A stretch of DNA of 64,000 nucleotides from positions 32,001-96,000 of the IMG/VR virus record IMGVR_UViG_3300035150_000015, one strand, 5' to 3'. Origin of the DNA: a virus. Within the stretch, counting starts at the first letter, position 1; each line of letters opens with the position of its first letter. Below, piece by piece: positions 1-64,000 of the stretch. Under the pieces are notes generated by a model. It was not told the origin of the DNA, searched no databases, and saw nothing but the letters and a program-made list of their open reading frames with translations. The translations under genes and the position numbers were made by a program.

Positions 1-54
1 ACCCTCTAGACTAGAGGTCCCTTCTAGACCACCCTGGAACGGAATTAGAGCCAA

Positions 55-447
55 TTATGACTCCGAGGCAAATAGCTGCCCTATAGCGAAAACAGCTTGG
101 TTTCCCAAAGAAATGGTTCTAGGCACGGAAAGAGCAGTCCAGTAGAGCATATTCCCTGCCGTCACAGCATCGAAGGCGGCGAATGCTACTACTGTGCCCC
201 AGTCCGCTGTAGCTGTCCCAAAATCCACTGCTGCTGTATTGCTGATCTGCACTGGAGGGGTTTCGGTAGCGTCTTCAAACGTGACCGCCTTACGGATATA
301 CCCTCCACCAGTGACCTCGGTACCACCTCCAGCGTCCGTAGGGGCTACTGTAAAGAGAGCGATGTAAACAGCAGCCGGGGAAGTGTAGGTGGTAGCCCGG
401 AAAACATGGTTGAGAAGGGCAGCCTTCAAATAGTTTGACTTAGCCAT
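55..447 (-). CDS. virion structural protein (tail-associated small beta protein)
   Basis: 130 aa; pattern S.YL...LLNHVF..T.Y..PA.VY.ALFT..P.DAGGGTEV.GGGY.R..VTF ... WGTV..F..FDA.T.GN is typical of a widespread phage tail-region family. Confidence 0.6.
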   Translation of the reverse strand: MAKSNYLKAALLNHVFRATTYTSPAAVYIALFTVAPTDAGGGTEVTGGGYIRKAVTFEDATETPPVQISNTAAVDFGTATADWGTVVAFAAFDAVTAGNMLYWTALSVPRTISLGNQAVFAIGQLFASES

Positions 448-510
448 AATCCTAGTATCCTAGCGAAGGGTTCTGATAAAAAGCTTCGGACCTAGGACCC
501 TTGGCCAAAC

Positions 511-906
511 TCAAGAGCTGGGTTTGGTGAACGAGGCTCTCAAGCCCGAATCCGTGATAGGGTACTGGACCACATCGAAATCTTGAGCCATGATCTGGGC
601 TCCGGCCGGATAGTTAACCAAAAGACGCCAATACCCAGCGGAACTGGGGCGGAACCTCATGTTGTAGATGCCGGGGGAGCCGGGAACTTCGTGCCAGTAC
701 ACATTCCCAGAATGGACTTGGAGGTCGGTCGTAGTGGACCCGTCAATAAGAGTCCAAGGCTGTAGAGAGTTGTTGAAATAGAGCTCACATTTCAAGTCCG
801 CTGGAGTCAACCCAGTGACTCGAGTGTAGCCGTCCCCCTCGAAGAAATCCGCCTGGTCTAGGATTACTTGATTAACCGGGACTAGTCTGCCTCGGATGGT
901 TACCAT
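511..906 (-). CDS. hypothetical protein, probably virion-associated
   Basis: 131 aa beta-rich ORF with a GAGGA SD, co-oriented with structural genes. Confidence 0.6.
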   Translation of the reverse strand: MVTIRGRLVPVNQVILDQADFFEGDGYTRVTGLTPADLKCELYFNNSLQPWTLIDGSTTTDLQVHSGNVYWHEVPGSPGIYNMRFRPSSAGYWRLLVNYPAGAQIMAQDFDVVQYPITDSGLRASFTKPSS

Positions 907-918
907 TTATTCCTCACT

Positions 919-1179
919 TCACGGCATATGAACGACACTCTTGAGCATCTTGATGGCATTGGCGTACAACTGCGCTGGAACTCTCCCCGTCTGGCTGACC
1001 CACCCATTCTTCAATTCGGCCATGTTGCACACTGAAGTGTCGAAAATGAAAGTGACTTTTCCCATGTTCCGGGAAGTCCTAATCATCTGAACTCCAGCTA
1101 CTTGCAAGTATGCGGCATAGTATAGGTCAGAGGTGGAGTATTCAGGGGTCTTCCCCTGGTTAGGGTTTTGCGTCATCAT
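919..1179 (-). CDS. small phage protein (DUF5659-like)
   Basis: 86 aa; Y.T.DL..AAYL...G ... KV.F.F ... V....Y..AIK.LK pattern recalled from DUF5659 phage proteins. Confidence 0.55.
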   Translation of the reverse strand: MMTQNPNQGKTPEYSTSDLYYAAYLQVAGVQMIRTSRNMGKVTFIFDTSVCNMAELKNGWVSQTGRVPAQLYANAIKMLKSVVHMP

Positions 1180-1240
1180 CTAATATCCCAATCTCGGCGC
1201 GCAGCACCGTAAAAAGAGTCCAAATCTGAATCTAAATCTT

Positions 1241-1258
1241 GGGGGCCCGAAGGCCCCC
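1241..1258 (-). terminator. GC-rich hairpin with UUCG tetraloop after the 1273..2382 gene; probable intrinsic terminator
   Basis: minus strand GGGGGCC-TTCG-GGCCCCC 14 nt after the stop codon; weak U-tract. Confidence 0.6.
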
Positions 1259-1272
1259 GATAGTCAAAGTGA

Positions 1273-2382
1273 TTAGGCTAGAGCTTCCGCAGCCGAGACC
1301 CGATTACGAACTCGGACCTTCACGGAAGTGGTAGTGGTAGCCGCACCCGGAATAAGGGAAGCCGGAACAACCACAGAGGTGGCAGAAATAGACCCGCCAG
1401 CTGCCACAATCTGAGACTGATTCAAAGATTTGGCCACATCACCAGTGAATTGGACAACGGTATCCAGGAGCTCGCTGTTTCCGAGACCTGTGCCAGCAAT
1501 GGTGACATCCCCAGTCGTTGGGGAGTCCAAAGTAGCTGAAGAAATGGTCGGCAAAGTCACGGACATGGCAGAAGCGCCATCGTCCTGAACCACTTGAATG
1601 GCCGCCCCGGCAACTAGACCCTGACGGGAGTCAGGGTTGAAGGTAGCAGAACGAAGAGAAGCGATGTATCCCACGAGGTAGCTATCCAGAGCCACGGTAG
1701 TCTCGAGGAATTGCGGGGCAATGGCATCGGCTAAAGCTTCGTGAGTTCCACGTGTCGAGGGGATAAAGGCAAAAGCTGTGGAGCTCGTTCCAGACCCGAC
1801 TGTGTTCATCGTGGTGACAGAGACATCTAGTGTTCCGCCAACAGGATTCAAGTCAGTGATGATGGTCGTGGCCGAGGGCATGGCCCGAACGATAGCCGCC
1901 GTACCAAGGCCCAAATCAGGTAATGCCGTAGAACCCCCAACCTCACTATCGATACCCACATAAGAATTCACTCCGTGAGGACCTTCAAGGGCCAAGGTGT
2001 CACTGGTAGTGCCTTCACGCGCAGTGATGCCGGTGCCTACCAAAGCCGCGTTAACGGCCGCTGCCAGGTCAATGATGTTGGTATAGGTGGCGGCTGCAAT
2101 CGTCACCGAAGTATAGCTAGCTGCTGCCGATGTCCGCACCTTCAGGACATCGTTTGAGCTACCCGTGATAGTGATATTGAAGGTCAGGGCACTACCCTGA
2201 GCCACAGCACCTGCCCCAACTGAGGAATCGGACAAAACCATCTCGATTTCAGTAGTGGTGGGACGGGAAATGTAAACTTCCTGGCCAGGAGGTTCTGTCG
2301 AGAAGTTTCTCCGAGAGACAGGCTCCAAGTCGGCCAGGAGGACTGGTCCGGGAAGGTCGGCTCGAATAATTCCAACACGCAT
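1273..2382 (-). CDS. virion structural protein with one C-terminal Ig/IPT-like repeat
   Basis: 369 aa, Thr/Ser/Gly rich; the C-terminus (ATLDSPTTGDVTIAG...VVVPASLIPG) matches the repeat unit of 2775..4763. Confidence 0.65.
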   Translation of the reverse strand: MRVGIIRADLPGPVLLADLEPVSRRNFSTEPPGQEVYISRPTTTEIEMVLSDSSVGAGAVAQGSALTFNITITGSSNDVLKVRTSAAASYTSVTIAAATYTNIIDLAAAVNAALVGTGITAREGTTSDTLALEGPHGVNSYVGIDSEVGGSTALPDLGLGTAAIVRAMPSATTIITDLNPVGGTLDVSVTTMNTVGSGTSSTAFAFIPSTRGTHEALADAIAPQFLETTVALDSYLVGYIASLRSATFNPDSRQGLVAGAAIQVVQDDGASAMSVTLPTISSATLDSPTTGDVTIAGTGLGNSELLDTVVQFTGDVAKSLNQSQIVAAGGSISATSVVVPASLIPGAATTTTSVKVRVRNRVSAAEALA

Positions 2383-2398
2383 TGGTTTTTGCTCCTAG

Positions 2399-2767
2399 TC
2401 AGTTCTCTGGTTGAGAGTTGAAACGTCCCCTGGCCTGCTCAATCTTGAGGTTGCGGAGAATCGTTCCGTAGTCAGTGTAAAAATTGCTAATCGATTCGAT
2501 GAATTTGAGGTCATCCGTCCTCCAAGCGAACTTGGCGTCCCGAACGGTAAGCCGCATTCGCCTGAGGACAGTGAGAAAGAAAGTGGCTCGGTCCAACGTT
2601 TGGAACTCGGATTCCGCCTCTTCAAGGCGAGTGAATCTCGCCTGAACGTCCTTGAGCATGCTCCGGCGAAAAGGCTCCGGAATGAGGTCCTTGGGGCGCC
2701 ACCGACGTTCCAGCCGGTAGAACTGAGAACCTTCATGCTCAAGGATCGTGGGTAGGAGGAGGTACAC
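2399..2767 (-). CDS. hypothetical protein
   Basis: 122 aa ORF filling the gap between two structural genes on the coding strand. Confidence 0.5.
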   Translation of the reverse strand: MYLLLPTILEHEGSQFYRLERRWRPKDLIPEPFRRSMLKDVQARFTRLEEAESEFQTLDRATFFLTVLRRMRLTVRDAKFAWRTDDLKFIESISNFYTDYGTILRNLKIEQARGRFNSQPEN

Positions 2768-2774
2768 AGGTTCA

Positions 2775-4763
2775 TTACGTCGTCACGGTGAAGGGGTCAC
2801 TGGTTGTGCTGTCTGCAGAGACGGTTACCTCATCACCAGCAGCCAGGAATGGCACAAGTGCAGCCGGAATGATGACCTGGGCGTCCCCGTAAGCAGCAAC
2901 GCCACCAGCCCCGAGAATTTGGGCTTTGGTCCTGGTCACATCGCCAACCCCGGAGCCAAACAAACGAACCGAAGAGCCAGCACCGTCAAGGCCAGCACCG
3001 TCAATGGTGATGTCCCCACCGCCTGGGGAACCAACAACAGCAGCCGTGACTACCGGAGCCAGATTCCAAGTATTGCTGTCTTGTCCACCCGCAGAGACCA
3101 CTACCGTATCGCCACCAGCCAGACCAGTCAGGTCGCTGGAGTCGATCACAATCTGAGTGTCCGAAACCGACCCGCCTCCGCTGATGATAGCAGCTGACGT
3201 CAGGGTAACCGGAGAACCAGCGATGGCTCCTGTCAGCACAACACTAACTGGAGTCGTACTGAACCCGATACCGTCAATCGTCAAATCTCCAGCACCCGGA
3301 GAATCCATAGCAGCAGCTGTGATTTCAGGTAGCGTGTACTCGAGACTGTCCACCCCATCCGCTGTCACTACGAAACTGTCCCCGGCTCCCATAGCTGGGA
3401 TCAGGGTCGCATCGATGATGATCTGGGTGTTGCTCACTGCTCCAGGAGGCGTTCCAGTGATGGTGGCTTCGCTTAGAGTCGTGGGTACCCCACCAATCGT
3501 GACTGTAACCGACGTAGTAGCCGGACCAGTTGAAGCGAGCCCTACACCGTCAATGGTAAGGTCTCCACCCGCAAGAGCAGCTCCAGTGATCACAGCAGCC
3601 AGGTTGTAAGTGTTACTATTCTGGCTGTCTGAAATGACCACAATTGTGTCTCCACCACCAAGGCTAGAGACTAGAGCCGCCGGGATCACAATTTGAGTAT
3701 CCGAAACCGTTCCGCCACCACCCGTGATGGCCGTCTCGGTAAGAGTCAAAGGTGAACCGGCCACTGCACCAGTGAGAAGTACAGAGGTACCACCGGGAGT
3801 CGTAGAAGCAAACCCAATACCGTCGATGGTGACGTCTCCGGCTGTCGGGGAATCCAACGTAGCCGAAGTGATAACCGCCGGCAGGTAGTAAGTGTTGCTC
3901 GGAGTGCCATCGGAGGTAACCACCACCGTGTCACCACCAGTGAGGCCTGGGATCAAGGTCGAGTCAATAACAATTGAGGTATCACCCACCGCTCCAGGAG
4001 GAACAGCAGTGATCTGAGATTCCGTGAGGGTAACGTCCCCCACACCAGAACCAACCAGGTGAACTGAAGTGACCGCTGGAGAGGTCGAAACGAAACCCAG
4101 ACCAGCAATCGTAATGTCCCCAGAAGAAGGACTGTTCTGAGTGATTCCAGAGATAGCTGCTGGAACGTAGGCAGTGTTGCTGTCTTGGCTGTCAGCGTGG
4201 ACAATCACCGTGTCCCCGGCCTGAAGACCAGCGATCAGGGTCGCATCGATGACAATCGAGGTGTTGCTCACTGAACCAGGGGAAGCCGCCTCAATTTGAG
4301 TCTTGGTCAAGGTAACCGAGCCAACGCCAGCACCAGCCAAGGTAACCGAGGTAACGTCCGGGAGCACCGATAGGAAGTTGGACCCAGCGATGGTGACGTC
4401 TCCAGCTGTCGGGGAATCCAAGGTCACTGTGGAAACCACTGGGGCAAGCTTGTCAGACGCCGACAGAGAGACCACCGAAATGAGCCCCGCCGCCAAAAAA
4501 CCAGCAATCTTCCCTGAGCCGGCCGAACGAACAACACTGTTCGTTTCATCCAAATCTATATAGCCAGCTTGAGCTGTGTTGGCTGGATTGCTGTAGGGAA
4601 TGTAGCAAGGCTGCTTCCGCCTATTCGCATACCCGTCGCGCTGGTAAGAATCAGGGTCAGCCGTAGATCCCATCCTGTGAACTGCTTTATTGGGTAGGCC
4701 ATCGTCGATATCGTCGATAAGGATACCGCCAAGACCGGTCTGAGAGTGAATTAGTCTCAACAT
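2775..4763 (-). CDS. virion surface protein with six tandem ~90-aa Ig/IPT-like repeats
   Basis: repeat unit P.IT.A.LDSP..GD.TI.G.GF...TSV.L.G...TLT...I......VSDTQIVI...L...L.GGD.VVV..D...SNTY occurs six times after a ~105-aa N-terminal domain. Confidence 0.75.
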   Translation of the reverse strand: MLRLIHSQTGLGGILIDDIDDGLPNKAVHRMGSTADPDSYQRDGYANRRKQPCYIPYSNPANTAQAGYIDLDETNSVVRSAGSGKIAGFLAAGLISVVSLSASDKLAPVVSTVTLDSPTAGDVTIAGSNFLSVLPDVTSVTLAGAGVGSVTLTKTQIEAASPGSVSNTSIVIDATLIAGLQAGDTVIVHADSQDSNTAYVPAAISGITQNSPSSGDITIAGLGFVSTSPAVTSVHLVGSGVGDVTLTESQITAVPPGAVGDTSIVIDSTLIPGLTGGDTVVVTSDGTPSNTYYLPAVITSATLDSPTAGDVTIDGIGFASTTPGGTSVLLTGAVAGSPLTLTETAITGGGGTVSDTQIVIPAALVSSLGGGDTIVVISDSQNSNTYNLAAVITGAALAGGDLTIDGVGLASTGPATTSVTVTIGGVPTTLSEATITGTPPGAVSNTQIIIDATLIPAMGAGDSFVVTADGVDSLEYTLPEITAAAMDSPGAGDLTIDGIGFSTTPVSVVLTGAIAGSPVTLTSAAIISGGGSVSDTQIVIDSSDLTGLAGGDTVVVSAGGQDSNTWNLAPVVTAAVVGSPGGGDITIDGAGLDGAGSSVRLFGSGVGDVTRTKAQILGAGGVAAYGDAQVIIPAALVPFLAAGDEVTVSADSTTSDPFTVTT

Positions 4764-4818
4764 CCTATGTTTCTCCGTACGGGACCTTTAAGGCCTCTGG
4801 TTACCTGCCGGATCCGGG

Positions 4819-5671
4819 TCATAAAAGGAAACTGGCATCCTCGTACCCCTTCCGTCGCATCTCCTTCACCTTAGAAGGAGAGAAGTCCAATGAATCTTCA
4901 ATTAAAACGCAATTCGGCCGCTGGACCCGAATTTTCACGTTCTTGTAGGAACCGTTCAATACGGCCAAATCATTCTTCAATCCGGCCTCCCGAAGGTCTC
5001 CTCGAATAATCTCATCCCCCATTAAGTCCACAGCCCTCATGGCTCGTGATAAAGCATTTTTCTTTTTTGAGTCCCAGACCCTACGGAGGTCAGGGTTTGA
5101 ACACAAGATCACATCAATTTCCGTAGCCCCGGCTCGGATGGCCGCTCCCAAGGGAGCTACATTCCGAATACCGCCGTCAGTCCACTCTTCCCCATCCAAC
5201 TTGATGGGGTTAAGAAAGGCCGGAAAGCTAGACGAAGCAAGGACCCAATCGGCCAACCTCTCAGAATTCTCGGTGGCCAAACAATAGTCGCCAGTGTTCC
5301 AGCTAACCGCCCCAATTCTTACAGATCTACCCGAATTCCTAATTTTGGAAACATCGAGCTCAGACTTGACCCATTTTTCAAGAGGAGCAGAATTGTAGAC
5401 TGAGGGCTTCCAGAGAGCGGCCAAATACCACCCAAACCACCACTTACGAATTTTCCTGTTCTCAACCCGATTCCAGATTCTATCTAGGTACTCGTAGGCC
5501 CTCTCAGGGTCCCCAAGCGGAGCTTGAGAAAGGGCCGCCGAATTGAGAGCCCCGACCGAAACACCGCAGACAATATCATAGTCCCGCTTATCCTCTAGGA
5601 GCCACTTCTGAAGAACCCCGACTTCATACGCACCTTTGCTTCCCCCCGCCTCCAAGGACCAACGCTCTCAT
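4819..5671 (-). pseudogene. patatin-like phospholipase with a +1 frameshift in a G6 tract near the 5' end
   Basis: ATG at 5671 reads MRALVLGGG; removing one G from the G6 run (5642-5647) gives MRALVLGGGGSKGAYEVG; GVSVG nucleophile motif and DGG motif are intact downstream. Confidence 0.8.
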
Positions 5672-5705
5672 AACACACCTTTTTCTACTTTGGCTACCAT
5701 GTAGC

Positions 5706-6479
5706 TTAATCTCCAGAATCTCGGTTTAGGAGCCACCAACGTAGGTTCCCCCTAACCTTTATAGGGGTACTAGGAGAAACTTCGTGGGAAAAGTAGCTAA
5801 TACGGACAAGTAAAGGTGGGGACACCGTTTTCGAACCATTGGCCATCACCTGAATGACTTGGCCATCATTGGGCAGGTAGACCCCCACCCCATACTTCAA
5901 GAGTTCCACTTCCCCGGGAGCTTCCGTAGCAGGAGAAAAAGGCCAGTCCCCCAAACCTAAAGCCGCCCAAGAAGTTTCCGACTCCCCTTCAGGAAAAATG
6001 ATGGTGAAATCCAAATAGTCGTCCTCATGTCCGGACTTGTTTTCCATCCATATGGAATGAACCCCCTGAATATCTAACGGAGACGGAAGAGAAAAGTCGT
6101 AGTTGGTTTTCTTCGGGATCTCTTCTTCGTTAGTAGGGGATTCCGGGGACATCTTGAACCCGACAATCTGCATCAAGCTCGTCGAACCTGAAGGCTCCTG
6201 TACGACCCTAAGACAGCCATCTGAACTGCGAGTGGCTAAAACCGGCGTCACTGGAAGTGGTACCCCGTCATGTGCCCCTATCACAGCTCCCAGTTCTGTC
6301 GTTTGCTCAGAATTCAGGTCTGCTTGAAAGTCAACTGTGAGTACGTCCCCAGAAGTAGAAACCCCCTCCAACTCTACAGGTATGTCAGTGTCCGACCGGA
6401 TCTCATAGTCTAGTTTGGAGCAAGACACAGCACCATTCTGGGTGTCATCGGCTACACTGAAAACGAATTGAGTCGTCAT
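5706..6479 (-). CDS. hypothetical virion-associated protein
   Basis: likely start MTTQFVFS at 6479 with an AGGAG SD; the ORF track extends it to 6527. Confidence 0.55.
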   Translation of the reverse strand: MTTQFVFSVADDTQNGAVSCSKLDYEIRSDTDIPVELEGVSTSGDVLTVDFQADLNSEQTTELGAVIGAHDGVPLPVTPVLATRSSDGCLRVVQEPSGSTSLMQIVGFKMSPESPTNEEEIPKKTNYDFSLPSPLDIQGVHSIWMENKSGHEDDYLDFTIIFPEGESETSWAALGLGDWPFSPATEAPGEVELLKYGVGVYLPNDGQVIQVMANGSKTVSPPLLVRISYFSHEVSPSTPIKVRGNLRWWLLNRDSGD

Positions 6480-6490
6480 TCCATAGTCTC

Positions 6491-7499
6491 CTAAGCAACA
6501 GCCTCTACACACAGATAGACATCCCACACGGAAGCCTCTATACTAGGCGGCGTCTTCTTCTTCTGATACTCGGACTCCGAAATAGACATCCCACCGGTAG
6601 ACCTCCACTGAAGTCTCCACTGATAGGTCCCTGTAGTCAAATGTTTTTCAACAATCCTGGCTAAGTAATGACGTTGGTCACTACCAGTGTCTCCAAACAC
6701 CCCAGACGCATCCGACGGCTCCTGAAGATGCGTTTCCCCAATATCAACGAAACCCCCTCCGGAATCTTCTTGGAGCCTAACCTCAATATCCTGACTCACA
6801 GAATCACAATTCCAGCCATAGGAAGTTATACGATAAGTACCCTCCACCAGATCCACAGGAGACGTGACCACCTTTGTACGGAAAAAGGAAGAGGTCGTGG
6901 TGCTCACAGAAGGGTCGTGGGCGCCGACCACTCTTCCCAGAACAGGGCCGGGCTCCGCACACAAGATGCAATTCAGTATGATACCTGGGTCTGAATCTAC
7001 GAAAGGGCTATAGTCCATCACCAATGACAATACAGCTGGAATACTAGTAGCCTCATCGATTTGGCCGAAAAGTCCAACTTGCGCAGAATACAGACTGTTT
7101 ACCCAGCCAAAGTACTGGTCCAATAGCGCCCTCTGCCCATTAGTAGCTGTAGAGTACAGAACCAAGAATTCATCCTAAGTATCCTGGGAATACCTAGACA
7201 ACAGAAAAGCACTCGTGGCCGCACCCACTGCGGATTTATGCGCTGCTCTGACCTCAGCTAAAGTAGCCGAATCCTGATCGACAATGTCTTTCTCAGGCTG
7301 AGTCATTTCCCTCAAGTTCTGAGACTCTGGGGGGTCCACCACCCAATACATTTTAGGGACTTCGGGGTTACTGTCGGTACCAGAACCCACCAAACTAGGT
7401 AACGCTGGGGGATTGTGAACCCAGTCCTCTGGAAGGTAGTCGGGGGTGTGTGCCGACCGAATCACTTGAAAGGTGGATTTTTTTGACAACATCCGACAT
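6491..7499 (-). pseudogene. disrupted hypothetical (virion-associated) gene with an A7 frameshift and an in-frame TAG
   Basis: AGGGG SD plus ATG at 7499 reads MSDVVKK; removing one A from the A7 run joins it to STFQVIRSAHTPDY. ORFs 7175..7609 and 6491..7165 are in the same frame, separated by one TAG (RYSQDT*DEFLVLY). Confidence 0.7.
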
Positions 7500-7671
7500 G
7501 ATATACCCCTAGCAACTACGACGTCGGGTACGAGAGACCACAAGAGAGTTTGCATAAGATCCTGAAGAGGGGTTTGCGACAGGGGTCCCGTGGATCCCCG
7601 AAACCCCACAATCTCGTATAGATCCAGATCCTGACAATGAGATCCCAGGAGCTCGCTCGTTAAGTTTCCAC

Positions 7672-7899
7672 CTACTCAAGAGCCCGTAAACGTTGCGATC
7701 TTTCCCTCTGGCCGCGTAAAGACCAGCAATTTCCGACGGAGTCGGCCCACAGCCAACGCTTAACCTGAGAACGAAGATTATTTAGGTCGTCTTCGACGTT
7801 AGTCGGAGACGATTCCATCGTAGAACCAACAGCCACGGTATCATCGTAAGTAGTTGACTGCCTAATTTGAGAAACTTGGCGGATGAAGGTTCTGCCCAT
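7672..7899 (-). pseudogene. probably truncated virion protein (N-terminal fragment)
   Basis: good GGAG SD and a plausible N-terminus (MGRTFIRQ...EDDLNNLRSQ) that ends at 75 aa, followed by ~170 nt with no clear gene; adjacent to other lesioned genes. Confidence 0.45.
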
Positions 7900-7972
7900 T
7901 TTGTCGCTCCGTGGGTAAAGGGGGAATGCTTTTCACTATTTGATAGGCAACAAGAGTTCTATCATAAAAGAC

Positions 7973-8353
7973 TCAAGTGTTAACGGCCACGTAATCGACA
8001 AGCAACTGGTCGTCAGCCTCTGGAGGAATCTCCAACAACACAGTGTCATATCCAGTCCCGGGACCCCCACTCTCCGAGATGACATAGTCCTCTATAAGTG
8101 TAAGGCGGACACCGTTACAGTATATGTGTATCGAAAGGAAAGGGAGGTTGTGGGTGAATTTGTCCCCGACAGGGACAGTGAAGGTGATATTTACTCCGTC
8201 TTTTGGCCCTACCGGTTGCTGTCCCGTGCGGAACCTAGCTGTTTGAATGAACAGCTGGCTGGCCGCTTGGAGGGAGAGAAAGTTGATGAGGTACACACTG
8301 AATTTCTCTAAGAAACGAACGAACGGCTCGGCTCGGCTCGGTCTACTTGGCAT
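7973..8353 (-). CDS. virion structural protein
   Basis: G.KDG.N..FT ... Y.NGVRL....DY..SESGG.G.GY.T ... P...D.LLVDY is a beta module typical of tail-associated proteins; the true start may be a downstream GTG. Confidence 0.55.
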   Translation of the reverse strand: MPSRPSRAEPFVRFLEKFSVYLINFLSLQAASQLFIQTARFRTGQQPVGPKDGVNITFTVPVGDKFTHNLPFLSIHIYCNGVRLTLIEDYVISESGGPGTGYDTVLLEIPPEADDQLLVDYVAVNT

Positions 8354-8576
8354 CCACCCGGTAATGGCCCACCACTTTTTCCGGATCGAATGGCTCGGCC
8401 TCTAGCGCTATGGCAGCGGGGTCTGTTTCAGCAAGCCACTTGCGCAACCCACCGATTTCCCAATCACGCTCCTCGGAACACTTCGCGCATAGCCGCCAGG
8501 ATCGCTTCTGTGTGGCCGTGGTAGAACCCACCGTACGATCATCCAGTTCTACCTCGCAGATACAGCAGGTCAGCAT
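8343..8576 (-). CDS. small Zn-finger protein
   Basis: MLTCCICE...CAKC; ATG overlaps the end of the upstream LRR gene (ATGCTGA). Confidence 0.5.
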   Translation of the reverse strand: MLTCCICEVELDDRTVGSTTATQKRSWRLCAKCSEERDWEIGGLRKWLAETDPAAIALEAEPFDPEKVVGHYRVDAK

Positions 8577-9301
8577 GAGCAACTCCCAGTGATGGTGCAG
8601 GTCCAACTATGTGCATTGACAAGCGAGCAGTACGCAGGACATCCTGTCCCAACACTCGGAGCGGCATTCGTCCCATGAATCTGCAGCGTGCCGGCGCGCG
8701 GGTTGGCGGTCACCGTCGCAAGCAGGTCTACCAACACATCGTCAACGACGGATTCCGACCAGCCATTGTTGTAGCAATACAAATTCTGTAGCTCCGTCCA
8801 CGTCGACGGAATCGTCAGCGACGCAAGCGCGTTGTCGTAGCAGTACAGTGTTTTCATCGCCGTCCACTCAGGTGGTAACGTCAGCGACGTGAGCGCGTTG
8901 CCTACACACGACAGATTTGTCATCGCCGTCCACTCAGGTGGTAACGTCAGCGACGTGAGCGCGTTGTAGTAGCAACGCAGAACCTTCATCGCAGTCCATT
9001 CCGGCGGGAGCGTCAGTGATGTGAGCAAGCACGAATAGCAAAACAAGACTGTCAGCGTCTCGCCGCCCTCGATCCAAATCGAGTGCCCCGCGACGCCGTC
9101 CGTGTACGTGTGTGCTGAGACTTGGAGCGCCCCGGTCTTGTCCGTAGTCAATCCGTCCCCCCAGTGAATCGTGATCTGCGCGGAACTACTGGTGGTCAGC
9201 GTAACGGTGTTGTTCGTGCCGCTGGTACGCATCGTCTCGGGCACAGTGACAGCTAGGATCCTTCGAGCTTGGACTCCGAGCCGTCTATAAATCCCAGGCA
9301 T
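8570..9301 (-). CDS. leucine-rich-repeat protein with an N-terminal PKD-like domain
   Basis: I.WGDG...HTY PKD-like motif; 22-aa repeats LTSLTLPPEWTAMxxLxCxxNA. Confidence 0.8.
   Translation of the reverse strand: MPGIYRRLGVQARRILAVTVPETMRTSGTNNTVTLTTSSSAQITIHWGDGLTTDKTGALQVSAHTYTDGVAGHSIWIEGGETLTVLFCYSCLLTSLTLPPEWTAMKVLRCYYNALTSLTLPPEWTAMTNLSCVGNALTSLTLPPEWTAMKTLYCYDNALASLTIPSTWTELQNLYCYNNGWSESVVDDVLVDLLATVTANPRAGTLQIHGTNAAPSVGTGCPAYCSLVNAHSWTCTITGSCSC
8854..8966. repeat. two identical 47-bp direct repeats with a 66-bp period (LRR coding repeats)
   Basis: tcatcgccgtccactcaggtggtaacgtcagcgacgtgagcgcgttg at 8854-8900 and 8920-8966; more diverged copies flank them. Confidence 0.9.
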
Positions 9302-9313
9302 ATCAGACTTTTT

Positions 9314-9586
9314 TCAGTAGAGAACCACTACCCCAGTAGCACTCGAACCGGCCCCAATTGACTTAGCTTGAATATCCCAAATGAAGCCATCTGGACAGGC
9401 AGGAAGCGTAACTGAAGAATCGTCATACCGAACTACATCCAGTGTGCCCCCACCCATTACAGCGATGGCCCGACTCAAACGAGACTTGTCTTGAGGGTCT
9501 GACGTCTGGATGTTCAGGGCTACACCATCTGCCTTAAGGATATAGTCGAGAGCACTGTAGATGTGTGGGGAGCCAGGGATTCCCAT
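9314..9586 (-). CDS. head-spike base-like protein (resembles the RcGTA Rcc01079 family)
   Basis: likely start MGIPGS at 9586 (GAGG SD); SRAIAV.GGG.L.VV..D.S.VT...P.G...I....I..GSSATG.VVLY pattern. Confidence 0.55.
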   Translation of the reverse strand: MGIPGSPHIYSALDYILKADGVALNIQTSDPQDKSRLSRAIAVMGGGTLDVVRYDDSSVTLPACPDGFIWDIQAKSIGAGSSATGVVVLY

Positions 9587-9593
9587 GATGACC

Positions 9594-10256
9594 TCAAAGT
9601 GGTAGGTAGGAAGTGAAACTTGCTGAGAAAGTAGCAGTGCTGCTATCCCCTCGAACCAGGAAACTGTCAATAGCACCATCAACAAACTGCATCTGAGACA
9701 GAGTGCTGGACCCGGCATCCAAAAGGACCTCCGCCCCACCCTCATCCAATGCCACATACAAGTCCGTAATGGGCTCGTGGTTGTGGATGGTCAAATCCTG
9801 GGTGCGGAACGGCAGCAAGAGTTGCAAAGAGTTACCCACCGTGGTCCCAGAAGGGGCAGTTCCCCCAATTAAAACTCGGCTGTCCCCTCGGAGAGCACTC
9901 TCCGGGAGAATCAGACAAGGGGAGCTGGCGGTACCAGGTGTACCCGAATAGTCTACCGGCACGAACTTTAGCCAGAACTGCTTGCTGTCTTCGATTCCAG
10001 TGGGGGTGAAAAACGTCTGAGGGTTGAATACCACTCGAATATGATTGGGGTTGTTGAGAGCATTGAGCTTGTTCCGGTCAACAGCGGGGTCCAAGTAGCC
10101 AGATGAAATGTCCGCTGTCAAAATTGTAGTGAAAGTGGCATCAAAATTCGTTGCCGCCTGGAGTCGATACCCCTTCACGCTCACTTGCTTGGGGATCAAA
10201 AGGTCTATGATATTCGGCCTGCGCCGAACAACATTGAATGGTCTAGTAGTACTCAT
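9594..10256 (-). CDS. hypothetical virion structural protein
   Basis: 220 aa beta-rich ORF with ATGA coupling to the upstream gene. Confidence 0.6.
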   Translation of the reverse strand: MSTTRPFNVVRRRPNIIDLLIPKQVSVKGYRLQAATNFDATFTTILTADISSGYLDPAVDRNKLNALNNPNHIRVVFNPQTFFTPTGIEDSKQFWLKFVPVDYSGTPGTASSPCLILPESALRGDSRVLIGGTAPSGTTVGNSLQLLLPFRTQDLTIHNHEPITDLYVALDEGGAEVLLDAGSSTLSQMQFVDGAIDSFLVRGDSSTATFSASFTSYLPL

Positions 10257-10675
10257 GACGCAGCTCCCTGACGCTTCTCCTTAGTCACAAGAGGATCATA
10301 GGTACGGGCCGAAGCCTCACCCTTGGTGCTTCGGACGTGCTCCTGGACTTCTCTCCAATTATCGGCCTCCTGGCCTCCGTAGTTAGGCACCAATTTGTTC
10401 TTCTGGACGTGGTCCCTTTCCCGTTGAGCCATTTGTTCAGACCGCGCCCTACGATACTTGTTTTCCCGCATGGCCTTTGTCGCCCACCCCCCAGAAGGTC
10501 CGTCCTTAAGCACGAAACCTATCTGTCCCGCGTCAAAAATCAACTCCAATACAGTCCCGTCGTCGGCCTTGACTTCTTGTTCGCCCGACCGGACGGCCTC
10601 ATACTCAGCAAACTTCAACCGCTTGGTCAAAATGTCTCCTGATTTTGAGTTACGAAAAGTGTAGGTAGGCATCAT
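10253..10675 (-). CDS. FmdB-like protein lacking the Zn-ribbon cysteines
   Basis: MPTYTFRN..SG...; F.LK...GGW motif; GAGG SD; ATG overlaps the upstream stop. Confidence 0.45.
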   Translation of the reverse strand: MMPTYTFRNSKSGDILTKRLKFAEYEAVRSGEQEVKADDGTVLELIFDAGQIGFVLKDGPSGGWATKAMRENKYRRARSEQMAQRERDHVQKNKLVPNYGGQEADNWREVQEHVRSTKGEASARTYDPLVTKEKRQGAAS

Positions 10676-11505
10676 TTCCTCTTTGTTTTCATCTTTTTCT
10701 TGGGGATGGTCCAAGATCTAGTGGTAGCCAAAACGGCGGCCACATGCTTACAGACCGGATGGATCCTCTCGGGATCTCGAATGTCTGGGGGAGAGGCTGT
10801 CCCTCTCGGCTTCCCCAGCTGATAGCTTTTTTCCTTGGCATGGTATTCGGGCCCCTGCCATCTCCAGGCCGGACAAGAACAACTAAGCTCCAAATCCAAT
10901 TTGGAGAATTTGGTCACATTGCCAGACCTACGTGCCTTGATACTCACTACCTTAGGGCCGTTCCCACAGTCTACACTGAATAGCCACCTGAGATTCTTGA
11001 TATCCGCTCTCTTGAGAGTAGCCTGGCATTTCTTGGCCCTCTGCTGGAACTTGTGACTCAGGTTCTTCAGAATCTCCTCTGCCGTGGCCGCTACCCTAAC
11101 ACCGTCCGTGGGTCGAATAAGCCTCACAGGAGCGTCCTTGAGCTCCCAGATAGCCGCTACAACGAAAGCAATGTTGCTGGGTCGACGGTAAGGAAGATTG
11201 TCTGTAGGCTTACCCAAACCGAAGTAACTGGGGTTTGCATCGGAGTGGTCGATCTGATCCGGAATGGACTGGTCCTTGGGCATGTCTCTAGGGTTCCGAA
11301 TCCGGTAGATTGACTCATCTCGAGCCGGGGAACGAGAGGTACCATTGTCATCCAGAGGCTTGACAAAGGTCTTTTCTCCAGGGATAGATTCGCCAAGAGG
11401 GAGACCTTTGCCCGCAGGAGGCCCTTCGGGGAGCTCCGCTACAGCCACGGGGGCCCTCGCTCTGCCCTCTCCATAGGGCGGACGAGACACAAGAGGCTCC
11501 CTCAC
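10672..11505 (-). CDS. SWIM zinc-finger protein
   Basis: CSC-PAW...VCKH (CxC...CxH) SWIM signature. Confidence 0.7.
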   Translation of the reverse strand: MREPLVSRPPYGEGRARAPVAVAELPEGPPAGKGLPLGESIPGEKTFVKPLDDNGTSRSPARDESIYRIRNPRDMPKDQSIPDQIDHSDANPSYFGLGKPTDNLPYRRPSNIAFVVAAIWELKDAPVRLIRPTDGVRVAATAEEILKNLSHKFQQRAKKCQATLKRADIKNLRWLFSVDCGNGPKVVSIKARRSGNVTKFSKLDLELSCSCPAWRWQGPEYHAKEKSYQLGKPRGTASPPDIRDPERIHPVCKHVAAVLATTRSWTIPKKKMKTKRK

Positions 11506-13559
11506 GCCTTCCAGGAAGCCTCTCGAAGCTGATCTTTCACGGAATACGGAAGGCCATATGTCCCGAAGTCAGTTTCTGCTACCAGGTCCTTGTTATCCAC
11601 GAATGCCTTAATGGCCTTCTTCTTATCCACTACCACAGCACCACCACGGTTTTTCACGATTCCTCGCTTAATCAGAGCCGCAATGTGGATGTTGTGGACC
11701 CCGTATTCCCCGAGACCGGCTCTCTGGAAGTACTGGCCTCGAGCCACGGGCTTGAGAGTCATCATGATGGCCAGAGCTCGAAGCTCATCCTTGGAGATCT
11801 TGGCCGAAGGGGTGATGTTCTTGACTTTCTCAAGCTTCTCAGCCGTCTCGGCCTCTTCCTTTTGCTTCCTCTCCACGTACTTCTTGGCCTCAGGGAGCAC
11901 CTTACTGGTGACCTTGGATGGCACCTCCGACTCTCTAACCGCCTCGAAGTTGCGGAGGTCATAGGAGTTCAAAGAGGTAAGCTTGGGCTTGCCTCGAGTC
12001 CGGCCAGAGGAGCCAACCTCCATGCTCATACACCGATAACCACCATTCTTCAAGGTTTCGAACGGGTAGTAATAGATAGTGCTAGGGTCATAACTTAAGC
12101 TGGACTGCCACCTGTACCAAGCCCCAACCCCAAAAGCCTTCTTGATGTTGCTTCCGTCTTCGTCAACATGGTCCTTCCATTTCTTGGCGTCCTCGGGACT
12201 CATGTTGCGAGTTGGGTCGGCCGGTTTTCCCTTCTCGAACTTGGATTCCTTGACTTCCTCTTCCTCAGAGGCGCCCTTGAACTTGTCCTCGTACTTGTCA
12301 GTATTGGACTTCCACTTCTTGGCGTCCTCGGGACTCATGTTGCGAGTTGGATCAGCTGGTTTACCCTCCTCGAAACGAGACTCCTTGGTTTCCTCTTCCT
12401 CAGAAGCCATCTTGCCAAGATTTCTCTGGAACATCCGACCAGCTGACATGAGAAAATTGACTGCTGAAACGAAGTTATCCTTCTGAGGGGCATTCTTTCC
12501 AGGATCTCTCTCTAGAAGCTTGAAAGAATGCTCCATCTCCTTTAGCTGGTCCTTAGTGGTATCCAACATGCGTTCCATAGCCCGCATGGGGTCCACTGCA
12601 ATCTTGTCCCCAGCCATCACCGGAACCATGTCCTCCGGGCTCATACGCTGGGCCATGCGGGCCGCCTGCATGACATCACGAACCAGAGCCCGGGTCTTCT
12701 GCAAGGCCCCCTCATCACCCATCTGAGCCAAGAGATTGCCAATGCCGTCCACAATCCCAGTTAGCTGTAAAAGAGCCGCCCTCCAACGGCCTACCCCGGC
12801 ACTCCGAGCTACCATCTTCATAGCAGACAGCATCTCTTCCACCAAGATGTCCGGAGAAACAACCTCTTCAGCCGCCTCTTTTAGAGACCCCTCAGACAAC
12901 AACTCCTGAACCATCGAATCCGCAACCAACCTCCTCAAAAGACCAGCCAAACGAACCCGACTGAGCTTCTGCTCGGGGGTAGCCGAAGCCAGGGCCGACG
13001 CAATCCGATCCAACATATCTGATGGGTCAAAATCGTCAGAAGCCGTCTTCACACCGGCCTCCAGTTCGGTAATGAGGCCTAGAACCTCCGTTGTTGGGAG
13101 AGACCCGGCCTCACGAGTCTTCTTGGCCAGTTCCTGGATGGCTTCGGTTGCTTTCTTAGGATTCATGGTAATAGGCTCCGTCCCAGAGCAAGCTGGGCCT
13201 TGTGGTTCTGAACGGCGGTGGACTGGTCGAATACGGACCTCTTCGAGGACCTTCTCGAGCTGTTGGACTTTTTCCGGCCTGAGTTCCTGCTTAAGCTCTT
13301 CGTAATCCAACTTCCCAGCAGCCAAAGCCACTGCCTGCAGAGACTTCTCAAGCTTAAAAGCAGCGGCTGGGATACCCTTGATGAGATGCCCGGCTTCCTC
13401 AAAGAAGTGGTCCTTCTTGGGGGACTTGTCGATGAGCTTCACAGCATCGTTGATATAGCGGACCAGCTGATCACACCGAAGTCGAGCATCTCCGAGCTCC
13501 TCGATCAGGTACAGGGTAACACTAGCAGACTTTTGGGCAGAGCTAGAGGGTTTGGCCAT
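11502..13559 (-). CDS. modular head-associated protein with an internal 45-aa repeat
   Basis: likely start MAKPSSS at 13559; helical and charged; KSAS/KTAS/KEAA/KIA/KMAS/KGAS/KKA motifs separate segments. Confidence 0.65.
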   Translation of the reverse strand: MAKPSSSAQKSASVTLYLIEELGDARLRCDQLVRYINDAVKLIDKSPKKDHFFEEAGHLIKGIPAAAFKLEKSLQAVALAAGKLDYEELKQELRPEKVQQLEKVLEEVRIRPVHRRSEPQGPACSGTEPITMNPKKATEAIQELAKKTREAGSLPTTEVLGLITELEAGVKTASDDFDPSDMLDRIASALASATPEQKLSRVRLAGLLRRLVADSMVQELLSEGSLKEAAEEVVSPDILVEEMLSAMKMVARSAGVGRWRAALLQLTGIVDGIGNLLAQMGDEGALQKTRALVRDVMQAARMAQRMSPEDMVPVMAGDKIAVDPMRAMERMLDTTKDQLKEMEHSFKLLERDPGKNAPQKDNFVSAVNFLMSAGRMFQRNLGKMASEEEETKESRFEEGKPADPTRNMSPEDAKKWKSNTDKYEDKFKGASEEEEVKESKFEKGKPADPTRNMSPEDAKKWKDHVDEDGSNIKKAFGVGAWYRWQSSLSYDPSTIYYYPFETLKNGGYRCMSMEVGSSGRTRGKPKLTSLNSYDLRNFEAVRESEVPSKVTSKVLPEAKKYVERKQKEEAETAEKLEKVKNITPSAKISKDELRALAIMMTLKPVARGQYFQRAGLGEYGVHNIHIAALIKRGIVKNRGGAVVVDKKKAIKAFVDNKDLVAETDFGTYGLPYSVKDQLREASWKA
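12181..12350. repeat. 135-bp-period coding direct repeat
   Basis: ttcttggcgtcctcgggactcatgttgcgagttgg at 12181 and 12316; encodes GKPADPTRNMSPEDAKKWK twice. Confidence 0.9.
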
Positions 13560-13610
13560 GTGTGCCTTTTCCGTTTCACCGAAGAAGGCACACAAGAAGA
13601 AGCGCCAAAC

Positions 13611-14687
13611 TCATCCAGAAAAGGCTTCCGGGTATTCGGCTACCAACTGAGACTTGATAGTGGCATCAGTCTCGGCTGCTGCCACCGCCCGGATTACGTC
13701 CGGCCGGTCGTCATAGTCCGCAGCGATCCTAGCCATTTTCTTCTTAGGGGTGTCCGTGAACACATAATTTTCAGGGAAATCAGGACAGATGGCCTTTGCA
13801 ATCGTACGACATGCCTCATCGGCTGCCTCAGAATCCTTAGCCTCGGGCACCAAAAGCCTCTGGCCCTTTTTCGGCCCATTGGTAGTATTGAAGCGGATGC
13901 CCTCGCTCTCAATGACTGACTGAGCAGCTTCTCCCTCTCCTTCGGGGACCGAAACCTCAGTTCCAGCCACAACGGAAGGCTTCAGCATAACCCCTTCGGT
14001 CTCCTTGACTGAAGAAGGCTTCACCCGGCCAACAACTACAGGCGCATCCTCAGAAACATGGGTTGCCCTGACTGCCTCGATTCTAGCTAGATAGGTTTCC
14101 CTTTCCTCGGGGCCCAAGGTAGCCAAAAACTCCTCCCGGCTCATCCCCGCTCCAGCGTCAATACTAACATTTTCTGCCTTAGAAATGGCTGCTTGGGGGG
14201 TGACCTCTCCCAAGTCTGTCTTCTGCTTGGACGGAGTCTTGAGCTTGCGAACAACGGTGCCCTCCTGATCTTCAGCCTTAATGATTCGGCGCCCTCGAGC
14301 ATTCTGTTCTGCAGCAAACTTGTTACGGTCAGCAACGGTACTCACTTCCCGTTCCTCGTCCGCCACTGTCACAGATCCCACTTCCTCACGAGGCTCCATC
14401 GGATCGCCGCCAACAGCTTTCCGAATCTTGATAGGAGCTTGTGTTGGGACATGGGTGCTATTATCCTCAGGATCGTACAGGTCCGACAAAACCAGCCATC
14501 CCATCCGCACGGCTCCTCGAACCGTAGGGACGGAAAAAGGCTCGTATCCGTCGTAATACACCTTTTGTCCGTCAAACTCGATTTCCGCACCAACTGGAAT
14601 CTTGATTCCAGTTGACCCCAAGGTGAACTCTTTCGTGGCAGTGAACTTCTGAGGGTGGCCAGGCTTATACTGAATCTGAGTACTCAT
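13611..14687 (-). CDS. hypothetical protein
   Basis: 358 aa ORF with an AAGGA SD. Confidence 0.65.
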   Translation of the reverse strand: MSTQIQYKPGHPQKFTATKEFTLGSTGIKIPVGAEIEFDGQKVYYDGYEPFSVPTVRGAVRMGWLVLSDLYDPEDNSTHVPTQAPIKIRKAVGGDPMEPREEVGSVTVADEEREVSTVADRNKFAAEQNARGRRIIKAEDQEGTVVRKLKTPSKQKTDLGEVTPQAAISKAENVSIDAGAGMSREEFLATLGPEERETYLARIEAVRATHVSEDAPVVVGRVKPSSVKETEGVMLKPSVVAGTEVSVPEGEGEAAQSVIESEGIRFNTTNGPKKGQRLLVPEAKDSEAADEACRTIAKAICPDFPENYVFTDTPKKKMARIAADYDDRPDVIRAVAAAETDATIKSQLVAEYPEAFSG

Positions 14688-14763
14688 TGTGTATACATCC
14701 TTGTGGTAATCTCAGGGGAAAGTATTCCCCTACAATAGATGAAAACACAAATAGAGTATGACC

Positions 14764-15489
14764 TCAGAATCTAACAAGCCGGGAAATCGCTCGAAGCAAA
14801 TCTCGCAAGACTTTGATGGTCTTATTAGCAGTAACACTCAAGCTAGTCTTCAAAAGGTCTACTTCTTGCCCGATAACAGTTTTAATGTCAACGTAATCAG
14901 AGAAGGTCACTCCCTCCTTAAGCTTCTTGTCGAATTTCCCCAGAGCCTCTGCGAGATCAATATCGAAGTCCAAGCGACCGGCATCCCATGCCCTAATAGC
15001 ACGTTTAATAGCCCTGGAAACATCATCTACTGTTCGAGGTTTTCCGATAAACTCTGCGTGTTTCTCGAACTTACTCTCCATCTCTTCGAGGTAGTCGTAG
15101 TATTTGGGGTCCTCGGTCAAGTGATCCATGGCAATCTCTAGAGCCAAATCTGGATCGTCCGTGTGCTCCATCTCGACCTTCTTACCCTTGGCCAGTTGTT
15201 CAGGGTCGAAGTCCTTGGGCTGCTTTTTATCGGCTTGGCCTCCAGGAACCTTATCCTTTCGGGCTTCCTTGGTCTCGAAATATTCTACCTCATGAAGGCG
15301 CTTTTCCGCCTTCCCCTTCTCAGAGAAGCACCCGCCGCTCCAATCAGGGTTGTCCGGGGAACGCACACAGTACTCCCCCTTCTCTTTGCGGATTACCGAG
15401 TTCTTCTCTTCCTCCGCCTTCAGATACCGGGCTACAACCCTACGAGAAAGCAAAGCCGCCTGAAAGTTTCCCAAAGTTTCCATGACCAA
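14764..15489 (-). CDS. modular head-associated protein with a DUF5661-like domain
   Basis: FDPEQL.KG.KVEMEHT.D...A.EIA.DHL.EDP.YY..L..ME; preceded by an IRK..G.YCV.S...GC....A.KRL.EVE module. Confidence 0.65.
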   Translation of the reverse strand: MVMETLGNFQAALLSRRVVARYLKAEEEKNSVIRKEKGEYCVRSPDNPDWSGGCFSEKGKAEKRLHEVEYFETKEARKDKVPGGQADKKQPKDFDPEQLAKGKKVEMEHTDDPDLALEIAMDHLTEDPKYYDYLEEMESKFEKHAEFIGKPRTVDDVSRAIKRAIRAWDAGRLDFDIDLAEALGKFDKKLKEGVTFSDYVDIKTVIGQEVDLLKTSLSVTANKTIKVLRDLLRAISRLVRF

Positions 15490-15506
15490 GATTGGACATA
15501 GAAAAA

Positions 15507-16166
15507 CTAGGAGGGAAGACTCCAGTCCAAGGGTTCCTTGCCCATTGCCTTCAAAGCTTCGTTGGTGACCGAAAATGGCCTAGACCCGAAAAAACCACGG
15601 TGGGCCGAAAGTGGAGACGGGTGTGCACTCTCCACTACCATGTGTCGTTGACTGTCCACCAAAGAGGACTTCTTGCGAGCATCTGCCCCCCAAAGAATGA
15701 ACACCAGTGGGTCTTCTCTAGCACTCAAGACCTCGATTACCCGATTCGTGAATATCTCCCACCCCTTATCCTCATGGGACTTGGGTTCATGGGCTCTAAC
15801 CGTGAGGATGGAGTTCAGAAGGAAGACCCCCTTCTCAGCCCAAGCCTCCAAACATCCGTGTTTTGGGGGCTTGACTCCCACGTCGTCCTCCAGCTCCCTG
15901 TAAATGTTCTTCAGACTCCTGGGGATGGGTACCCCCGGGAGCACCGAAAAGCACAAGCCATGGGCCTGTCCAGCGCCAGGATAAGGGTCCTGACCCAACA
16001 CCACAACCTTTACCTGGTCGTAGGGAACCTCAAAGGCCCGGAATACATTCCCAGCGGCCGGGAAAATGGCGTTGGCCTTCCGTTCTTCCCGAACAAACTC
16101 GGCCAACTGACGAAAGTAAGGCTTCTGGAACTCTTCAGCTAGAAGCCTTTTCCAAGACTCATGCAT
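15507..16166 (-). CDS. ung: uracil-DNA glycosylase, family 1
   Basis: GQDPY, AHGLCFS, LLNS.LTV and HPSPLS motifs; likely start MHESW at 16166. Confidence 0.95.
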   Translation of the reverse strand: MHESWKRLLAEEFQKPYFRQLAEFVREERKANAIFPAAGNVFRAFEVPYDQVKVVVLGQDPYPGAGQAHGLCFSVLPGVPIPRSLKNIYRELEDDVGVKPPKHGCLEAWAEKGVFLLNSILTVRAHEPKSHEDKGWEIFTNRVIEVLSAREDPLVFILWGADARKKSSLVDSQRHMVVESAHPSPLSAHRGFFGSRPFSVTNEALKAMGKEPLDWSLPS

Positions 16167-16199
16167 ACTATAAGGTACACCAAACCCAATGGCATACAC

Positions 16200-16823
16200 T
16201 CACACACCCAGACGATACTTATTAGCAAATTTGTGGAACTCTTCGTTGAGACGCCAATTGTTGCCATTCAAGGCCCCAAAGGCAATGTGCCCCATCTCAT
16301 GAGCAAAAGCGGTGCTTTCAACAGGAGTGTCGGCTTTCTCAAAAGCCACCCGACTACTACGCCCACTGGTAAGGCCAGCAAACTTAACCTTAGCGCCACT
16401 CATCCTCTCATGATCCAAGTAAGGACCCTCTTCGAATCGAACAAAGTTGTAGTCCTCGCTCAGAGCGCGATAGGCCTTGACGTACTTGTGGTCTACACCA
16501 CCCTCAAGAACATTGGGCCACTTGGCCAACATATCCTCGATCACCTGCTCACATTCCTTCTTAGTGACATTGTAACCGTTCCGGAACACACAAATCCTGT
16601 GAGCGGTCACGAAATCAATGCCCTTGTTGAAATCCCACCTCATCCAGATACGAACCGGCCACAACATAGCTAGAAGGGCAGCTACAATCCACGTTATGAC
16701 GAAAGCTTCGGCCCTGGTCCCAGGGTCAGCCTTCAGCTGGATGTAAGTGGCAATCCCAATACCGACTAGGCCAAAAAGCCCAAGAATTGAGTCTCTGAGA
16801 CGAAAAATTGGGGGCTTGTTCAT
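16200..16823 (-). CDS. membrane-anchored putative zinc metallopeptidase
   Basis: two N-terminal hydrophobic helices; C-terminal HEMGH (HExxH). Confidence 0.55.
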   Translation of the reverse strand: MNKPPIFRLRDSILGLFGLVGIGIATYIQLKADPGTRAEAFVITWIVAALLAMLWPVRIWMRWDFNKGIDFVTAHRICVFRNGYNVTKKECEQVIEDMLAKWPNVLEGGVDHKYVKAYRALSEDYNFVRFEEGPYLDHERMSGAKVKFAGLTSGRSSRVAFEKADTPVESTAFAHEMGHIAFGALNGNNWRLNEEFHKFANKYRLGV

Positions 16824-16864
16824 CTGTAACCGCTCCTTACTACAGGGGTGGGATTACAAGAGGA

Positions 16865-17503
16865 CTAGATGAGCATCAAGTCCACATAGCCCTGACAATC
16901 AACCTCTACCAATGCCTCAGCTGTGTAAAAGGCCACCTGAAGAGTGGCAGTGGTTCCCCCCACGGAAAGGCGAAAGGCTGGGTTCCCTGCAGAGAAATCC
17001 CCCGAAAAGCAACTAGAGACGTTCGTGTATTGAGGCGTGGTCAAGACGCCCCCATTATTGGCTACTGTGAGTAAGCTCTCCTGAACGAAAACCCCTTGAA
17101 CTGAAGTGGGATCCCTGAAAACACCGTAGGAAGACACGAACAAAGCTGTATTCGAAGGTAACTCTATGGCGACACCGGTAGAAACGGCCGTCGGACCGGT
17201 AGTGCTGCAAGTCCAGGGAACCCTCTGAAGAACCTTGGACTGAGTATTAACTGACCCTACCCAAGCCCCCAAAGGCTGAGGAAGAGCAACAGGCTTCCAC
17301 GAAGACGAGGCACCTTCCCACGTCAAAACATCTCCATCAGCTGGGGCATCTGATGCCACAGTCCGACTCTGAAGAGTGGAAACTGCTTTCGGGGTCCACT
17401 TCAAACTGGCCTGGTCCCAAACCAGAACATACCCCTCTGAAGGAACACTTGTAGCAACTTCTCTGCCGCGTATCCCTGTAACAGTGCTGTCTGTGTCGCT
17501 CAT
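16865..17503 (-). CDS. tail-fibre-like virion protein
   Basis: two P..G.VL.W......W.P repeats typical of fibre shafts. Confidence 0.55.
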   Translation of the reverse strand: MSDTDSTVTGIRGREVATSVPSEGYVLVWDQASLKWTPKAVSTLQSRTVASDAPADGDVLTWEGASSSWKPVALPQPLGAWVGSVNTQSKVLQRVPWTCSTTGPTAVSTGVAIELPSNTALFVSSYGVFRDPTSVQGVFVQESLLTVANNGGVLTTPQYTNVSSCFSGDFSAGNPAFRLSVGGTTATLQVAFYTAEALVEVDCQGYVDLMLI

Positions 17504-17526
17504 GCCAACGCAAATCTACAAGAGGA

Positions 17527-20013
17527 CTAGGTCTGCGATCTTTTCCGGAAATAGCTTTCGTCCTTAGCCAATCCAGACCTGAGTAGTTTTTCCCTCCTTC
17601 TGTGCTCCGGGCAACAGTACGTCATAGAATTCTTAGGAGAAGTGTCCGTAAAATCAACTCCACAGTAACGATACCCACACTTTTTGACCCTGCCCTCAAG
17701 ATCCTTAGCCTCCCTACAGGACGGACAATACTTGAAGTTGCCTAATTTCTCAGTTTCCCATTGAGACCCACACAGAAAACAGGTAAACTTTCTGACCCCA
17801 GAGACAGGGTGCTTTTCCCTTAAAACCCGTCGCCTATATCGAGCATAACAGGCAGCACTGTGAAAGTTAGCCGACTCAGTGGCCGACTTGAACTCAATCC
17901 CGCACCCCTTGCATACACGAAAACTTCCTTTCGGAGTCAAACAACCTTTACATAGCCCGGAAGTCAGTGACTTGAACGGGGCCACCTTTCCACAAGAAGA
18001 GCACGATGAGATCCTCTGGCTGCCCCCATAAGAGGTGTTTGGCAAAGAATAGCAGACACCTTTCACCCAGCACAGAACCGATTCAGAACGGGATTCTGTA
18101 CCAGGGCTAGGCAAGTAATAGAGTAACTTCTCCGCCCTCCCCAAACCCAACTCAGCCACCAGTCGAAGAGTATCCTCGACCAACGGGTAGTCACGATCCC
18201 AAAGTCTGAAATCGTCTACATTGACTACAAGCCATCCCCCGGACTTGAGAGCCAACACACTTTTCTCTAAGACCTTTCTCCAAAAGAGGTTCAACCAATC
18301 TTCGTAAGTACAGTACTCTTCCCGACACCAATAAGGAGGTGAGGTCAGGACCATGTCCACATTCTCAGGAAATGTGGCTTCCTCGGACATCTCACACCGA
18401 ATGTCAACAGTACCTTTCAAGTCTGGAAGGTACTGCCGGACCCAATCATTCAAACGAAGCAACCCAGCATGAGTCTCCGTAGAAGGGTCATACCCTACGT
18501 AGTTCGCTTGAGAGTTAGATAGCAATGTACCCAAAAGACGGCCACCATACCCAGCACAAGGGTCTAAGACTGTGCCCCCCGTACAACAGAACCTGTCCAC
18601 CAGAGCCTTTGCTGCCGAAGGCCTGAAATTGTATACCCCGGATCTTTTCCAAAGCCTTAGAGCAGCCCGCATTCTAGCAGGGTTAGGAACATCCCCAGAT
18701 TTCAGTATGAACCGAATCAGCTCTCTGAGTTGAAGGGGGTCCGAGAATAACTCTCGGGGGCTAGGGGCTCTGAAACTACTAGCCGACCAAATATGCTTCA
18801 TGATTCCCTGACAAATACCTTGGCCGGCCTGTCTGGCTTTGATTGCGCCATCTTGGATGACATGAGAAGGGTCAAGATTAAGTAGAACAGTGAGCTCTTC
18901 CGGACGGGGGACATGATAGGGAAATCCCGTTTCCGACCAAAACTTGAAGAATGCTTCCACGAGTACCTCTTTACCAGAGTCGTCTAATGTAGGCCATTGT
19001 TTCACTTCAGCTACCAAGCCACTAGGTACCAAGGACTCATTTGTACGCACTGGCTGACGAGCAATAGCCCCTCTCCAATACTTAGCCGGGAACTTGTAGA
19101 GCATGTCGGGAGGGGCGTGCTCCCGAATCATCTTGAAAAAGGCGTCGGCTGAACGGGCACGGATCCCTAGTCTCTGACAAGTAAGGCATACAGGACATTT
19201 GGAATAGACATCCAAATTGAATCGGTTTCCTACTATACTCAGTACAGACCTGAGTTCTTTTTCATCTACATTCCCCAAAGCTATTGTAGGCAAACCATCT
19301 CCCAAATGACCGTCGTCGAAGTACCAGTAAGCAAGGGACCTTGGAGTGAGCTCCTTCAGGATGGACTCCGGAAAGATCCGAACCCCCTCAGGATAAAAAA
19401 TGGATCGCATCTTACGCAACCACTCATGCTGAATTGTCTGAAAGCCAAACCCAAACGTCAGACGACCGTTCTTCATCTCCTTCTCCGCATACCGAATGGG
19501 GAGAGCGTGAGGAGAAAGAAGCTTATGTAGATGCCTGAGGTAGTCTATCTGCTCCTGGTAATGAGACACCTTGAAGACCCCCCTCTCCAATAAATGACCA
19601 TCCCCAAGAAGGACCCCTATGAAAGCCTCTTTCTGCTCCTCAGTCACCTCCTCATGAGAAGTTGACCGGTCACTCTTAGTCAAGGCAGGAATCCCGAATT
19701 CTTTCAGCTTAACTGAAATCGTTGGTTTGCTCACCCCGTAAAGAGCCCCTATCTCCCTCTGACCGAGAGAAGAGTACAAATCAGCCAACTTAGCAGGGGT
19801 TAGATCATCCAGGACTGGTTGACCCGGACGTTTGGCATCCCTTCTCTGTCTCAAAGAAATCGAAGGAATCCCGTACTTCCTTCGAAAGTAAGAAACGGCC
19901 ACATCGGACATACCCAAAAGGACTCCTATCTCAGCATCCGTATGCTCACGATACAGCTCTTCCAGGCGCTCTTTGGTCAGCCCTACTTCTTTAGCTCTGT
20001 TCCTACGTGCCAT
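17527..20013 (-). CDS. HTH-LAGLIDADG endonuclease-DNA amino-methyltransferase-Zn-ribbon fusion
   Basis: two N-terminal HTH-like segments; FIGVLLGDG and LAYWYFDDG LAGLIDADG helices; LDPCAGYGGR SAM-binding motif; TSPPY catalytic motif; multiple C-terminal CxxC. Confidence 0.8.
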   Translation of the reverse strand: MARRNRAKEVGLTKERLEELYREHTDAEIGVLLGMSDVAVSYFRRKYGIPSISLRQRRDAKRPGQPVLDDLTPAKLADLYSSLGQREIGALYGVSKPTISVKLKEFGIPALTKSDRSTSHEEVTEEQKEAFIGVLLGDGHLLERGVFKVSHYQEQIDYLRHLHKLLSPHALPIRYAEKEMKNGRLTFGFGFQTIQHEWLRKMRSIFYPEGVRIFPESILKELTPRSLAYWYFDDGHLGDGLPTIALGNVDEKELRSVLSIVGNRFNLDVYSKCPVCLTCQRLGIRARSADAFFKMIREHAPPDMLYKFPAKYWRGAIARQPVRTNESLVPSGLVAEVKQWPTLDDSGKEVLVEAFFKFWSETGFPYHVPRPEELTVLLNLDPSHVIQDGAIKARQAGQGICQGIMKHIWSASSFRAPSPRELFSDPLQLRELIRFILKSGDVPNPARMRAALRLWKRSGVYNFRPSAAKALVDRFCCTGGTVLDPCAGYGGRLLGTLLSNSQANYVGYDPSTETHAGLLRLNDWVRQYLPDLKGTVDIRCEMSEEATFPENVDMVLTSPPYWCREEYCTYEDWLNLFWRKVLEKSVLALKSGGWLVVNVDDFRLWDRDYPLVEDTLRLVAELGLGRAEKLLYYLPSPGTESRSESVLCWVKGVCYSLPNTSYGGSQRISSCSSCGKVAPFKSLTSGLCKGCLTPKGSFRVCKGCGIEFKSATESANFHSAACYARYRRRVLREKHPVSGVRKFTCFLCGSQWETEKLGNFKYCPSCREAKDLEGRVKKCGYRYCGVDFTDTSPKNSMTYCCPEHRRREKLLRSGLAKDESYFRKRSQT

Positions 20014-20099
20014 AGTAAGGGAACCCTACTACAGCCCTAACATAAGATCAAGTGGTCTCTAGAACCACACCGGAGATAGGCCCCATAACCTAAATATAC

Positions 20100-20131
20100 A
20101 GAAGCCCCAGACAATTCTGTCTGAGGCTTCT
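20100..20131 (-). terminator. intrinsic terminator downstream of the major capsid gene
   Basis: 14-bp stem AGAAGCCTCAGACA/TGTCTGGGGCTTCT with one G-U pair on the minus strand, followed by GTATATTT. Confidence 0.7.
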
Positions 20132-20161
20132 ATTTTACTCGAGAATTCCTGCTAGAATCTA

Positions 20162-21040
20162 TCAGGTGCGGGTGACCACGAGGCGCGTAAGACCACGGGG
20201 GTTGAAGGCCCCTATACCCAGATTCTCAAAGCAGCTGAAGCCAATCGTCCGAGCCTTGGGGTCATCGGCCGACAGGACGGTCAATTCCGTCCTTACGGGG
20301 ATGCGCCCAAAATTCTCGGGCTCACAGCAAACATACACGTAACCGGCTGGAACCAGACGGCTGGTGATGATCTGAGCGCCCCAGAGAGTGCTCTGGAGAC
20401 CGGTCTTGAGCAGGGTTGCCTGGGTCTCGATGTCCAGGATGTCCCGACCGAACTTACGGATGTCAGCGTAATCGGTCGCATTCATGTAAATGCGAGCAAC
20501 ACGCAGATCATGACGCTCGACCTCGGCGAAGGCGTCAGCAAGGACGCTCGGCGAAATCGGAGCCACAACGGCGATATCCGGATTGGTCTGGGCAGCCAGG
20601 GTGTCGAAACCAGAGACCGCGATCGAGTCGAGAACCGCGAAGACCCTCTCGTCCTCGGCCGCCTGAATCTGCGCACGGGCAAGATCCTGGGACCGCTCGA
20701 TGAGGTCAAAGCGCCGCTCCTTGATCTGCGTCAGAGGAATCTCGGGGTTCGAGGCAATCTCGAACAACGGGAAAATAACCCTGCGAGGCTTCTGGATAGC
20801 GACGATGTTCTCGCCCTCTTCGCCAACCACGTATGCAGTGACGTCGGGGTCCTTGTCGTAGATCGGAAGAGCGCCGTCGGGGAGCTCCTCAACGAGGAAG
20901 GTTTTACGTCCCACCGCAGTGTAGTCACGGCGAGAGCGGAGGGGCTGAACCATCGAAGCTGCGAGCTTGGCGCGACCGGCGGCGGTCTTGATATACTCAC
21001 TGATAATCCGTTGCTTTTGGGCGTTACTGACCTGATTCAT
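20162..21040 (-). CDS. major capsid protein (HK97 fold)
   Basis: follows protease, scaffold and decoration genes; G..KLA.SM..P....DY...GRK..L...LP.G..P.YD and FEIAS.P.I ... I...ED motifs recall Bxz1-type capsid proteins; followed by a terminator. Confidence 0.85.
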   Translation of the reverse strand: MNQVSNAQKQRIISEYIKTAAGRAKLAASMVQPLRSRRDYTAVGRKTFLVEELPDGALPIYDKDPDVTAYVVGEEGENIVAIQKPRRVIFPLFEIASNPEIPLTQIKERRFDLIERSQDLARAQIQAAEDERVFAVLDSIAVSGFDTLAAQTNPDIAVVAPISPSVLADAFAEVERHDLRVARIYMNATDYADIRKFGRDILDIETQATLLKTGLQSTLWGAQIITSRLVPAGYVYVCCEPENFGRIPVRTELTVLSADDPKARTIGFSCFENLGIGAFNPRGLTRLVVTRT

Positions 21041-21095
21041 GGCTTCTTCCTTAGGGAACTTTCTTTTCCAGGTTAGGGGTTTACGGCTCCCGGGC

Positions 21096-21695
21096 TCAGA
21101 TCCTCATGTCCAGTACCATTAGCGAGTTGTTCGCATCCGGTACGACCTTGAGAACGCCGACGATGGTGTAAGTGGTTTGCTCGAAGCAGTTGTTATCGTT
21201 ACCTGCATTGGTCAGAAGACCATTCGCCGAAGCGTACAGCGCGTCGCCAACTGCGTAGGTAAGAGCCGCAGCACTGTTGAGATCCTGAGTCTCATACAGA
21301 GTCACGCCCACAACGGACATGCCATTGAAGTACGGACCACGGTTCGAAGCCACACCAGGGGTGTTTTCGTAGGCATTGCCCACGGCGTCATTGATGAAAA
21401 GTCCGAGAGGCTTGCACGTAGCTGTACCAACGCCACCGGAGGTGTCAGGACCACCGATATAGCCGTTGCCAGCATCTCCACGGGTGAAAGCTACGCTGGC
21501 ACCCAAGACACCAGTCTTGGTGATACCAGATAGCGTAGTACTTACAGTAGTAGCCCCAGTGACCGTGGGAGGATTAGCCTGAGTGAAAGCGTCCGCCGCC
21601 ATGATACCGAGTGCATTTCGGTGTCCGACGTGGAAAATCTGGACTCGTCCACTAGTTTCCCGGTAGTCACCCGAGCTTTGACCATATGCTAGCAT
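21096..21695 (-). CDS. capsid decoration/cement protein
   Basis: immediately upstream of MCP; PLGLF...; YE ... Y.VGD.LY.S..GLLT ... IVG....P motif typical of beta-tulip cement proteins. Confidence 0.7.
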   Translation of the reverse strand: MLAYGQSSGDYRETSGRVQIFHVGHRNALGIMAADAFTQANPPTVTGATTVSTTLSGITKTGVLGASVAFTRGDAGNGYIGGPDTSGGVGTATCKPLGLFINDAVGNAYENTPGVASNRGPYFNGMSVVGVTLYETQDLNSAAALTYAVGDALYASANGLLTNAGNDNNCFEQTTYTIVGVLKVVPDANNSLMVLDMRI

Positions 21696-21757
21696 GTTTT
21701 CTTGCTCCTATTGGTTAGTTGCTTGCTGGGGTTGACCGATACTCATTCATATTTGGG

Positions 21758-22975
21758 TCAGCGACCAAAGGTCTGGGAGACGTCAGGGGACGTTGACCAA
21801 AGATTTGAAAGCTTATCAACATCGCTGTTGACATCGCTGGGGGAACTTCCACCTAACTTGGAAACGCCACCAGAGGGGCGAGTTCCAACGGTTCGGGTCG
21901 AAGCGGTTCGGACAGGAGTTTCCTTGGCAGGAGCCTCAAGATCCGTGGCGAACAGGGAACGAAGAACCTCATCCTCCTGGCCAGCAGTGACATCCAGACT
22001 CATCTCAGGGCTTTCGAGCTCAATCTCGAATTCACCTTCATTAGCCATCAGCATCTGCTCCTGGGACTGATCCATCTGGGGCTCTTGGGCCAACTGTGGA
22101 TCGAGCATCTGGCTTAGAAGCTGTTCGTCATCCACGGGCACCTGCTGCTGGACCTGAACCTCTTCCTGAACAGGCTGTTGCTGGGACATGAGCTGCTGCT
22201 GAAGCTGGGCCAGGAGCTGTTGCTGCTGCTCTTGGCTCATCTGGCACATAGCCTGGACAACCTTCTTCTGGACGTCTTCGTCCTCTTCGTCCTTCTTTTC
22301 CTGCTGATCAGCGGCCTGCTTCTCTTCCTGCTGCTCAGTTTCCTTCTTCTCTTCCTGCTGATCAGCGGCCTGCTTCTCTTGCTCAGCCTTATCTCCCTGC
22401 TCAGCTTCCTTCTTCTCTTCTTGCTGCTCGGTGGCTTGCTTATCTTGCTGGGCCTGAGCCTTCTCTTGCTGGGCCTGAGCCTTCTCTTCGTCAGCCTCAG
22501 CCTGCTCTTCGTCAGCTTCAGCCTCTTCCTCGTCGTCCTCGTCCTCGTCAGCGGCGGAAACTAGACGACTGGCAGTCTTAAGGAGCTCAGAATCAGAAAG
22601 GGTCATAAACGAAAGGGCCTGATCGACAAGAACATCGTCAGAAGCTGTCTTACCAAGCAAGGCGCGAGCGACATCAACACACAAATCGGCTTTTTTGATC
22701 AAAAACCCATGATCTTCGGCCGCTTTGAAGGTGTCGGACCTGAACTCGGGCATACCGATCTCGTTTCTACGAGTCTCATCACCCTCATACTCAGCCTTCC
22801 ACGTATCGCCAGACTCGTGTACATCCTCAGCAAACTCCGAAGGTCCACCAGTTTCGTACTCGGTGGCGGACGGCTGCTGCTGCAGGTGGTCCTGGTTCAT
22901 TGCCCGGGGATCTTCTGCCAATTTGGCAGCCAGGCTAGCAATCCGGTCTCGGTCCCATGTGGTGCGCTCGCGCAT
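21758..22975 (-). CDS. capsid scaffolding protein
   Basis: E/Q/D-rich low-complexity protein between protease and decoration/MCP; 54-bp (22301, 22355) and 21-bp internal repeats. Confidence 0.7.
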   Translation of the reverse strand: MRERTTWDRDRIASLAAKLAEDPRAMNQDHLQQQPSATEYETGGPSEFAEDVHESGDTWKAEYEGDETRRNEIGMPEFRSDTFKAAEDHGFLIKKADLCVDVARALLGKTASDDVLVDQALSFMTLSDSELLKTASRLVSAADEDEDDEEEAEADEEQAEADEEKAQAQQEKAQAQQDKQATEQQEEKKEAEQGDKAEQEKQAADQQEEKKETEQQEEKQAADQQEKKDEEDEDVQKKVVQAMCQMSQEQQQQLLAQLQQQLMSQQQPVQEEVQVQQQVPVDDEQLLSQMLDPQLAQEPQMDQSQEQMLMANEGEFEIELESPEMSLDVTAGQEDEVLRSLFATDLEAPAKETPVRTASTRTVGTRPSGGVSKLGGSSPSDVNSDVDKLSNLWSTSPDVSQTFGR

Positions 22976-23020
22976 GGTTAATCACCTTTCCTGCCCAGAG
23001 AGGGCATATAAAGAGATTCT

Positions 23021-25990
23021 CTACGATCCTAGGTCGTAAAGTCTCCCTTTTGTAATTAGGGCGTCCCTCTCGGAGCCCTGCAGGTCTCTACCAATCACCC
23101 GCCGACAAGCGGCGAGATAGCTATTCAGATCCTCGTAAACAGAAAAACCGCCGACACTTACTACGGTTTTATATATTCTGGATTCACCTGCGATCCTCGG
23201 CGTATCCGTGAACTCATCAAGGAAACGAGATACAGCCAGAATCTCTGTTCCGTTTAACCGGCCAGAGGCTTGTACGGCCCTCCAGCCGCCATTCTTGTGG
23301 AGTAGAAGACCATACAATACCTTACGCGCCAATACACAATTAGGTATTCTAGACCCCACCTTCTCAGCAATCATTCTCCAAGAAGCATTCTTGGTGAAGG
23401 CCTCCTTGATGAGAGTCTCGTTAAGGTTCTCATCCAAAGTTGGGTTTTCCCCCTTCCCAATCTGCTCCCGAACCTTCTCCACAGCTTTTTCCCTGAGGAA
23501 CTCAGCTAGGTCCCCGACAGCCTGGTCCAAAGGATCGTCCTCGGTCTTCTTCTCTTCTTTGGGCTCACCACCAAATTCCCCACCCTCACCAAAGTCGAAG
23601 CCTTCCTCACCAGCCGCAGACAAAAGGCTGGCGGCCCTCTGGAAGGCTCCCAAGTCGGTCACTCGGGCAGCTTGTGAGAAGGCCACCTGAACCTTGTTCC
23701 GGATCTGTTTTATTTCAGAGGGGGTCAAAATATTGCGCAACACAGCCCCAGTGAAGGCTGGGTGAGCTACCCAACTAGCTTCGATGAACTTGACGCTATT
23801 TGGGTCAGATCGGTGACCACAAAGCTCAGCAATTTTACGTTTGTTGCCCAGGCCATCCAAGTAGGTCTGGCCCTTCATATAGCGAATATGTGGGCAATTA
23901 TGGACCGCCACCCCCTCTACAACATATGAATGGTCCTCTTCAACCCCAACATTATGCACTGGACCAGAATACAGCTCCGAGAATACCCCCCTGACTCTGT
24001 AGACAAACCAGTTTCCAACTCGCTTAAATCCACCATTAGTTAGCGAGGCCATTGTCACCCGAGCTGTTTCTCGATCTTCAAACCGAGCTTCTCCTGAGAA
24101 TCCAACAGGCTCTGGACAAGTTACAGAAAAACTTGGGAGCCATCCTCTTTGATCACGGATCGTTACTGACCCGTCCCCGTTCACAACCTCCTGAACAGTG
24201 GCGAGCTTACCTCCAAAGACGATAGCTCGACGAGCATACATCTCGCAACGAGCCGCAAGCACGTGCATTTGGCTACACAAGTTGAAAGAAGCCGTGTTTC
24301 CCCGAATACCATTAGCATTCTGGGTTCCATCTCCGCCAAGCCAACATTTGAGTACGTGTGCTTGAACACTAGAAGGCCACAACATCACCTCTCGAGAAAG
24401 TCGCTTAGCACTTGCATATTCCCCACAATGCCTGAAGAAAAACGCAGCTGCTTCCTGATCCATAAGTCGGACAGAACATGAGGACCCATTATCATAGATT
24501 CGAGGGAGGACATCGTGACAAGCCTCTTGAACCCAACAACGACCACACACCTTGCATTTATAGCAGTCGTCCCGACCAGGTTTGAATCTAGCGTTTAGGG
24601 CATATTCTGAAGGAGCCTCACATGAAGGACATGATACCTCTTCAGGTATTGAACGACTCGTTGACCGACGCTTAACTTGCTTGGTCCCTCGCTCCTGAAC
24701 GAGCTGTTTCCACTGCACCGACACTGGACGGCGTTTTCGTCCAAAGACTTCAGACAAGAGCCGAGAAGTTTCCTCTACCAAAGTAGTACGTTCATGAGAA
24801 CCAAAATCAAAACTCACCCCCACAAGCTCACCCTTACGCTTGATAAACGAGCCTTCAGCCGCGAAATAACCAATCAATCGGGCCTTTTCAATTGTAGCAT
24901 CAGTTGTCAACACCTCACCCTGAGGGATTGGGAACGCAAGGTAATCTCCAACTCGGATATCCTGAGCTTCCGTGAAATCAAACTTCACCTCGAACAAATT
25001 CCGCCACTCATCGAGGCTCACCACATCCCGAGAAGGGTTCGGATTTCGAAGTCTAGTGTTATGACCCGGTAGAAACCGACGCCTGAATGCCTTCTGACTC
25101 CCACGCTCATGTTCAACAGTTCTTTGTAGGGACTGACCACACCCGCAAGCACATTCGATCTCTGGACGAAGCACCCAGTAAGGGTGATCAGGAGTAGACA
25201 TCAACTTAGATGGAACCCCTTCGACATCCAAAACACTGAGTGAGCCTTCATGATGACTACTCATCACTTCCGTCACGGCACGAGCATTGCCCTTGTGGGT
25301 GATCAGCATATCGCCCACAACCACATCTTCAATCGGAACATATGTCCCATCTTGACGAAGCACTCTGGTGCCAGGAGGGAAGCAAAGTTGGGTTTCGTCC
25401 TCGGCCACATTCCCACACTTAGTGCAGGTCGTATGGCCGACCTGGCAGCCCATAGACATGGTCTGAACTTGTCTGGACTGAATCGCAGCCACCAAAGGCT
25501 TGTGTTTCAGAGCCGTGGCCACCAGGATATCAACATAGACAGAATCCCCAATATCCCTGGCCGCCGCATCAATGATTTTGCCCTTGGAGAGCTCGGGAAT
25601 TTGTAGATGCTCTACGTAGTTTTCACCCCCAATGAAAGTCTTGTAAGTAGCTAAAAGTAAACGCCTCTCCCACGCATCAAAATTGTTATTTATAAAACTC
25701 TGAGTTCCAGGGGTAATCAGAAAGTCCCCAAACTTCCGGTCAATCTCGAACCCGTCAATCATCTGCCGTCCCAGAGGGAGACCTGACTCCTCGGTATCTA
25801 CAGAAGCGATAATTGTAGCGTGGCTCAAAAGATATTCCTTGGGGTCATACTTCTGGATGACCTGAGAAGCCTTTTTACTGAAAAAGCCTTTTCCCGAAAG
25901 GGCTTTAGCCCTCACTTCATCCCACACCGGAAGTTTGACATCCGGTTGGATTACAGTGGCATTGGCATAACGCAAAAAGGCCATTCTCAC
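23021..25990 (-). CDS. prohead (capsid maturation) protease with intein
   Basis: NNNFD.W, YVEH...KGKIIDA and SMGC catalytic-type motifs; CTKCG...CPH Zn site; FIEASWV..PAF.GA. Confidence 0.75.
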   Translation of the reverse strand: MRMAFLRYANATVIQPDVKLPVWDEVRAKALSGKGFFSKKASQVIQKYDPKEYLLSHATIIASVDTEESGLPLGRQMIDGFEIDRKFGDFLITPGTQSFINNNFDAWERRLLLATYKTFIGGENYVEHLQIPELSKGKIIDAAARDIGDSVYVDILVATALKHKPLVAAIQSRQVQTMSMGCQVGHTTCTKCGNVAEDETQLCFPPGTRVLRQDGTYVPIEDVVVGDMLITHKGNARAVTEVMSSHHEGSLSVLDVEGVPSKLMSTPDHPYWVLRPEIECACGCGQSLQRTVEHERGSQKAFRRRFLPGHNTRLRNPNPSRDVVSLDEWRNLFEVKFDFTEAQDIRVGDYLAFPIPQGEVLTTDATIEKARLIGYFAAEGSFIKRKGELVGVSFDFGSHERTTLVEETSRLLSEVFGRKRRPVSVQWKQLVQERGTKQVKRRSTSRSIPEEVSCPSCEAPSEYALNARFKPGRDDCYKCKVCGRCWVQEACHDVLPRIYDNGSSCSVRLMDQEAAAFFFRHCGEYASAKRLSREVMLWPSSVQAHVLKCWLGGDGTQNANGIRGNTASFNLCSQMHVLAARCEMYARRAIVFGGKLATVQEVVNGDGSVTIRDQRGWLPSFSVTCPEPVGFSGEARFEDRETARVTMASLTNGGFKRVGNWFVYRVRGVFSELYSGPVHNVGVEEDHSYVVEGVAVHNCPHIRYMKGQTYLDGLGNKRKIAELCGHRSDPNSVKFIEASWVAHPAFTGAVLRNILTPSEIKQIRNKVQVAFSQAARVTDLGAFQRAASLLSAAGEEGFDFGEGGEFGGEPKEEKKTEDDPLDQAVGDLAEFLREKAVEKVREQIGKGENPTLDENLNETLIKEAFTKNASWRMIAEKVGSRIPNCVLARKVLYGLLLHKNGGWRAVQASGRLNGTEILAVSRFLDEFTDTPRIAGESRIYKTVVSVGGFSVYEDLNSYLAACRRVIGRDLQGSERDALITKGRLYDLGS
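23897..25384 (-). mobile_element. intein (496 aa) with LAGLIDADG domain in the prohead protease
   Basis: starts CFPPGTRV, ends VAVHN followed by C; TPDHP block B; LIGYFAAEG and WLGGDG endonuclease motifs; splicing restores ETQL-CPH. Confidence 0.92.
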
Positions 25991-26439
25991 CCCATCTTCA
26001 GGAGTACTTGGTTGACCAGGTCCCTCTTGGCGGATGCCACCTTGAAAGCTTCAAGATGGGAGACCATGGACCTGTACTTCTTCAATTGTTTTCGAAGGCT
26101 CTGTAGTCCCCTTTTTTCGGAATCCTTGGCAGAAAATTCCGCTTGCTGCAGAGCCCTCTGAGCCTTTCCCAGAAGACCTAGACTGACTGACTTCCCCTCT
26201 TCGACCCTCTTCTTCAAGAGATCAACAGGGTTTCCAGCTGGTCTGTTCTTCCAGACTTCCCCGATGCTATCACTGACACCCTTGTCTACCCTAACCTTGA
26301 CATTGGTGCCTCCGGACGGTCCCTCAGTCTTGTCCCTTTTCACATGATGCTTACGAGGGTCAGCTTTGGGGTGCTCTCTCAAATAAGTTCTGAGGGCTTC
26401 AGGAGATTCGAATTCTTTGGAAGTTTTCATCCTCACCAC
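25987..26439 (-). CDS. basic head-associated protein
   Basis: 150 aa; EF.S.EAL..YLREHPKAD...H.V module. Confidence 0.55.
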   Translation of the reverse strand: MVRMKTSKEFESPEALRTYLREHPKADPRKHHVKRDKTEGPSGGTNVKVRVDKGVSDSIGEVWKNRPAGNPVDLLKKRVEEGKSVSLGLLGKAQRALQQAEFSAKDSEKRGLQSLRKQLKKYRSMVSHLEAFKVASAKRDLVNQVLLKMG

Positions 26440-27149
26440 TCCACTGGAGAGCCATCAGGACCAAGAATATCGGCTTGACGGATCAAGTACATATCCTGCG
26501 GGCAAGCAAACAATCGGATTTTCCGGCCCTCCGCCATCTTGTAAGTGGTCCTCCGCATCTGAGTCCCACACTTAGGGCAGTTCGGAAGACGAGCTGTGAC
26601 TTCAGCCCTTGTAGCCCGGTGCTGGCGATTCTGAGCGGCCCAATAGGTGGCAGTCTTCCTGGCGTGCTGTTCCAGCAACAGATCAAGAGATCTGGAAGCA
26701 AAGCGGTAGAACTTCTTTACCTCATCCAGAAGAACGTCGTCTTCTGTCGCGGCCCCGTACTTACGCCACAAGCTATCGTAAGCTAGAACCTCTCCCACAT
26801 TCGAGTGGAACAAACGGGCCATGTCCCGATGAAATCCAGGAGGGACCTGAGTGGTTCTCCATAGATTCTGAAGCCTCTCCCTGGCCTTCTTGGTCACCTC
26901 CATCCCAGGAAAGTAGGAAAATTCTACTGTGGGTGGGAGATAAGCTGCGAATTCCGGAGATGACTTTACAAGCCACTCCGGAGATACGCGCTCACTGCCA
27001 AACGGCCACTGGACATCGACAAAACCAATCCCCGGCAACACGGCCAAAACCCTCCCGGCATAAGGGGTAACCCCCTGCCCGGGAAGGATTTGCTGTACGG
27101 TATCACCAACAGAAAAGTCTTTGGTCAGAGTCCAGTAGTCAATCGCCAC
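26433..27149 (-). CDS. hypothetical protein with a C-terminal Zn ribbon
   Basis: CPKC...LFAC; lies within the head operon. Confidence 0.6.
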   Translation of the reverse strand: MAIDYWTLTKDFSVGDTVQQILPGQGVTPYAGRVLAVLPGIGFVDVQWPFGSERVSPEWLVKSSPEFAAYLPPTVEFSYFPGMEVTKKARERLQNLWRTTQVPPGFHRDMARLFHSNVGEVLAYDSLWRKYGAATEDDVLLDEVKKFYRFASRSLDLLLEQHARKTATYWAAQNRQHRATRAEVTARLPNCPKCGTQMRRTTYKMAEGRKIRLFACPQDMYLIRQADILGPDGSPVEW

Positions 27150-27190
27150 GGCAGAACCCTCAAGAAAAAACGGGATGGTAGAAAAGAAGC

Positions 27191-27586
27191 TTACGGAGCG
27201 AGAGGGCGCCCGGTCTCAGACTTACCAGTCTCAACAGCCGAGGACTGATCGTCGGAATAAGCCTGCATGTAAGGCTCGTCAGCGTCGGTCTGAACAGGCT
27301 TCTGAGGGTTCTCAAAGGTAGCCATGTAAGGCTCGTCAGCGTCACGCTGGAGAACCTTGGCTTCCTTGAGCAGTTTCACCTGACGACGCTCCAAGGAATC
27401 CTGCCCATAGGCACGAACCTCGAGCTCATCAGCAGTTTTGTCCAAGTTGTTGACAATCTCTTTGGCGGTATCAAAAGAGATCCCCAAAGCTTCGTGGTTG
27501 GCCTGGATCTCTCCGGCAGCCACGTCCAAGTGAGCAAGAATGGTATTGACCGTCTTGATTTGTTCGGCGGATAGCTTGGTAGGCAT
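27191..27586 (-). CDS. hypothetical head-associated protein
   Basis: likely start MPTKLS at 27586 (AGGAG SD); Q.DADEPYM occurs twice. Confidence 0.6.
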   Translation of the reverse strand: MPTKLSAEQIKTVNTILAHLDVAAGEIQANHEALGISFDTAKEIVNNLDKTADELEVRAYGQDSLERRQVKLLKEAKVLQRDADEPYMATFENPQKPVQTDADEPYMQAYSDDQSSAVETGKSETGRPLAP

Positions 27587-27617
27587 TTCCGTTACTCCTG
27601 AGGGTTGCTTGTTACTT

Positions 27618-30600
27618 CTAGGCCCCCTTGAGGACCTGGAGAATTGGTAGAAGGACTTTCTTGGCCTCAGCGTCAGCTGCTGCCGTTCGGATAATGAGAG
27701 AACGCAATTTGGTGTACTTGTCGGAAGAAGCCTTCTTCGGTTCCTCCTCCTTAGGTTCCTCGGGCTCCTGTTGCTCTGCCAGCCTGGTTGACAAGTCAAA
27801 GAGCTCAAAAGCCATCTTGGGATTTTCGTTAGCCAGATGAACTGCCATCTTTCGGATCTGAGTCGATGCTTTCACGAGAGTAACCTTTTCTTTGGCTAGT
27901 TTCCCTGGGATAGTCCCAAATGCTTCTCCAGGACCTGGAGCCGGAACATTCCCCAAGCGAGCCAAGAGCATGTTATATGTGTTCGGGTCCACAGTTCTAT
28001 TGTATTTGCTGGTGTGTATTGCGAGATCCAAGGCGGCTCTCAACTGAGTGTCACGAAGGACTCCCTTGACATCGTCAGCCAAAACAGGGTTTTTTAACCA
28101 CTCTTGGGCAGAATCCAAAATAAACCTGTAGTCTGCCTCTCCCAGTTTCCCTTGCTGGGCTTGATTCCACTGAGGGTAGGACGTGGGACGTTCTTCTTCG
28201 GGGTCCACGCCGTGGTAGACTGCAGTCCGGCGATGTTGATCCATCGATAATCTAGAAAGATAAGTAGAATTTCGGTATCGCTCCAAAACCGCAGCCACTT
28301 TAGACCGGTTGGCCAAATCTTCAAAAAGATCTGGCACCTCTTCTTTCTTACCTCTGACCACATCATACCGGACAGGTTTTACGGGCTTAGGGGGCTCGGG
28401 CTCAGAGAAAGGTTCGGGACGTTTCTTGCCCGGAGCCTGATAGCTCGTATCCCATTTCCACATGGCCTTTTCAGCCTTGGCCTTCCTCTTCTCCCACTCC
28501 CTGTAAAGAGCTAGCTGCTGGTCATACTCGTCAGCATCCAACCTGTCCATAGCGGCCCTAACAACAGGAACCTTCTGGGGGGCCAAAGCCCGTAAACGAG
28601 ACAGGATCCTAACCTTGAAAGCCACTCCTCCTGGGTGACGAGACGTCCCATAAAGCTTTGACTTCTTCCGGAAGAAATCCGATGCCTTCCTCATTCCCTG
28701 AGCAATATTATTGGCGTCGTCCAGTTCCGAGAAAGACTCCTCAGATTCAAAGGGGGTCCTATTCAAAAACTTCGCCTTAGCCTCCTGGTAATCATTGGCC
28801 TCCAGGAACCCTCGAGCAATCCTCCGAGTGGCCGGGTCAAGCTGAGAAAGGAGTTTCTTGGCCACACCCTCACGAATTGGGATGTGTTGCCCCGAATCCA
28901 AATGTTCCTCGAAAGCCTTCTCGGCCTGTTTCTTGGCCTGCTTCTCTGAGCCCCCCCGAAGCATGAAGTCCGCAAGTGTTGAAGCCAACTCTGGGGGTAC
29001 CCTTGGTCGGTTCGTCATCGACGGGAGGCTCAACTCGTAGGACAGCCTGTCCTTAGCGGCCAAACTAGCTGCCAAGACCTGCATCTGGTGTTTACGCATA
29101 GCTTCAGCCTGCTCATCCAACGGCAGGGAGGCGAACACCCTCTTCTTCCCACCCTGCATCACCGTTCTAGGGGGCTTCACATCAGCAGGGTCAGTAGCAA
29201 AGAATTGCTGGGTTTTGGCCACAAGGTCTCTGACATTCTTAGGCTTCTGTCTACGAGCCACAGAATAATTCCGGACCAATTCCCTAGCATCCGTAGGATG
29301 TAGGTTCTTGGAAATAATGTCGACAACAAGTTCCGGGGGGAAAGTGTCGACGATTTCAGCCAACACCTCCCGACGTTCTGCCTCAGAAGGCTCTGGGCGT
29401 TCTGGCTCTGGGATACCGGCCCTCTCGAACTCGGACAATGAATCGTAGGAACGCTTCGCGTCCAAAGCTTTCTTCAGAGCCCGGAGATTATCACTCAGAC
29501 CGTCAGGCAAGGCCCCCTTCAACTCAGGGAAGGCCTTCTCGGGCCTCACAAACTCCAAGTCGTGTTCCTCCGCCAACTTGTTCAATCTCTCGGAGGGTTC
29601 GCTGGTGGGGTCAGAAAGTTGTTGAACCAGATCCCAGGCCGGCCCATTCTTCACGTCCAAAAGCAACTTGGACGCCTCGGCCCCATCCTTGATCAGCTTT
29701 TTCCGAGCCCTCTTGTCTTTTTCGATCTTCTTCTTTTCTCCCTCCTCTTGCTCGAAGCTTTCTATCAGAACGGACTGCTTCTCCGGGGGGAGCTCCTCAA
29801 AAGGGACTCTCTTCTTGGAGTCCAGAACCATCACCTGTCCGTTCTCCAACTCACTGGTAGGGATGGCTTCTAGAAACCGTTGGAACTGGGGTTCTTTGTG
29901 CCTTCCAGAAGCTACCCACTCCTGAACCTTGGGATGCTCAGGCTCCTCTGAGGCGTCCTCCTCAGGCTCCCCTTTTGCTGGCGGCTCCTTGCCCTCCTCA
30001 GGAGCTTTCTCAACCTCCTTGGGCTTGGGTGTCTTCCTACCCTTGGGCTTAGCCTTGGACTTCGAGGGCTTCGTAGCGAAGGCCTTTTGAAGGTCACCGA
30101 GAGTAGTCAAGCCCTCGGGAAGCTCTATCCCACGGAAAACCTGCGAAACTGAGAACTCGGGATTGTTCTGAGCAAACCCGTGGAGCTCTTGCCCGGGGGT
30201 AATCAAACTCTGCAACTTAGACTTGAGGGCCGGATTGTCCTTCACGAGCTCTCGAAGTTGGTCACCGAATTGCTGCAGCTGAGCTCGATCGAGCTCCCCT
30301 TTCTTCTCCTCCCGCTTAATCTCCTCGTACTTGTGAGGCTCCTCCCTAAGAGTTCTAGGGGAGACCAGGACTGTTTTCCCTGTCTCCTTGCTTTTAGCCG
30401 GGACCCTATCCTCTTCAGCCAGAACCCGGCGTACAACCTGAGCCGATAGACTGCCGCCTATGTCCTTGTAATTCAAAGACTTATCTCGGTCTCTCGCTAC
30501 ATCCTGATCCCCCCCAACATCAGGATCTTCATCGACACGCATATGCTCTCGGCGGCGGTCATGACGAGGGGGCTTAAGCTTGGGAGCCGGGCGCACTAAG

Positions 30601-30656
30601 CGCTCGGCCTCAGCATCTTCGACCTCAGAACGGGTTTTGGTGGACCAAATATCCAT
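27618..30656 (-). CDS. large (1012 aa) charged head-associated protein
   Basis: long ORF directly downstream of the portal; helical and charged; many [KR]xA motifs at the C-terminus. Confidence 0.65.
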   Translation of the reverse strand: MDIWSTKTRSEVEDAEAERLVRPAPKLKPPRHDRRREHMRVDEDPDVGGDQDVARDRDKSLNYKDIGGSLSAQVVRRVLAEEDRVPAKSKETGKTVLVSPRTLREEPHKYEEIKREEKKGELDRAQLQQFGDQLRELVKDNPALKSKLQSLITPGQELHGFAQNNPEFSVSQVFRGIELPEGLTTLGDLQKAFATKPSKSKAKPKGRKTPKPKEVEKAPEEGKEPPAKGEPEEDASEEPEHPKVQEWVASGRHKEPQFQRFLEAIPTSELENGQVMVLDSKKRVPFEELPPEKQSVLIESFEQEEGEKKKIEKDKRARKKLIKDGAEASKLLLDVKNGPAWDLVQQLSDPTSEPSERLNKLAEEHDLEFVRPEKAFPELKGALPDGLSDNLRALKKALDAKRSYDSLSEFERAGIPEPERPEPSEAERREVLAEIVDTFPPELVVDIISKNLHPTDARELVRNYSVARRQKPKNVRDLVAKTQQFFATDPADVKPPRTVMQGGKKRVFASLPLDEQAEAMRKHQMQVLAASLAAKDRLSYELSLPSMTNRPRVPPELASTLADFMLRGGSEKQAKKQAEKAFEEHLDSGQHIPIREGVAKKLLSQLDPATRRIARGFLEANDYQEAKAKFLNRTPFESEESFSELDDANNIAQGMRKASDFFRKKSKLYGTSRHPGGVAFKVRILSRLRALAPQKVPVVRAAMDRLDADEYDQQLALYREWEKRKAKAEKAMWKWDTSYQAPGKKRPEPFSEPEPPKPVKPVRYDVVRGKKEEVPDLFEDLANRSKVAAVLERYRNSTYLSRLSMDQHRRTAVYHGVDPEEERPTSYPQWNQAQQGKLGEADYRFILDSAQEWLKNPVLADDVKGVLRDTQLRAALDLAIHTSKYNRTVDPNTYNMLLARLGNVPAPGPGEAFGTIPGKLAKEKVTLVKASTQIRKMAVHLANENPKMAFELFDLSTRLAEQQEPEEPKEEEPKKASSDKYTKLRSLIIRTAAADAEAKKVLLPILQVLKGA

Positions 30657-30680
30657 CGCCTTACCAAGGCGATAGCTAAA

Positions 30681-32474
30681 TTAGTAACGACCCTCGTCCT
30701 CTCCTCCGCTGGGTTTCATCTTCAGCTTCAGGTACTCAGCTATCTTAGTAACTATGTCCGTCTGTTCGGCCAGTAGACGCCCGACCTCACTGTAGACACC
30801 CCTCATAGCCTCGTTGAAGACTGCATCATTGACCGTGAACATGTCCTTCTCGATCTTTAGCTTCGTTTCCTCAGGATCGATGCCAAGAAGCTCAAGGATG
30901 AGGTCGATGCTGATACTCCCCTTCTGGTAGAGGTTCATCATCGCATCAAAAGTATCCTGTGAGTCTCGAAGAGGCAGTCGAGTGAAGCTCAAACGCGGGT
31001 ACAGAACCACTTCCTGGCCCCACTCATCCTCCTCCACGAATCCCATGCGACGAGCCACAGGTTCGAACAGGTAGGTATGGACGTAGTCCTGAACGATCTC
31101 ACGAAGATGAAGATACCTTGTATTGATGACCTCCAGCTTTAGCCGATCCCCAGAATAGAGAGTCTCACCACTCATGAGACTCTCGGTGACACCCAACCCG
31201 GAAAGTAGCCGACGTTCAGTCTGCTCATACTCCACAGACAGATCGAGGAGCCGGTCCCGAGCTCCCATCTCTTCCCACCGAATCTCGTAGTTTGCAACAA
31301 TACTGTAATCGGGGTCTACGAGAGCCAGATCCACTTCTGCCCGTAGTATGTCCACATCGTCATTGCTCAAGCCCTCAGCCCAGACAATTCTTTTGGGCGT
31401 CATGGCTCTAGAAGCGATGGACGTCTGGGCCTGGCGAAGCTTCTCTCGGTAGTAGAGCGTACGCAAGCATCTGTCCAAAATACTCTGTCCTAGAGGGCTG
31501 TTGTCCGATTTCCGGCCGGAAAGAAGGTGCACAAAGGAGCCTTCATCCGGGTCAGTCCCCAACGGAATCAGGTGCCCTTGCGAAATGTGCTCCCGAACCT
31601 CATGGGGGATATCCTGGGCCAGCTCTTCGTCAGCCGGATTGCCATTTTTAGCGCCTTCAACAAGGGCCCGATCTTTGTCGGAAGGGATTAGCTCCACCCG
31701 AACCCGGTCTGTGAACGAACCAGTGGTGACCTTGACCCTATCCAGAGGAAGAATGATAAGCCGGGCCCATCCGGCATAGTGCTTCTGGTAGTAAAGAAGT
31801 TCCTGGTCTTCCCTATCAGTATCTTCTACCCAATACTCCTCCTCTTCCTCTACAGCATCACCGTTATCCTTCAGCACAGCCTTCGGCCGCTTCTCCAGCT
31901 TATGCCCAACCTCTTGTGGGAGATCAACATCAGAATCCTCAGCGAAAATGACACTGGTGCCATTAAGCCAATAGTGTCGAACAATCGTCAGTAGATTCTG
32001 GAAAAGCTTGATCCTATCGCACATCCTTTCGTACCGGCTCAGGATATACCGGCCGTAATCGTGAGGATCCTTGAAGCCCTTGGGGCAGGTCCTGGGCTTA
32101 GGGGGCGCCAAGCGGACTTTAGAGAGGGGGATCTCCGTGTGTAGATCGATAGCTTGCCCAACAAGCTCATCAGAATTGTAGAAATGCTGGTAGATCTCCA
32201 GCTTTTCTCGACGAGACTGAGGCAGCTCTAGGAAATCTGTGGAGAGCTGCGGGGAAAAGAAATTACCCTGGGAGCTCAGAATAGAATCCCCAGCAAAGCC
32301 ACCCGTTCCACCAATCCCACAGGAGGCCTGAACCTGCTGCCGGGCCAATCTTTCCTTGAAAGTAAGCTGGGACCCGGAACTAGCCACATAAGGTCTAGGA
32401 CGGGGAGGGACCGCAAACGTTGCTACCGTCGTCCTAGGGGCTGGTCGAGCGTTCGTGATGTAATCACTCGGCAT
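30681..32474 (-). CDS. portal protein
   Basis: 597 aa between terminase and protease; FY..D.LV..AID.H...P ... Y...G..V ... PLG.SIL..C...L portal-type pattern. Confidence 0.75.
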   Translation of the reverse strand: MPSDYITNARPAPRTTVATFAVPPRPRPYVASSGSQLTFKERLARQQVQASCGIGGTGGFAGDSILSSQGNFFSPQLSTDFLELPQSRREKLEIYQHFYNSDELVGQAIDLHTEIPLSKVRLAPPKPRTCPKGFKDPHDYGRYILSRYERMCDRIKLFQNLLTIVRHYWLNGTSVIFAEDSDVDLPQEVGHKLEKRPKAVLKDNGDAVEEEEEYWVEDTDREDQELLYYQKHYAGWARLIILPLDRVKVTTGSFTDRVRVELIPSDKDRALVEGAKNGNPADEELAQDIPHEVREHISQGHLIPLGTDPDEGSFVHLLSGRKSDNSPLGQSILDRCLRTLYYREKLRQAQTSIASRAMTPKRIVWAEGLSNDDVDILRAEVDLALVDPDYSIVANYEIRWEEMGARDRLLDLSVEYEQTERRLLSGLGVTESLMSGETLYSGDRLKLEVINTRYLHLREIVQDYVHTYLFEPVARRMGFVEEDEWGQEVVLYPRLSFTRLPLRDSQDTFDAMMNLYQKGSISIDLILELLGIDPEETKLKIEKDMFTVNDAVFNEAMRGVYSEVGRLLAEQTDIVTKIAEYLKLKMKPSGGEDEGRY

Positions 32475-32889
32475 CTAACACCTCACCATATAGCTCCTCA
32501 AAGTCAGGATCAGCAGGTGGAAGCCATGACCTGGCCTGCTCCTCACGCAATTGCTTTCGTTCCTCAGCCTTCCGCTGAGCCTCTTCTCTACGACTCTTCT
32601 CCTCAGACACTTCCTGAAGGGCCCGGTCCAAAATCCGGTCCATGGAAGAAGTCCTCTGGATCCCATTAGAAAGAGCAGCCGCTAGACGAGAATGGGCATT
32701 CACAAATACCATGTAACTAGAAAAGGACTCCCCACGATCCTTTCGTACCGCCTTTCTGAGGGATTCCACCAAAATTTGGAAGTCCTTCAGCTTTTCATCT
32801 AAACCCGCTCGGGCGTCGACAATCTGGCCCACAAGAGCCTGGATCTCAGACTCAGAAGAATCTCTCAAGAATTTACGCGGAGAGGGCAT
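32464..32889 (-). CDS. hypothetical coiled-coil protein
   Basis: 141 aa ORF overlapping the portal start. Confidence 0.55.
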   Translation of the reverse strand: MPSPRKFLRDSSESEIQALVGQIVDARAGLDEKLKDFQILVESLRKAVRKDRGESFSSYMVFVNAHSRLAAALSNGIQRTSSMDRILDRALQEVSEEKSRREEAQRKAEERKQLREEQARSWLPPADPDFEELYGEVLDAE

Positions 32890-32892
32890 GAT

Positions 32893-33408
32893 TTACATTG
32901 TTGTCTGAATTCCAAGGAATTCTCTGTTCAAAAGTTGGGGGGCTTGGGTCACAATCCCAGCAGGCACCGACGGGGCGTCAGGGTCACCGGAAAAAGTCAG
33001 TTCGTCCTCTTTGGTCCAGAGACCTCGAAGGGAAAAATACAAGATGTCATTCTCTGAATAGGTAAGGGGCACAAGAGGAGGAGCGAGCCTGGACGCCAAA
33101 GTGTAGCGCTCGTAAGAGGAAGTAGAGAGCACAGAAGCCCCAAAAAGCATGGTGGCAAACTGGTAATACGGTTGATTCCTAGTAGTGGCCGCATAGTCAT
33201 CCCCGGCCTCATCCGACCCCCAAACTAGGAATCCCCCAAATTTCCCCCTGGAATACGTGACCAACATTTCATCATCCACAGAGCCGGACCATTGCACCCC
33301 TTGGCCACCAGGCCAACCCCCCTGCACCATAGAAGAGTCCACCACCACTGTAGTACTATCGTCGAGGACGAACACGACACAATCTCTAGATCTGGGAAGC
33401 TCAGGCAT
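32893..33408 (-). CDS. cement/decoration-like protein, paralog A
   Basis: aligns end to end with 33410..33925; LTYSENDILYFSLRGLWT resembles 21096..21695. Confidence 0.65.
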   Translation of the reverse strand: MPELPRSRDCVVFVLDDSTTVVVDSSMVQGGWPGGQGVQWSGSVDDEMLVTYSRGKFGGFLVWGSDEAGDDYAATTRNQPYYQFATMLFGASVLSTSSYERYTLASRLAPPLVPLTYSENDILYFSLRGLWTKEDELTFSGDPDAPSVPAGIVTQAPQLLNREFLGIQTTM

Positions 33409-33409
33409 T

Positions 33410-33925
33410 TCAGGTCTTCATGTGAACAGTGATGTAGTTACTTGTGACAAAAGAGGGGGCTTGAATCGCTACTCCCACCACATTATCGTTGGGGGCTCTA
33501 GGATCACCAGACAAACTCCACTCATCCTCATTCGTCAGCTTACCGGAAAGGGAGTAGAATAGGTCCTCCGACGGGGTATAGACGATGGGAGTCGGATTTG
33601 GGAGACCACGGGTGGCGTAGGTATACCGCTCAAAGGAACTGGTAGAGATGATCCAACCCCCCATACCCACCACTGCAAACTTGTAGGTTGGTTGATTTCT
33701 GGACATCGAGGTGAACTTGTCAGCGGTTTCGTCTGAGCCCCAGAGAAAAAAAGCCTCAGCCAGGCCGTCGGACAGACTGACCGTAATCTCGTCCCGTCCA
33801 GAATCGTACCACTGGGCCCCTTGGCCGGCAGACCATCCAGACACAGCAAGGTCCGGGGAAACGGCTACGGCAAATGCGTCCCCTTTCTTGTAGATGATTA
33901 GGTCCCTGCTCCTGGCCACTTCCAT
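33410..33925 (-). CDS. cement/decoration-like protein, paralog B
   Basis: start MEVARSRD at 33925 (TGATG overlap); shares RSRD, GW..GQG.QW, WGSDE, RNQP, STSS.ERYT and EDE...SGDP.AP with 32893..33408. Confidence 0.65.
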   Translation of the reverse strand: MEVARSRDLIIYKKGDAFAVAVSPDLAVSGWSAGQGAQWYDSGRDEITVSLSDGLAEAFFLWGSDETADKFTSMSRNQPTYKFAVVGMGGWIISTSSFERYTYATRGLPNPTPIVYTPSEDLFYSLSGKLTNEDEWSLSGDPRAPNDNVVGVAIQAPSFVTSNYITVHMKT

Positions 33926-34167
33926 CAGAACCCAACCTCTCGCTTCCGCTGAGGCATAGCACCCCAAGCCTTCAGGATATTCGTCAGCATCTGTAGATGG
34001 GACAAATTCCCTTGTTCTATCTCTTCCCACTTACCCCGACAGCTTCGAAAAGCCGTTCGGATGGCCTGATAGTCCTCCGGGAGGACAATCATGTCCGACC
34101 CCAGCAAGTTGTCGACAAACTTCCGGATGACTTGGTCAGAAAAAGCGAGTGGGGTCTTTCGGTCCAT
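33925..34167 (-). CDS. hypothetical protein
   Basis: 80 aa, translationally coupled to the downstream gene. Confidence 0.55.
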   Translation of the reverse strand: MDRKTPLAFSDQVIRKFVDNLLGSDMIVLPEDYQAIRTAFRSCRGKWEEIEQGNLSHLQMLTNILKAWGAMPQRKREVGF

Positions 34168-34256
34168 ATCAACTCACCAAAAAGGCTCTATCTCCTATAT
34201 AGAATTGGTCGACCGGTGGAATTTCACAAAAGAGCTCCAGAATAAGTATACACCGG

Positions 34257-37200
34257 CTATCTCAAAAAAGGACGACGTCTGGGGACTCTTCTATCTCCAA
34301 TGTACCCTCTTTGCCTGTCTCGAATGCGCTGATATCGTTCGGAAGTCATAGAAGCGGAAGCCCGAGGCAGATGTAAGCCTCCTCCGGCCACATGTTTTTG
34401 GTTGACCAAGATATTCATTGAGAGCCATGTAGCACGGACAAGGGAGTCACTCAAGTCGTCATGATTACCTCTGACCTGGGGAGCCTGCACCAAAACAATG
34501 TTCTTAGAAAGCTTACGGGCTTCTAGACTCAACAACTCCGTAATGAGTGAGGAGTGGCGGTCTTGGCCCTCTTTGGCCCTTTCTGGAATTGGGTAATCAT
34601 AGAGCCGTAGGCTACCATTCAGAATGAAACTCTTGGCCGCTTGGTAAATCTTGCTGTTCTGGTCCCGAGTGAAAAACTCCGACCGGAACTGCTTAAGCCC
34701 CTTCTTGTGCAAGGCTTGTTCCAGAGGAATGCCGTTCCACTGGTCAAAGAGACCTGCAGTGATATGGAATCTCTTAGCTAGAGCCTCAATCCAATTGGCA
34801 ATCTCACCAAAGTCCAAACGCTCTACTGTTTCCAGGGTCTTAGCATATCCCGTGGTATATTCTCCGTGGAGATGGGGGTTGGTTTCCTTCCAATCAACCC
34901 CAGCATACCATACCTCATGGTAATCCAAAGAGATGTAATCTGATTCAGCATGGGTGATGGATACTGCTGTGCCGTCCTCCACGAGCCCAACGTCAATCCC
35001 CATCTGGTAAGGCTTACGAGGAGTCGGTCTAATGGTCGGACGACGGCCTACATCAATGCAAGCCTCGAGATCTTTCTTTCTCTCCAACCAACCCTTGGCC
35101 TGGTCACTGAACCGAGCACCGTGCTCAGTCGCGAACACAACCGGGTCGTCGTGGTACTTCTCCTTGTAGTAGGAACTGGGGATCGTAGGATTGATTTCCC
35201 ACGTAGGAGCCTGAATCGCCAAGATGTTAGCGGCTGCCGGGCCCCCGTGCATAGCTGTGCTGAACTTCTTGAAAAAGAGGCCTGACCGCCCTAAGGGGGA
35301 CGAAATAAGAATGATCCTAGACTCTACTGGGGCAATATCTCCTGTCTCCTTGTCCACAGCAGGACGCCCGGTGTCAGAATCCTTCCGAGAAAAGGCGGCA
35401 GAAGACGGGGTAACAGCAGCATAAATCTCGTCAGCCGAACTGTTGCCCTTGTCTTGGAAGTGGGCCACCTCGTCGAGAATAATTACAATGTTACCGGAAC
35501 CGCGAAGGCCCTTGGCGATACAGCTCTTGAATGTGACTCTCAGAGAGGCCTTGCCGTTCAGAGAGACAAACTTGCCATTCTCATGGTGGACGTTGGGCCC
35601 AAACTTCTCGATATCATAAGGGGTTCGGAAGTTGACGTGGCTTAAGGTATTGTTGGCAATGTACTGCTTGAAATAGTCGCACTTAGCCAAATGTGTGGTA
35701 ACCTCACCAAATAGGAGGCCGGCCTGTTCTTTGTCCGTAGCGACGCTAATAACTTGGATTCGGTTGCCATTCGGAAGCCCATAATACTCCTGAGGATTGT
35801 ATAGGTTCAGAAGCCGATATACCTCGTAGGAGGCAAAGATGCCAGATAGGGTCGTATTATGGTTGACTACTCCATTGGCTACAAAAGATTCCCCTTCTGG
35901 AACAGTGAGATCGTAAACCTGATGCTCTCCACGCTCTATGGATTGGACAGGATCATAGAAATAGTCCAATTCCACTAATTCTCGAAAGTGGGATGCAGCC
36001 TCCGAAGCCCCCAGGTCGATTGCAACAGATAGGGCCTTATCTAATCGCGAGTAGGACAGGTCTTCTCCAGAGGAAGGCTTGCATGTGTTGCCGAAAGCCT
36101 TCCTCAAATGACTGCGGCCCCAACCCTTTTCACCTCTAGCAGGGTTACGTTTAGGCACAGCCTCGAGTAATTCTCGAATGTGGGAATACTGATGAGGAAT
36201 ACTCTCCGTATCAGACTTCCCCTCCTGAGCATTCTTCAACGCAGCCTGCAAAGGCCGCTGCTTCTTATTAGAGTCGAACCCCACCAGTTCAGCAAAAATC
36301 CTCCTTGAACGAACACCCTTTAGACTAAGAATGGCATAATATCGTTCAGTTTCGGGATTCCACTTTCTAGCCACATTGGAAACTATCCCCAAATTAAGGA
36401 GCAAAACCTGAACATCAGAGGCAAGCTCAAAACTAGCCGTAGAAAGCGTAATGTGCCTTCCGCCTCCTTCTGCCGAACCATCGGTCTCAAATAAGCCTCT
36501 CAGAAAAGCACACACCACACTCTTAGGTGACCTTAGGATAGACCAAGGTACTCTTTTATCGTACCTGCCACACCCCCAGGACCATCCCAAGTCATGAAGA
36601 AATTGTCGCATCCCCACACTGGGGAATTCTAGTCTACCTGTATTTTTAGTGCGCTTGTCCTTCTGAACCCTACAAGAGCCAAACAATCTATCAAACAAGT
36701 CCCTCAAGTAGAGCCAAGTCTCATCATGCTCCACAGTAACAGCCACACCCTGAGTGTGGCCCCAAGACCCATCCCCCACCAAATAACCCAGAAGGTTTCC
36801 CCATGCTTCATCTAACTGATCCGGAAAAACGAGGTCTTTACGCCCACGGTCGTTGTGAAAAGGCTTAGTATCCAGTTGTTCAGAAGCCCAAAGGTCAGTG
36901 CCTCTATGAATTGCCAAGAAATCACCGGGACGGATTTCGTCCAAGTATCGCCAGTCAACGACCCCCTCAGCAGTCATGACTCTAACTCGATGATTGGCCG
37001 TTCCCCCAATCTCGTATCCAGACTTCGTCTTCAGTGTATATGTAGGCTTTACACCCCCATTGTAGAAATGGGATGAACGGGACTTTGCCGAACCCTCTTG
37101 AGCCACCCCAATCTCTAATTCACTGAATTCCTCTTCAGAGGCAATACCCAGCTCTTCAATAGGGAAAATTCCTCGGTCTGTGAGAACTAGAGTACCCTCC

Positions 37201-37601
37201 CGGTTACACTTACCGGCCCGCCGGCCTATGGCCAGAACGAGTTCCCGTCGGTCATGGTCCTGTTCCCCAATATTGCACCGGCCCTCATTATGAAGGTAGC
37301 TAAGATATTCCTTCTCAGTGAGCTCGTAGAGGATCTTAGTGTTGAACATGTCCGGAATCTGGATCCTCAGATTGGGGTCCTCCGGAAGAAAGTCGTCCAG
37401 CTCCAAGTTGTAGTACAGCTTGACTAGAAATTTCTGCGCTGGAAAGAGGGTCATGTTCAGACCCCAGGGCTGCTCTATGTATTCTAGAACATTGAAAATC
37501 TTGGGTTTGGCCGTTGCCACGGCCTCTTTCCCATAAGCAGATTTGACTCGTTGAGCGGTCTTCCGGACCAGCTCAGCAGCGGTCATTGGTTTGCTGGCCA
37601 A
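34257..37601 (-). CDS. terL: terminase large subunit with intein
   Basis: Walker A GRRAGK|TT, Walker B IILDE, ISSP coupling motif, RNase H-like GIDVG and HDD..D nuclease motifs. Confidence 0.92.
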   Translation of the reverse strand: MASKPMTAAELVRKTAQRVKSAYGKEAVATAKPKIFNVLEYIEQPWGLNMTLFPAQKFLVKLYYNLELDDFLPEDPNLRIQIPDMFNTKILYELTEKEYLSYLHNEGRCNIGEQDHDRRELVLAIGRRAGKCNREGTLVLTDRGIFPIEELGIASEEEFSELEIGVAQEGSAKSRSSHFYNGGVKPTYTLKTKSGYEIGGTANHRVRVMTAEGVVDWRYLDEIRPGDFLAIHRGTDLWASEQLDTKPFHNDRGRKDLVFPDQLDEAWGNLLGYLVGDGSWGHTQGVAVTVEHDETWLYLRDLFDRLFGSCRVQKDKRTKNTGRLEFPSVGMRQFLHDLGWSWGCGRYDKRVPWSILRSPKSVVCAFLRGLFETDGSAEGGGRHITLSTASFELASDVQVLLLNLGIVSNVARKWNPETERYYAILSLKGVRSRRIFAELVGFDSNKKQRPLQAALKNAQEGKSDTESIPHQYSHIRELLEAVPKRNPARGEKGWGRSHLRKAFGNTCKPSSGEDLSYSRLDKALSVAIDLGASEAASHFRELVELDYFYDPVQSIERGEHQVYDLTVPEGESFVANGVVNHNTTLSGIFASYEVYRLLNLYNPQEYYGLPNGNRIQVISVATDKEQAGLLFGEVTTHLAKCDYFKQYIANNTLSHVNFRTPYDIEKFGPNVHHENGKFVSLNGKASLRVTFKSCIAKGLRGSGNIVIILDEVAHFQDKGNSSADEIYAAVTPSSAAFSRKDSDTGRPAVDKETGDIAPVESRIILISSPLGRSGLFFKKFSTAMHGGPAAANILAIQAPTWEINPTIPSSYYKEKYHDDPVVFATEHGARFSDQAKGWLERKKDLEACIDVGRRPTIRPTPRKPYQMGIDVGLVEDGTAVSITHAESDYISLDYHEVWYAGVDWKETNPHLHGEYTTGYAKTLETVERLDFGEIANWIEALAKRFHITAGLFDQWNGIPLEQALHKKGLKQFRSEFFTRDQNSKIYQAAKSFILNGSLRLYDYPIPERAKEGQDRHSSLITELLSLEARKLSKNIVLVQAPQVRGNHDDLSDSLVRATWLSMNILVNQKHVAGGGLHLPRASASMTSERYQRIRDRQRGYIGDRRVPRRRPFLR
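35856..37208 (-). mobile_element. intein (451 aa) with LAGLIDADG domain in the terminase Walker A
   Basis: starts CNREGTLV, ends VVNHN followed by T; TANH block B; LLGYLVGDG and FLRGLFETDG motifs. Confidence 0.93.
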
Positions 37602-37609
37602 AAGTCACC

Positions 37610-38209
37610 TCACACGATTTTGTGCTCGGCCCGCTCTTCCCAACCCTCCAGTGCTGCGCCTAGAGTATTGACAAACAGGTCAAAGGTCTTAGGGTCAAGA
37701 ACCTTCGTGGCAGCCTCTTGGACAACCTCGATGAGATACCCAACCAGTTTCTGGACTCGCTCACTACGAAGGTCCAGCATTTGAACACCAAGCTTCCGGA
37801 TTTCGAGTTCGATGTTAGCAACCTCCTTGAGAGCGTTAATACGTCGTGAAGAGGTCTGAGCTGTGTCTGCACGATGTTTTTCAGCCTCAAGCCGGGCAAA
37901 GTTCAAAGCCGCTGCTTCCCGGGCAATCTGAACCTTGATGTGGTGAAGAAGCTCCAGAGATTCCTTTCGGTTAACGGTGGTCTGGACTACAGGATCCTCA
38001 CCAATGAAGTCCTCTCGACGTCCAGCCATCTCAGCATAGTAGGCGAGGTCGTTTACCGTAGGTTTGAGCTGCACCTTCTTGGGGCGGCCCCGTCCTCTCT
38101 TCACGGGACCAGTGGCCAAATGAAGTGGAACTACAGCGGCTACGGCAGAAGTTCGAGAGTCTTCGCCAGTAGGGGTTTCCCCAGGCTTGTTTCCGGTTTT
38201 TTCAGTCAT
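37610..38209 (-). CDS. probable terminase small subunit with an AT-hook motif
   Basis: directly upstream of terL; KRGRGRPKK motif followed by helical segments. Confidence 0.5.
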   Translation of the reverse strand: MTEKTGNKPGETPTGEDSRTSAVAAVVPLHLATGPVKRGRGRPKKVQLKPTVNDLAYYAEMAGRREDFIGEDPVVQTTVNRKESLELLHHIKVQIAREAAALNFARLEAEKHRADTAQTSSRRINALKEVANIELEIRKLGVQMLDLRSERVQKLVGYLIEVVQEAATKVLDPKTFDLFVNTLGAALEGWEERAEHKIV

Positions 38210-38226
38210 GGTGTTTCTCTCCTCAG

Positions 38227-38589
38227 CTACTCCCCGGGAAGCAAAAGGTACTGAGAGAGGTTCGAGACCTCATCGTACCCCTTGTCCTTGGGGACCTGCC
38301 GGTCCAGTGCCCGAGACAAGTCTTTTCCAGTCTCGGCCAAGTTCAGGACCCCCAAATTGTTGGGGGTAGGGGAGAACACATCCTTTGGTTGAATATCTCG
38401 GTGATGGGGTTTCGTGACGTCCTCTCCCTCCGCACGGCTCTCCCCGTTATCCTTCACCAATTGGGGGGAAATCCCCCTAGGCTTGTTGACAGGCCGTGTC
38501 CGTTGGCGAGCATCCTGACGAGCCCCGGGGGGCTGATCAGCCTGCTTACAAAACAGAGCAGCTACTCTCAGAGCAAGCGCTGAAGTCAC
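38227..38589 (-). CDS. hypothetical head-associated protein
   Basis: 120 aa; N-terminal LRVAALF-CKQA motif. Confidence 0.55.
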   Translation of the reverse strand: MTSALALRVAALFCKQADQPPGARQDARQRTRPVNKPRGISPQLVKDNGESRAEGEDVTKPHHRDIQPKDVFSPTPNNLGVLNLAETGKDLSRALDRQVPKDKGYDEVSNLSQYLLLPGE

Positions 38590-40556
38590 AATCCTACTTT
38601 CTGGTTCTCCCCGAATTCCACCTGTACGTCCAAAGAAGGTACCTCGGGGTTGAGCTCGAAGCTACCAGTATGATTCTGGAGTTCGTACTCGTCCCTAGTA
38701 GAAAGGCTGTGCGCCATGAGGCTCTCAAAGGAAACCTCCGTAGACCGGCCCGACTCAAGGATCGCCTTTTGCTCAGCCTTCTTATCGATGTATGAGGGCT
38801 CAACCACTAGCTGCTTATTCAGAACAGAGCAGAACCCGGGCCTCTTGTGATGCACACAAGAGGCACACTTGGAGCCGATCTTGGCGTACTTCACGGCCGA
38901 ACGGGAACGGTGCAGACGAGCTGCTTCAGTACACCCTTTGCCATAGTCATCATAGACCGAAGGATCGATATACTTGATCCCAACAAGTCCCTGTTCAGCC
39001 AAAATAGGCCTCAATTCAGCGGCGGCGGCAGCAATGTCACGAGGGTCGAACCGGCTCTGGAGAGCTGCCCTCAGGTCATCACCGTAGAGACCCTCATTGA
39101 GATGCTTAGCGGCGGCCTTGACTACCTCCCTCTTTGCCAGCTCACCACTAAGATGGGTCACAGTTGAGCCATAGTGCCCAACTTCCACAGCCATCCGGAG
39201 ATCTCCGCTAGTCGAGGGCTTGGGCTCCATAGCAGCTTGGTGGATAGCCTGCAGGGCCTCTCTTGGGGTGTTCCCCCACTCAAACTGAGAGGCCTCAGGA
39301 GGAAGGTTACCTGCCAGACGATGCTCGTCTAGGACCGCCGAAACAGTGTCAGGTGTGTAGAGATCCTCAGCCGACTCGACAACCGACTTACCGTACAATA
39401 GGCATCGGCCTACCTTGTGGAAAATGCACGACCCACACTTCTCTCCAGCCACAATCGCCCGAACCTTGCTCGAGTGGCGAGCCAGGAAGTCGGCGCCCTC
39501 GTGGCAATCCGAGAACGACGACTGCGTGGAATAAAGAGTGCCGTAGAGGCCAGCCTCCTTGAGGAGAGGCATCCAATGGTCTTTGGTGGCTTTGAGCTCT
39601 TCCACACTGAAAGCCAGTCGAAGGCCTTTGATGAGTTCTGAGGCAGGCCATCCCTTGAGCATCTCCCTCCGAAGTAAAGCCACAATAGGCCTGGCTTCCT
39701 CGGCTGACACCTTGGACTGAGCTTCTTGAGAAGCTTCCCTACTAGCTGTCAAGACCTCATCGATCTCTTCACTAGAAAGAGCCGGAAGCTTTCGGGGGGC
39801 TGCCTGAGGCTGCCCCGTGTATCCTCTGGGACCCTCAGCTTCAGAAGCCATCATAGCGGCTCTGATCCTATCTCTGGGGGAACCAGCTGAAGCCTGAACT
39901 TGCAGTCCTCTAGACTTCTGGGATTGCTCCACCTTATCGGCCAACGGCTCCGTATAAGGGACATCCATGACGATCTGCTTCTGGAAGACCCCACAGATCG
40001 GATTGGGGCCCCGCATCTGACGGAACTGGCATCCCTCACAGGCCGACTTTCCACGCACAAAAGGAGCGGAACCAGCGTACCTACGCGCAAACTCCGCAGC
40101 CGACCTGGGCTCCTGAGCGCATCTCGGGAAGTCCGCTGCGTCAATGTAGTACCGGCCCAAAAGTCCGCGTTCTGCTAGCACACCCGCCAGAGCCGTCCTA
40201 GAGCCCCTCAGAGCCTCAAGGTCATACCGAGAGGTCAAAGAGCTCTGGATCCTAGCCGGGTCCGTAGTCTGCATGATAGCCAAACGAGCAGTCCTGACAA
40301 TGTCCTCCGGAAGAGCGCGAAGCTTACCGTGAAGGTCCGACAGATCCCCCACAGTCTTCGGTTCCCCAGTATTCGGAACAAACTTAGACGGGGCCTCATC
40401 CTCATGGGACCACAGAGCTTCCAAGTCTGGGGCTGCATCTAGGTTCTGCTTGGGCAGTACCTCGGTTTCGTGGTACTGTTGCTCGTCCACATCAAGCCAG
40501 TCTAGATCGGAAACGCTGCTTTCCTTCAAGAAATCGGTGAGGTTTAGGTCAGCCAT
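38586..40556 (-). CDS. protein with three Cys-rich repeated domains
   Basis: likely start MADLNL at 40556; three copies of E.GL.G..Y...C...CxxC...C....K..V. Confidence 0.7.
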   Translation of the reverse strand: MADLNLTDFLKESSVSDLDWLDVDEQQYHETEVLPKQNLDAAPDLEALWSHEDEAPSKFVPNTGEPKTVGDLSDLHGKLRALPEDIVRTARLAIMQTTDPARIQSSLTSRYDLEALRGSRTALAGVLAERGLLGRYYIDAADFPRCAQEPRSAAEFARRYAGSAPFVRGKSACEGCQFRQMRGPNPICGVFQKQIVMDVPYTEPLADKVEQSQKSRGLQVQASAGSPRDRIRAAMMASEAEGPRGYTGQPQAAPRKLPALSSEEIDEVLTASREASQEAQSKVSAEEARPIVALLRREMLKGWPASELIKGLRLAFSVEELKATKDHWMPLLKEAGLYGTLYSTQSSFSDCHEGADFLARHSSKVRAIVAGEKCGSCIFHKVGRCLLYGKSVVESAEDLYTPDTVSAVLDEHRLAGNLPPEASQFEWGNTPREALQAIHQAAMEPKPSTSGDLRMAVEVGHYGSTVTHLSGELAKREVVKAAAKHLNEGLYGDDLRAALQSRFDPRDIAAAAAELRPILAEQGLVGIKYIDPSVYDDYGKGCTEAARLHRSRSAVKYAKIGSKCASCVHHKRPGFCSVLNKQLVVEPSYIDKKAEQKAILESGRSTEVSFESLMAHSLSTRDEYELQNHTGSFELNPEVPSLDVQVEFGENQKVGL

Positions 40557-41877
40557 TATCGTCCTGTAAATCCGTGAAAGGGCCTTCACGAAGGGTATGG
40601 GTGGTGTAATCGTATCGGACGTACGGAGTTGTAGCATCCTCCCATTTTTCACCAGTATCGACTAGCCCCAGATCCTGGTTTAAGCCGTTCTGGGGCAATG
40701 AAGGGAGCCCTGATTCCGATTGAATCATGTTATCTTTCGGCCCCTGGTATTCGTCTCTCCTGGTAACCGGTTTCACTACATCTTGGGGGAGCGTGTCCAA
40801 AAGGGCCTGACGCTCGTTCAATTCTACGTCAATTGCTGGAGTAGTGTCTCCAACAGGCAATGGAGAGAGCTCGGGTAGTGTGCTACTAGGCCCTTCAACA
40901 CCCTTGTATCCGGACCCTTCGCCAGAGGGGTTCAAATAGTCGCCAGCCCCCTGGCCGTGAGCTCCGTAACCCAACCCGAAATCCCAGGCTTCCGTCTGAG
41001 TCTTGGTGTCGTCTGGGAGTACGGACGTAGCAAACTCCTGACGAACCTCTTCGTCAGGCATTTGCCGGTAATCGTAGTTCATTCCAGGAGCAGACTCATC
41101 CACGACCCACTTGTCCAACGGGAAGTCTGACTGGTCGTTGTAGGTGCCAAAAGGACCCTGGCCGTCCGAGGGCCCCATATGATCTACTCGAGGCCCAGGA
41201 AGCGTGTCCACCGGGTAAGAAGAATTGGCCTGCTTCTGGACCCCTTGGTTCTCCAGCCCTGCGTTATCATCCTTCTCCTTACGAGGAATGGTCTCTTCGT
41301 CAGCTCCCACACCCCCAGAGTCAGGAAGCTTCGAACCAGGTTCGTTGTCATTCTCCTCTTCGATATCCTTGATCTCCTTCTCGGCTTCGTCTTCCGGATC
41401 ACCCATGATATCCTGGGACTCTTCAACAAACCGTTGGACATCTTCCGCGTCATTCTCGGACAACTGGGCCAGCTTGGGCTTCCAGTGTGGAGCACGGATC
41501 TCATCGTAGAGAGTATCAGAAATGGAGCTCAAAGACTCGCAAGCGTCGTACAGCTTCTTGCGGATATCCGTGATTCCCATGACGTAACCACGGCCCCCCA
41601 GCTGACCGTCCGGACTAACTGTGGCACTCTTGAGGCGGGAAAAGTGGCGGTACGCTGCCAGGGCATGGCCCAGGCCTACGCTGGCAGCCCAGAGCGCCTT
41701 AGCCATAGGTTTCAGAGCACGAGGGTCGTAGGGGTGCTCCTTGGGGATATTACGCTTCTGGGGGCCTCCTGGGGGCTCCGGGGGGCCCGATTTGGAGAAA
41801 GGGGGGAAAGAGGCCGTACGTATCCCAGGCTCTTGGTATCGAGCCAAAACTTGCAGAGCCTGTTCACGCTTGCCCAT
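40549..41877 (-). CDS. hypothetical head-associated protein
   Basis: 442 aa; helical N-terminal domain and acidic Pro/Gly-rich C-terminus. Confidence 0.65.
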   Translation of the reverse strand: MGKREQALQVLARYQEPGIRTASFPPFSKSGPPEPPGGPQKRNIPKEHPYDPRALKPMAKALWAASVGLGHALAAYRHFSRLKSATVSPDGQLGGRGYVMGITDIRKKLYDACESLSSISDTLYDEIRAPHWKPKLAQLSENDAEDVQRFVEESQDIMGDPEDEAEKEIKDIEEENDNEPGSKLPDSGGVGADEETIPRKEKDDNAGLENQGVQKQANSSYPVDTLPGPRVDHMGPSDGQGPFGTYNDQSDFPLDKWVVDESAPGMNYDYRQMPDEEVRQEFATSVLPDDTKTQTEAWDFGLGYGAHGQGAGDYLNPSGEGSGYKGVEGPSSTLPELSPLPVGDTTPAIDVELNERQALLDTLPQDVVKPVTRRDEYQGPKDNMIQSESGLPSLPQNGLNQDLGLVDTGEKWEDATTPYVRYDYTTHTLREGPFTDLQDDNG

Positions 41878-41880
41878 AGC

Positions 41881-42162
41881 TCAATCCTTCAGAGGGGTCT
41901 CTTCGTTGAAAAGTCTCTGGATGTAGAGACCGTCAGCCTCTCGAGTAACAGTCCAAAGATCCCGAGTAGACTTGTGTACAAGGGTCTCAGCAGAGAGCCT
42001 GTGGAATGGGTCCAGCTGCTCCAGCGAAGCTACCCTGACCTTCATCGAAGCGGTTTTTCTCACAGGGATAGCAGACTCGGAGTTGGCCTTGAGAAAGGAA
42101 TCAATTCCAGTCTCACCAGACGATTCTATACTGTTCAGGTCGAAATCCATTGGTTTCCTCAC
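41881..42162 (-). CDS. hypothetical protein
   Basis: 93 aa; RKTAS/RVAS motifs, then F.RLS.ETLVHKST.DLW. Confidence 0.6.
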   Translation of the reverse strand: MRKPMDFDLNSIESSGETGIDSFLKANSESAIPVRKTASMKVRVASLEQLDPFHRLSAETLVHKSTRDLWTVTREADGLYIQRLFNEETPLKD

Positions 42163-43073
42163 AAAATGACCAACTTGACGGTGACATCCATGTAGCTGTT
42201 GGTAGAGTACCCGCTAATGCGCAGGACCTCCTGATAAGTCCCTGTAGCCATAGAAGCGATTGGGGCGACCGAGACATTGGTGATCTGGGTAGCCCCTGAA
42301 GTCAAAGTCCCAGTGACCGGGGCAAAACCAGAGAGCCAGTTTACGGCTGTTCCAGTGAGAGCCTGTATCTGGAAGTCCAGCACGGAACCAGACGGCCCAG
42401 TATTTTCCACGGTGAGCGGCTGAGAGGGGATCGGCGGGAAATCGCTGCCATCCAAAGGCTTAATTACGGAGAAGTTCAAGAGTACCGGAGTAGCATCGAT
42501 AGTAGCTTTCGGCCTCACATTAATGGTGATGGGCAAAGTCTGGGGGGTATTCGTCGCAGCAGGGTCTTGGATATCTACAGTCTCACTGTAGGGGCTGCTG
42601 GAGGAAAGAAGACTTGTCGAGTCCACGGCCACATCGAAAGAGCCTGATTCGCTGGCTGCCAGATTCCCAACATTAGCCGGAGAAACAGACACGTAAGCGG
42701 CCGAGGAGGTAATCGAAGTTCCCAAAAGGGAGCCGAAAACACCGTTGTTGGTGAGAATGACGTTCTGAGCTACGGAAAACCCTCGTCCCTCGTCTACCTC
42801 GAACACGAGAGGAGATGAGGGAGGTGTGAGGAGAATAGACGGCGGGAAGTTCGATGTGATCTCGGTAATCGAGTCCCCCATAGCCTGAACCACATCCCCT
42901 GGAATAGGAATACTGTCCCGTAAAATCCCGTAAGGGGTTGTAATTCCTAGTATTTGAAACGTTGGGGAGGTTCCCGTGACATCCATCCGTGTAGTCCAAC
43001 GCCACACACCTGTAGCTACGCTGACTTGGAACTGGTAGTCTTGGTATCTGAGGTTCGCGGCGGAAATAGTCAA
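42159..43073 (-). CDS. BACON/Ig-like domain virion protein
   Basis: two Ig-like domains with P..L.F, Q.L.V.N.G...L, WLS...P.TG.L and GTY...L.I patterns; likely TTG start at 43073 after GGAGG. Confidence 0.65.
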   Translation of the reverse strand: MTISAANLRYQDYQFQVSVATGVWRWTTRMDVTGTSPTFQILGITTPYGILRDSIPIPGDVVQAMGDSITEITSNFPPSILLTPPSSPLVFEVDEGRGFSVAQNVILTNNGVFGSLLGTSITSSAAYVSVSPANVGNLAASESGSFDVAVDSTSLLSSSSPYSETVDIQDPAATNTPQTLPITINVRPKATIDATPVLLNFSVIKPLDGSDFPPIPSQPLTVENTGPSGSVLDFQIQALTGTAVNWLSGFAPVTGTLTSGATQITNVSVAPIASMATGTYQEVLRISGYSTNSYMDVTVKLVIL

Positions 43074-43115
43074 GACGCCTCCGCCGAAGCAAGGCAATAA
43101 GAGAAAGTTGAGAAT

Positions 43116-44201
43116 CTACGACCAGTTCTGCCCCCTCCCCACCTTACCAATCAAGGATACGCACACCCCAAACTCCTCTGATAGCTCCTTGTGAGAGGCC
43201 CCCTCAGCCAATCTCTGCCTAACCAGAACCACCTTTTTCCTGCTGAGCTTGGCCGTCCGTTTGGCCTGATTAATCTCTGAGGGGCTCCCCCACTCCCCGT
43301 TTCGTATCCATCCTCTAACCGCACACTCCTCACATTCTCCACACGAGTAACTCCCCTCCAAATCGGAACGAGAAAACTTGTAGCCGGCTGGTTTTCCCCC
43401 CACATCCTCCAAGAAGGCTTCAAAATTGTCCCTCCATCGCGAACACATTGTAATTCCAATGGCACCGTATCGAGCGTACCCATCGTGTTTCGTATTGAAG
43501 CATCGAGTCTTGATGCTCCCCCAGGTCTTGTATTCTGGAGATCCCACACCCCCGTGCTTATAGTTTTTATGCTCCGGGCCCGTCTTACAGGACCTCCTGT
43601 TGTGGGTCTGTTGAAGCTTGGAGGCCCATCTCACATTCCCCGGCTCATACCCTTTCTCGTTGTCTATTCGATCCAGGCTGTGCTGAGGAGTAGGACGAGG
43701 ACCCACATCATGAAAAAAGACAGTGAAGCCATCCACCCACTCCTGACAAACCGTGATTCCCCTCCCTCCCCAATTAGGATAGTTTGAGCTATTTGGGTTG
43801 AGACATCGATCTTTCATTAAGGCCCAAGCATTGTATTCAGGGGTATGAATTAAACCGTGCTTGAAATTGGTCTTCCTACCCGGATTCCTAACCGGTCTCA
43901 ATCTATTGGCCGTTCCGTGAGGCCTACGGTTATTGGCCTGCTCTTTCCAAGTGGCCCATTTCACATTCCCCGGCCTGTAACCATCATCTACGTCTATCCT
44001 GTCTAAACTATGACGAGGAGTAGGCCTTGGACCCACATAGGACAAAAAAGCCTCAAAGTCATCAATCCAAGCCCCATACACCCCAATACCCCTCCCCCCA
44101 TAGTTCAGGTAAGCCCTATGGTCAGGATTTATACAGCGAGCCTTCAGTTGTTGCCAACACTTGTACTCAGGAGTCTTACTAAGCCCGTGTTTTAGGTACA
44201 T
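43116..44201 (-). CDS. free-standing HNH-type homing endonuclease-like protein with three tandem domains and a C-terminal HTH
   Basis: KHG...TPEY..W...K.RC.N....Y..YGGRGI.V...W...F..F...VG.RP...SLDRID...GY.PGNV.WA repeated three times (third copy degenerate). Confidence 0.8.
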   Translation of the reverse strand: MYLKHGLSKTPEYKCWQQLKARCINPDHRAYLNYGGRGIGVYGAWIDDFEAFLSYVGPRPTPRHSLDRIDVDDGYRPGNVKWATWKEQANNRRPHGTANRLRPVRNPGRKTNFKHGLIHTPEYNAWALMKDRCLNPNSSNYPNWGGRGITVCQEWVDGFTVFFHDVGPRPTPQHSLDRIDNEKGYEPGNVRWASKLQQTHNRRSCKTGPEHKNYKHGGVGSPEYKTWGSIKTRCFNTKHDGYARYGAIGITMCSRWRDNFEAFLEDVGGKPAGYKFSRSDLEGSYSCGECEECAVRGWIRNGEWGSPSEINQAKRTAKLSRKKVVLVRQRLAEGASHKELSEEFGVCVSLIGKVGRGQNWS

Positions 44202-44258
44202 GGCCTCAGTATATACCGAATTGTGGCAAGTTCACTTCAAAATGTTATCTGAAAGTGC

Positions 44259-44909
44259 TTAAAAACACTCGTCTCCTCCCCGGTCACTCCACTGAGGAAG
44301 CTTCACTTCTCGAAGAATGTTGAAGTTTTTGCCAGCAATAGCGCTGAAAACCTTGTGATATGGCTCAAACTCAGGGTCCTTGGCTGCAGCAGCCTCCAGA
44401 ATCCTGACGGCCTTGAAAAACCTATGGCGGACCTGACCTTGTGTCCGGTCAAGACTTTTTGCGACCTCGCTCTGGCAAGTGGTATCCCACATACCCACCA
44501 GAATGTCTACGTCTACAGGTTTGGGGAAAACTTTTGGTAAATCCCTCCTGAGATCCTCCTCAGTCACCTGGGGAATCGACAACAAGAACTTGATTCGCTG
44601 TATCCCCCTGTCTAGTCTGTAGGAAATAGCTGCTTGAGTAACGCCGAATATGACCGCAATGTCCGCCTGCCGTTTCTTACGGAGGAAATACAATGTGATC
44701 AAATCAGCCTCGCGTTCAGGAATCCTATCCAAGAGCGGCCTGATTCTTGTCTCGTAGTCGCTGCCTGTGAACAGAGCTACATCTTCGGTAGAAAGCTCCT
44801 CGGTCTCCTCATACTCAGAGTCTTCCTCTTCACCGGGTTCTCCCGGAGTATAGGAAAAACGATTGGATAGTTCAGTCGGGTCGACGGGAATAACGTACCC
44901 TTGACTCAT
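44259..44909 (-). CDS. tandem sigma-70 region-4-like HTH protein
   Basis: LDRIPEREADLITLYF...QADIA..FGVTQAAIS.RL.RG, then a second Q.EVAK.L..TQ.QV..R..KA; no region 2 recognisable. Confidence 0.7.
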   Translation of the reverse strand: MSQGYVIPVDPTELSNRFSYTPGEPGEEEDSEYEETEELSTEDVALFTGSDYETRIRPLLDRIPEREADLITLYFLRKKRQADIAVIFGVTQAAISYRLDRGIQRIKFLLSIPQVTEEDLRRDLPKVFPKPVDVDILVGMWDTTCQSEVAKSLDRTQGQVRHRFFKAVRILEAAAAKDPEFEPYHKVFSAIAGKNFNILREVKLPQWSDRGGDECF

Positions 44910-46735
44910 TGAGCCTCGCTGTGTCTGAAAAAGGTGGTCAAAACTGACTTAGGGCTGACTTCTATCTGTTTCAAGAGAGATACGACTCCCTCAGGACTAA
45001 CGTCTGGTCCCTTGATTGAGACAGTAACATCCTCAAGGGTCATCAGCCTCAAATTCAATCTTACCTGAGGTTCGGCCAAACGCAACCTTTCGTACTGATT
45101 TCTCGTAAGGCCGGCCAGCCCAGAATTGTACACACCGTCCACAGACCCGTGGGCCTTCACCAGGTCCCTCAAGATCTTCTTCGGCACCCTAGGAACCCCC
45201 GGAAGATTGTCAGAAGTGTCCCCAAAGAAGGCTCTGAGTTGGCATATGTCCTCAGGGAACACGCCCCAATCCTTCCGGACTCCATCAGGGTCGTACAGAA
45301 TTTCTTTGCGGGACCCGGCCTTGGGGACCAACAGGCTAGTGTTTTTCGACACTAATTGGAGGAAGTCACGATCATTGGAGAAAATCAAATTCTGTTGACC
45401 CTGTAGCTCATTATGCACCAAGGAAGCCAGAACATCATCCGCCTCATTACCGGGGCTCTCGGCCTGACGGACACCCAACAGCGGTAAAACTCGGTAGAGC
45501 AAGTCCAGTTGTTCGTCTGTTCCTTCCCGGTGAGTACGATTAGCCTTGTACTCTCCGTAAATAGATCTTCGTTTGGAGCCCCCGCGATCTCGATCCCACG
45601 CCACGTAGAATACGGCTTCTGGGTACCTCTTCTTCAGGGCACCCAGTGAGTTCAGAAAGCCCACCACCATTCCAGTGAAACGCCCGTGAGAATCCCTAAG
45701 CTCATTCAAGCCAGGGGCCAGCCAGCACCGGTAGGCAAGGTTATAACCATCGATAAGGATATTCTGTATCATATTTTTCTTCCCACTATAACGCACTACT
45801 TGATACTCCAAACGGTCCAAGCTCTCCCCCAAACTACGAATCTTGGCCAATACGGCCTCAAACCAAGTAAGTTCAGACAGCTTGTCCTCGATCTCTTCGG
45901 GGCTCACAGCATCAGACAAGAAACGGCTCAAGGACATAGTCTCTTCCCACAAGGGGCCCGCCCTGCCCATCAACCTAGTTGTCTCTGATACTCTGACCCA
46001 CGTCTTCTGCAAGGTCAGAGACTTATGGTCCAATGACCCATTGAACAAGGCCACTATCGGCCACCAGGTCAAACCCTGGTCGCACCAAGTATACAGCTCA
46101 TGGTACTTGTCATATGCCTTGAGAAGGGGCTCCACAGGTGAGTCCCAGGACAGGATAGGAGCAGCTTTCTGTGTCCACACCTTCAGAGCATTCAACTTAG
46201 AGAGAGCAGGTGAAAGTGGAGCTCTATCAACCACTCTCAAGAACGACCGAGGAAGAGTGATCAAGCTCTCTTTGCTCCGAAGACACACATATACCTGAAC
46301 CCTCCCCTGTTCTGGAATTTCCTCAATTACAGTAGCCTCAATATTCCTGTAAGGGCCGCTGGTAACCAAGACTGTGTCACCCACCCCAATGCCCTGATCG
46401 ACCTCCGCCTCAACCTGACGCCGCATCTTCTCCACTTCAGAAGTCGTGATGGTCGCCAGTTGTCGTTGCTTACCGGCCCCCGGTTCTGTGAGGACTGATT
46501 GAATGTAACGAGTGTTTTCTAGACGCAAGTAAGCCGAATCGGTATGCTCGTAGCGAACAAAAGCATACCCCTCCACCAGATAATGCACCACCCGGTCATC
46601 CCCTATCTGGGTCACGACGGCTGGAACAAACACCTCCGCATCCTTAACGGTGGCCCGAACCACCTGCCGAATCAGGTCTGGGTCCTCGCCCTCACTGCGT
46701 GAGGCCAACTCTAAAACTATCCACTTGTCGGTCAT
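44906..46735 (-). CDS. NusG (NGN+KOW)-5'-3' exonuclease/flap endonuclease fusion
   Basis: N-terminal W.VL...VFVP...GYAFV and VGDTV.VTSGPY..I.A.V KOW; C-terminal LIDG.N, AWD, YKANR, EADD, DRD and GD.SDN.PGV FEN motifs, all in one ORF. Confidence 0.85.
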   Translation of the reverse strand: MTDKWIVLELASRSEGEDPDLIRQVVRATVKDAEVFVPAVVTQIGDDRVVHYLVEGYAFVRYEHTDSAYLRLENTRYIQSVLTEPGAGKQRQLATITTSEVEKMRRQVEAEVDQGIGVGDTVLVTSGPYRNIEATVIEEIPEQGRVQVYVCLRSKESLITLPRSFLRVVDRAPLSPALSKLNALKVWTQKAAPILSWDSPVEPLLKAYDKYHELYTWCDQGLTWWPIVALFNGSLDHKSLTLQKTWVRVSETTRLMGRAGPLWEETMSLSRFLSDAVSPEEIEDKLSELTWFEAVLAKIRSLGESLDRLEYQVVRYSGKKNMIQNILIDGYNLAYRCWLAPGLNELRDSHGRFTGMVVGFLNSLGALKKRYPEAVFYVAWDRDRGGSKRRSIYGEYKANRTHREGTDEQLDLLYRVLPLLGVRQAESPGNEADDVLASLVHNELQGQQNLIFSNDRDFLQLVSKNTSLLVPKAGSRKEILYDPDGVRKDWGVFPEDICQLRAFFGDTSDNLPGVPRVPKKILRDLVKAHGSVDGVYNSGLAGLTRNQYERLRLAEPQVRLNLRLMTLEDVTVSIKGPDVSPEGVVSLLKQIEVSPKSVLTTFFRHSEAQ

Positions 46736-54886: not shown

Positions 54887-56358
54887 CCGTGACCTCCCGT
54901 ACACCGTCCGGCCTCAACCGGTTGACTACAAGTCGGACAGATGCCCAGTTGACCGAAAGCCACCAGAACTTCCTCAACCTCATCCGAAGCATCAGCGTAA
55001 GAACTCTCCAAATCCCCCAGAGAGCTCTCTAAGCCCACTGCTTGCTCCAACAGGGCAAGATGCCTAAGCTTCTCTCCTAACCCCTCTATGGCCGGCAGAG
55101 GGGCTTCTACGGCCTTCCCACACTGAAGGTCCTGCTTGATTCGACGTACCTCCGAAACCCAAGACTCTAGCTGACGAAGTTTCTGGACGGAAGAGCCCAA
55201 ACTTTCCGGATGGCCGGGGAGTTCCAGAGCGTCAACCTCCCCCAAAACTTGAACTGCACTCTCCTTGATAGGGTAGCGCTGCTCCCAAGTTTGCAAACGA
55301 AGCAGTCCAGTGAGTGCTTTATTCAGGTTATCCGGGTGGTCAGGGAGTTCAAGGGACTCCAATTTCAAAAGAGGGCCTATCCCTTCTTCCAAACTCTTCA
55401 CCCGACTGTGGAAACCAACCAAGGACCTAAGTTCTCTAGACCTCTCTCTCATTCCCTCGGAGTCAGGAAGGTCTACCTGTTCTACTTGCGAAACCTTCTT
55501 GAGGGCCCCCATGAGATCAAAAGCTCTAGAGCAGAGAGAGTCTAAGAGAGCGTAGGTGCGAGAAAGGTTCTCGAAAGGCTCCCTATCAGGCAGATCGGGG
55601 CCGACGGCTCCTTCCAAAACCTTGATGCCGAGAACACGCTCCTGGACCCTTGTTATGAAACGATCCATCTCTGCAACACTGGACTTCTTGCTCTCCAAGG
55701 CCTCGTAAGACTCCCGAATCCTGGCCACTCGAGAAGCCATCGAGTCCAGGTCCTTGTAGGTCTCCAATGCACGAAGAAGGGACTGGGTGTCCTTCTCCCG
55801 GACTTTCCGGGTGGACACGGCCTCTTTCCGATCCTTGTTGACCAACGTCATAGCAAAGTTGATGTTGTCTAGGTTGGCCACATCACTCAGTACGTCAGCC
55901 ACCGCCGGCCCGGACTGATTCAGCAAGAAAATGGGGTTGAACTGACCCACAACCTGAACTAGCTCTGGAGAGTCTCCCACCTTAATTGACTCGAAGTCCG
56001 GGAGCAGGAAGTCTGGGGTCCCTCGAGAGACGCTATCATAAACCTCCTCCGGCCCCTCCCCCTTGCGAAACTTGTAGCGATTTACCGAGTCACCTTTCTC
56101 CCAAGTCAACCCCCACTGAGGACTCTCGAGGCGGACCGTGGTATGGCACTTGCACTTTTTGTGTCCCTTGACCTTCCGCTCGCACGTCGTACCGTGACGA
56201 ACAAAGTCAGTACCGGCAGCGCCGGTCAGGGCACATCGAATTGCCCTGACTATGGCGCTCTTGCCGATGTTGCTTCGACCCTCGATTCCAGTGAACCCGT
56301 CAACCTTCAGCTTGATTTTACGGATAGACTGGAAATTCTGGATCTCAATCTCAATCAC
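54883..56358 (-). CDS. SbcC/Rad50-like ATPase, N-terminal half ending at the Zn hook
   Basis: I.NFQS, G.SN.GKS Walker A, Q-loop region, coil with ~40-aa LPD repeats, terminal CPTC; no Walker B. Confidence 0.85.
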   Translation of the reverse strand: MIEIEIQNFQSIRKIKLKVDGFTGIEGRSNIGKSAIVRAIRCALTGAAGTDFVRHGTTCERKVKGHKKCKCHTTVRLESPQWGLTWEKGDSVNRYKFRKGEGPEEVYDSVSRGTPDFLLPDFESIKVGDSPELVQVVGQFNPIFLLNQSGPAVADVLSDVANLDNINFAMTLVNKDRKEAVSTRKVREKDTQSLLRALETYKDLDSMASRVARIRESYEALESKKSSVAEMDRFITRVQERVLGIKVLEGAVGPDLPDREPFENLSRTYALLDSLCSRAFDLMGALKKVSQVEQVDLPDSEGMRERSRELRSLVGFHSRVKSLEEGIGPLLKLESLELPDHPDNLNKALTGLLRLQTWEQRYPIKESAVQVLGEVDALELPGHPESLGSSVQKLRQLESWVSEVRRIKQDLQCGKAVEAPLPAIEGLGEKLRHLALLEQAVGLESSLGDLESSYADASDEVEEVLVAFGQLGICPTCSQPVEAGRCTGGHG

Positions 56359-57656
56359 CCTTTATCTTCCTCATCGTCGCTGCTGTCGTCATCTATGTCT
56401 TCGAGCTCGACCTCTTCCACAGAGTCTTCCTCGAGATCCGACATGTCAACATCCTGGACGATTTCAACACCCTCATCAGAAAGTTCCTCATCCTGGATAT
56501 CTTCATCCCCAGCTCTCACAGCCGTCAGAACCTTGTCCCTCAATCCAGAGAAAACCTTGTTATTGTTCATGAGATACTCACGGAACTTCTCCCGACCCCG
56601 GAAAGCCTGGTCCAAGTACTTGTATTGAGCACCGCTCTTAGAAGCAATCTTGTGGCTGATAGCCGCCTCGATGAGGGAGTAGTAGTCGTCGATCCCGTAG
56701 TTGAACCGGATAAAGATATCCGTCGTGAATCCCTGCTTACCATCAACCTTGCTTTTCACCAATTTGACCTGAGTGTGGTTACCGTAGGGGTAGGTACGAG
56801 ACTTTCCGGTCAAGGGATCCTTCTTCTTCACTGATTCGGCCTTGATCTTAGTGAACTTCAGCCTGACATAGGTATAAAATTTCAAGGCCTTTCCACCCGG
56901 AGTGTTGTCCGAGCCTCCTCTTCCTCCACCCCACCCAGTAGAAATGGTGCTCCGAATCTGATTCAACAACAGAATGGCGGTTCCCTGAGGATTGGTCGAG
57001 AACAACGTTAACTTTCCAGTCTTCTCGTCACGGTGCCCCTTGCCCTCAGCCAGCCACGCATTCAACTTGGGAAGGGTCTGGGAAAACTTCTGAGCTACAG
57101 CTCCGATCCTAGCATTGTCGTCGAGGTTTCGTTCCTGGAACTCAGATTTGGGGACCATGGCAGCCACTGAGTCCACCACGATGAGGTCCAGTCCAGTAAC
57201 CAGACCGATCTTGATCAGCTTAAAGCCGTCCTCCAAGGTCGTAGGAGCGAAAATGGCCAACTTATCTTCGTCGAAGGAAACCCCCACTTTTCGTGCGTAT
57301 ACCTGGTCAAGAGCATGCTCGTAGTCCAGGAACATGGCACGTCCGCCGGCTTTTTGGCACTCAGCAATAGCTTGCAGGGCCGCCGTGGTCTTACCAGAAG
57401 ACTCAGCTCCAAAGATTTCAGTGATTTGGCGCCGAGGGTATCCCGCACAACGGGGTCCAGAGCCGTCCGGGGTAATGGACCCTCCAATCAAATCGTCGAT
57501 GCAAGTGCTCCCACTTGGGGCACAAGGGAGCGACGAATTCTTAATCCCCATCGCCTCTTCACCAGTCCACTTTTTGGCCAGGGATCGAAGCATCGCCATA
57601 GCCTTGGTGGCATCGGAATTCGTAGCAACTTCCTTAGTTTTTCGTCTAACAGCCAT
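56355..57656 (-). CDS. recA: RecA recombinase
   Basis: EIFGAESSGKTT, LDYEHALD, IVVDSVAA, NQIR, TPGGKALKFY; acidic tail. Confidence 0.95.
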   Translation of the reverse strand: MAVRRKTKEVATNSDATKAMAMLRSLAKKWTGEEAMGIKNSSLPCAPSGSTCIDDLIGGSITPDGSGPRCAGYPRRQITEIFGAESSGKTTAALQAIAECQKAGGRAMFLDYEHALDQVYARKVGVSFDEDKLAIFAPTTLEDGFKLIKIGLVTGLDLIVVDSVAAMVPKSEFQERNLDDNARIGAVAQKFSQTLPKLNAWLAEGKGHRDEKTGKLTLFSTNPQGTAILLLNQIRSTISTGWGGGRGGSDNTPGGKALKFYTYVRLKFTKIKAESVKKKDPLTGKSRTYPYGNHTQVKLVKSKVDGKQGFTTDIFIRFNYGIDDYYSLIEAAISHKIASKSGAQYKYLDQAFRGREKFREYLMNNNKVFSGLRDKVLTAVRAGDEDIQDEELSDEGVEIVQDVDMSDLEEDSVEEVELEDIDDDSSDDEEDKG

Positions 57657-57675
57657 ATTATCCTCAGGTTGTTTT

Positions 57676-58356
57676 CTAGGGCCTTGCGAACTCTACGGCG
57701 CAAGACACGTCTGCAGCACCCAATTGAGAGAACTGGTAGAACCTGTCCCCTTCCTTGAATACCAAGCCTTTCTTGACCGTTTTCCCAGCCTTAGCTCCCT
57801 TGGTGAACGTGTGAACGCTAAGGAACACCTGAAGCTCGGCGGGAAAGAGGTCTTCTTCCTTCAGCTCCCCTCGATGGAACTGCCAGAAACCAGCGGCCGT
57901 TCTAGCGATGATGTAGGCATCAGCCTCATTGTGATTCCACCGCTTGATTCCAGTATCGGCTCTTGCCGCATCCTGCATATCGGATTTGTCCATTCGGCCT
58001 TTCCGGACCGAGGGATCCATCTTTGCCATCAACTTGACCCTCTTAGGATCTAGATACACCACATCCTTCCTACGAATGAAGATGGCCTCATTCACATACA
58101 GAAAAAGGCCATATAGGCCCTCTGACCAGAGCTCCCCGAATGGCGGGGACTCTACCCCTATAGCTTCAATTTCAGGGTAAGAGTCCAACACAGCTCCCAA
58201 GGATTCTCGGAGATACATGTTCCGCCAAACGAAGATAGCCTTAGATTCCGTAGAAAAGACCCCCCTGGCAATGACCCGCTCCTTTCCTACAACGGAGGAG
58301 TTGATGATACACCACCCAAAGCCCGTCAGAGACGGGTCAATGCCTAGGGTAATCAC
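57676..58356 (-). CDS. RuvC-like Holliday junction resolvase
   Basis: LGIDPSLTGFG, IGVE, K..M, HNEADA. Confidence 0.8.
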   Translation of the reverse strand: MITLGIDPSLTGFGWCIINSSVVGKERVIARGVFSTESKAIFVWRNMYLRESLGAVLDSYPEIEAIGVESPPFGELWSEGLYGLFLYVNEAIFIRRKDVVYLDPKRVKLMAKMDPSVRKGRMDKSDMQDAARADTGIKRWNHNEADAYIIARTAAGFWQFHRGELKEEDLFPAELQVFLSVHTFTKGAKAGKTVKKGLVFKEGDRFYQFSQLGAADVSCAVEFARP

Positions 58357-58371
58357 GACTATGCTGCCGTG

Positions 58372-59232
58372 TTATACGCCGTCCAGGATTCCGTCGAAGT
58401 CGTCCGCTCCAACATCCTCACCGGCATCACCACCCAGACCAAGCTGGATCTTGAGGTCAGCCGTGGACATCTCACGGAAGGGGACGAGCTTTTCGTACAA
58501 AGCATGCGCCTGACTCAAAACGTGGCTCTGGAAATCCTTGTTTAACCTCCAGATCGCCTTGCCAGCACCGTGGATATCGAAATTCTGGTAATCAGTGTTG
58601 GTGCAAGTCAAGGCCAGGTCCTGGTTAGAGATGGACAGATCATTCTCACGGAGGGAATTGGCCACCTCGTGAAGAGTCTCGTACAATCTGTTCGAGAATC
58701 TCCAGGGGATGACTGTGCTGTTGGTGGTCAACTGTTCCTTGATTACCGACCCGCTGTTGTTAGTCGGGTAGACCACCAAGACCGTCGTGAAGTAGACCTT
58801 AAGGGGGCCCATCATCTTCCAAACAGCATCCGCATCAGCACCATCCTTACCAAGACGAGACAAGACGTAACCAACGCCCTGCTTGTAGTGAGCAAGAATC
58901 TTCTTGAACCGAACGTTGTTCAGATCGAGCTTCTCGTGATCCTGAAGCTCGTCAACCGACTTACCAAGCTCCCCGGCTCTCTTAGAGAAAACCGTTTTCA
59001 CTGCTTCCAGGACCTTCTCTTTACTGACTTCCGGGTCCTTCTTCTTCATGGCCTTAGCAATAGAGATGGCCACAGGGTTAAAATAAACCAGACCTACCCG
59101 GTACTTCTTCCCCTTTTCTCCCTTGAACCACGGAATACGATTTGAGGTGACGTGCTTGCGGTCCTCTTCGTCCAGACCTACGTCCTCGTCCTCATACTCA
59201 TCCAACCCCTCGAACAGATCATCATCAGACAT
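58372..59232 (-). CDS. single-stranded DNA-binding protein (T4 gp32-like)
   Basis: ATG at 59232 with AGGAG SD; WFK....YRV, HY...G, DL.L and acidic C-terminus DDFDGILDGV; in the recombination cluster. Confidence 0.6.
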   Translation of the reverse strand: MSDDDLFEGLDEYEDEDVGLDEEDRKHVTSNRIPWFKGEKGKKYRVGLVYFNPVAISIAKAMKKKDPEVSKEKVLEAVKTVFSKRAGELGKSVDELQDHEKLDLNNVRFKKILAHYKQGVGYVLSRLGKDGADADAVWKMMGPLKVYFTTVLVVYPTNNSGSVIKEQLTTNSTVIPWRFSNRLYETLHEVANSLRENDLSISNQDLALTCTNTDYQNFDIHGAGKAIWRLNKDFQSHVLSQAHALYEKLVPFREMSTADLKIQLGLGGDAGEDVGADDFDGILDGV

Positions 59233-59348
59233 TGATTTTTCTCCTAGCTGTGGGTCCGTTAAACTCGACAAAGTTTAGTTACAGGGGTCGAGCCCAAACG
59301 AAACAATTCAGTCCTACACATATACACCCTGTAAGCCAATGGAGTCAA

Positions 59349-60287
59349 TCAAATTGACTCAAGAAAGTCAGAAAATTCGTCTTCCTCCAGAAATCCCTCC
59401 ACATCAGGGTCCTCTTTAGGAACTGACCTGGCAGACTGCTTTTTCTCAGGAGCCGGGTCAGGAATAGCCTCGGCGGTATCATCGGAGACACCCATGCTAA
59501 GGAATGAATCGAAGTCATCGTTATCTTCCCCCAGAGATACATCATCTGACTCTGGGACAATAGGCTGCTTCGGAGCAACGGTTTTAGCTTGAGGGGCGGG
59601 GGCCTCAGGCTCTGGGGCCGGTTTAGCCTCGGGGTCGGATTCCTTCTCAGGCTCTGACCCACCTTCCCCGGACCCGTTAAGGCCAGCCATCTGCTGGGCC
59701 AAGTCCTTATCCAAGTCATCATCATCCCCATCAGAGACGATGTCAGGAGAAGGGGTGGGCGGCGAGTGCTTCTTCCTGCCCCACTTGGAGCCCCTAGAGG
59801 AATCACTCTCATCCCCATAGATAGACCCGTTCCCAAGCTCCATGAGGATCAAGCTACGTTGAACCCGGATGGCACTCATGGTGGCGTCCAATTCTTTGTG
59901 ACGGAACCGAAGGGCCTTCTCAACCAGAGAGACAGCCTTCAGACTCCCCGCCAGACTAGCAATTTCCTTCCTTTCCTCCCTCAAAATGATATTGATCATC
60001 GACCTGCGGTCGTCAATAGAAGGTAGGTTGACTACTCTTGTATCCTCCACCAAAAGCTCGTCAGACCGGGCCTGGAAAACCATCTCCAGGGCTTCCTTGG
60101 TCATCTCAAGCCGATGCCTCTCCCGGTGAGCTTCCTGAATGTAGACACCAACCTCATTCAGGTAGCCACGAGTAAGGGAAATTAGCTCTTGCATGTACAG
60201 AGGACCCCTGGTTACCGGGTCAGGGTCAAGCTTCACGGACATATTGTCCAGAGCGTTATAGATCTCTTCAATTCGTTCAGGAGTCAT
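59349..60287 (-). CDS. coiled-coil protein with an acidic disordered tail (possible recombination mediator)
   Basis: helical N-terminal half; D/E/P-rich C-terminal half ending DEFSDFLESI. Confidence 0.5.
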   Translation of the reverse strand: MTPERIEEIYNALDNMSVKLDPDPVTRGPLYMQELISLTRGYLNEVGVYIQEAHRERHRLEMTKEALEMVFQARSDELLVEDTRVVNLPSIDDRRSMINIILREERKEIASLAGSLKAVSLVEKALRFRHKELDATMSAIRVQRSLILMELGNGSIYGDESDSSRGSKWGRKKHSPPTPSPDIVSDGDDDDLDKDLAQQMAGLNGSGEGGSEPEKESDPEAKPAPEPEAPAPQAKTVAPKQPIVPESDDVSLGEDNDDFDSFLSMGVSDDTAEAIPDPAPEKKQSARSVPKEDPDVEGFLEEDEFSDFLESI

Positions 60288-60296
60288 ACCCTTGCC

Positions 60297-62522
60297 TCAT
60301 ACACCGGAACGAACAAAATTCGATATAGCTTCTGCAAGAGCCGTCCCTCTCCTGACCACTTTGTTGTTCAAGATAGCTCTCTGAACGGCTGCTTCCTCCC
60401 CAATCAACCAGACACACTTCCGAGCTCGGGTGACCGCCGTATACAAAAGGTTCCTCTGCAGCATCCTTCCCTGAGACCTCAGAATTGGGAAGATAATAGT
60501 ATCGAACTCTGACCCCTGACTCTTGTGTACAGTGATGGCATAAGCCAGGCGGAGCTTCTCTACAGCCACATCAGAGGGGAAAAACACTTCCACGTCCAAC
60601 TGGTTACCCACTCCATGAATTCTCACTGTGAGACCGCTGTGGTGAATGCGAATCAGTTTCCCCACATCCCCATTGTAGACCCCTAACTGGTAGTCATTCT
60701 TGGTGACCATGAGGCGATCCCCGACCCTAAAGTGCAACCCACCTTTGTGCCATTCCTGAGGGCCTTCTGGGTTCAAAGCTTCCCTCAAGAGGTCATTGAG
60801 GCTGGTAACCCCCACAGTCCCATCGTACTTCGCCGAGAGTACTTGGAAGTTGGCGTCCCTAGCCTTAAGTCTGGCGGCCATCTGGACCACCAAACTTGCT
60901 ATCTCCTCTTCATCGCTCATTCTCACGAACTTGAACTCAGGGTCGTCCTTGTAGGAGCCTAAACTCAACATCTCCCCCTTGTTGATCTCGTGAGAATGCC
61001 GAACAATAGAGCTCCTCTCCCCCTGACGAAAAATCTGAGTTAGACGGACATTGGGCACGCTTGGGCACGCCACCAGTTCTCTCAACACGTTCCCGGGGCC
61101 CACTGAGGGAAGCTGGGCATCATCCCCCACGAAAACGAGAGTGGAGTCCGGACCCAACGAGCTCAGTAGACGGTAGAAGAGCTCCTGGTCCACCATGGAG
61201 AGTTCATCCGCGATAACAGCCTCAACAAACAACGGATTGTTCTCGTTGTGTCCCCAAGAGATGCCGTCGTACTTCAAGGCCCTGTGAACGGTATACGCCG
61301 CATGGCCGGCCACTGACGCTAGCCTCTTCGCAGCGATACCCGTCGGAGCCAACAACTGGAACGAGACGTTGGCATCCTCAAAGAACCTGACCAGAGCTCG
61401 AACCGTCGTAGTCTTTCCTGTCCCGGGCAACCCTGTGAGAACAACCACCCGGTGGTTCCCGAGTTCCTTCACCACCTGTCTCTGAGCCTCGGACAGCTGA
61501 ATCTGATTGACCCGTTCATACTCTTCGAGAAAGTGCTCCGTGTCTAGAGAGATGTCTGACGGCTTCAGAAGATTAGCCAGCATTCGGGCGGACTTTCGCT
61601 CAAAGTCATAATAGTCAGGTAGGTAGACTCCGGCCTCCGGATCTACTTTCAGTATTCCGGCTTCCTCCAAACTCTGAACAGCTTTCAAAAAAGCCTCCCT
61701 ATGCCCCTCCTCCGGGAAGGGAAGGAGAGCCTCTCGCTTGGACAAGTGCGCCACAACACCCGGAATACTCGACTTAGGAAGACACAAGTGCCCCCCCTGC
61801 TTAGCCGCATCCTGAAGAGACCAAAGGACAGCCCCCTCGTACCTCCGGGGGTCCCCCTCAAGAATATTCAGTTTCCTGGCCAACCGGTCAACCTTTGAGA
61901 AGTTGAAGCCTAGAATGGACATCAGTCGGTAAGGGTTCTCTTTAACCAGGGTACCGGCCTCTGAGCCAAAACGATACAACACTGCTTGGATCTCAGTACC
62001 ACTCAAACCACCCAAGCGCAGAAGGGAAGATATGTCCCTTTTGCGGAAAGCCATCTCCCAGCCCAAGACCGCCGTTTGGAGCTCTTCTTGAGAGAAGCCT
62101 TCCAGAGGGTCATCCAAACAGTGATCTAGACTATCAGGGCTATTCTGGAAGGCTGAGAGGCCATATTTGGAAACCACCCCCCCCACCAAACGACGGTCGG
62201 AGAAACCTTCGATACAGGAATAAAGGAAGTCCCCCAAAGCACGCTGATTTGGAAACCATGGCTCCCAGAGGTGTGCCAGAAACTGCAAGCCATACTTTGG
62301 GTGCCTAGTCCACTTCCCGAGAAGGCGCAAAGGCACCCCGAACTGTACCTGGAGAAGTCCGTACAGTGACCCCCTGACCGTAGGATTTCTCCGGATGGTG
62401 GCCATCTCCACAGGAGCAGAGTTCACCAAATTCATGGTGAACACACTGAAGTCGTCTCGGGAGAAAACCACCCGATCCACATACCCTTCAATCCAATCAA
62501 CCATCGGCCCCAACCATAGCAA
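60297..62522 (-). CDS. recD2: RecD2/TraA-family SF1B helicase
   Basis: NPY.L..I.G..F..VD, GLPGTGKTT, LAPTG.AA, DE.SMVD, GD..QLPSVG.G, AYA.TVHKSQGSE, LLYTAVTRA. Confidence 0.92.
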   Translation of the reverse strand: MLWLGPMVDWIEGYVDRVVFSRDDFSVFTMNLVNSAPVEMATIRRNPTVRGSLYGLLQVQFGVPLRLLGKWTRHPKYGLQFLAHLWEPWFPNQRALGDFLYSCIEGFSDRRLVGGVVSKYGLSAFQNSPDSLDHCLDDPLEGFSQEELQTAVLGWEMAFRKRDISSLLRLGGLSGTEIQAVLYRFGSEAGTLVKENPYRLMSILGFNFSKVDRLARKLNILEGDPRRYEGAVLWSLQDAAKQGGHLCLPKSSIPGVVAHLSKREALLPFPEEGHREAFLKAVQSLEEAGILKVDPEAGVYLPDYYDFERKSARMLANLLKPSDISLDTEHFLEEYERVNQIQLSEAQRQVVKELGNHRVVVLTGLPGTGKTTTVRALVRFFEDANVSFQLLAPTGIAAKRLASVAGHAAYTVHRALKYDGISWGHNENNPLFVEAVIADELSMVDQELFYRLLSSLGPDSTLVFVGDDAQLPSVGPGNVLRELVACPSVPNVRLTQIFRQGERSSIVRHSHEINKGEMLSLGSYKDDPEFKFVRMSDEEEIASLVVQMAARLKARDANFQVLSAKYDGTVGVTSLNDLLREALNPEGPQEWHKGGLHFRVGDRLMVTKNDYQLGVYNGDVGKLIRIHHSGLTVRIHGVGNQLDVEVFFPSDVAVEKLRLAYAITVHKSQGSEFDTIIFPILRSQGRMLQRNLLYTAVTRARKCVWLIGEEAAVQRAILNNKVVRRGTALAEAISNFVRSGV

Positions 62523-64000
62523 TAAAGTCCCCCTCAGAAAGGAGCCTGGTGCCGTTCTTGCGAGCAGCCCTGGCCTTAGCGGTAGTCGAATTAGGGTCTG
62601 CCATCACCAAATAAGTAAGATCTCTGGTAACCGACTTCTTGACGGAAGCCCCGGCCTCCTTAGCTAGCTTCTCCAACTCTGGACGCTTCCTAGTGAACTT
62701 TCCTGTGAAACAGATGCTGCTTCCGGACAAAGAGCCTACCGGCCGAGCTTTGATTTTAAGACCAGTCTCCTGAAGATCCTGCAACAACTCACGATTCCTC
62801 TCGATCCAACTGAACAGAGACTGGGCTCTTCGAGGGCCCATGCCAGCAATACCCTGCAGTCGATCCGACGAAGCTCCCTGAATCTTCTCTAGGGTATCGA
62901 ATCCGGCGTCCACCACTAGCTGTATAGTAGCCGTAGCGCACAAGGGGATCCCAAGGGCCCCCAGGAAAGACTCAAGGGGGAGCGGGTTAACACCCCATAA
63001 GGTCCTCAAGACATTGTTGGCCGAAGTTTCCCCCATACGGTCTAAAGAGGCCAGCTGGTCTTTGGTAAGTCGGTAGAGGTCTGGGACTGACCCCACAAGG
63101 CCCTCGTCCACCAGTTTCTGGATAAGGGCCTCTCCCCACTCAAGGATCCCCAACTCTCTGACCCATTGTAGCAAGCGCCCCACAGTCTGTGCTGGGCACT
63201 CACTGGTATTGGGGCACGTCAGGTACTCTCCGATGCGTACCGTCTCAGCGCCACACCTAGGACACTGTGCTGGGGGCTGCGACACGGTTCCAGTCGACCC
63301 CGTGACTGACACTACCCTAGGAATGACATCGTTGGCGCGGCTGACCAGGATTTTGGCTCCAACATCAAAGCCGATGTTCTCGATATAGGTCTGATTGTAG
63401 AGGCTAGCTCGGGACACCTCAGCCCCAAGAAGCCGAACCGGCCTGAAGACCGCCACTGGAGTAATGCGGCCAGTGCCGCCCACCTGGTCCTCTCGACCGA
63501 CAGCTACAGTTTCTCGGCTGACAGGAGCAAATTTAAAGGCCACTGCCCCACAGGGACGACCATTCCTGTCCCCCAGACTCCACTGGTAGGCCAGGTCATT
63601 AAGCCGAACAACCAGTCCATCGATATCATAGGGGAGCTGCTCTCGAATAGTCTGTTGGTACTCAACCCACAAGTCATGGGGAGTTCGGATCCCAGGAGCC
63701 AGAGCAGAGGGGTACCACCGAGGAACATTTAGATGCATCTGCTCTAAGAATTTGAACTGTTCCACCTCGGTCTTAAACTCAGGTCCCTCAAGAGCCTGGT
63801 ATACAATTACCGTCAGATGTTCACACCCCTTCCCGTCCAAACGCTTGGCCGTTCCGCTAGCAGTGTTTCGGGGGTTGGCCTTGTCAGGAAAGTATTTCTT
63901 GTGGTCATCTTTGAAGAGCACGATCTCTCCCCGAAAGATGACTGAGATTGGCTCAGGAAGAGATTTAGCAACCCCCTTCATGCGAACCACATTCTGAGTT
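62497..64000 (-). CDS. ligA: NAD-dependent DNA ligase (5' end outside the window)
   Basis: RGE, NPRN.A.G, DGLV, AFKF, QVG.TG.ITPVA, CP.C...C.N...C Zn finger, HhH repeats, BRCT FTG. Confidence 0.95.
   Translation of the reverse strand, partial: TQNVVRMKGVAKSLPEPISVIFRGEIVLFKDDHKKYFPDKANPRNTASGTAKRLDGKGCEHLTVIVYQALEGPEFKTEVEQFKFLEQMHLNVPRWYPSALAPGIRTPHDLWVEYQQTIREQLPYDIDGLVVRLNDLAYQWSLGDRNGRPCGAVAFKFAPVSRETVAVGREDQVGGTGRITPVAVFRPVRLLGAEVSRASLYNQTYIENIGFDVGAKILVSRANDVIPRVVSVTGSTGTVSQPPAQCPRCGAETVRIGEYLTCPNTSECPAQTVGRLLQWVRELGILEWGEALIQKLVDEGLVGSVPDLYRLTKDQLASLDRMGETSANNVLRTLWGVNPLPLESFLGALGIPLCATATIQLVVDAGFDTLEKIQGASSDRLQGIAGMGPRRAQSLFSWIERNRELLQDLQETGLKIKARPVGSLSGSSICFTGKFTRKRPELEKLAKEAGASVKKSVTRDLTYLVMADPNSTTAKARAARKNGTRLLSEGDFIAMVGADG

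What the first reader, a model, noticed from the sequence alone, without database searches (positions are those of the whole stretch)
44906..46735. NusG fused to an apparently active 5'-3' exonuclease/flap endonuclease: a possible transcription-coupled nuclease
Seen: one ORF carries a complete NGN+KOW NusG (~aa 1-168), a ~150-aa helical linker and a FEN domain with all catalytic acidic motifs (IDG, WD, EADD, DRD, GD.SD). The H3TH loop is altered (GVPRVPKK). Known: NusG/Spt5 binds elongating RNA polymerase; in eukaryotes Spt5 cooperates with the 5'-3' nuclease Xrn2 in torpedo termination; Pol I-type FENs remove RNA primers and flaps. Inference: the phage may tether a 5' nuclease to host RNAP for torpedo-like termination, R-loop removal or replication-coupled late transcription. 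The gene sits between dnaX and a sigma-4 protein at the replication-to-morphogenesis boundary. I do not recall this fusion being described. An internal ATG at 45772, preceded by GGGAAG and TATAGT, could also produce the FEN domain alone.
Basis: partly seen in the sequence, partly recalled or inferred. Interest (0 to 1): 0.85.

Follow-up and report, generated by a model that had tools for sequence, protein, structure and literature searches.

The report
Huge-phage NusG fused to flap nuclease
An uncultured huge phage joins a copy of NusG, the factor that rides on RNA polymerase, to its only DNA flap nuclease in one gene that probably also makes the nuclease alone; relatives keep the two parts fused or as neighbours, which points to an undescribed but testable link between phage transcription and DNA replication.

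Summary
Window 44906-46735 (minus strand) is one 609-aa ORF made of a NusG-type NGN+KOW module, a variable four-helix spacer, and a Pol I-type 5'-3' exonuclease/FEN with every catalytic carboxylate.

It is not an assembly error. I collected 173 fused homologues. Domain identity is KOW 68%, FEN 59-71%, NGN 52% and spacer 25%.

Relatives show a series of forms: NusG-like alone, NusG|FEN as adjacent genes without a spacer, NusG+spacer|FEN, and the fusion. The gene order is always clamp loader - NusG(/FEN) - tandem sigma-region-4 protein, at the boundary between replication and head genes.

Complete relatives (411 and 447 kb) have no detectable RNA polymerase, no RNase H, one family-A DNA polymerase without a 5' nuclease, and exactly one FEN, which is this one.

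In 20 of 27 fused genes the codon at that spot is ATG, GTG or TTG, and SD-like purines are enriched upstream, so free FEN is probably made too.

RNA polymerase binding, and any torpedo, R-loop or late-transcription role, remain inference.

I found no paper on this fusion. JGI auto-annotation names both halves. This scan has already reported the same fusion in at least 14 other genomes.

The parts
44906..46735 (-). Whole NusG-spacer-FEN gene, 609 aa (P0001), stop at 44906-44908
46400..46735 (-). NGN domain, aa 1-112 (W5, P38, G56-Y57-x-F59 invariant in the family)
46211..46399 (-). KOW domain plus conserved PRSFL..V.RAPLSP stretch, aa 113-175; 68% mean pairwise identity, second only to the FEN C-terminal subdomain (71%); the tip loop reads LRSK where NusG has IFGR
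45776..46210 (-). Variable helical spacer, aa 176-320 (four long helices; 25% identity; 140-182 aa in relatives; no informative fold match)
45770..45790 (-). Candidate internal start: TATAGT (45785-45790), GGGAAG (45779-45784), ATG (45770-45772, M322); would yield free FEN of 288 aa
45260..45775 (-). FEN N-terminal (PIN-like) subdomain, aa 321-492, with D329, D381, E431/D433/D434, D455/D457 and the Y396-K397-A-N-R400 arch
45011..45259 (-). FEN C-terminal H3TH subdomain, aa 493-575, with D506/D509 and the variant loop PGVPRVPKK (aa 512-520, nt 45176-45202)
44927..44953 (-). Conserved C-terminal motif P-x-x-[ILV]-L-x-x-F-F (aa 595-603)
46732..48132 (-). Upstream DnaX-like clamp loader, ATGA-coupled to the fusion gene
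44259..44909 (-). Downstream tandem sigma-70 region-4 protein, ATGA-coupled
51411..52697 (-). Phage beta-type sliding clamp (divergent; missed by Pfam)

Best explanation
This is a genuine bifunctional gene of a lineage of uncultured huge phages (about 0.4-0.5 Mb).

The N-terminal NGN+KOW module is a divergent NusG paralogue. By analogy with every characterised NGN domain, it docks on the beta' clamp helices and beta gate loop of the host RNA polymerase. There it would act as a phage-specific elongation or antitermination factor, working with the tandem sigma-region-4 protein encoded next to it, at the entry to the late (head) genes.

A variable helical spacer of about 145 aa ties it to the phage's only Pol I-type flap endonuclease. 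That nuclease is the counterpart of the 5' nuclease domain missing from the phage's family-A DNA polymerase.

The gene probably yields two products. One is free FEN from an internal start, for Okazaki-primer and flap removal at the replisome. The other is the full-length protein, which places the same nuclease on transcribing RNAP.

The most likely job of the tethered form is to cut RNA:DNA hybrids or flaps where transcription and replication share the phage template. Examples are R-loops and transcripts taken over as primers.

Shown: the domains, their conservation, the gene order, the sole-FEN status, and the start-codon pattern.

Inferred: RNAP binding, the two products, and the substrate.
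For: Domains:
- NGN+KOW homology.
- FEN homology with all carboxylates and the arch aligned to Pol I.

Conservation:
- More than 120 full-length homologues.
- 173 of the 270 collected proteins are fused.
- The functional domains are 52-71% identical against 25% for the spacer.
- The window sits in well-supported, essentially all-fused clades in both the NGN-KOW tree and the FEN tree.

Linkage kept when unfused: NusG-like and FEN are adjacent, often overlapping genes in L014-L018 and about 18 metagenome loci. In the L010/P0157 clade the arrangement is NusG+spacer | FEN.

The order clamp loader - NusG/FEN - sigma4 is conserved in all loci examined.

A sigma70-NusG-like fusion exists (P0182).

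Complete relatives have one FEN, no RNase H, and PolA elsewhere. They have no RNAP beta or beta' and no T7-type RNAP.

Internal start: the codon is ATG, GTG or TTG in 20 of 27 fused genes. Val at that position is GTG in 7 of 8 cases, against 31% GTG usage among Val codons. An SD-like motif precedes 14 of 23 junction start codons, against 12% of other internal start-capable codons.

All NGN domains studied bind the clamp helices and gate loop (PMC7819879, read).
Against: - No binding data exist and the host is unknown.
- The NGN and KOW Pfam scores are just under the curated cut-offs. All NCBIfam subfamily scores are far under theirs.
- The KOW tip loop differs from NusG's, so its partner is unknown.
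- Covalent linkage is dispensable in split clades. One related 485-kb phage has the NusG-like gene and no FEN at all. The NusG module therefore has a job of its own, and the fusion could be mere co-expression.
- The spacer is poorly conserved.
- Most members have a non-canonical H3TH loop, which may change DNA binding.
- The start-codon statistics rest on related sequences. Purine-rich Gly/Lys codons may partly reflect protein constraints.
Confidence: 0.5

Rival explanations
1. Co-expression only. The NusG-like factor and the FEN work independently, in transcription and in replication. They were joined because they were adjacent, translationally coupled genes. The internal start supplies the working FEN, and the tether has no mechanistic meaning.
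For: - Split forms are common in relatives.
- A relative has NusG-like alone and no FEN.
- The spacer is variable in sequence and length.
- An internal start is likely.
Against: - The fused state persists across 173 proteins down to about 40% identity, in one clade of both trees.
- When split, the order NusG then FEN and the tight coupling are always kept.
- An added spacer of about 145 aa is maintained as helices rather than lost.
Confidence: 0.2
2. Adaptor for replication-coupled late transcription, of the T4 or Mu type. The FEN end recognises nicks or flaps, or binds the phage beta clamp loaded by the adjacent clamp loader. The NusG end holds RNAP. The sigma-region-4 protein plays a gp33-like role, so that late (head) genes are read only from replicating DNA.
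For: - The gene lies between the clamp loader and the sigma-r4 protein, directly upstream of the terminase, portal and protease genes.
- The phage encodes a beta-type clamp.
- An [ILVM]xxFF tail motif, similar to a PIP box or clamp-binding motif, is present in 109 of 161 fused proteins against 1% of control windows.
- Sliding clamps do activate late transcription in T4 and Mu (PMC2988020, PMC7892883, PMC12867686; abstracts seen).
Against: - No sigma region-2 or gp55-like gene was found in the complete relatives.
- The tail motif sits in a high-confidence helix of the FEN fold and may be structural.
- All catalytic residues are invariant, which a pure adaptor would not need.
- NusG-type factors act in elongation, not at promoters.
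Confidence: 0.15
3. Torpedo-like termination or nascent-RNA decay. The RNAP-bound nuclease degrades the transcript 5' to 3' and dislodges RNAP, as with Xrn2/Rat1, RNase J1 or archaeal FttA with Spt5.
For: The architecture would place a 5' nuclease next to the RNA exit region through KOW and the spacer. Archaeal FttA works on the elongation complex together with Spt4/5 (PMC11616081, abstract).
Against: - The nuclease is a Pol I-type FEN whose nearest structures are DNA flap endonucleases.
- From general knowledge, this family needs a duplex junction and is not known to digest free single-stranded, triphosphorylated RNA.
- It is the only FEN in the genome, so a replication role is required.
Confidence: 0.08
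4. Artefact: two genes joined by a sequencing or assembly error or a lost stop codon.
For: Some relatives have two genes.
Against: There is one uninterrupted frame in the window. The same holds in 173 independent proteins from many samples, with conserved spacer helices.
Confidence: 0.01

Closest known systems
NusG and its specialised paralogues (RfaH, LoaP, UpxY, ActX/TaA)
   Same: Two-domain NGN+KOW architecture and fold. The profile matches T. maritima NusG over both domains. A beta-barrel KOW is predicted. Like the paralogues, it is encoded inside the element or operon it presumably serves.
   Different: - It scores 21-40 bits against NCBIfam models whose cut-offs are 100-145 bits, so it belongs to none of the named subfamilies.
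- The KOW tip loop is LRSK instead of IFGR.
- It carries a C-terminal helical domain of about 145 aa and a whole nuclease. Neither the review I read (PMC7819879) nor any paper I found reports this.
Pol I 5' nuclease domain and stand-alone FENs (M. smegmatis FenA 6c33, plastid exonuclease 9l55, E. coli ExoIX, T5 D15, T4 RNase H)
   Same: Both Pfam subdomains, all metal-binding carboxylates and the YKxxR arch are present. TM about 0.8 to FenA and the plastid enzyme. It is the only such enzyme in the genome, as in T4 and T5.
   Different: It is attached to a transcription factor instead of a polymerase or nothing. In the window and most relatives, the glycine-rich H3TH loop is replaced by the basic P-R-V-P-K-K.
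Archaeal FttA (aCPSF1) with Spt4/Spt5 on the elongation complex; eukaryotic Xrn2/Rat1; B. subtilis RNase J1
   Same: A nuclease is brought to the transcribing polymerase in partnership with the NusG/Spt5 factor (PMC11616081).
   Different: Those nucleases are beta-CASP or Xrn ribonucleases acting on free nascent RNA, and they bind non-covalently. Here the nuclease is a DNA/hybrid flap nuclease and the link is covalent.
T4 gp45-gp33-gp55 and phage Mu clamp-dependent late transcription
   Same: Clamp loader, clamp, a sigma-region-4-like protein and an RNAP-binding factor are encoded together at the entry to the late genes.
   Different: T4 and Mu use no NusG-type factor and no nuclease. No gp55-like region-2 protein was found here.

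Membership tests
NusG/Spt5 superfamily | NGN domain (alpha/beta fold, Pfam PF02357) | tested here: met
   Pfam gives 20.8 bits, just under the 22.2 cut-off. The family profile hits NusG 2lq8 at 5.8e-10 and 2xhc at 1e-7. Foldseek hits NusG chains at about 1e-9. The model shows the fold at aa 4-112.
NusG/Spt5 superfamily | KOW domain following the NGN | tested here: met
   Pfam KOW at 118-148, 19.8 bits against a 22.3 cut-off. The profile aligns to NusG KOW 1nz9 (6.8e-6) and to Spt5 KOWs. A five-strand barrel is predicted.
NusG/Spt5 superfamily | Binding to RNAP clamp helices and gate loop | not testable with these tools
   The host and its RNAP are unknown. This rests only on analogy from PMC7819879.
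Named NusG subfamilies (housekeeping NusG, RfaH, LoaP, UpxY) | Score above the NCBIfam curated cut-off | tested here: not met
   nusG 40.1 bits (cut-off 135.7), LoaP 30.2 (125), UpxY 25.3 (100), RfaH 21.4 (144.5).
Pol I-type 5'-3' exonuclease / FEN (PF02739+PF01367) | Both subdomains above the Pfam gathering scores | tested here: met
   110.2 bits (cut-off 34.3) and 43.3 bits (cut-off 40).
Pol I-type 5'-3' exonuclease / FEN (PF02739+PF01367) | Full set of metal-binding carboxylates and the Y-K-x-x-R arch | tested here: met
   D329, D381, E431, D433, D434, D455, D457, D506 and D509 align to the Taq and Msm Pol I residues. They are invariant or nearly so in 32 homologues.
Pol I-type 5'-3' exonuclease / FEN (PF02739+PF01367) | Canonical glycine-rich H3TH loop (G-h-G-x-K-T-A) | tested here: not met
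   The window has PRVPKKIL. Fused relatives L007 and L009 keep GFGLKTA and GFGPKMA.
Torpedo termination nucleases (Xrn2/Rat1, RNase J1, FttA) | Xrn-family or beta-CASP 5'-3' exoribonuclease domain | tested here: not met
   Only FEN/PIN-like domains were found by Pfam, the PDB profile and fold search.
T4-type clamp-activated late transcription | Phage clamp and clamp loader plus a region-4-like co-activator | tested here: met
   Clamp loader 46732-48132, beta clamp 51411-52697, tandem sigma-r4 protein 44259-44909.
T4-type clamp-activated late transcription | Region-2-like promoter specificity factor (gp55 type) | tested here: inconclusive
   No PF04542 hit in the two complete relatives. A very divergent gp55-like protein would be missed.
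T4-type clamp-activated late transcription | Clamp-binding motif on the RNAP-bound factor | tested here: inconclusive
   The conserved [ILVM]xxFF tail fits the pattern, but it lies in a confidently folded helix.

The most novel reading that the evidence does not exclude
Huge phages place a structure-specific flap/hybrid nuclease directly on the host's elongating RNA polymerase through a dedicated NusG paralogue. This would be a physical coupling of transcription and replication that has not been described. It could clear R-loops co-transcriptionally, or convert transcripts into or out of replication primers, on a 0.4-0.5 Mb genome that is replicated and transcribed at the same time. A nested start would make free nuclease for the replisome from the same gene.
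Probability: 0.35. Interest if true: 0.8.

Novelty: new variant of a known kind. Interest (0 to 1): 0.62.

Why it matters
NusG/Spt5 is the only transcription factor family conserved in all life. Its known partners are the ribosome, Rho and RNA-processing factors, not a DNA replication nuclease.

A covalent NusG-FEN in more than 170 phage proteins is a natural 'Rosetta stone'. It suggests that RNA polymerase and Okazaki/R-loop processing are physically linked in these phages.

The idea can be tested with two recombinant proteins and a purified RNAP. It bears on how very large phage genomes handle transcription-replication conflicts and time their late genes. The protein could also serve as an RNAP-targeted nuclease tool.

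The caveat is that all functional claims are still inferences. The find is also not new to this scan, which has reported it repeatedly.

Tried and rejected
- Complex prediction of the phage beta clamp (A3) with the C-terminal 44 residues (A1 566-609) gave no verdict (score 0.00). It counts neither for nor against binding.
- Spacer fold: the spacer was folded alone (pLDDT 74). VIA wide search gave a best Z of 6.1, only to generic coiled coils. The Atlas gave TM below 0.5 to four-helix bundles. No informative fold came out of either.
- The genome-contig scan with the single protein found no cellular homologue.
- INPHARED phages hold no full-length match. They hold one NusG-like-only relative, LR745208.
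- The search for related loci failed with stand-alone NusG-like proteins or their alignment, so the neighbours of the 73 'NusG only' proteins could not be checked. Some of these, and some of the 23 'NusG+tail' proteins, may be cut at contig ends.
There is therefore no expression or read evidence.
- A candidate clamp from a weak PF02768 hit in G001 maps to window 1273-2382, in a region with repeated domains. I dropped it in favour of 51411-52697.
- The consensus promoter scan did not list the TATAGT before the internal ATG as a promoter-like site. I read that signal as a possible ribosome-binding context, not a promoter.
- Literature searches found no description of the fusion.
Full report
OBSERVATION. 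The ORF is on the minus strand (46735 to 44906) and encodes 609 residues.

Pfam places 5_3_exonuc_N at 326-491 (1e-31) and 5_3_exonuc at 493-573 (5e-11), both above threshold. NusG NGN at 4-105 and KOW at 118-148 are just under threshold. The N-terminal assignment becomes significant with better tests:
- PHROG 6386 'transcription antiterminator', 1.6e-9.
- NCBIfam nusG, 3e-10.
- A profile of 16 family members against T. maritima NusG 2lq8, 5.8e-10 across both domains.
- Foldseek hits to NusG chains at about 1e-9.

An AlphaFold2 model (pLDDT 83) shows NGN at 4-112, a beta-barrel KOW at 121-170, four long helices at 175-316, and a FEN fold at 325-602.

The FEN aligns residue for residue with the Taq and M. 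smegmatis Pol I 5' nucleases. All carboxylates are present (D329, D381, E431, D433, D434, D455, D457, D506, D509), as is the YKANR arch. The H3TH loop reads GVPRVPKK where Taq has GVKGIGEK. The only correction is the strand.

NOT AN ARTEFACT. A word-indexed search returned more than 120 full-length homologues (45-76% identity, 590-650 aa). JGI's pipeline names some of them '5'-3' exonuclease/transcription antitermination factor NusG'. An exhaustive search with residues 1-325 found 290 relatives. Of the 270 proteins collected, 173 carry both halves.

Within 32 aligned members the mean pairwise identity is 68% for KOW, 71% and 59% for the two FEN subdomains, and 52% for NGN. It is only 25% for the spacer, whose length varies from 140 to 182 aa. 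All three functional modules are thus under purifying selection. The spacer is conserved only as helices.

A SERIES OF ARCHITECTURES. Relatives from IMG/VR, metagenomes and GenBank show the following forms.
(a) NusG-like alone between the clamp loader and the sigma-r4 gene, in the 485-kb uncultured phage LR745208. This record has no PF02739 FEN anywhere.
(b) NusG-like ending in a stop right after KOW, followed within 0-15 nt by a separate FEN gene in another frame, with no spacer. This occurs in L014-L018 and in many metagenome loci.
(c) NusG-like plus spacer ending in a conserved basic tail, with an overlapping separate FEN gene. This occurs in the complete 447-kb genome behind L010 and in P0157, P0164 and P0166.
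(d) The fusion, as in the window.
(e) One protein in which a sigma-70 (regions 2 and 4) precedes the NusG-like module (P0182).

In trees of the NGN-KOW module and of the FEN domain, the window falls in well-supported clades that are essentially all fused. Form (c) is a supported clade nested among the fused and tailed forms. Form (b) lies in a separate clade. The trees are unrooted and some unfused proteins may be fragments, so I do not claim a direction of change. What is firm is that the NusG-to-FEN gene order and coupling are kept across about 25-75% identity, whether fused or not.

CONTEXT. The order (primase) - metallopeptidase - clamp loader - NusG/FEN - tandem sigma-r4 protein - two unknown genes is conserved in every locus long enough to show it. 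In the window both junctions are ATGA overlaps.

The window holds the following, all on the same strand.
- Upstream: a divergent beta clamp, RecA, SbcCD-like genes, a RuvC-like resolvase, a helicase and an NAD-dependent ligase.
- Downstream: terminase, portal and prohead protease.
The gene pair NusG-FEN and sigma-r4 therefore sits exactly where transcription passes from replication genes into head genes.

The window's contig is 104 kb and is estimated 22% complete. Two complete relatives with terminal repeats (411 and 447 kb) have:
- no RNAP beta' or beta domain and no T7-type RNAP;
- no RNase H;
- one family-A DNA polymerase far away;
- exactly one FEN, which is this gene.
The polymerase therefore lacks its 5' nuclease, and the fused FEN is the lineage's only candidate for primer and flap removal.

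INTERNAL START. Met322 is not conserved as an amino acid, but the codon is conserved as a start codon. In 27 fused genes for which I have DNA, the codon two positions before the conserved Q-N-[VI]-[LI]-[VI]-D-G is ATG in 11, GTG in 7 and TTG in 2.

Eight genes have Val at that position, and seven of them use GTG, although GTG is only 31% of Val codons in these genes. An SD-like core of at least 4 nt precedes 14 of 23 junction starts, against 12% of 992 other internal start-capable codons.

The sequences are related, and the junction is rich in Gly and Lys, so this is suggestive and not proof. It agrees with form (c), where FEN is a separate gene starting at the same place. It also agrees with an earlier follow-up in this scan (e1-5772330).

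MECHANISM. Shown:
- a NusG-family module, a competent-looking FEN, and their conserved linkage;
- sole-FEN status;
- no phage RNAP detected;
- position next to a sigma-r4 protein at the late-gene boundary.

Established knowledge: all NGN domains studied bind the clamp helices and gate loop of RNAP (PMC7819879). Pol I-type FENs cut 5' flaps and remove RNA from RNA:DNA hybrids.

Inference: the full-length protein rides on host RNAP as a phage-specific elongation or antitermination factor and carries the nuclease with it, while free FEN serves the replisome. I consider hybrid and flap processing at sites where RNAP and the replisome share the template to be the most likely role of the tethered nuclease (about 0.5 for the whole picture).

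Rivals:
- Co-expression without mechanistic coupling (0.2).
- A T4/Mu-like adaptor for replication-coupled late transcription (0.15). This is supported by the gene order and by an [ILVM]xxFF tail in 109 of 161 fused proteins. It is weakened because that tail is a confidently folded helix, and because a pure adaptor would not need invariant catalytic residues.
- Torpedo termination (0.08). This is disfavoured because the nuclease is not a ribonuclease of the Xrn or beta-CASP type.

COMPARISON AND NOVELTY. The protein is a member of the NusG superfamily, but of none of its named subfamilies. It is also a member of the Pol I-type FEN family, with a variant H3TH loop. That loop is a lineage trait rather than a consequence of fusion.

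The nearest functional analogy is the non-covalent partnership of archaeal FttA with Spt4/5 (PMC11616081). The nearest contextual analogy is clamp-dependent late transcription in T4 and Mu (PMC2988020, PMC7892883, PMC12867686).

Five literature searches found no description of a NusG-FEN fusion. Automatic annotation already names both halves. This scan has reported the same fusion in at least 14 other genomes, with concordant follow-ups.

- the NusG-only and sigma-NusG relatives;
- the conserved split-after-spacer clade;
- the codon-level test of the nested start;
- the PolA-without-5'-nuclease observation;
- the beta clamp.

I rate it a new variant of a known kind, with interest 0.62.

LIMITS. 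The complex prediction gave no verdict. The spacer has no informative fold match. Two tools that could have given neighbours or expression data were unavailable.

Noticed in passing
window 51411-52697 (-): A 428-aa protein that Pfam does not recognise is a beta-type sliding clamp. Evidence: phrog_947 at 3.5e-4, PDB 1vpk at 2e-3, and Atlas structure TM 0.79-0.83 to the bacterial beta clamp. It lies between the two halves of the split SbcC/Rad50-like genes.
   Followed up: partly
L003/L004 5290-7980, L005 5237-7681, L007 5221-7548 (clamp loader genes of relatives): In these relatives the clamp-loader match is interrupted by about 1.3 kb after residue 48, near the Walker A site. The window's gene is continuous. 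This is probably an intein or an intron with a homing endonuclease.
   Followed up: no
window 43116-44201 (-): An HNH endonuclease gene with three repeated HNH-type matches sits between the sigma-r4 gene and the next conserved gene. It is present in L007 and L008, fragmentary in L005, and absent in most relatives. It looks like a mobile homing endonuclease insertion.
   Followed up: partly
protein P0182 (from the search of protein representatives): A 541-aa protein joins a sigma-70 (regions 2 and 4) to a NusG-like module of this phage family (residues 326-493). It is a single sequence and its context is unknown.
   Followed up: partly
L032 = LR745208.1 414365-426862: A 485-kb uncultured phage keeps clamp loader - NusG-like - sigma-r4 but has no Pol I-type FEN anywhere in the record. 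It must remove primers some other way.
   Followed up: partly
window 44259-44909 (-) and homologues: The tandem sigma-r4 protein ends in a strongly conserved tail, KKFNILREVKLPQW..RGGD.C[FVE]. This hints at a conserved partner or metal site.
   Followed up: no
window 17527-20013 (-) and 34257-37601 (-): The 828-aa ORF contains a LAGLIDADG homing-endonuclease match (residues 122-310), consistent with an intein. The terminase large subunit is unusually long (1114 aa), and its terminase matches cover only residues 549-971.
   Followed up: no
L055, L067, L074 (metagenome loci): In some split relatives, 186-235 codon-equivalents separate the NusG-like gene from the FEN gene. This may be an extra gene, or a free-standing version of the spacer.
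   Followed up: no
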